DNA of 31,090 bases from an uncultured archaeon (GTDB lineage Archaea; Asgardarchaeota; Heimdallarchaeia; Heimdallarchaeales; Kariarchaeaceae), in the NCBI GenBank assembly GCA_964645535.1, contig CAZYCQ010000038.1, positions 1 to 31,090 of the forward strand, in the 5' to 3' direction. Both the position numbers and the translations under genes were made by a program. The notes beneath the pieces are model-generated. The model was not told where the DNA came from and did not search any database. It worked only from the letters and a program-made list of their open reading frames with translations. Each line of letters opens with the position of its first letter. Position 1 is the first letter of the stretch. Below are positions 1 through 31,090 of the stretch, piece by piece.

Positions 1-236
1 TCGGATTTGGCAGAATTATAGAGGAGGTCGGGCTGTCCAGAATGATTGAAGAGGTCGGGCTGTCCAGAATGATTGAAGAGGTCGGGCTGTCCAGAATGAT
101 TGAAGAGGTCGGGCTGTCCAAGGTGATTGAAGAGGTCGGGCTGTCCAAGGTGATTGAAGAGGTGGGATTGGAAAAACTTTTGGCGGAACTTAGCACTGAA
201 CAGAAAAAAATGCTGAAGGAACTACTTGATTCATAA
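1..236 (+). CDS. 3' end of a protein (runs off the left edge) with C-terminal 9-aa tandem repeats IEEVGLS[RK][MV]
   Basis: Frame is open from position 3 (GFGRI-IEEVGLSRM...) to TAA at 234-236, so the track ATG at 42 is internal to the repeats. Confidence 0.75.
   Translation, partial: GFGRIIEEVGLSRMIEEVGLSRMIEEVGLSRMIEEVGLSKVIEEVGLSKVIEEVGLEKLLAELSTEQKKMLKELLDS
18..179 (+). repeat. In-frame 27-bp tandem repeat, 6 units plus a partial unit at the edge
   Basis: Consensus attgaagaggtcgggctgtcca[ga/ag][a/g]tg at 18, 45, 72, 99, 126, 153; no spacers. Confidence 0.97.
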
Positions 237-530
237 TTAACGCATGTTTATTTATGCAAGTTTGAGTAGTTACATGTAGAAATTGAATGGGAAATGCAGT
301 GATCCACTCTTCTGAACGTTTTCAGATCGAGGAATCTTGTTGTATCTTCTTTTTTTTGAAAATCACCATTCTTGAAGTATAAGTGGAAATATAACGATGT
401 CCAGAATCAATGGATGCACTATCATCAAAGGACGTTGGGGGAAGAAAGGTAAGACATACTTTAGAAAGTCCGCAGTTTTGAGTAATTAACGATAGAATTC
501 TAAAAAAAGTGGTTTATGCATCTTGCCTTA

Positions 531-733
531 TCCATAAAATTATTTTGAATTTTGAAGTTGGAAAAATTGAATGAGCGAGTTCCCTACCAATCTTGGCAAA
601 AAATGAGATACAGAAGATTGTTGGATCTAGAATCTGGTGCATTAATTGCTGTCCCACTGGATCACGGATTTACGTTACCACCAATTCAAGGGGTCAACAG
701 GCTCAGCAAAACAGTTGATTCGGTTTCCAAGGA
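531..733 (+). pseudogene. Relic of a diverged aroA' promoter and 5' end
   Basis: ccataaaattattt at 532 matches 1832; ATG 571 matches ATG 1871 (offset 1300). Relic MSEFPTNLGKK/MRYRRLLDLESGALIAVPLDHGFTLPPIQGVNR vs intact MRFDLPNVGKQLRFRRLVDQESGAIIAVPMDHGFTLGPIKGVDR. 1-nt deletions near 600 and 727. Confidence 0.9.
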
Positions 734-955
734 TTTCTTAAAACGCATGTATCACAGTGGGTTCAAGGAGCAGCCATAGCAAATGTTATTGCACAATTTG
801 GTGCGCTTAGTGCGTCTGGAGGGGCAACGGCAGTCTTAAAAGCAGCACAGATAATTGCAATAGTGATGAGTGTATTATGGTGGCTGGCTGGTACTTGGAG
901 TGACCTGACGGACGAGGATGATGTCGCAAATATGCCTTCGTTTATTTGGGGTTAA
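734..955 (+). pseudogene. Start-less 3' fragment of an unknown hydrophobic Gly/Ala-rich protein
   Basis: Open frame FLKTHVSQWVQGAAIANVIAQFGALSASGGATAVLKAAQIIAIVMSVLWWLAGTWSDLTDEDDVANMPSFIWG*, joined to the aroA' relic at caagga. Confidence 0.5.
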
Positions 956-1055
956 TGCTATTAATTCATGGGGGAGAATACTATTATGCAATATTTTCGT
1001 AAAGACCACCATGGGTTCAATCATTGCCCGTTAGTAGGAAGGATTATCGTTTGCT

Positions 1056-1108
1056 AATAAAAAATTGGACAGCTCTGTCAGTTGATGACTGGTTTGTCCA
1101 TTTTTATT
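1056..1108. other. Imperfect inverted repeat/hairpin
   Basis: aataaaaaattggaca...gtca-gttga-tgac...tgtccatttttatt. Confidence 0.55.
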
Positions 1109-1121
1109 CCTGCACGGGAAC

Positions 1122-1163
1122 AGTTGCCCAATCTGCAAACAAAGCTTGGTCGTTGAGAATTGA
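1122..1163 (+). pseudogene. Relic of the 3' end of the Dna2-RING gene
   Basis: SCPICKQSLVVEN* vs intact SCPICKHSLVIED* (20234-20275), offset 19112. Confidence 0.85.
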
Positions 1164-1586
1164 GGTATCTATACATGTCCTTTCACCCGATATCCGTACG
1201 ATAATCCAATAGGTTCCCTTCAATCATCATGCATGACATTGCAGCATAGCCCTTTTGTCTTGCCTTAATTATAGTGGAACCATCTGCGGTAAGGAAAAAC
1301 AGCCGCCCGCCATTTGCAACAGGCTGTGTATCCTTTTCCGCCAAATCTACCAAAAAAATTCCACGTTATCGTTTATCTGATCCCAACCAAGCAACCGTCT
1401 ACCCTTTACCTGAGAATAGTCCACAGAGTCATCGAAGGAGGCACCTACAAGGCAAATTCGGATTTTTCCATCAAAACGGACAGTTGGGCTGGTTAGTATG
1501 CTCTTCAAGCAAGATTCGATGAGAGATAAGTAATCATTTTCTAGACGGGGTAACATCGCTTGACATTCTGGATCACCCTACCGAGC
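1150..1586 (-). pseudogene. purD: Relic of the 3' third of a diverged purD
   Basis: AR*GDPECQAMLPRLENDY...FDGKIRICLVGAS...QPVANGGRLF...MIEGNLLDYRTDIG*KD is colinear with 20262-20699. Trp->TAG at 1578-1580, Trp->TGA at 1183-1185, 1-nt frameshift near 1352. Confidence 0.93.
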
Positions 1587-1597
1587 GAAGGGCTAGC

Positions 1598-1780
1598 TGC
1601 GGTCACCAAAATGCAAAAACGAACCTCAAAGATTTGGAGGCAAAAATTGTTGATCTAATAGTTGATCAATTGGGGAGCTTCAAAAGACCAATAAAAGTCC
1701 TGTTCTTAGATCAGTTACCAAAGACGGTATCTGGAAAGCCCATTCGGAACCAGATCGCACCCCTTTTCCTTAATAAATAG
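1598..1780 (+). pseudogene. 3' fragment of an acyl-CoA synthetase (AMP-binding C-terminal domain)
   Basis: ...IVDQLGSFKRPIKVLFLDQLPKTVSGKPIRNQIAPLFLNK*, carrying the A10 motif LPKTxSGK; rest of gene absent. Confidence 0.8.
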
Positions 1781-1831
1781 GTAGATGTATGAAGAATCAG
1801 CACAACTGCTGTTTCGTCAAATTTACTCAAC

Positions 1832-1850
1832 CCATAAAATTATTTAAGGA
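1832..1850 (+). promoter_or_regulatory. BRE/TATA promoter of the aro operon (probably leaderless)
   Basis: cataaaat-TATTTAAGG ending about 21 nt before ATG 1871; the same tatttaagg occurs at 9438. Confidence 0.6.
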
Positions 1851-1870
1851 AAGTTTCTGAGGACTCTTGT

Positions 1871-2659
1871 ATGCGATTTGACCTGCCCAATGTTGGAAAG
1901 CAACTTCGATTTAGAAGATTGGTAGATCAAGAATCAGGCGCAATAATAGCAGTTCCAATGGATCATGGGTTTACACTGGGTCCAATTAAGGGGGTCGACC
2001 GAATTGCGGCAACAGCTGAGAAAGTCTACCAAGGGGGTGCCAGTGCCGTAATTGTCCATAAGGGCAATGTAACCCAATTGGCGAACGTCCCAAACTTAAG
2101 AGGGCTGATGATCCACATTTCAGCGTCAGTCAGTCTTTCACCCCATTCTGCTCAGAAAGTCTTGACTGCCAGTGTGGATGAGGTAGCAAGGTTGGGAGCC
2201 GATGGGGTCTCGGTTCATGTCAACATAGGTGCAACAGGAGACAAAGAAATGATCTCCGACTTGGGGATGGTAGCCGATGATGCCAATGCCCTAGGATTGC
2301 CGTTGTTGGCAATGATGTATGCCAGAGACGATAATGGAACTGATGACACGTCCGCAGAAACCTTGGCTCATATTGCAAGAATTGCACAGGAAGCGGGAGC
2401 CGACATCGTTAAGATCAATGCCACAGCAGATGGGAAGCGGTTTGACGAGGTAACACAGGGAATAGACATTCCGATTGTGATTGCAGGAGGTGCAAAGGCA
2501 GATGATTTTCAAGGCTTTCTCAACACTGTTGAACAATGCATCCTGCAAGGAGCTTCAGGTATTTCAATCGGAAGGAATATCTTCCAAGCAGACGATCCAG
2601 CAACAGCCACTGCTAAGGTCGTTGAGGTTGTCAGAAAAGCGATGAAGGAGAGAACATGA
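1871..2659 (+). CDS. aroA': 2-amino-3,7-dideoxy-D-threo-hept-6-ulosonate (ADH) synthase, DhnA-type class I aldolase
   Basis: PMDHG, ADGVSVHVNIG, GADIVK, AGG, GRNIFQ motifs; directly upstream of DHQ synthase II. Confidence 0.92.
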   Translation: MRFDLPNVGKQLRFRRLVDQESGAIIAVPMDHGFTLGPIKGVDRIAATAEKVYQGGASAVIVHKGNVTQLANVPNLRGLMIHISASVSLSPHSAQKVLTASVDEVARLGADGVSVHVNIGATGDKEMISDLGMVADDANALGLPLLAMMYARDDNGTDDTSAETLAHIARIAQEAGADIVKINATADGKRFDEVTQGIDIPIVIAGGAKADDFQGFLNTVEQCILQGASGISIGRNIFQADDPATATAKVVEVVRKAMKERT

Positions 2660-3657
2660 AAGTCATTATTGATGGAAGGGAACTTGCCCAATCCGAAAAG
2701 GAGCGACTTATGGAAGCTTACGGAAAACAGATAGATTATGTGATCGTCAACGATTGCAAGGAAGATAATTGCCTGAGCATGCATGGCAACAATTTCGTCA
2801 ATAAGGACGGAACAACAGTGGGATTGGAATTTCCAATTGAAACGGAAAAGGATATGCAAAGGGTCATGAAAATGGACATTCCAGAAGGGATTGAATTTAT
2901 TGTTTTCAGAACCTCGGATTGGCAGATTATCCCACTTGAAAACGTTATTGCCAAATTCCATGATGCTGCAGTCATGGTAGGGACGCCTGTTGGCTCTGTA
3001 GATGAGTTGAAGCTTGCATCAACAATATTGGAGATAGGAGTAGACATTGCCCTAGTTGAAGGATCGATCTCGGTCATTGAGGAAATTGTTGCATGGATCT
3101 CTGGAAAACAAAAACAACACATGAACCTAGAAAGACTTGAAGTCAAAGACATTGTGAAAATCGGATCTGCAGATAGGGTCTGTGTGGATACTTGTGCAGT
3201 CCTGAGAAAAGGTGAGGGACTTCTCATAGGAAATACCAGCAAACTGTTTGCCTTGATCGAAGCGGAAGTTGATGAGACAGGTTATGTTGCAGCAAGACCG
3301 TTTCGGGTGAATGCAGGAGCTATTGCGGCATATGTCCTAAATTCAGAGAAAACCAACTATCTTTCAGAATTGAAAGCAGGGTCAAAAGTGATGATTGTTG
3401 CCAAAGATGGAACCACAAGGGAGGAACTGGTATGCCGAGTCAAAATAGAACGGAGACCCATGGTTTTGGTCAAACTCAAATGTGGCGAGAATGAGGCACC
3501 AGTAATTGTTCAAGATGCTGAAACGGTCCGGTTCGTTACTCCTGACGGAGCGGTCAGTGTGAAAGATCTTGAAACAGGAATGGTCGTGTTGGGATCTTCA
3601 CAGCAAAGGGGAAGGCATTTTGGGATGGAAGTTGATGAATTCATTGAAGAACACTAG
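2656..3657 (+). CDS. aroB': 3-dehydroquinate synthase II (archaeal type)
   Basis: DWQIIPLENVIA, DRVCVDT, RPFRVNAG, YLSELKAG, KIERRP, QDAETVR, GRHFG. Confidence 0.95.
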   Translation: MKVIIDGRELAQSEKERLMEAYGKQIDYVIVNDCKEDNCLSMHGNNFVNKDGTTVGLEFPIETEKDMQRVMKMDIPEGIEFIVFRTSDWQIIPLENVIAKFHDAAVMVGTPVGSVDELKLASTILEIGVDIALVEGSISVIEEIVAWISGKQKQHMNLERLEVKDIVKIGSADRVCVDTCAVLRKGEGLLIGNTSKLFALIEAEVDETGYVAARPFRVNAGAIAAYVLNSEKTNYLSELKAGSKVMIVAKDGTTREELVCRVKIERRPMVLVKLKCGENEAPVIVQDAETVRFVTPDGAVSVKDLETGMVVLGSSQQRGRHFGMEVDEFIEEH

Positions 3658-5092
3658 GGTTGCTGCCATTATAACAAATCCAAAAGACGCAGAAACCTAT
3701 AGTCGGGCAAAGGACATACTGCTTGAGTTCAGAATAGATCATTACCCTCCATTCATAGACAACAACAAATTTCCAGAAAATGCCATACTTACGTATAGAA
3801 GCGAAGAAGAAGGGGGAAAAGGAGAAAACGACAGCAAGAAAAGAAAAAGGATATTGCGAAAGCTATTGGATATTCCCCTTGCAATGGTGGATTTTGAAAT
3901 CCGTAGGGACATTGATTTGCTTGAAGAATTCATACGGAAAGGAGGGGAGCCTGAAAGAGTAATTCTCTCAGCACATGATTACAGCGGTAAGATGGAAAGG
4001 ACTGTCAAGACATACAAGAAACAAATTGAAGAAATTCATTCAAGATTTCCGGATTTATGTGAACATGCAATACATAAATTTGTTGGGAAACCAGAAGACA
4101 GTCTTGACCTTTTCCTTGGCATTGAGCAATTGAAGGAGTTGAAAAAACGAGTTGTGCTTGGAATCGGCAAAATAGGAGAACCAAGCCGAACACTTTCAGT
4201 TGGAAACCAGTTCATATTTGGAACTATTGACAAAATTCCAGGAATAATGGATTTGGAAACACTGACCAGAATTCATGGATGCGAAAAACCTTTTTTCACC
4301 GGCCTTATAGGAAAGACCTTGGCACATTCACTTTCACCGACCATTCATTCCCTTTTGTTTGATGAAATAGGTCAATGCGGCTATTATCACTTATTTCCGA
4401 TAAAAGAAGAAGAAAGAGTGTATCCTTTTATCGAATATGCCAAAACATATGAGGTCAAAGGGCTCAATGTCACCTTCCCATATAAAGAAATTGCAGCCAG
4501 AATTGCGGACATCAAGGCACCGGAGGTAGTTGAATGTGGAGCGGCAAATACTTTGAAAATTGATGACAGTACCGTAAGTGCATTCAATACAGACATATCG
4601 GGGTTTACAGCCATGCTCAAGAACAATAGACTGGACAAGGTCGATTCCGTCCTTGTTGTAGGAGCAGGAGGGGCTGCAAAAGCAGTCTGTGTTGCATTGA
4701 TGCAACTTGGAATTGAGGTATTTGTATACAATAGAAGCAAGGAACGCTTATTGACCTTCCCAAAACGGGTGAAGGACTACATCACATATGTTGAGGAGAC
4801 CAGAAAATTAGATGCAGATGTATATATCAATACGACACCTGTGGGCATGAATGGAAAGGGATCTCCTACAGAGTTTGCACCATTTCCAGAAAACATTGAG
4901 GTGGCAATTGATATCGGGTATTCACTTACCAAAACCGGTCTCATCAAAACGGCGGAAATTAAAGGAATCAAGACACTTGATGGAAAGGAAATGCTATTTC
5001 ATCAGGCAGTAGATACATTTGAAATATGGACAGGTGCCTCGATCAACCGAGGAAAGCTATTGAAGAAATGGTTAATGGAGGTCTCTAGATGA
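3635..5092 (+). CDS. aroDE: Type I 3-dehydroquinate dehydratase / shikimate dehydrogenase fusion
   Basis: AroD-like EFRID, TYRSEEEGG, SAHD; AroE-like HSLSPTIH, NVTFPYK, GAANT, NTD, GAGGAA. ATG 3635 preferred over the track start 3569. Confidence 0.9.
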   Translation: MNSLKNTRVAAIITNPKDAETYSRAKDILLEFRIDHYPPFIDNNKFPENAILTYRSEEEGGKGENDSKKRKRILRKLLDIPLAMVDFEIRRDIDLLEEFIRKGGEPERVILSAHDYSGKMERTVKTYKKQIEEIHSRFPDLCEHAIHKFVGKPEDSLDLFLGIEQLKELKKRVVLGIGKIGEPSRTLSVGNQFIFGTIDKIPGIMDLETLTRIHGCEKPFFTGLIGKTLAHSLSPTIHSLLFDEIGQCGYYHLFPIKEEERVYPFIEYAKTYEVKGLNVTFPYKEIAARIADIKAPEVVECGAANTLKIDDSTVSAFNTDISGFTAMLKNNRLDKVDSVLVVGAGGAAKAVCVALMQLGIEVFVYNRSKERLLTFPKRVKDYITYVEETRKLDADVYINTTPVGMNGKGSPTEFAPFPENIEVAIDIGYSLTKTGLIKTAEIKGIKTLDGKEMLFHQAVDTFEIWTGASINRGKLLKKWLMEVSR

Positions 5093-5964
5093 GAAAAACA
5101 TCAGAAACAATTGGAGGAGCAGTGACAATCCTGAATGCAACACTTACAGGGATTGGAGCAGCAATGGGCATTTTAGAATTTTCCAAAATCAATATCGAGG
5201 AGAATAAAGGCATCATGTTTGACATCTTTCCACCCATAAGTGATGGAAGACTCCTTGAGGCATGCCTTTCTGTGTTTGCGGAACGAACAGGAATTGTGCC
5301 AAACGACATCAAGATAACCACAGAAAGCCCATTTCCTCCCGAAAAGGGGTTAAAGACCTCGAGTGCCATCTCTACGGGAGCCATAAAGGCATTGGCTGAT
5401 TACTACGAGGTGGAGATCCCCATTGAAAAGCTGTTGGAATACAGTGCAGAAGCTTCAATCAATGCAGGGGTATCCTTGACTGGAGCATATGATGATGCAG
5501 CAGCCTGTTATTTCGGAGGAGTGGCCTACACCGATAACAACAAGAAAGAAATACTGTCATTGATGAATTCTCCAAAAGGTTTTGACATCATTCTACTTGT
5601 CCCACCAGAAAGTCTTCCCAAAAATAAGGTGAACGTTGAAAAAGTTGACAAGGTGTTGGTAAAAGAGGCTATGGAAGCTTTTGAGAAACGAAAGCTTTTC
5701 GAGGCAATCTACTACAACACACTGGCGTTTGGGCAGGTTCTTCTCCCCAATTTCGAGCATGTTGAAAGATTGGAAGCATTGGGAGCGGAAATTGTCGGTC
5801 TCAATGGAACCGGGCCATCTTTATTTGCATTCATCCAGCCAAGCAAATCAGAACAATTCATTGAATTGGTTGAAGCCACAGGGCACTACACAACAATCAA
5901 AACGAAACCTAGACCATTGACCAAAAAAGGTCTGGAGGTATACTATAATGTTGACAATCCGTAA
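5089..5964 (+). CDS. aroK: Archaeal (GHMP-family) shikimate kinase
   Basis: GAVTILNA, PPEKGLKTSSA, TGAYDDA, GTGPS. Confidence 0.93.
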   Translation: MRKTSETIGGAVTILNATLTGIGAAMGILEFSKINIEENKGIMFDIFPPISDGRLLEACLSVFAERTGIVPNDIKITTESPFPPEKGLKTSSAISTGAIKALADYYEVEIPIEKLLEYSAEASINAGVSLTGAYDDAAACYFGGVAYTDNNKKEILSLMNSPKGFDIILLVPPESLPKNKVNVEKVDKVLVKEAMEAFEKRKLFEAIYYNTLAFGQVLLPNFEHVERLEALGAEIVGLNGTGPSLFAFIQPSKSEQFIELVEATGHYTTIKTKPRPLTKKGLEVYYNVDNP

Positions 5965-7213
5965 ATCACGGCTTGAAGGGGAGGTTGTCCCTCCTCCAAG
6001 CAAGAGTGTAACTCATAGAGCCTATATCATAGCTTCTCTTACCGCAAATGGAAGTAAAGTGAAAAATCCCTTGCATTCAGAGGATACAGATGCCACATTT
6101 GCAGTTCTTGCGAAAATGGGGATGAAAAGCAAGACCAGTGAAAATACGATAGTCATTGACCAACCCATTCGAAAAGGAGCCGGAGAAGCAGATTGCCGTA
6201 ATTCAGGAACAACACTCAGATTGTTGACTGCCGTTAATGCAGCGTTTCCTGAAAAAACCATTCTGACAGGCGATGATTCCCTAATCACCCGCCCCATTTC
6301 CGATTTGGTTGATTCACTTCATCAATTAGGGGCGGATATCAAAACAAGGAATGGATTCCCACCAGTCATCATTGAAAGGCCAATCGCAAAAGAAAAATTT
6401 GAGTGTACCCTCAATCCCAGCAAAAGTTCACAATTTCTTTCAGCACTGTTGATATTGGGGGCAATAAAGGAAAATGGAATCCAGGTTTCATTGGAAGGAA
6501 CCTTCCCCTCCCGGCCGTATGTGGCAATGACTGTCCAGATGCTTTCAGAAGCAGGGGCTAAGATAAATACAAAGGAAAGGGTGTTTGAGATCATCAAGCC
6601 ACTACCACAAGAGCCGGTTGAATTCAATGTCCCTGCAGATTTCAGTTCAGCCGCATTTTATATTGTGGCTGGAGCATTGCCGGGCAATTCCATCATGATA
6701 AAAGGAATTGACAGGAGATATCCTCAAGCAGATTCAGCGATAATCGATCTTGTCAGGAGATTCGGTGCAGATATAGAAGAAACCCCAGAAGGGATCAGAG
6801 TATCCCACCATGAACTCGTTCCGCAGGAAATTGATCTTGCAGATTCTCCAGACCTCTTTCCCATTCTTGGAGTTTTAGCAGCATTTACAGAAGGCAAGAC
6901 TACAATTTACGGAGCATCACACTTGAAATACAAGGAAACCAATAGAATTAAGACCACGGGAGAATTGGTAAGAAAGCTTGGAGCCTCTTTCGTCGAAAAC
7001 GAGGATGGTGCAATAATTGAAGGGAGATCAACCTTACAAGGTGGAGAAATCGTAGATTCCTATGGCGATCATAGAATCGCCATGGCCGCAGCAATTGCAG
7101 CAACCCAAGCGGAAAGAGGTTTGAGGATACGCAATTGGCAAGCAGCTAGCGTTTCCTACAGGGATTTCTATCTACACCTGAAGGCAATAGGAGGAAAAAT
7201 CAAGGAGGAATGA
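5948..7213 (+). CDS. aroA: EPSP synthase
   Basis: PPSKSVTHRA, NSGTTLR, SSQFLSALL, DFSSAAF, KETNR, DHRIAMA. Confidence 0.97.
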   Translation: MLTIRKSRLEGEVVPPPSKSVTHRAYIIASLTANGSKVKNPLHSEDTDATFAVLAKMGMKSKTSENTIVIDQPIRKGAGEADCRNSGTTLRLLTAVNAAFPEKTILTGDDSLITRPISDLVDSLHQLGADIKTRNGFPPVIIERPIAKEKFECTLNPSKSSQFLSALLILGAIKENGIQVSLEGTFPSRPYVAMTVQMLSEAGAKINTKERVFEIIKPLPQEPVEFNVPADFSSAAFYIVAGALPGNSIMIKGIDRRYPQADSAIIDLVRRFGADIEETPEGIRVSHHELVPQEIDLADSPDLFPILGVLAAFTEGKTTIYGASHLKYKETNRIKTTGELVRKLGASFVENEDGAIIEGRSTLQGGEIVDSYGDHRIAMAAAIAATQAERGLRIRNWQAASVSYRDFYLHLKAIGGKIKEE

Positions 7214-8304
7214 TAATGAACGTATTCGGAAACATCTACAAAGTGATGCTCATTGGATCATCACATGGAAATTTGGTCGGGGTTGTCATTGACGGAGTTC
7301 CGCCGGCAGAGGAGATCAACATTGATGAAATCGAACAAGATCTACGTCGACGGGCACCCGGTCAATCAAAGGTTACCACCCAAAGAAAGGAAAAGGACAA
7401 GCTGATCATAGAAGCAGGAATATTGAACGGAAAGACAACCGGAGAGCCAGTTGTGGCATTTGTCAGAAACAAGGACATTGATTCATCCTATTATGATGAG
7501 ATTAAGGAAACACCAAGACCAGGTCATGCAGATTATCCGGCTTTTGTCAAATACAAGGGAGCAAATGATTACCGAGGGGGAGGAAGGTTTTCAGGAAGAA
7601 TGACGATTGGACTGGTAATTGCCGGATCTATTGCCAAACAAATCCTGAGAAGGCGAGGTGTCAAATTCATTGCCTATACAAAGGAAATAGGAGGAATTCT
7701 TGCACCGCCAGATTCATCCGCATTGTCGGAAAGTTTCATTTATTCTGACGAAAACATTGTTAGAGTGGCAAACAAAGACGCCATCAATCCAATCGTACAG
7801 GCCATTATGGATGCAAAGAAGCAAGGAGATAGTCTGGGGGGAGTGGTTGAGTGTCAAATTTTGGGACTGCCCGTCGGTGTGGGCGAACCGATATTTGATT
7901 CAATAGAATCTTCGCTCGCACATATTGCCTTCAGTATTCCAGCAACCAAGGGGATAGAATTTGGATCCGGTTTCCAAGCGGCTAGAATGAAAGGGTCTGA
8001 ACACAATGACCCCTTTGTCGTTGAAAACGGAGAGGTAAAGACAATCACCAACAATGCAGGAGGCATTTTGGGCGGTCTTTCCAATGGCATGCCAGTAATT
8101 TTCAGGATTGCCTTCAAACCGACATCTAGTATCTCGAAAAAGCAACAGACCATCAATAAGCAAACGGGAGAACTTACGGAATTGAAGGTAAGAGGACGGC
8201 ACGACCCATGCATAGTCCCTAGGGCAGTACCCATCGTGGAAAACTCGGCAGCCATTGTTATGTTGGATTTAATGTTGATGGGAGGATTTTTTGGAGGAAA
8301 TTGA
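7210..8304 (+). CDS. aroC: Chorismate synthase (start may be 7216)
   Basis: GSSHG, RPGHAD, GGGRFSGR, FKPTSS, GRHDPC. Confidence 0.97.
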   Translation: MIMNVFGNIYKVMLIGSSHGNLVGVVIDGVPPAEEINIDEIEQDLRRRAPGQSKVTTQRKEKDKLIIEAGILNGKTTGEPVVAFVRNKDIDSSYYDEIKETPRPGHADYPAFVKYKGANDYRGGGRFSGRMTIGLVIAGSIAKQILRRRGVKFIAYTKEIGGILAPPDSSALSESFIYSDENIVRVANKDAINPIVQAIMDAKKQGDSLGGVVECQILGLPVGVGEPIFDSIESSLAHIAFSIPATKGIEFGSGFQAARMKGSEHNDPFVVENGEVKTITNNAGGILGGLSNGMPVIFRIAFKPTSSISKKQQTINKQTGELTELKVRGRHDPCIVPRAVPIVENSAAIVMLDLMLMGGFFGGN

Positions 8305-8305
8305 A

Positions 8306-9355
8306 ATGAATTGCATAGTTTTAGGAGGAACAGGTCTTATTGGTCAGCAGTTTATCAGAATGTTGGCGGAGCATCCCATATTTGAATTGGAGACAATTTT
8401 TGCCTCGAGCAGATCTGCCGGAAAAAGATTAGGGGATATTTGGAGACTACCAAGTTTTGATTGTCCAAAGGAATATCAGGACATGGAAATCCAAGCCCTA
8501 GATGAAGTCTTTGATGCAGATGCACGCATTTGTTTTTCTGGCCTTCCTTCGAACGTGGCAGGAGAGTTGGAACATAAATTGCGAATGGAAGGAAAGGCAG
8601 TTTTCAGCAATTCATCTGCTCACAGGATGGATGAGGATGTTCCAATTCTTATTCCGGAAATTAATGGAAATCACATAGAAGTCATAAAACGTCAACAGGA
8701 AAAATTAGGAACAGAAGGATTCATCGTGACAAATTCAAACTGCTCAATTTCCGGAGTGGCAATGTTTCTACATTATGCAAGGAAAGCAGGAGAGATCACC
8801 GATGCCGTGGTCAGCACCTATCAGGCAATATCAGGTGCAGGATTCAAAGGATTAGCCAACCCTGATTTCAAAGAGAATGTGGTACCCTTCATCAAACTAG
8901 AAGAGGAAAAAATGATTCTAGAGGGTCAGAAGATTCTTGGAGACATTTCCGAAAATCTTGAGTTCAGACCATCAAACATACGTTTCCATCCAAACTGTGC
9001 AAGGGTAAGCTCGGTTGATGGTCATCTTGCATCGGTCACACTGTTTCACGGCAAGCTTGAAAAAGGGGTCAGGGAGATCCTAGAGGAGGCAGAATCCCCC
9101 CTAAAAGGGGAGGCCTACCATGTGGCACCTCATCCCCCAATCATAGTTCTGGATGAGGAAGACAGACCTCAACCAAAATTGGATTCACTATTGGGTCAGC
9201 CACATACCTCTAGAGGGATGGCAGTTCCAGTAGGAAGAATCAGAAATGAAGAACGGGTCACCAGAGCATTCGTGTTGGCTCATAACACCATTCGAGGAGG
9301 AAGTGGTGGATCTATCCTCAATGCAGAACATGCACTTGCAAAAAGATTGATTTGA
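8306..9355 (+). CDS. asd: Aspartate-semialdehyde dehydrogenase
   Basis: GGTGLIGQ, SNC catalytic Cys, YQAISGAG, HNTIRG; SD ggagg before ATG 8306. Confidence 0.93.
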   Translation: MNCIVLGGTGLIGQQFIRMLAEHPIFELETIFASSRSAGKRLGDIWRLPSFDCPKEYQDMEIQALDEVFDADARICFSGLPSNVAGELEHKLRMEGKAVFSNSSAHRMDEDVPILIPEINGNHIEVIKRQQEKLGTEGFIVTNSNCSISGVAMFLHYARKAGEITDAVVSTYQAISGAGFKGLANPDFKENVVPFIKLEEEKMILEGQKILGDISENLEFRPSNIRFHPNCARVSSVDGHLASVTLFHGKLEKGVREILEEAESPLKGEAYHVAPHPPIIVLDEEDRPQPKLDSLLGQPHTSRGMAVPVGRIRNEERVTRAFVLAHNTIRGGSGGSILNAEHALAKRLI

Positions 9356-9479
9356 CAAAATAGCAACTAATCTAAAAATTTGAGCCGATAACCAATAATA
9401 GACAATATTTTTGACCAAAATGGAAAAAATCAAACATTATTTAAGGAAAAATATTAATATTTTTATGGGGGGGGGAATT

Positions 9480-11054
9480 ATGCATTCATATAAAATAATT
9501 TCGTGTATAAAGTTGTGGATAATTGTGGGACTAATGATTAACCCAAACGCACTTTTGATTGGAGAAACTACGACTTTCTTAGATCATGAAAGAAAAACTA
9601 GTGGCAGGATGGTCAATGATTTTCAACAACTAAACCTAAATAATATTGAACAAGAACCTACCTTGCTCCAAAACAATAAGATATCTTCACAGGCAATAAC
9701 AACCTTTTCGAGTTCACCTTTCTTTTCACCCCATCAATACGGAGGGGTGGATAATGATTTCAGTAACGACAAGGCATTTTTTCTTACAAAAGAAGGAACC
9801 TTTTTTCCAAAAAAATCATATTCAAAATTAGCATTTTTCACACCACGTGCCGATTTCATCAAAGCTAGAATTTTGGCAGTTAATGAGGTTACCGGACGGG
9901 TTCTGAGGGTATATCAGGGTTCAGACCCAAATAACTTGGAATTGGAATACCAAACAATAGTTCGTCCGAATCAAGAAAATTTTGTTTCGATTAACTTTAA
10001 CACTCCCCTCACCAACTTGTACGTCGTCTTTGAAATTTATTTCGGGAACTACGCTGAAAGGGCATGGATGCTGGAATGGGTCTACTTTAAGAATGATACC
10101 CGTAGCAACTATCAGCAATTTTTCCCATTGGACTATCGTTCAAAAATTGAGACTCAATTTATTGGCGGGGAAGCAACCCTTCTTTCATTTGATCTGGAAC
10201 AATATTTAGACACATATGATCGTCTGGTATCAGTATATGTGGACGGAATTTTAAAAATACCAGAAACAAAAACAATTAATGGAAAAATGAGCATTTCTAG
10301 TTTTTATTTAGGCAATTATATCGAAAGAAGCATTCATAATCTAACCATTCAAATTCGATCGGGAAGTTACATGGAATTCGGTTGGGCTTTGAAATCGTTG
10401 CGTATCAATTATCTAGGGGCTTATGTCGAGATTGACCAAATGGAAGGATATAGTGTTTCAACAGACATATTCGACTATATAGAAGACTATTTTGAAACAA
10501 ATGGATACGAACGTATCAATATTTTCCTTTCTGACACGTCCCTCCCAGTTATTGAGAGAACATCGGCTGCAAATTTAAGAAACTATTACGAAACTTATTC
10601 CTTAAAAAATACGCTTACAAAACATCGGTATGTATTGTTAGGAAAATATGCCGACAGTTCTGGAGCTTTAGGGTTTGTACCGGTATCAAAGGATACGGAT
10701 AATTATTACATTGCAAACTATGCGTTTATTGCCATACAGGAAATTAAGGATTTGAGGAAATTGCCAAGTGGTTGGAAATGGTTCTTCTACTCAAATGATA
10801 AGGAAAACATTATGAGTACCATAATGCATGAATTGGGTCACACGCTTGGTATTGTGAAAATTCGAAATGGAGGGGAATACTATGAATGGGGAAACAGGGA
10901 TGATTCTGTAATGAATACATTGAACTTAGATAATTCTCGACCCTACCCTTATTATTCCCAATTTTGGTGGACAGGAGATGGAAGATGGTGGGACTTGAGA
11001 ACCCAATTTGATGCCACCACAGTGGTAAAACCAATTGGAGAGGTTGAAGTATGA
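9480..11054 (+). CDS. Secreted zincin-type metalloprotease-like protein with two repeated beta-rich domains
   Basis: Hydrophobic N-terminus, HELGHTLG zinc motif, SVMN Met-turn-like motif; start could be 9465 or 9480. Confidence 0.7.
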   Translation: MHSYKIISCIKLWIIVGLMINPNALLIGETTTFLDHERKTSGRMVNDFQQLNLNNIEQEPTLLQNNKISSQAITTFSSSPFFSPHQYGGVDNDFSNDKAFFLTKEGTFFPKKSYSKLAFFTPRADFIKARILAVNEVTGRVLRVYQGSDPNNLELEYQTIVRPNQENFVSINFNTPLTNLYVVFEIYFGNYAERAWMLEWVYFKNDTRSNYQQFFPLDYRSKIETQFIGGEATLLSFDLEQYLDTYDRLVSVYVDGILKIPETKTINGKMSISSFYLGNYIERSIHNLTIQIRSGSYMEFGWALKSLRINYLGAYVEIDQMEGYSVSTDIFDYIEDYFETNGYERINIFLSDTSLPVIERTSAANLRNYYETYSLKNTLTKHRYVLLGKYADSSGALGFVPVSKDTDNYYIANYAFIAIQEIKDLRKLPSGWKWFFYSNDKENIMSTIMHELGHTLGIVKIRNGGEYYEWGNRDDSVMNTLNLDNSRPYPYYSQFWWTGDGRWWDLRTQFDATTVVKPIGEVEV

Positions 11055-12208
11055 AGAAAAAACAATTCCTCGTCCCTTTTCTCATTCTCACCATCTTTTT
11101 TGGAATTTCAATGCCTGCATCTGTAGGTCTTGATAAACGTCCCCTTAATCTACGTTCACAGGTGGCAATTTGGGTAAATGGAACAGACTTGGCCATTAGC
11201 ATTGGCGCGGATCTTGAGCCTGCAATGTATTTGTGGAATGCAACGGATGGGATGGCGGTTGATACTCCAAAGGTTAGGTTTTCAATCCCTCCGCGATCCT
11301 ATATCCTCGATCTTAACCCAACTGGAACAGCATCAGTGGGAGGTACAACAGAGGTCATCATGTGGAAATTTTCAGATAGCTCCGTTAAAAAACTTCCAAT
11401 ATATGAATCTCTTAATGTTAGCAATATTCTCTTCACTTCAGTGGCATGGGGGGACAATATCTATTTGGGAACTGATGGATTGGGATATAGTATCCAACAG
11501 GACGCCAATGAGCCTGTTCAGTATCTGACCAATGAATCAGAAAGTGTGGTTCTGCAATTTGATCCCACCGACCTCCAATTGACAGGCGTATTCAATGTCG
11601 GCAGCGCAGTTACCTCTCTTGAAGCATTAGCAGATGGTGGATTGGCTATAGGACTAAAGAATGGTTCTCTTCTTGTTCGAGACAATGAAATATTTTCTAG
11701 CTATTCTTACAAATCTACAATCAACGTGATCAAATGGCAAAACAATGCACTTTATGTTGCAGAGGGAAATAGGGTTCATATAATTGATAATGAAGATGTT
11801 CAAACAATACAAACTCGAAATGAGATAACTGCAATGGTTCCCTCACCTGATGGTCAAAAAATCGCAGTGGGATATACCAATGAGACAGTTGATGTCTACT
11901 TTCTTAATAACACAATGCTTTGGTCTAAATCATTTGGACATTTTGAAGTGTTTCAGAACCCGATTACATATCTCGATTGGAAAGACGATAAACTGCTTAT
12001 CTCAAAAAAACTCGAAATGGCTACATCCCATGATGCAAATACAGGAACCCTTCTTTCGCAAATTGGAATAGATACCAATATTACCATAATGGCTTTAGAA
12101 AACCATTCTTCGAATAATGAAATCACGTATTATCCCAATCTTTTCTTTGCAATCATTTTCATCTTGATAAACAAACGAAACAAAAAGTTACGGGTTGAAA
12201 GGAGTTAA
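11051..12208 (+). CDS. Secreted, C-terminally anchored WD40-like beta-propeller protein
   Basis: Signal peptide MKKKQFLVPFLILTIFFG; blades VTSLEAL..LAIG and ITAMVPSPDGQKIAVG; short C-terminal hydrophobic stretch plus basic tail; ATGA overlap with upstream gene. Confidence 0.7.
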   Translation: MKKKQFLVPFLILTIFFGISMPASVGLDKRPLNLRSQVAIWVNGTDLAISIGADLEPAMYLWNATDGMAVDTPKVRFSIPPRSYILDLNPTGTASVGGTTEVIMWKFSDSSVKKLPIYESLNVSNILFTSVAWGDNIYLGTDGLGYSIQQDANEPVQYLTNESESVVLQFDPTDLQLTGVFNVGSAVTSLEALADGGLAIGLKNGSLLVRDNEIFSSYSYKSTINVIKWQNNALYVAEGNRVHIIDNEDVQTIQTRNEITAMVPSPDGQKIAVGYTNETVDVYFLNNTMLWSKSFGHFEVFQNPITYLDWKDDKLLISKKLEMATSHDANTGTLLSQIGIDTNITIMALENHSSNNEITYYPNLFFAIIFILINKRNKKLRVERS

Positions 12209-12275
12209 GGAAAAAAATTAGCGACTTGTTCAAAAACTCCACTCAATCTTAAAAAGACCATATTTATCAAGGTAT

Positions 12276-12662
12276 ATGGACAATTACATTCAAATGATCA
12301 AAAACGAAATTGAAGATCTACATACATTTTTCATGAATTGGTTCAATGGGAAACTAAGTGATGAGCAATTTATCAGAGTTGAGCAAGCCTTGGATAAAAA
12401 TTTCGAATTGATTACCCCGCGAGGAGAGCATTTCAGGAGGGATGAGATAGTGGATCTGATTAGAAAAGCAAAAGCAGGAGACCCCTTGAGAAAGATATGG
12501 ACAGAATTTATTTCCTGCAAGAAATTTGGGGAGATTGTGGTTGCTCTTTATTATGAATTCCAAGATTTGGGAGATAAACAGACTAAAAGATTGAGCACGG
12601 CAATTTTCTCAATCAAGCCAAATCTGAAGTGGTTGCATGTCCATGAGACCTGGGCTGATTGA
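12276..12662 (+). CDS. NTF2-like / DUF4440-like protein
   Basis: LHTFFMNWF, FELITPRG, RLSTAIF, WLHVHETW pattern. Confidence 0.7.
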   Translation: MDNYIQMIKNEIEDLHTFFMNWFNGKLSDEQFIRVEQALDKNFELITPRGEHFRRDEIVDLIRKAKAGDPLRKIWTEFISCKKFGEIVVALYYEFQDLGDKQTKRLSTAIFSIKPNLKWLHVHETWAD

Positions 12663-13200
12663 ATTCGGAAGAATAATCTTCAAGAAGGCAGATCATGTCA
12701 ATAAAGGAACGTATGTATTGTTTATCGAGATAATGAAGAACATTGATGTCGTGATAGGGAAACAGAATAAAGGTCACCCACTTAAATTCCCCGAAGGTCG
12801 ATATTTATACGTCGGTTCTGCTACCGGTACAACCTCCACATCCCTTTCTCAGAGATTGGCTCGTCATTGCATACGAAGGATTGGAGCACCACAACCGGTT
12901 TTGAAAGATCTTGCGGAGGTTATTGGGAAGCTGGGTTTTCCTTTCAGAATTCCAAGATCGAAGAGTTTGAGATGGCATGTAGATTACTTGCTTGAAGATA
13001 CAAGGGTCACCCTTACAAACATCTTCTTTGAGATGAGTCAAAGAGGAAATGAAAGAGAATGGGTTGATTTGTTATGGAATTCAGACCATGTCGTCCCTTT
13101 TGGAAAGGGTTTTGGAGGATCGGATGACAAAGGAAGAACACATCTTTTTCAGATGAAAGAGCAAACCAATATGAAAAAACTGCTTGATGAGTTTAGATAG
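12637..13200 (+). CDS. DUF123 GIY-YIG (Uri) nuclease family protein
   Basis: KGTYVL, YLYVGSA, RLARH, RWHVDYLL, GFGGSD; start uncertain. Confidence 0.8.
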   Translation: MSMRPGLIEFGRIIFKKADHVNKGTYVLFIEIMKNIDVVIGKQNKGHPLKFPEGRYLYVGSATGTTSTSLSQRLARHCIRRIGAPQPVLKDLAEVIGKLGFPFRIPRSKSLRWHVDYLLEDTRVTLTNIFFEMSQRGNEREWVDLLWNSDHVVPFGKGFGGSDDKGRTHLFQMKEQTNMKKLLDEFR

Positions 13201-13238
13201 AAGCATGACCGGAATACATGAACCAGAAAACAACTGGA

Positions 13239-14184
13239 TCAAACGTTAAATTCGACTAGCTGTTTAACAATTTGTGGAAGTGAGGAGGTTTTTGCTACAA
13301 GTGCAAAAAATGTAAAATTGTTTTTGATATCCTGAACATCCCTCTTCAATATATGCAATCCATATAGATTTGCAGCCATTTCACTGCATAACGCGGCAGA
13401 ATTTTGCGGAGAATATTCAGCGATCATTTTTGCGGCTCCAGCGGTGTCATGATAGGATATTCCTCGTATGCCATGTTTGGTTAGGAAGTTTTTGCATTGT
13501 CGAAGGGCTTCAGGATGGGAATAAACTGTTTCAATCTGCCCAATGTCTTCAATATGGTTTGGTACTGCAAGCATATGCCTGATCTTTATGGGAAATTTGT
13601 ACAGCACAACATGTTCAATGTGATCTGCAATCTTTTGCCCTAAATTGACAGTTCCCGCAATTGTATTGAAAAAAGGCAAAATTGCAAGATCGGCAATGTT
13701 CTTGTCCAACTTTTCCTTGACATCATCGAATTGCCAGGAAGGGATTGCAGTTGCTTTTGGAAAGACCGAACTGATGGCAAGATGGCTGAATGCACCCAAT
13801 TCGCCTTGAAATGTGATTCTCAGTTTGGCATTGTTTGGAAGCTGCAATAGAAAAGGCATTGTGAAATCAATGGCATTGGAAAAGTTTGGCATATTCCCGT
13901 TGCCAATAATCTTTGCCTGGTGCGTAATTGAGAGGGAAAACATGATATGATAGATTGACTGTAAATAGTTCCAAGGGATGGCCTGTTTTTCAGACATTTC
14001 TCGGAGTGTTTGCAGAATCCATTTTTCCCTCTCCAAATCCCAAAGCTGGATACTGTCTTTTGCTTTGACTTCTGCAATCAACCTGACAGTTTCCATTCGA
14101 TCGGCAATAAGGTCAATGATGTTTTTGTCTATGGTGTTGATTTTATTTCTTAGATCTTTTAATTGTGATGCGGAAAATACGCAT
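13239..14184 (-). CDS. pheA: Chorismate mutase / prephenate dehydratase without ACT domain; anomalous 5' end
   Basis: CM helix LKDLRNKINTIDKNIIDLIADRM lies in frame upstream of the track ATG 14096; PDT motifs FQGELGAFSHLA, YSHPEALRQC, DTAGAA; ATG 14184 is out of frame by 1 nt. Confidence 0.85.
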
Positions 14185-14222
14185 TCCTCCTAACTTTTAC
14201 CGTTTTTAAGCAAATATAAAGG

Positions 14223-15163
14223 TTAGTGATTTTCATTGGCATATTTCAAACCTTTCAAAAAAGACAAGACGATGCTTGATGCAAAAAGGAACAGGCCAAT
14301 GACCATTATGGATAGTAAAACGAGGTTCAGCAAGATTCCAGATCCAAGAAGTGAAACAACCAATCCTGCCACCAAAAAGAAGACTGCGGGTTTCACCAGC
14401 AGTCTTGGAGAAACGGAAGCTTTTTGGGATTGGGCAGGAGGAACAAAAACAAAACCAAGAATCCCTACGCCATAAAAAAAGAAAATGATGGAAAGTGTGA
14501 CAAGGTCTACAAGTTTCTGTCCTCTTAGAAGGGGAAATGTGTAAATATAAGGAAAAAGCATCACGAGGAAAGTGATAAACAAATAGAAATTGGAGAGATA
14601 GAGATCTTCAGTTGAAAATTTCCGTCCATACTTTTTTAATATCAAAAGGAAAAGAAGAGGTACCCCAATTGAGGAAAAGGAAGATATCAGAAATCCGCTT
14701 GGATCAAATGAAAGATATGAAGAAAGTATTACCGCTCCGAAGAATGAAATGGGATAATAAACAATAGAAGGAACAAATGTTTGCCCAGTTCCCAGCAATT
14801 CGAGTGTTGCCAAAGGAAGGATAAAGGACCGGATGCCAGAAAAGGACAAGAATGATGAATTCTGCAATGGCTATTTGGTGGTAGGAACCTAAAATGGGAT
14901 TTGTATTTATATAGCCAGTTACAATGACTTTTGTTATCCAAGCTTCATAAAGACCATACACAATACCCAAAAAGTATAGGTGAAGCAATGAGGTTCGTCT
15001 ATATCTCAGTGCCACGTTATAGAAGAATAATATGAGACAGGTAAATGATCATTGTGATGAAGATTGATTCGGGAACGAACAGCCAGAACGGAGAAGATCC
15101 AGAAAAGACTTCTGCGAATAACATGGTGAAACTGGCAAATAAAAGTGCAACAATTATTTTCAT
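14223..15163 (-). pseudogene. Polytopic membrane protein split by two frameshifts
   Basis: MKIIVALLFASFTMLFAEVFSGSS... / ...GLYEAWITKV...FWHPV / FILPLATLELLG... read in successive frames, with shifts near 15025 and 14825. Confidence 0.7.
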
Positions 15164-15199
15164 CACATCAACAAAACAGTGAGACTATTTGTTTGTTTT

Positions 15200-16420
15200 T
15201 CAGGCATTGGTGTTTGATTGGTAAAAGAATTGGTCAATCTCGGTTTCCGAAAGACCAAGCATAAGAAGGACAGATTTAAGGTGAGTTTGCCCGATTTTTC
15301 CGTCAGCTACCTCTGAAAGGATCTCTTTGCTGTTGAATCCGATACCCAATCCAGAATTTTTTATCATCGAGATGTCATTGCTTCCATCTCCAATTGTAAC
15401 AACCTCGTCAGGATGTATGTTAAGTTGGTGGGCAAGCTCCTGAACAATCTCCCATTTTCCGTTGGCATCAATGATGGAACCTGTTATGTTTCCAGTGACA
15501 ATCCCGTCACGGATTTCCAAAGTATTGCCAAAAGAATAATCCAATCCCAATTTTTCTTTGACTGCATCAGTAAAATAGGAGAACCCAGATGATACAATGC
15601 CAATTTTCCATCCCATTGCCTTCAATTCTGAGATAAGCTCCTCAGCACCAAAAGTTAGTTCCAGATTATTTGCTATTTGCTTGAGCATTGCCTCGGGAAT
15701 ACCTTGCAACAGTCTTGCCCGTTGGATCAATGATTCTGAGAAGTCCATGTCTGTTGACATGGCGAGTTCAGTGGCCTCTGCCATTTCCTGCTCTTTTCCA
15801 GCCAGTTTTGCAGCCTCCACAATTGTTTCACCATTGATCAAGGTTGAATCCATGTCAAAGATAATGAGTTTCTTGTTTTTTCTATAGAGACGTTCCTGTT
15901 GGAGGGTCATTGAAAGCCCCATCGCCTCACAAACCTGTCGGATATCATTCCTCAATTTTTTGATGTCCGTAACTGAAGAGCAATCAATAAGGAACTGATT
16001 ATAGATAAATCCCTCATTGACCTTCACTTGTATTGTATCAATATTGACTTTGTTTTCAGTCAAGACTGCAGATATTTGGTGAAGTAATCCAATTTGATCA
16101 CGACCGACAATGGTGAGAACATAAAGATCTCGTAATCGAGCCCTCTGTCCTTTTTCATATCTGTGGAGGTCAACATTCAGGGAGTGAACACGACCGATTT
16201 TTCTCAATTGCAGGGCAATTCGATCTTCATTCAGTTTTGATTCCTTAAGATCTACCAGAAAAGTAATTGAGAGATATCCCCTTAGGACATTCTGTTTTAC
16301 ATCTAGAATATTGATGGAATTATCACTGAAAAATTGGCAGAAGTGGACAAATATGCCAGGATGATCTGCACCATTGACTTGAACAATTCTGAGCGTGCCA
16401 GATCCATTTTTCGATTCCAT
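15200..16420 (-). CDS. serB: Phosphoserine phosphatase with two N-terminal ACT domains
   Basis: GADHPGI and GRDQIGL ACT starts; HAD motifs DMDST, SSGF, GDGSND. Confidence 0.93.
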   Translation of the reverse strand: MESKNGSGTLRIVQVNGADHPGIFVHFCQFFSDNSINILDVKQNVLRGYLSITFLVDLKESKLNEDRIALQLRKIGRVHSLNVDLHRYEKGQRARLRDLYVLTIVGRDQIGLLHQISAVLTENKVNIDTIQVKVNEGFIYNQFLIDCSSVTDIKKLRNDIRQVCEAMGLSMTLQQERLYRKNKKLIIFDMDSTLINGETIVEAAKLAGKEQEMAEATELAMSTDMDFSESLIQRARLLQGIPEAMLKQIANNLELTFGAEELISELKAMGWKIGIVSSGFSYFTDAVKEKLGLDYSFGNTLEIRDGIVTGNITGSIIDANGKWEIVQELAHQLNIHPDEVVTIGDGSNDISMIKNSGLGIGFNSKEILSEVADGKIGQTHLKSVLLMLGLSETEIDQFFYQSNTNA

Positions 16421-16606
16421 TCTCTTAATTGAAGCAAGGGGATTCTCTTATTTTACTTTTCTGAAATACATGGATGATAGAAAACATGCTTTATGCGAAT
16501 ACCATATTAAAAGACAATCATAATAATTTTCCATAATTTGGGGGATTCAGCATTTGGAACTAGTTAGTTGGAAAAATTATATAAAATGCAGGAAGTGATC
16601 AACTTA

Positions 16607-17245
16607 ATGCCAAATAAATCGGTCCGGCTGGATAACCTTCCGAAAGGTCAAATTAAGGACAAGATTGAGCAAGCTCTTGCTGAGAAGGGGATGAAAGCGG
16701 ATATTGTTGATTTTACGGAAAACAAGTACTCATGGACCGTCAAGAAAAATTTTGTTACTACTTTTCTAATTTTGGAACGTAAGCCATCACGTCCACTTTT
16801 TGTTAATGTTATCACAGACCACGTACAATTTCCGGCAGCTACGTCTGGGTTGGTGGTCAAACAAAGGAAACAGGGACAACAGCGACGGCCTGTCTGGATT
16901 TATTACCTGCTTTGGTTCGCGTTACCCGTCATTTTTTCAGTTCTTGCTACTTTTTTCAGCATTCTTACCACAACCCAACTGCCAACATTTCTCGGCATTG
17001 CCCTTTTGATTTCGGCCATCATTTTCCTTGTGGGTAGGTATACGTGGGCAAAGTTTCAAAAGAAGGAATTGTTGAAGCTTGACCGACAGGTATTTGATAC
17101 AGCAGTAGAAGTTCTTGAACAGCTCTCCAATGAAACATTGCGATCAGTTCCCACAAAGAAATGTTGGAACTGCTTTGCAGAGGTTCCAACATCAAATGAG
17201 TACTGTGAACAATGCGGCAAAAGTCAGTTCAATATTGACAACTGA
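16607..17245 (+). CDS. Two-TM membrane protein with C-terminal zinc ribbon
   Basis: Two hydrophobic helices; CWNC-x10-CEQCG; start could be 16568, 16586 or 16607. Confidence 0.75.
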   Translation: MPNKSVRLDNLPKGQIKDKIEQALAEKGMKADIVDFTENKYSWTVKKNFVTTFLILERKPSRPLFVNVITDHVQFPAATSGLVVKQRKQGQQRRPVWIYYLLWFALPVIFSVLATFFSILTTTQLPTFLGIALLISAIIFLVGRYTWAKFQKKELLKLDRQVFDTAVEVLEQLSNETLRSVPTKKCWNCFAEVPTSNEYCEQCGKSQFNIDN

Positions 17246-17284
17246 AGCTTAATATTGAAATAATGATAGGTTATAGATTTCATA

Positions 17285-20275
17285 TTGAAAGGACAATTCG
17301 TTTTATTGGATGTGGAAGGTACAACAATACACTGTACAGATAGAAGTGGTAATTCCCATACATTTGAGATATTGGATCCGTGGAAACAATTTTTGCCTTT
17401 TCTACAGAAGTTTGACATTATCTACGTCCACTCAGAGGACGGGACAATTGGCGAAGAAGGAGTTTTGGTAATCGAACCTCATTTTCTGGTAGCGGTTACG
17501 GGGGTGATTGATGCCATTTCCTGTCCCAGAAAAGTCTATGTCCGAACCATGGGGGCAGAAAAAGTAGTTGATGTTGATTTGCTTAGACGAATGACACAAG
17601 GGAATCTGCTCCATGACGTATTTTCCTATAAGATAGCAAGAGGGATGGAGGTGGACAGGGCAATTGAGCTAGCTTTGGAGGACAATAAGCTTGACCTGTT
17701 TGTCATTGATACAGATGAGGAAGAAGCCCGGCAATACCTTGAAAGAGATGCAGGGGCCATGGAAGGAGTGCAAGCACTAGGTCTGACGGAACTTGACTGC
17801 CAGAACTGGAATTATGGATTACATGGAAAGTTTGACGGTGTTGCAGAGAATCGAATTATAGAGCTCAAATCCTCAAGAATACCGACAGGCACCCCTTGGC
17901 CGAACCACAACATCCAGATGAACATCTACCTACAAATGGTTGAAGAGGTGGGAAAGCACCACGGAATGGTGTTATATGTCAATGAAGGACAGATGGGAAT
18001 GGCATTGCCTACCCAATGGCCCCTGAACAAGACGATTATTGGAAGAAACTATGCATATCTTGTTCAGACAGGAAGGCTCGTACCCGATGTTCTCAGAGGG
18101 GAGCAAGCAAAGGAATGCAGAAATTGTTATGTGAAAGATGGATGCTGGAAGCTGTGTGCAGGATTGGAAACTCAAAGGGATTGTGAAAAATGTCCTCAAA
18201 ATTCATTTTGTACCAAGGAAGCATGGAACCCTCACGCACAAGCATATTTCCAACATTTCACAAAGGCACTTCTTGATGAAGAAAAGGAAGGCCAAGCAGA
18301 ACTTTATTCCTATTCAAGGATAGCTTCCACTGATGAGGTGGTCAAAGAGCAGCTAGTTAAGGATGGGTATGCCATTATTGGCGAAAAAAAACTGAAAGAA
18401 TGGGAAAGTGAAAATCAAGGAAGAATTCTCACCAGATATCGGCAAAGATCAGAAATGCCAAGGTTTAGGAAAGGAGATTTGGCGATGGGATATGATCTTG
18501 CCAAACCACACGATTCCATTACTATGTTTTTCTCATTGAACATTGTCGATTTGGATGCCGAAACCGTAACAGTTGCTTCTGTCAACCCATTGCCGGAGCG
18601 TCTGGGAATTGTTCCCTCACGATATTCTTCAGGGATGCGTGGAGGGAGAAAGGCAGTTTTCTATGCAGTGGAAAGTCGAAATAGGCTTCTACATACCATC
18701 ATCGAATCCTTTGCGAAAGGATGGGCTGAATTGCCACCCCTGTCGGGTCATGTAAAAATACGACAACCACTCTTTAGATACAACAAGTACCAAGAGGAAG
18801 CGATCACCCATGCCCTCGCAACTCCTGATTTCTATCTCATTCAAGGTCCAGCAGGGACTGGGAAAACCAGTGTCATTGTTGAATTGGTCAATCAACTGCT
18901 CAAGCAGGGGAAAAAGGTGTTATGCGCGGCATACACCAATATGGCTGTCGACAGCATTGGCGAAAAACTGAAAAGGCAGGGAATTGAATTTTTGAGATTG
19001 GGAGGAGAGCTTTCAATGAGTGAAAACCTTAGGGAAAACTCACCACTTCAAAAGGAAGAGCTTTTCAAGGCAATGCTTGAAAAAAGGGGATCATTGGTTG
19101 TCCTTTCCACTACAACCACCATAGGGAAGGATCTGTATGAACAGGTTCTTTTTGATTATGTCATACTTGATGAGGCGGCACAAATGACGGAACCCGACGC
19201 GATCAGACCAATATTGAGAGGCGTGAGAGCAGTTCTTGTGGGAGATCATGCACAGCTTCAACCAATTGTCACGTCAGCAAAAGCCCAAGAAGCAAACTTG
19301 CATATTTCCCTTTTTGAACGGCTAGTAACGGCATTCCCAAATCGGTTCACACAGCTTAGGGAACAGTACAGAATGAATGATGAAATACTTCGATTCCCGA
19401 ATATCCATTTCTATCAGGGGAGACTGAGATCAGCAACCTCTGAAATTGCAAACCAGACCCTCCCTCCATTCCAAGGAGAATTCATTGACAATACACCCTA
19501 TCAAGTGATATCCATTGACTATCCTGGCCGGAATGAATTGCTTCAGGCAAACAAAGGAGAAATACTTGCTACACTTTACTGCATTCGAGATATTTTGAAA
19601 GGAGGCACTAAAATTCAGGATATCGGCATTGTTGCCCCTTTCAGGGCGCAAGTAGCAATGCTGAGGAGTATCCTTCCCTATCCCGACATCCAAATAGATA
19701 CTGTCGATCGGTATCAAGGATCGGAAAAGGAAGTAATCCTATTGTCAACAGTAACCTCCCACCAAGTACCCCTTCTTACTGATGAGAAAAGAATCAATGT
19801 AGCATTGACTCGTGCCAAGAAAAAAATGATTGTTCTTGTTACGAATCCAAAGCTCGATAAACCAACAACCTTTGTAGACGTGATTGCAAAAGAGGCCTTT
19901 GGGAGAGAAAGGGGGATCAAAGTGACGATAGATGAATTGCAGGCAGTCGGCATTGAAAAGGCAAGGAAATGGCAATCATTCATTTTTGAAAGAAGCAAGC
20001 AAGGGGTACCACCACCCATACCATCTTTCCTCTTTGTTCAAGAAGACCGATTTGCAGGGGAAAGATTCCCATCACAGCTCTTCTTTGGAACCATTCAATT
20101 GGAGGTTAGGAAACCAAGGGAAGCACGCCATTGCATATTTTGTTACCAAATTGTCGAGGAGGGAATTGAGTGCTTAGGTTGTCAATATTGGTTCCATGAA
20201 AATCATCTCATGCAATGGTTGGATATGTCGTCAAGCTGTCCGATTTGCAAGCATAGCTTAGTCATTGAGGACTGA
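17285..20275 (+). CDS. Dna2-like Fe-S PD-(D/E)xK nuclease + SF1 (Upf1-like) helicase + C-terminal RING finger
   Basis: Nuclease: SCPRK, GNLLH, GLHGKFD, ELKS, QxxxY, CxxCx5C. Helicase: GPAGTGKT, TNMAVD, DEAAQ, GDHAQL, QYRM, VDRYQGSE, NVALTRAK. C-terminal Cys/His finger. TTG start. Confidence 0.9.
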   Translation: MKGQFVLLDVEGTTIHCTDRSGNSHTFEILDPWKQFLPFLQKFDIIYVHSEDGTIGEEGVLVIEPHFLVAVTGVIDAISCPRKVYVRTMGAEKVVDVDLLRRMTQGNLLHDVFSYKIARGMEVDRAIELALEDNKLDLFVIDTDEEEARQYLERDAGAMEGVQALGLTELDCQNWNYGLHGKFDGVAENRIIELKSSRIPTGTPWPNHNIQMNIYLQMVEEVGKHHGMVLYVNEGQMGMALPTQWPLNKTIIGRNYAYLVQTGRLVPDVLRGEQAKECRNCYVKDGCWKLCAGLETQRDCEKCPQNSFCTKEAWNPHAQAYFQHFTKALLDEEKEGQAELYSYSRIASTDEVVKEQLVKDGYAIIGEKKLKEWESENQGRILTRYRQRSEMPRFRKGDLAMGYDLAKPHDSITMFFSLNIVDLDAETVTVASVNPLPERLGIVPSRYSSGMRGGRKAVFYAVESRNRLLHTIIESFAKGWAELPPLSGHVKIRQPLFRYNKYQEEAITHALATPDFYLIQGPAGTGKTSVIVELVNQLLKQGKKVLCAAYTNMAVDSIGEKLKRQGIEFLRLGGELSMSENLRENSPLQKEELFKAMLEKRGSLVVLSTTTTIGKDLYEQVLFDYVILDEAAQMTEPDAIRPILRGVRAVLVGDHAQLQPIVTSAKAQEANLHISLFERLVTAFPNRFTQLREQYRMNDEILRFPNIHFYQGRLRSATSEIANQTLPPFQGEFIDNTPYQVISIDYPGRNELLQANKGEILATLYCIRDILKGGTKIQDIGIVAPFRAQVAMLRSILPYPDIQIDTVDRYQGSEKEVILLSTVTSHQVPLLTDEKRINVALTRAKKKMIVLVTNPKLDKPTTFVDVIAKEAFGRERGIKVTIDELQAVGIEKARKWQSFIFERSKQGVPPPIPSFLFVQEDRFAGERFPSQLFFGTIQLEVRKPREARHCIFCYQIVEEGIECLGCQYWFHENHLMQWLDMSSSCPICKHSLVIED

Positions 20276-21575
20276 GAATTCTAGAAAGATCCCTCCATCC
20301 GATATCTGTTCGAAAATGGAGTAGATTTCCTTCAATCATTAAAGAGGACATGGCAGAATATACCTTCTTTCGTGCTTCAACAATATTGGAACCGGCAGCC
20401 ACCAATGAAAAGAGTCGACCACCATTAGCCACTGGTTGCCCTTCCTGTTCCGCCAATCCTGCGGAAAAAAACAGAATGTCTTCTTCAAGGGTATCCAGAC
20501 CCAGTAACCGCTTGCCTTTGACAATGGAATAATCGACAGGATAACCGAAGGATGCCCCAACAAGGCAGATTCTGGTTTTTCCATCGAATTTTACAGATTG
20601 GGTATCCAATTTCCCTTCCAGACAGGAGGTGACCAAATTGAAATAATCGGTTTCAAGACTTGGAAGGATGGCCTGACATTCAGGATCACCCCATCTTGCA
20701 TTGTATTCAATTGCGTACATTCCCTTAGATGTAACAATTCCACTGAAATAGAGAATGCCAATGTAAGGAATACCTTCTTTTTCCATGTTCTTGATTACTG
20801 GAGCTATGAAATCCTCAATGATTTGCTTGTCCAAATCTTCAGTCACGGAAGTGGGAGCGACAACACCCATTCCCCCAGTTTGCTCGCCAAGATCATGATC
20901 AAGCTGTCGTTTATGGTCTTGGGCAGATATCAACGGAAGGAAATGAATGCCGTCACTGATGGCATAGAATGAGAATTCCTCCCCTTCCAAACCCTCTTCA
21001 ATCACAAATGTCTTGCCTGCCTCTCCAAAGGTATCCATTTTCTGTATTGCCAGCTTTGCTTCCTCTAGAGAGGTGGCCTTCAAGGCACCTTTGCCTGCTG
21101 CAAGACCGCTTGCCTTGATGAAAAGAGATTTTGAAGGGTTCTGTGAATATTCCCGCTCAACAAATTCCATGGCAGAGGTTTTTTCAGAAAATACATGAAA
21201 TTCAGGAGAAGGTATGCCATGTCGTTTCATGAACTGGCGAGCCCAAGCCTTGTCCCACTCAATGCGGGCAGCGGCTTTGGTTGGACCAAATACACGAAAA
21301 CCGGCTTTTGTTAACAGATCAACGGTTCCAGCTGCCAAAGCATCATCCTGTGCTACATCAATCAAGTCAGGCCTGTGCTTTTCAGCAATTCGAACCATCG
21401 AGGTTGCATCCTTCAAGGAACAATCAGGATCGATTTCAAGGCCTTCCGTGGAAATTTGCATCCAAGAATTTCCGGGAGCCACAATCACTTTGTTTACGTG
21501 GGGGCTTTGCAGATAGGTGACTGCAAGGGCGTGTTCTCTTGCCCCACTTCCAAAAATTAAGACTTTGTTGGTCAT
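20262..21575 (-). CDS. purD: Phosphoribosylamine-glycine ligase
   Basis: GSGAREHA, FGPTKAAARIE, GLAAGKG, QDHKR, TGGMG, EYNARWGDPE. Confidence 0.97.
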   Translation of the reverse strand: MTNKVLIFGSGAREHALAVTYLQSPHVNKVIVAPGNSWMQISTEGLEIDPDCSLKDATSMVRIAEKHRPDLIDVAQDDALAAGTVDLLTKAGFRVFGPTKAAARIEWDKAWARQFMKRHGIPSPEFHVFSEKTSAMEFVEREYSQNPSKSLFIKASGLAAGKGALKATSLEEAKLAIQKMDTFGEAGKTFVIEEGLEGEEFSFYAISDGIHFLPLISAQDHKRQLDHDLGEQTGGMGVVAPTSVTEDLDKQIIEDFIAPVIKNMEKEGIPYIGILYFSGIVTSKGMYAIEYNARWGDPECQAILPSLETDYFNLVTSCLEGKLDTQSVKFDGKTRICLVGASFGYPVDYSIVKGKRLLGLDTLEEDILFFSAGLAEQEGQPVANGGRLFSLVAAGSNIVEARKKVYSAMSSLMIEGNLLHFRTDIGWRDLSRILSPQ

Positions 21576-21577
21576 TT

Positions 21578-23005
21578 CTATTCCTCCTTGGCCAAAGCAA
21601 CTTCAATTATTTCATCAGATTCATAATGGGTCATGGTTTCTAGTATCATTCCTTCTTCAAGCAGGCGTTTTAGATGTTGACCGAAAGGTGTGGGATAATT
21701 TCCGTCAATGCAGGCCATACATAATTCAGGCAAATCAATTGCTCGTTTCAAGTTTTCGTGGGTAAGGTATGTGAGAGAATCTGCACCAATCTCACGTCGG
21801 ATCTCTTCAACTGATTTTTGAGATGCAATCAGCTCCTTCTTGGTAGTAAAATCAACACCATAGTAGCAGGGGTATCTTGTGGGAGGATTGGTAATAGCCA
21901 CATGGATTTCCGTAGCTCCTTTTTGCCTCAATAGAGATATTAGATACTTGAGGGTCAAACCGCGTATGATGGAATCATCCACAAGCAGAAGCCTTTTTCC
22001 TTTGATCATCCCTTCAATGAAAAGGTATTTTGACTTTGCAGCGGCCAGTCGTTCATCTTCAGCAGGCATGATGAATGTTCTCATGGAGGATCGATTCTTG
22101 AGGATGGCATCCCTTAAGGGAATTCCGAGTTTTTCGCTGAGCGTTTGGGAAGCTGTCCTGGAGGTATCTGGAACAGGGACAACCGCATCGGCCTCGATTC
22201 CTGCATTTCGAATTTGGTCACCCAAGAGTTCACCCAATCGTAACCTTGTTTCATACACACTTCGTTCATTGATTTCGGATGCTGCTGAGGCAAAATAGAC
22301 ATATTCAAACATGCATGGTCTTTTTTCCGTCTTTACGAGCTGTTGGATGGTCAATTCATCCTCATCAAATATCAACAGCCCTCCAGGAGGCATTTCTTTA
22401 ATCTCAGGCATACCTGCCTGTTGCAGAACCAGTGATTCCGAAGCAATCACTGCAAACCCATCATGGAAACCGTAGACCATGGGTCTAATACCCCTAGGAT
22501 CCCGAATCCCAAAGAAGGTATGGCCAAGGAATCCCGTTATTGAATAAGCACCGTCAAGAATGTCCATCAGTTTCTTGGAAGCCATGACAAGATCATTGCC
22601 ATTGTCAATGAACTCACCCAATAAATTGGCAATGAATTCCGCATCGCTATGGAATTCATGTTTAGAAAATTTTCGAATGTTGGCGATTTGACCATTGTGG
22701 CAGATTGTAAGCTGGCCAAGTCGAGTTTCCACGGAAAATGGTTGGGCGAATTTCTCCACAGGAACATTGCCATTCCGATTTCCGTATGTCGGATATCGAG
22801 TACTTCCTAGAATGTATCTCGAATTTACCTCAGGCAATGGAATTTGGATGGGTTGTCCCTTGACCTTGGCAAGGCAATGCTTACCTGTTTCATCGATCCA
22901 TGCAAGACCAGATGCATCCTGTCCTCTATGGACAAGAAGTTGCAGAAGGGATTGGGCTTGAGTCAACTTCAAAACCTTGCCACAAATTCCGACAATGCCA
23001 CACAT
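21578..23005 (-). CDS. purF: Amidophosphoribosyltransferase
   Basis: MCGIVG Ntn start, HRGQD, HNG, CMFEYVYF, VDDSIIRG, PCYYGVD, CMAC. Confidence 0.96.
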   Translation of the reverse strand: MCGIVGICGKVLKLTQAQSLLQLLVHRGQDASGLAWIDETGKHCLAKVKGQPIQIPLPEVNSRYILGSTRYPTYGNRNGNVPVEKFAQPFSVETRLGQLTICHNGQIANIRKFSKHEFHSDAEFIANLLGEFIDNGNDLVMASKKLMDILDGAYSITGFLGHTFFGIRDPRGIRPMVYGFHDGFAVIASESLVLQQAGMPEIKEMPPGGLLIFDEDELTIQQLVKTEKRPCMFEYVYFASAASEINERSVYETRLRLGELLGDQIRNAGIEADAVVPVPDTSRTASQTLSEKLGIPLRDAILKNRSSMRTFIMPAEDERLAAAKSKYLFIEGMIKGKRLLLVDDSIIRGLTLKYLISLLRQKGATEIHVAITNPPTRYPCYYGVDFTTKKELIASQKSVEEIRREIGADSLTYLTHENLKRAIDLPELCMACIDGNYPTPFGQHLKRLLEEGMILETMTHYESDEIIEVALAKEE

Positions 23006-23604
23006 TATGCCATACCCTCCAATTCAATCTTGATCTTCCCAATTGCAATCTCTTGGAGAACGGTGGGAAGCAATTCATGTTCAACTTCCAAAATCCGTGC
23101 ACTAAGGGTTTCTTCAGTATCGTCTTCAAGAACAGGGACGCATTTTTGTGCAAGGATCTTGCCTGCATCCACTTCCTCATTCACAAGGTGAACGGTTGCA
23201 CCAGTCACCTTCACGCCATATTCCAATGCTTGGCGTTGAGCATGAAGTCCCTTGAAGGAGGGAAGGAGGCTCGGATGAATATTGATGAAACGGTTTGGAT
23301 ATTGGTTGAGAAGATAGGGGGTAATAATTCGCATGTATCCTGCCAGAACAATGAATTCTATAGGATACTTCCGTAAAATCTCCAATATTGCCTGTTCATG
23401 AGCGCGACGGGAATCATAGCCTTTTGGAGAAACAGCATATGCTGGAATTCCCGAATTTCTCGCCAATTCAAGAATTCTGGCATTTTCCTTATCGGAAATC
23501 ACGACCAAAATTTTTGCATCAAGGCTTCCTGAATCGATTGCTTGGAGAATTGCCTGGAAATTAGAGCCTCTGCCAGATCCAAAAACAGCCAAATTCAGAA
23601 CCAT
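23005..23604 (-). CDS. purN: GAR formyltransferase (folate-dependent)
   Basis: SGRGSNFQA, LAGYMRI, NIHPSLLP, GATVH. Confidence 0.97.
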   Translation of the reverse strand: MVLNLAVFGSGRGSNFQAILQAIDSGSLDAKILVVISDKENARILELARNSGIPAYAVSPKGYDSRRAHEQAILEILRKYPIEFIVLAGYMRIITPYLLNQYPNRFINIHPSLLPSFKGLHAQRQALEYGVKVTGATVHLVNEEVDAGKILAQKCVPVLEDDTEETLSARILEVEHELLPTVLQEIAIGKIKIELEGMA

Positions 23605-24461
23605 TACAATACCCTCCCTTTATAGGCCTCCACAGTGTTCTTCATGAGCATGGCAATGGTCATGGGACCGACACCACCAGGAACAGGAGTAATTTTTGAT
23701 GCCTTCAGAACAACCATATCGAAATCAACATCGCCTTTCAACCCTGAAGGAGTCCTTGTGATTCCTACATCAATAACTACACAACCATCCTTCACCATGT
23801 CTGCCGTGATGGTGTTTGGCTTACCCACCGCAGAGACCACGATGTCGGCAAAACGGGTATAGTGTTTGAGGTTTTTTGTTTTGCTATGGCACAAGGTAAC
23901 TGTGGCATTCTTCTGTTCAAGAAGTCTGGCAAGAGGTTTGCCCACAAGGTTGGATCGACCGACCACAACAGCGTCAGAGCCTTCAATGTTTACTTGGGAT
24001 CTTTCCAGAAGTTCAATGACACCTAGAGGAGTACAGGGGTTAAACCCGCGCAATCCCATGTGCAATTTTCCTGAATTGATATAATTCAGCCCGTCGACAT
24101 CCTTTTCCGGATTGATGAGGGAAATTGCCAGATTTGCATCCAAATGTTGGGGAAGTGGAAGTTGAAGCAAAATCCCGTCAACTTCGGAGGCAAGGTTAAG
24201 CTCTTGTATCACATCATGGAGCCTATCTTGGGTTGTGTCTTTCGGTAATCGAATTACATTCGTTCGAATACCAATCTCACTTGCCCGTTTTTGTTTCATG
24301 TTGACATAAATCTGAGATGCAGGATCATCGCCCACCAGAATTGCGGTCAGATTTGGTTGTCTCGGGAATGTTGCGATTTCAGCTTTCAGTTCATCAAGAA
24401 CATGTTTCGCAATTGACTTCCCATCTATGATTTTCTGTCGTGGAAATGTCATGAGGGTCAT
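23604..24461 (-). CDS. folD: Methylene-THF dehydrogenase/cyclohydrolase
   Basis: YVNMK, EKDVDG, PCTPLG, GRSNLVGKP, TPVPGGVGPMT. Confidence 0.97.
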   Translation of the reverse strand: MTLMTFPRQKIIDGKSIAKHVLDELKAEIATFPRQPNLTAILVGDDPASQIYVNMKQKRASEIGIRTNVIRLPKDTTQDRLHDVIQELNLASEVDGILLQLPLPQHLDANLAISLINPEKDVDGLNYINSGKLHMGLRGFNPCTPLGVIELLERSQVNIEGSDAVVVGRSNLVGKPLARLLEQKNATVTLCHSKTKNLKHYTRFADIVVSAVGKPNTITADMVKDGCVVIDVGITRTPSGLKGDVDFDMVVLKASKITPVPGGVGPMTIAMLMKNTVEAYKGRVL

Positions 24462-25459
24462 TAATGCTTCCTCCTTGGTAAGAGCGAAAGGTCACCAATG
24501 GTCACTTTATCTCCTTTTTTGACGACACCTATCCTATATGCAGGGAAATAACGGTTGAGTAGGTCAACTGTTTCCGTCTCCTCCGAAGGATCCACGATCA
24601 TGACAAAACCAATTCCCATGTTGAAAGTGGAAAACATTTCAAACGGGGCAACATCACCTCTTTTTTGAATTTCGGAGAAGATTTCAGGGATGGACCAAGG
24701 TTGCAAGGCATAATGATGCGAACCTAAGCGGAATAGGTTCCGAAACCCACCACCAGTTATATGAGCCATGCCTTTTATTCCAATCCTCTTTTCAAGTAAT
24801 TTCTTGATCGCTTTAACGTAAATCCGGGTAGGAGTAAGAAGTTTCTCAAGCCAATCTTCTTCATTGGCTTCAAACAGCTTTCTTGCAAGGGTGAGACCGT
24901 TGGAATGAATGCCGCTTGATTCAATACCGATAATGACATCACCCTCTTGAATTTTACTTCCATCAATCACATTCTCCTTCAGTTGAATCCCAAAGGCAGT
25001 TCCCGAAAGGTCGAATATATTGCCCTCGGGTGCAAGCAAATCTGGAAGAATGGCGGTTTCACCACCCAACAAGGGAATTTCCGCAAGGTTGCAACCTTCT
25101 ACGACACCTTTGATGATTTCAGCAAGTTTTTCCTCATCAGGTTCACGAATGGCAATATAATCGACAAAACCTTGTGGAATTGAACCAGTAGCAATAAGAT
25201 CATTCACATTCATCGCGACACAGTCGATGCCAATCGTATCAAATTTTTTCAGCAGTTCTGCAACCAAAACCTTTGAACCAACTCCATCAGTGGAAAGACT
25301 GAAGATATGATCGCCAAACTCAATGCCATTGGCAAAGAAATCATTGACTCTGGATTGAGATGTTGAATTGGCATTGATAACGGAAAGTATACGAGAGACA
25401 GCAGTCTCTTCCAACATGCGGTTGACTCCCGCTTGAGCGTAAGTTGAGATTCGAGTCAT
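24461..25459 (-). CDS. purM: AIR synthase
   Basis: [37 protein letters not shown]. Confidence 0.96.
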
Positions 25460-25848
25460 TTTGCCACCTCCAAGATTCGCAAGGCAAGATGGGCACCATT
25501 AGCTCCGTTGTCTATGCCCACAGTAGCAACTGGAACACCCTTAGGCATCTGTGCCATGGAAAGAAGGGCATCCAACCCATTGAGGGCAGAGGAAACAGGT
25601 ACACCTATGACAGGCACCTTGGTCTTTGAAGCAACTACACCAGGCAGAGCAGCAGAAAGTCCTGCAATGCAGATGTATGCCTTCACACCTGCCTCATTTT
25701 GTTCCTTGATGATCTTATCAAGAAGATCTGGAGTTCGATGGGCAGATGCCACAAAAGTAGAATAGTGGACATCATGCTCATCCAACACCCGTGTCACTTT
25801 CTCGACAATATGCTTGTCACTTTCAGATCCGGAAATAATACAAATCAT
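25456..25848 (-). CDS. purE: AIR carboxylase family protein PurE (short)
   Basis: [31 protein letters not shown]. Confidence 0.95.
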
Positions 25849-27968
25849 ACAGTCAATGCCTCCTTTATAGGGCTAAACAGTTTGTTCTTGAGGGTCTCCA
25901 AAGGAAGAGTAGAGAAATCGAAGTGGAGTTGGTTTCCTCCCGCCACCCCAAGAAACATAACCGGAATTTTCATTTCTTTTGCCATTTGTTCAAATGATTC
26001 ACGATTGGCTTGTTTTACTGCAACGAGATATCGTGGAGCATGTTCGCCAAACACAAAAGACAGATCTTCCATCGGAAAAGAGAATTCACCACCAATTCCA
26101 GCTTTGACCAAAGTCTTTGCCAATGTCAGAAGGAGACCACCCCGTCCGATATGGGTAGACCCCTTGATCTCCTTGCAGGAAAGGATGAAGTCAGCAACTT
26201 TTCGTTCCTTTTCATAATCAACACTAGGGGGATATGCAGAAATGTCAAGATCAAAGTATCTTTGGAGTTGGGAACCATACAAGAATCCCTCTTTCATTCC
26301 AACAAGAAAGAGAAGGTCATCTGTTTCAAATTGAGGAACATAAGGGTCAAGCGATTCCTGAAGGCCAACCATACCAACAAATGGTGAAGGAAGGATCTTT
26401 GAATTGCCTGCTTCATTGTACAATGAAACATTGCCTCCTACCACAGGAATCATCAATTCATGGGAAAAGGTACCCAAACCTCGAATCGATTCCACAAATT
26501 CGGCATAGGAAACCGGATTCTCGGGATTGCCAAAATTCAGTGAATCCACCAGACCAATGGGAATTGCTTTTTTCGCCCAGATCTTGCGAGCAATCTCCAA
26601 TGTAGCAAGTTCGGTTCCTAGTCTAGGATTGAGTCCAACAAGATAAGAATTGGTTCCTGCCGCCATCACCAAGGATTTGCCATTGGGAAGCATGATGGAT
26701 CCTGCACCATCTCCTGGAGAGCAAATGGTATTTCCCTGCACATGTTGATCATATTGCTGGAAGATACCATCTTTGAGACTCAGATCTGCTGTGGACAGGA
26801 GCAATGTCATCGCTTCATGGACGGTTGAAAACGGCTTACGTTCAAACTGCTCAATCCGGGGTCTGAATTCACCGACCGTTCTTGAGGGTTCAGGGAACCC
26901 CTTCACGACAAATTCTACAGGAAGATCCGCAACAATCTCACCATTGAAAGAGGCAACAAATTGCCCAGTGGAGGTGACTTCACCAACAATGGCCACATTC
27001 ACCCCATATTTTCCGATTACTTCCTCCACCGCATCCATGTTGTCTTTAGTTACAACAGCCAGCATACGTTCCTGTGATTCAGAAACAAGAATTTCCCAAG
27101 GCTTCATTTCAGGAACCTTCAAAGGCACTCGTTCCAGATACAGGTGAACACCGGTACCACCTTTCTCAGCCATTTCTGCGGCAGCACATGCAAGACCTCC
27201 GCCACCCAAATCCTGAAGACCAGAAAGAAGACCCAAATCACGCAATTCTATGACAATATCGATAAGGAGCTTTTCTGTCAATGGATCTCCGATCTGAACA
27301 GAGCCCCTATTTTCAAGCCCTTTATCTTCATCCAAGATCTCAGAGGCAAAGGTAACGCCCCCAATCCCATCAAGTCCGGTTCTTGCACCAAAAAGGACAA
27401 GTAGATCCCCAGGATTTCTGGCAATGGATCGAATGACTTTGTTTTTTCCAACGATACCAACACACATTGCGTTTACAAGGGGGTTGGATGAGAATTCAGG
27501 AGAAAATTCCAGATCACCCCCTAAATTGGGAACACCAATGCAATTTCCATATGATGATATTCCCAAAACAACTTGATCCAGAAGAAACCTTTGCCGGTGG
27601 GTGGTAGGCAATCCGAACCTAAGACAATCCAATATTGCCACAGGACGGCATCCTTGACTCAGTATGTCCCTCACGATGCCTCCAACTCCAGTACTTGCAC
27701 CATTGAATGGATCGACAGCAGATGGATGATTATGGCTTTCCAAGCCAATTCCAACCAGCAGATCATCCCCTACATCAAGCAATCCAGCCCCTTCACCAAT
27801 TCCAAGCCACACATGATCACTATCGGTATTGAAGAGGTGAAACCAGCGTTTGCTTGATTTATATGAACAATGCTCGCTCCACAGAGCATCAAAAACCGCA
27901 AGTTCAGGGGTATTTGGCTCTCGTCCCAATTTCTCACGGATATGTTGCAATTCATTGTCAGTCAGCAT
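25845..27968 (-). CDS. purL: FGAM synthase subunit PurL (small form)
   Basis: [46 protein letters not shown]. Confidence 0.97.
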
Positions 27969-28639
27969 TTTATTGCCTCCAAAAACCGCTCAATGATCAA
28001 TCGTCCATCCGTAGACCCCTGATATGGGAAAACAGCCCGTTCGGGGTGGGGCATCATTCCAACCAAGGATCCGTCCCCATTCGTCAAACCTGCAATGTTT
28101 TCAAGTGAACCATTGGGATTACTGTCTGGAGAGATATTGCCTGCCTGATCAGAATAGTAGGCAACAGCCCGATCCCTCAGTCTTTTTTCTGAAGGATACC
28201 AGAGGTTCCCTTCAAAATGGGCAATAGGAAGCTTCAGTACCTTCCCCGCCAATTCTTCGAGATAGGATTGGTTAACTGGAATTTTCACATGAATGAATTT
28301 GCAGATAAATCGAGTGGATTGATTCGGCAAAAGTACTCCATCAACCAATCCTCTTTCAGAAACTATTTGGAAACCGTTGCAGATGGAAAGAACAGGAGTG
28401 CCGTCTTTAATCTTGGTGCTGACCTTTTCCATCAGTGAAGTAGTGGAAGCAATTGCGCCTGCCCGTAAATAATCACCATAGCTGAACCCACCAGGGAGAT
28501 AAATCCCATCCATTTCCTCGACTTGATCCTCGTTCCAAACATCAATAAGATAAGGTGCTACATGGTCAAACGATTTCAGGGCACGGATCGTTTCATGTTC
28601 ATTGTTTGTTCCGGGAAAACGAACCACGCCGATTTTCAT
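27962..28639 (-). CDS. purQ: FGAM synthase glutaminase subunit
   Basis: FPGTN, PGGFSYGDYLRAG, ICNGFQ, MMPHPER. Confidence 0.97.
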   Translation of the reverse strand: MKIGVVRFPGTNNEHETIRALKSFDHVAPYLIDVWNEDQVEEMDGIYLPGGFSYGDYLRAGAIASTTSLMEKVSTKIKDGTPVLSICNGFQIVSERGLVDGVLLPNQSTRFICKFIHVKIPVNQSYLEELAGKVLKLPIAHFEGNLWYPSEKRLRDRAVAYYSDQAGNISPDSNPNGSLENIAGLTNGDGSLVGMMPHPERAVFPYQGSTDGRLIIERFLEAIKC

Positions 28640-29616
28640 TTTGGCACCACCTGAATCTTGTAATCTTCAATAAGAGGGTTGGAAAGAAAGCTAAGGCAAA
28701 TTTCGGATAATTCCTTCCTCCAATCTCCAGCAAGGATTTCAGAAGGATAGGAGAGTAAGATCGTTTTCCCCACCACTACTTTTTCCACCGTCTTTGAACC
28801 TAAATTGACGATTCCTCGTTTCACCACATCTCCCGAAGGGTTGGGGACAGTCGCTTTGGGAATCACTTCAATTTGCAGATGGAAAGGTTCAGGTTTGGGA
28901 TCATTTTCCACCGTGCTGATCCTACGCCAGATTTCTTCATAATTCTTCACGACTTCACCCAATCCTTTCCTGAACCGATCCTTATCCAAAATTTCATGTG
29001 TTTCAGCATCCCAGACACGGATTGAATCACCAGATATTTCATCGGCAACATACAATCGACCTTGCTTATCCTTTCCCACTTCAATCTTGAAATCAACCAA
29101 GATAAGACCAGCTTCCTTGAAAAGGGAGGTCAGAACCGAATTGACTCGGAGTGCCGCCGATTCCATCCACTGCAACTCCAATTCGGTTGCCAATCCGAGT
29201 TTCAGGATTACATCCTTGGAAATCAGTGGATCATGCAATTCATCATCCTTGTAGAAGAACTCCACTACAGGAGTATTGAACATGAAGCCCTGCTCATAAC
29301 CATATCGTCTGCAAAAGCTACCTGCGGCAATATTCCGAACCACAACTTCAACAGGCAATATTTCAAGCGCCCTTGCAAGGAAAGTATTTTCGTTGACTTC
29401 CCTTATGAAGTGTGTTGGAATCCCTGCTTTTTCCAACTTTCGAAAGATGAAGGAAGAGGTTTTGCAATTGACTGTCCCTTTCCCTTGCAATCGGTCTCGT
29501 TTCACACCATCTCCAGCCGTAATATCATCCCGGAAATGAACCAGAGCCTCCCCATTTTCCAGTATTTCAACCGATTTGACTTTTCCCCGATAAATTTTTG
29601 TTGTCACACCTTCCAT
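28636..29616 (-). CDS. purC: SAICAR synthetase fused to a C-terminal PurS domain
   Basis: PurC: GKVK, FRDDITAG, PVEVVVRN, KDDELHDP, VDFKIE, ADEISGD, DKDRFR. Last ~82 aa PurS-like: IPK...NPSG...GK...LSNPLIEDY. Start MEGV at 29616 preferred over 29646. Confidence 0.92.
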   Translation of the reverse strand: MEGVTTKIYRGKVKSVEILENGEALVHFRDDITAGDGVKRDRLQGKGTVNCKTSSFIFRKLEKAGIPTHFIREVNENTFLARALEILPVEVVVRNIAAGSFCRRYGYEQGFMFNTPVVEFFYKDDELHDPLISKDVILKLGLATELELQWMESAALRVNSVLTSLFKEAGLILVDFKIEVGKDKQGRLYVADEISGDSIRVWDAETHEILDKDRFRKGLGEVVKNYEEIWRRISTVENDPKPEPFHLQIEVIPKATVPNPSGDVVKRGIVNLGSKTVEKVVVGKTILLSYPSEILAGDWRKELSEICLSFLSNPLIEDYKIQVVPK

Positions 29617-29617
29617 A

Positions 29618-29758
29618 TTACCACAATCTGTAACAAGTACGCGCATCTCTCAATTTTCCCTTAAGAAGATACTCTTGGTTACGCCAATTATTACAAATTT
29701 TTGTAAATTAAGACACTTTCCGAAAGAAATGCCACCCACAAATAACATTTTTTTGTAA
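29618..29758. promoter_or_regulatory. Three palindromic TTACA-N6-TGTAA-like operator boxes
   Basis: TTACCacaatcTGTAA at 29618-29633; TTACAaattttTGTAA at 29691-29706; TAACAttttttTGTAA at 29743-29758. Confidence 0.6.
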
Positions 29759-29813
29759 TTGATTTGCAGCGCATCAATCAATATCCCTAAGAGAAGACCC
29801 CAAATGACAAGGT

Positions 29814-30659
29814 GTGGAAAGCCGCCATTTTTGCCTCATCACTGTTGATGCAGATAGAGACTATCCCATCCACCGAGAAGGACAGATTGAAGCCGTGTCA
29901 GCGGTAACCAAGGACACTCCCGATCAACCTTCAGTTTCAGTAACCATGAAAGGACTTGAAATTATTCTTGACCTTTTCGAAGAATTGGATATCCGAGGAA
30001 CATTTTTCATTGAAGCAAGTATACTCCCGCCAATCAACGCAAGGAGACCAGATCTGCTTAAAAGATTGAATAGGCATGATATAGGAAACCATGGGTATGC
30101 ACATGAAGATTTTACCGGAACATTGACAGGAGTGAAATTGGAACGAAACCGAGTCGAGAGTATCCTGAAACAAGCCATAGCAGAAATTGAAGCCCATTTG
30201 AAAAAACCAAAGGGGTTCAGGGCACCATATCTCAATTTTGATCGACAATTGGCCGAAGCCATCAGTACATGCTTTGATTATGATTCATCAATTACACTGA
30301 AGCAGGCAACTACCTTGAAAGCAACAGCAATTGAAGGGCTGACCATACCTGAATTGCCCCTCATCACCACCAAGGATGCCCAAGGTAAGCCAATCTCAAC
30401 ATATCTGTGGCAGCTACTTGAAGGAAGAAGACCGGTCAAAGATTATTTGAGGATTGTTGCGGAGAAGAAACAGGATCCAAACTTTCCATTCACCATTTTT
30501 GCACTCCATCCATGGCATCTGGCATATCATATCGGGAAGAAAGAAATCCTGAAAACAAGGGATGTAGAGAAAAATAAAAGGAAACTCAAGGAATTCCTCT
30601 CTAAAGCAGAACCCTTCGGGACGGTCGAAGATGCGCTGAGATTAATGGAGACAACATAA
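29814..30659 (+). CDS. Polysaccharide deacetylase (NodB/CE4-like)
   Basis: TVDAD, TFF, HGYAH, GFRAPY, YDSS, LHPW. Confidence 0.88.
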   Translation: MESRHFCLITVDADRDYPIHREGQIEAVSAVTKDTPDQPSVSVTMKGLEIILDLFEELDIRGTFFIEASILPPINARRPDLLKRLNRHDIGNHGYAHEDFTGTLTGVKLERNRVESILKQAIAEIEAHLKKPKGFRAPYLNFDRQLAEAISTCFDYDSSITLKQATTLKATAIEGLTIPELPLITTKDAQGKPISTYLWQLLEGRRPVKDYLRIVAEKKQDPNFPFTIFALHPWHLAYHIGKKEILKTRDVEKNKRKLKEFLSKAEPFGTVEDALRLMETT

Positions 30660-30687
30660 TACGTGACATTTCATCCAAAGTGAGGTA

Positions 30688-30697
30688 GATATAAATA
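30688..30697 (+). promoter_or_regulatory. TATA box of the MFS gene
   Basis: gatataaata about 20 nt before ATG 30718. Confidence 0.5.
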
Positions 30698-30717
30698 GCG
30701 TACACAAATAAAAACAT

Positions 30718-31090
30718 ATGGCGGGCACGGTAGCAGAACCATACGCACGACGTAGCACACCACTTTACATGGTTCCGATCATTGCATTGGGATTTGCAAC
30801 CACGGCATTGACTTGGACAATTTTCAACATTGCGATACCAGTGTATCTTCAAGACGTGTATCAAATCTCCCTAGGTTTGACAGGATTTATCATGACTTGG
30901 GACAACATCATTGCATTCTTTTTGCAACCGTACATTGGTTCGCTTAGTGACAGGACACGAACGCGGTTTGGAAGAAGGATGCCGTATATCATAGTTGGAG
31001 TCATTTTAGGCGCGGGTTTCTTTTACCTGATTCCATATGCCAAGGAGTTCCCATTGTATGTGTTCCTTGGAACCATTGTCCTGTTCAATC
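30718..31090 (+). CDS. MFS sugar transporter (GPH/SLC45-like), 5' part; runs off the right edge
   Basis: Not in the ORF track. MAGTVAEP...IMTWDNIIAFFLQPYIGSLSDRTRTRFGRRMPYI (MFS motif A). Confidence 0.9.
   Translation, partial: MAGTVAEPYARRSTPLYMVPIIALGFATTALTWTIFNIAIPVYLQDVYQISLGLTGFIMTWDNIIAFFLQPYIGSLSDRTRTRFGRRMPYIIVGVILGAGFFYLIPYAKEFPLYVFLGTIVLFN

Follow-up and report, generated by a model that had tools for sequence, protein, structure and literature searches.

Relics of aroA' and purD in front of the intact aro-to-pur block of a Heimdall-group Asgard archaeon: possible scars of imported homologous DNA

How did broken pieces of aroA' and purD come to lie together in about 1 kb of DNA, immediately ahead of a gene block in which both genes are intact? 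The question was raised by the 31,090-bp window analysed here, which is the entire contig C38 of a metagenome-assembled genome (MAG; 3.6 Mb, 176 contigs, 89% complete) of an Asgard archaeon. According to the original prediction, a second, long-diverged version of the block had been taken up from a relative, had stood in tandem with the intact version and had been eroded by large deletions, so that a xenologous replacement, or a regain of prototrophy, was caught in place. The genome under study (G000) was compared with a set of 12 genomes of its family, among them G002 (a congener), G001 (another species) and G003. Closer relatives (X2, X3 and P0124) were found in a large protein collection and were compared as proteins only; X2 is P0002 (10,949-bp contig), and X3 is P0003 plus P0123 (221,774-bp Logan contig). 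The search for relatives was performed with the full-length intact genes as queries, and the relics were then compared with the proteins obtained; the more distant matches carry the names Heimdallarchaeota and Kariarchaeaceae. The features of the window are presented in Table 1.

Table 1. Gene relics, joint and intact genes of the 31,090-bp window
Feature	Position	Strand	Details
Multi-copy 310-aa protein, C-terminal part	3..236	+	27-nt tandem-repeat tail; runs off contig start
G001-type acs end and acs-aroA' spacer	463..570	+	Last 7 codons of acs and stop (483-485), then spacer
aroA' relic	571..733	+	54 codons of 262, ends ~733; 1-nt deletion in A-run 598-603
3' end of unrelated gene	731..955	+	74 codons and stop; multi-copy membrane-protein family
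Dna2-like helicase relic	1108..1163	+	Last ~18 codons, RING CPIC motif, stop
purD relic	1153..1595	-	Last ~146 of 437 codons
Joint J3	1596..1607		purD-internal (- strand) against acs-internal (+ strand); purD homology to ~1595, acs from ~1607
acs (acyl-CoA synthetase) 3' fragment	1607..1780	+	Last ~56 codons and stop; joined to intact aro operon
aroA', intact (2-amino-3,7-dideoxy-D-threo-hept-6-ulosonate synthase, ADH synthase)	1871..2659	+	Pfam DeoC, E 1.5e-43
aro operon, archaeal type			aroA', DHQS-II, aroD-E, GHMP-type shikimate kinase, EPSP synthase, chorismate synthase, asd (Pfam)
Dna2-like nuclease-helicase, intact	17285..20275	+	C-terminal RING finger
purD, intact	20262..21575	-	First pur cluster gene reading rightwards; convergent to Dna2-RING gene
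pur cluster beyond purD			purF, purN, folD, purM-like (AIRS domains), purL, purC-purS (Pfam)

BLASTN of positions 1-1870 against the rest of the window matched 587-698 to 1887-1999 (73.5% identity over 113 nt, E 6e-13), within intact aroA', the first gene of the aro operon and the working counterpart of the relic. A search of the whole genome lengthened this match to 532-698 against 1832-1999 (offset 1300; ~69% nucleotide identity). The homology that had been predicted for the aroA' promoter and 5' end at 531-733 is real, but comparison with a congener moves its start to about 463. Positions 463-570 were ~90% identical at the nucleotide level to the DNA upstream of the intact aroA' of G001 (G001:C169), and this similarity of ~110 nt of non-coding DNA before the relic was found with G001 only. 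The box CCATAAAATTATTT at 532-545 was the sole part of the relic leader in common with the intact copy (1832-1845) and with G002. This 14-nt box lies ~25-40 nt before the aroA' start, is the sole upstream element present in all four aroA' leaders and is likely to be a BRE/TATA promoter. No family was matched in an Rfam search of positions 1-2200, so the ~90% conserved leader shared with G001 is not explained by a known RNA.

The aroA' relic was 83% identical in amino acids to G001 and 60% to the intact copy. Its similarity to G001 was uneven, with 91% nucleotide identity and a dS of 0.22 over codons 1-23, against 66% and a saturated dS over codons 24-54. This step, at about position 640, is the footprint of a recombination event and makes the mosaic nature of the relic directly visible. 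Through the loss of 1 nt from the A-run an ATGA overlap has arisen, and a 58-codon ORF from the ATG at 603 stays open (598-779). Behind the retained promoter, this ORF could still give a transcript and a peptide.

The second relic was recovered in the same BLASTN search, with 1122-1578 matching 20234-20691 (66.9% over 459 nt, E 5e-33, offset 19112-19113). TBLASTX likewise confirmed the two homologous patches. The convergent Dna2-RING/purD 3' junction, predicted to be repeated at 1122-1586, was thus confirmed, with a full extent of 1108-1595, and both relic matches agree with the prediction that order and orientation are those of the intact genes. The helicase gene is present in the relic as had been claimed, but only with its last ~18 codons; it ends ...SCPICKQSLVVEN before the stop, compared with ...SCPICKHSLVIED before the stop of the intact gene, and it overlaps the end of the purD relic as the intact pair does. 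Two Trp-to-stop changes were found in the purD relic (TGG to TAG at 1578-1580 and TGG to TGA at 1183-1185), together with a 1-nt deletion near 1350, replacement of a conserved GYP by DDS and loss of the stop codon. The expected mixture of nonsense and 1-nt deletion lesions was therefore observed, with two stops and one deletion in the purD relic and one deletion in the aroA' relic. With significant homology, truncation and disabling lesions, both relics pass as pseudogene remnants. A scan of JGI metagenomes with the relic ORF detected just distant purD genes (30-45% identical). One protein that had co-clustered with a 56-aa relic ORF (P0180, 445 aa) turned out to be unrelated, and its clustering an artefact.

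The purD of the genus of G000 and of G008 shared just ~30% identity with purD from the remaining genomes of the family and order, and the same purD type was 52-56% identical to purD of DPANN-named archaea (Nanoarchaeia, Diapherotrites, Aenigmarchaeota, Micrarchaeota) and of other Asgard archaea. On these identities, the order appears to hold two purD types side by side. The Dna2-RING gene is kept in G002 (62% amino-acid identity, full length) and in G003 (49%), and its convergence with purD is constant in G000, in G002 and in the relic.

The DNA between the two relics did not consist of shortened block genes throughout. The gene tail at 731-955 was 49% identical in amino acids to the C-terminus of a 365-aa protein encoded elsewhere in the genome (C8:28118-29212), and no homolog was detected in the aro-pur loci of G001, G002 and G003. 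The claim that ~19 kb had been squeezed into ~1 kb stands to the extent that the two ends of the block are repeated, but the interval is filled in part by this unrelated tail. To the right of the purD relic, joint J3 sets the inside of purD against the inside of acs, which in G001 and G002 is intact and directly precedes aroA'. J3 is thus of the illegitimate-recombination type or of the tandem type. The acs fragment beyond it was 41-44% identical in amino acids to the acs C-termini of contig C14 and of G002. The acs tails of C14, of this fragment, of G001 and of G002 were 32-56% identical all round, and the native tail was not singled out by the comparison. Two acs 3' ends therefore lie at left-hand breaks in the window, one with 7 codons at ~463 (G001 type) and one with 56 codons at ~1607.

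A full-length acs was present at the end of contig C14 (C14:53372-54823). The synteny upstream of this gene (C14:47890-54986) was G002-like, with genes for a response regulator, an aspartate kinase and a 930-aa protein before acs. About 110-163 nt past acs, C14 carries the N-terminus of the multi-copy gene whose matching C-terminus opens C38. The full copy of this gene is at C74:10721-11653; N-termini end contigs C14 and C18, and C-termini open C38 and C29. C18 and C29 carry equivalent ends, and the homologs of their neighbours are on different contigs of G002. C14 probably runs on into C38; this is one of two pairings, and it is backed by synteny. The break in the assembly at the start of C38 is probably explained by the multi-copy gene. 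No Pfam match was obtained for its 310-aa product. In this family (~310 aa) the N-terminus (MAWDASFKNFLKT...) is conserved and the tail is built of 9-aa (27-nt) tandem repeats. The family occurs also on C88, C131 and C10 and recurs at contig breaks; its distribution suggests that it may be mobile or selfish. At the other end of the window, the final 55 nt (31036-31090) are identical to C171:1-55, which resembles a k=55 overlap in the assembly graph, and from this terminal overlap C171 looks like the direct neighbour of C38.

Because the contig opens in a multi-copy repeat gene and its end is 0.5-1.6 kb away from the relics, the first ~1.6 kb might come from another organism and have been wrongly joined to the rest. 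Such an assembly or binning artefact is highly improbable. The relics are themselves broken and truncated, and hence are borne as relics by some genome; a chance join would not bring a purD relic into exact contact with the acs tail whose syntenic place is in front of aroA'; and no repeat of more than ~17 nt was found by BLASTN between 1-1870 and the rest of the contig. In addition, NCBI nr lists an exact copy of a 69-aa relic ORF (1350-1556, minus strand), which is assigned to a contig of 14,986 bp. On a contig of equal length, aroB' was identical at 332 of 333 positions, unk128, DUF123 and pheA were exact, and aroK fell in the same 90%-identity cluster but was non-identical. The relic ORF and the genes from aro to pheA thus appear to share one contig in a second assembly of the same species, and this counts against a chimeric assembly. 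The second assembly would be independent of the first, judged by the amino-acid differences alone. A genome-wide screen identified 47 non-coding segments with gene fragments, nearly all from multi-copy families. Only in C38 was a housekeeping gene recognised beside its intact copy, so such relics are no general habit of this genome.

The kind of divergence between relics and intact genes was then considered. The purD relic and intact purD were ~66-67% identical in nucleotides and about 61-63% in amino acids, with 40, 29 and 77 differences at the first, second and third codon positions, a dN of 0.27 and a saturated dS (>2). A similar profile (45, 30 and 83) was obtained for intact purD and its ortholog in G002. 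For the aroA' relic and the intact copy, dN was 0.31 and dS 1.9. The segment of intact purD was also mutated at random to the nucleotide divergence of the relic in 2000 simulation runs. The amino-acid identity retained was on average 40% and at most 49%, compared with the 63% observed, which was reached in none of the 2000 runs; third-position differences had a mean of 49 and a maximum of 65, compared with 78 observed. Neutral decay of a local duplicate is ruled out by this simulation and by the codon-position bias. The codon-position profile and the simulation together indicate that purifying selection acted on both versions during most of their divergence. The lesions that disabled the relics came late, on top of this functional divergence. 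Many of the differences are synonymous, as had been expected, and the accompanying view, that no recent duplication is involved and that the two versions were once functional and diverged long ago, agrees with this profile and with the lateness of the lesions.

The affinities of the relics were examined in maximum-likelihood (ML) trees, which were built from short alignments (54 codons for aroA' and 146 codons for purD). The aroA' relic was sister to G001 (UFBoot 99). Sisterhood of relic and intact copy was rejected (AU p=0.0003), as was placement of the relic within the clade of G000, X3 and P0124 (AU p=0.01). The purD relic was sister to X2/P0002 (UFBoot 92, RELL 0.94), and its amino-acid identity was highest with X2 (68%), followed by the intact copy (61%) and G001 (46%). 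Sisterhood with G001 (p=0.0014) and placement outside the clade of X2, G000, X3 and G002 (p=0.0003) were both rejected. Two alternatives were close to the threshold, namely the relic with the intact copy (AU p=0.064) and X2 with the intact copy (AU p=0.051), so the placement of the purD relic is less than decisive. On these trees, both relics are xenologs of the working genes, and different donors are indicated for the two. The trees support the predicted uptake from a relative, as they make both relics foreign to the intact genes of G000. They contradict the prediction of a single diverged block as the source, because the aroA' relic goes with G001 and the purD relic with X2, and the tests for the two genes conflict.

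These trees also bear on the possibility that the block was duplicated in tandem long ago within this lineage, that both copies stayed functional and that one was lost recently. A junction of the tandem type is present, in which the end of a 19,113-bp unit meets its start, and grouping of the purD relic with the intact copy fell short of formal rejection, at the AU value given above. The copies of such a duplication should be each other's closest relatives. For aroA' this was rejected, and the non-coding DNA before the relic is ~90% identical to that of G001; for purD, X2 was favoured. The dS between the copies is saturated, and a 19-kb direct repeat of housekeeping genes would be expected to be unstable. 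An old duplication within the lineage is accordingly given very little credence here.

Which of the two versions is native was assessed from synteny and from the trees. G002 was colinear with the window (acs/aroA' ... asd ... DUF123-unk225-Dna2-purD-purF ... purC), and identity to G002 and to G001 was even over the intact block and its right flank (~46-84% amino-acid identity to G002). Intact purD was 77% identical to X2 and 69% to X3, intact aroA' was 90% identical in amino acids to X3 (P0123) and 86% to P0124, and both genes grouped with the nearest relatives, X2 and X3, in the ML trees. Because of this colinearity, even identity and grouping, the intact block was taken as the resident. On synteny and these two gene trees, it looks native and the relics look imported. 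A gene in use that derives from a distant lineage, as in-situ xenologous displacement would leave, was not observed. The idea of a xenologous replacement or of regained prototrophy finds no support, as the block looks native and has the ancestral synteny. With regard to gene content, the middle of the block (9400-17250) is variable, with a GC content of 0.36-0.40 compared with 0.43-0.46, and includes pheA and a serB-like gene. Relative to G002, the window has pheA, a 214-aa ORF and the serB-like gene as additions between DUF123 and unk225, and the interval from asd to DUF123 also differs from G002 in gene content.

The structure of the locus is symmetric, and the reverse history can also be considered, in which the relics are the native genes and were supplanted by an imported block, the intact one, that extends from the acs tail to purD. 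The same junction would result if the import had its anchor in the pur genes and its illegitimate joint in native purD. A native copy would also be in keeping with the sister relationship of the purD relic to X2, which is the nearest relative known. It is intact aroA', however, that has the high identity to X3 and P0124, while the aroA' relic goes with the more distant G001; moreover, the intact block has the gene order of G002 and shows no step in identity at its right flank. The reverse history is for these reasons regarded as improbable.

The history that is tentatively preferred, with a confidence a little below the halfway mark, is that homologous DNA was imported at least twice beside a native block and left its scars stacked at positions ~463-1607. 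The origins of the relics are discordant, and at least two events are needed. The donors would be other species of the same genus of Heimdall-group Asgards, of whose DNA the dead distal ends remain. The imported DNA would have settled in the 3' end of acs, immediately before the native aro-to-pur block. Each import most likely involved a homologous crossover, placed within acs or upstream of it, and a single illegitimate joint, in the manner of homology-facilitated illegitimate recombination (HFIR). It would have severed the tail of the resident acs, and a partial second copy would have stayed behind beside the native genes. The older import, from an X2-like donor, would have extended as far as purD (a span of ~19 kb), and its far end would be the Dna2/purD relic, joined to the native acs tail. 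The younger import, from a G001-like donor, would be represented by the relic of acs tail, promoter and aroA' 5' end. The redundant foreign copies may then have been lost by deletions and point decay while the native block stayed in use. The position of all left-hand breaks in an acs tail is what would be expected of repeated imports that are anchored by homology within acs or upstream of it and end in illegitimate joints. The load of lesions (two stops and one frameshift in the 146 codons of the purD relic, one frameshift in the 54 codons of the aroA' relic) is in keeping with a right-hand event that is older than the left-hand one.

Alternatively, one complete diverged copy of ~19 kb, from the 3' end of acs to the 3' end of purD, might have stood in tandem, after a single import or a Campbell-type integration, and been reduced to ~1.1 kb by two large internal deletions. 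The relics follow the intact block in order and orientation, as the remains of one collapsed copy would, and positions 1596-1607 form the exact junction between the end and the start of the 19,113-bp unit. The middle of the block differs among G000, G001 and G002, and the corresponding variable part of the donor could have supplied the gene tail at 731-955; one event with a mosaic donor is simpler in the number of events. This account is nevertheless considered unlikely. The aroA' relic falls outside and the purD relic inside the clade of G000, X2 and X3, so that a mosaic donor or later overwriting would be needed; the step from 91% to 66% identity at ~640 shows extra recombination; and the third acs end (463-485) demands a further event if C14 joins C38. 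The predicted tandem arrangement of two versions consequently survives in part, since J3 is what a tandem would leave, but a single block is contradicted by the trees.

The scars would record how foreign DNA enters the chromosome in the Asgard archaea, in which gene exchange is little documented. The case offers datable joints, at least two congeneric donor species and a possible import of ~19 kb. Its outcome is the opposite of xenologous replacement, as the native housekeeping genes won and the imports decayed. It is conceivable, though more doubtful than not, that the acs tail, into which the relics of at least two donor species are cut, is a recombination hot spot and that Heimdall-group Asgards take up and integrate chromosomal DNA, once over ~19 kb, by homologous and illegitimate recombination combined, even from species with saturated synonymous divergence. 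A literature search found no published description of such recombination scars in Asgard archaea. If the hot-spot reading is true, the locus would offer a first mechanistic trace of how chromosomal DNA passes between species in those archaea that are closest to eukaryotes.

Scars of this sort are well known in bacteria. The scar described here shows neither a new system nor a new function, and it can be set beside four known situations. One is HFIR, which is known from bacteria with natural transformation and from conjugation in E. coli (PMC3240628) and was studied by de Vries & Wackernagel 2002 (PMC122324) and Prudhomme et al. 2002 (PMC122325), both as cited in PMC5361080. As in HFIR, foreign DNA would have been fixed by a homolog through a homologous anchor and an illegitimate joint, with truncation of resident genes. 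The aroA' and purD trees place the inserted DNA in other lineages, and a non-homologous joint (J3) is present beside DNA that is homologous to the insert. The experiments that demonstrated HFIR used bacteria and small fragments, whereas here a comparable process is proposed from sequence for an Asgard archaeon, with one import probably of ~19 kb.

Orphan T6SS immunity genes and effector 3' ends of Vibrio cholerae, as well as orphaned 3' regions of rhs genes, have been attributed to sequential displacement (PMC5361080). There as here, distal fragments from different donors are stacked next to a functional copy, and each is ascribed to a new import with a conserved upstream anchor. The T6SS and rhs arrays consist of polymorphic toxin and immunity genes, and the orphans are selected; the relics described here derive from housekeeping biosynthesis genes, are decaying and give no sign of use. 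In-situ displacement of genes in operons by xenologs (Omelchenko et al. 2003, Genome Biol 4:R55, as cited in PMC1779527) is similar in that the xenologous version of an operon gene comes in exactly where the resident gene lies. At the present locus the displacement seemingly failed, as the gene in use goes with the nearest relatives and the foreign versions died. Tandem duplication or Campbell-type single-crossover integration would share the end-to-start joint between the inside of purD and the inside of acs, but differs in that the copies here are not each other's closest relatives and their dS is saturated. The locus is thus a known kind of recombination scar, or xenolog relic, which stands out by the span it implies, by its at least two donors and by its Asgard host.
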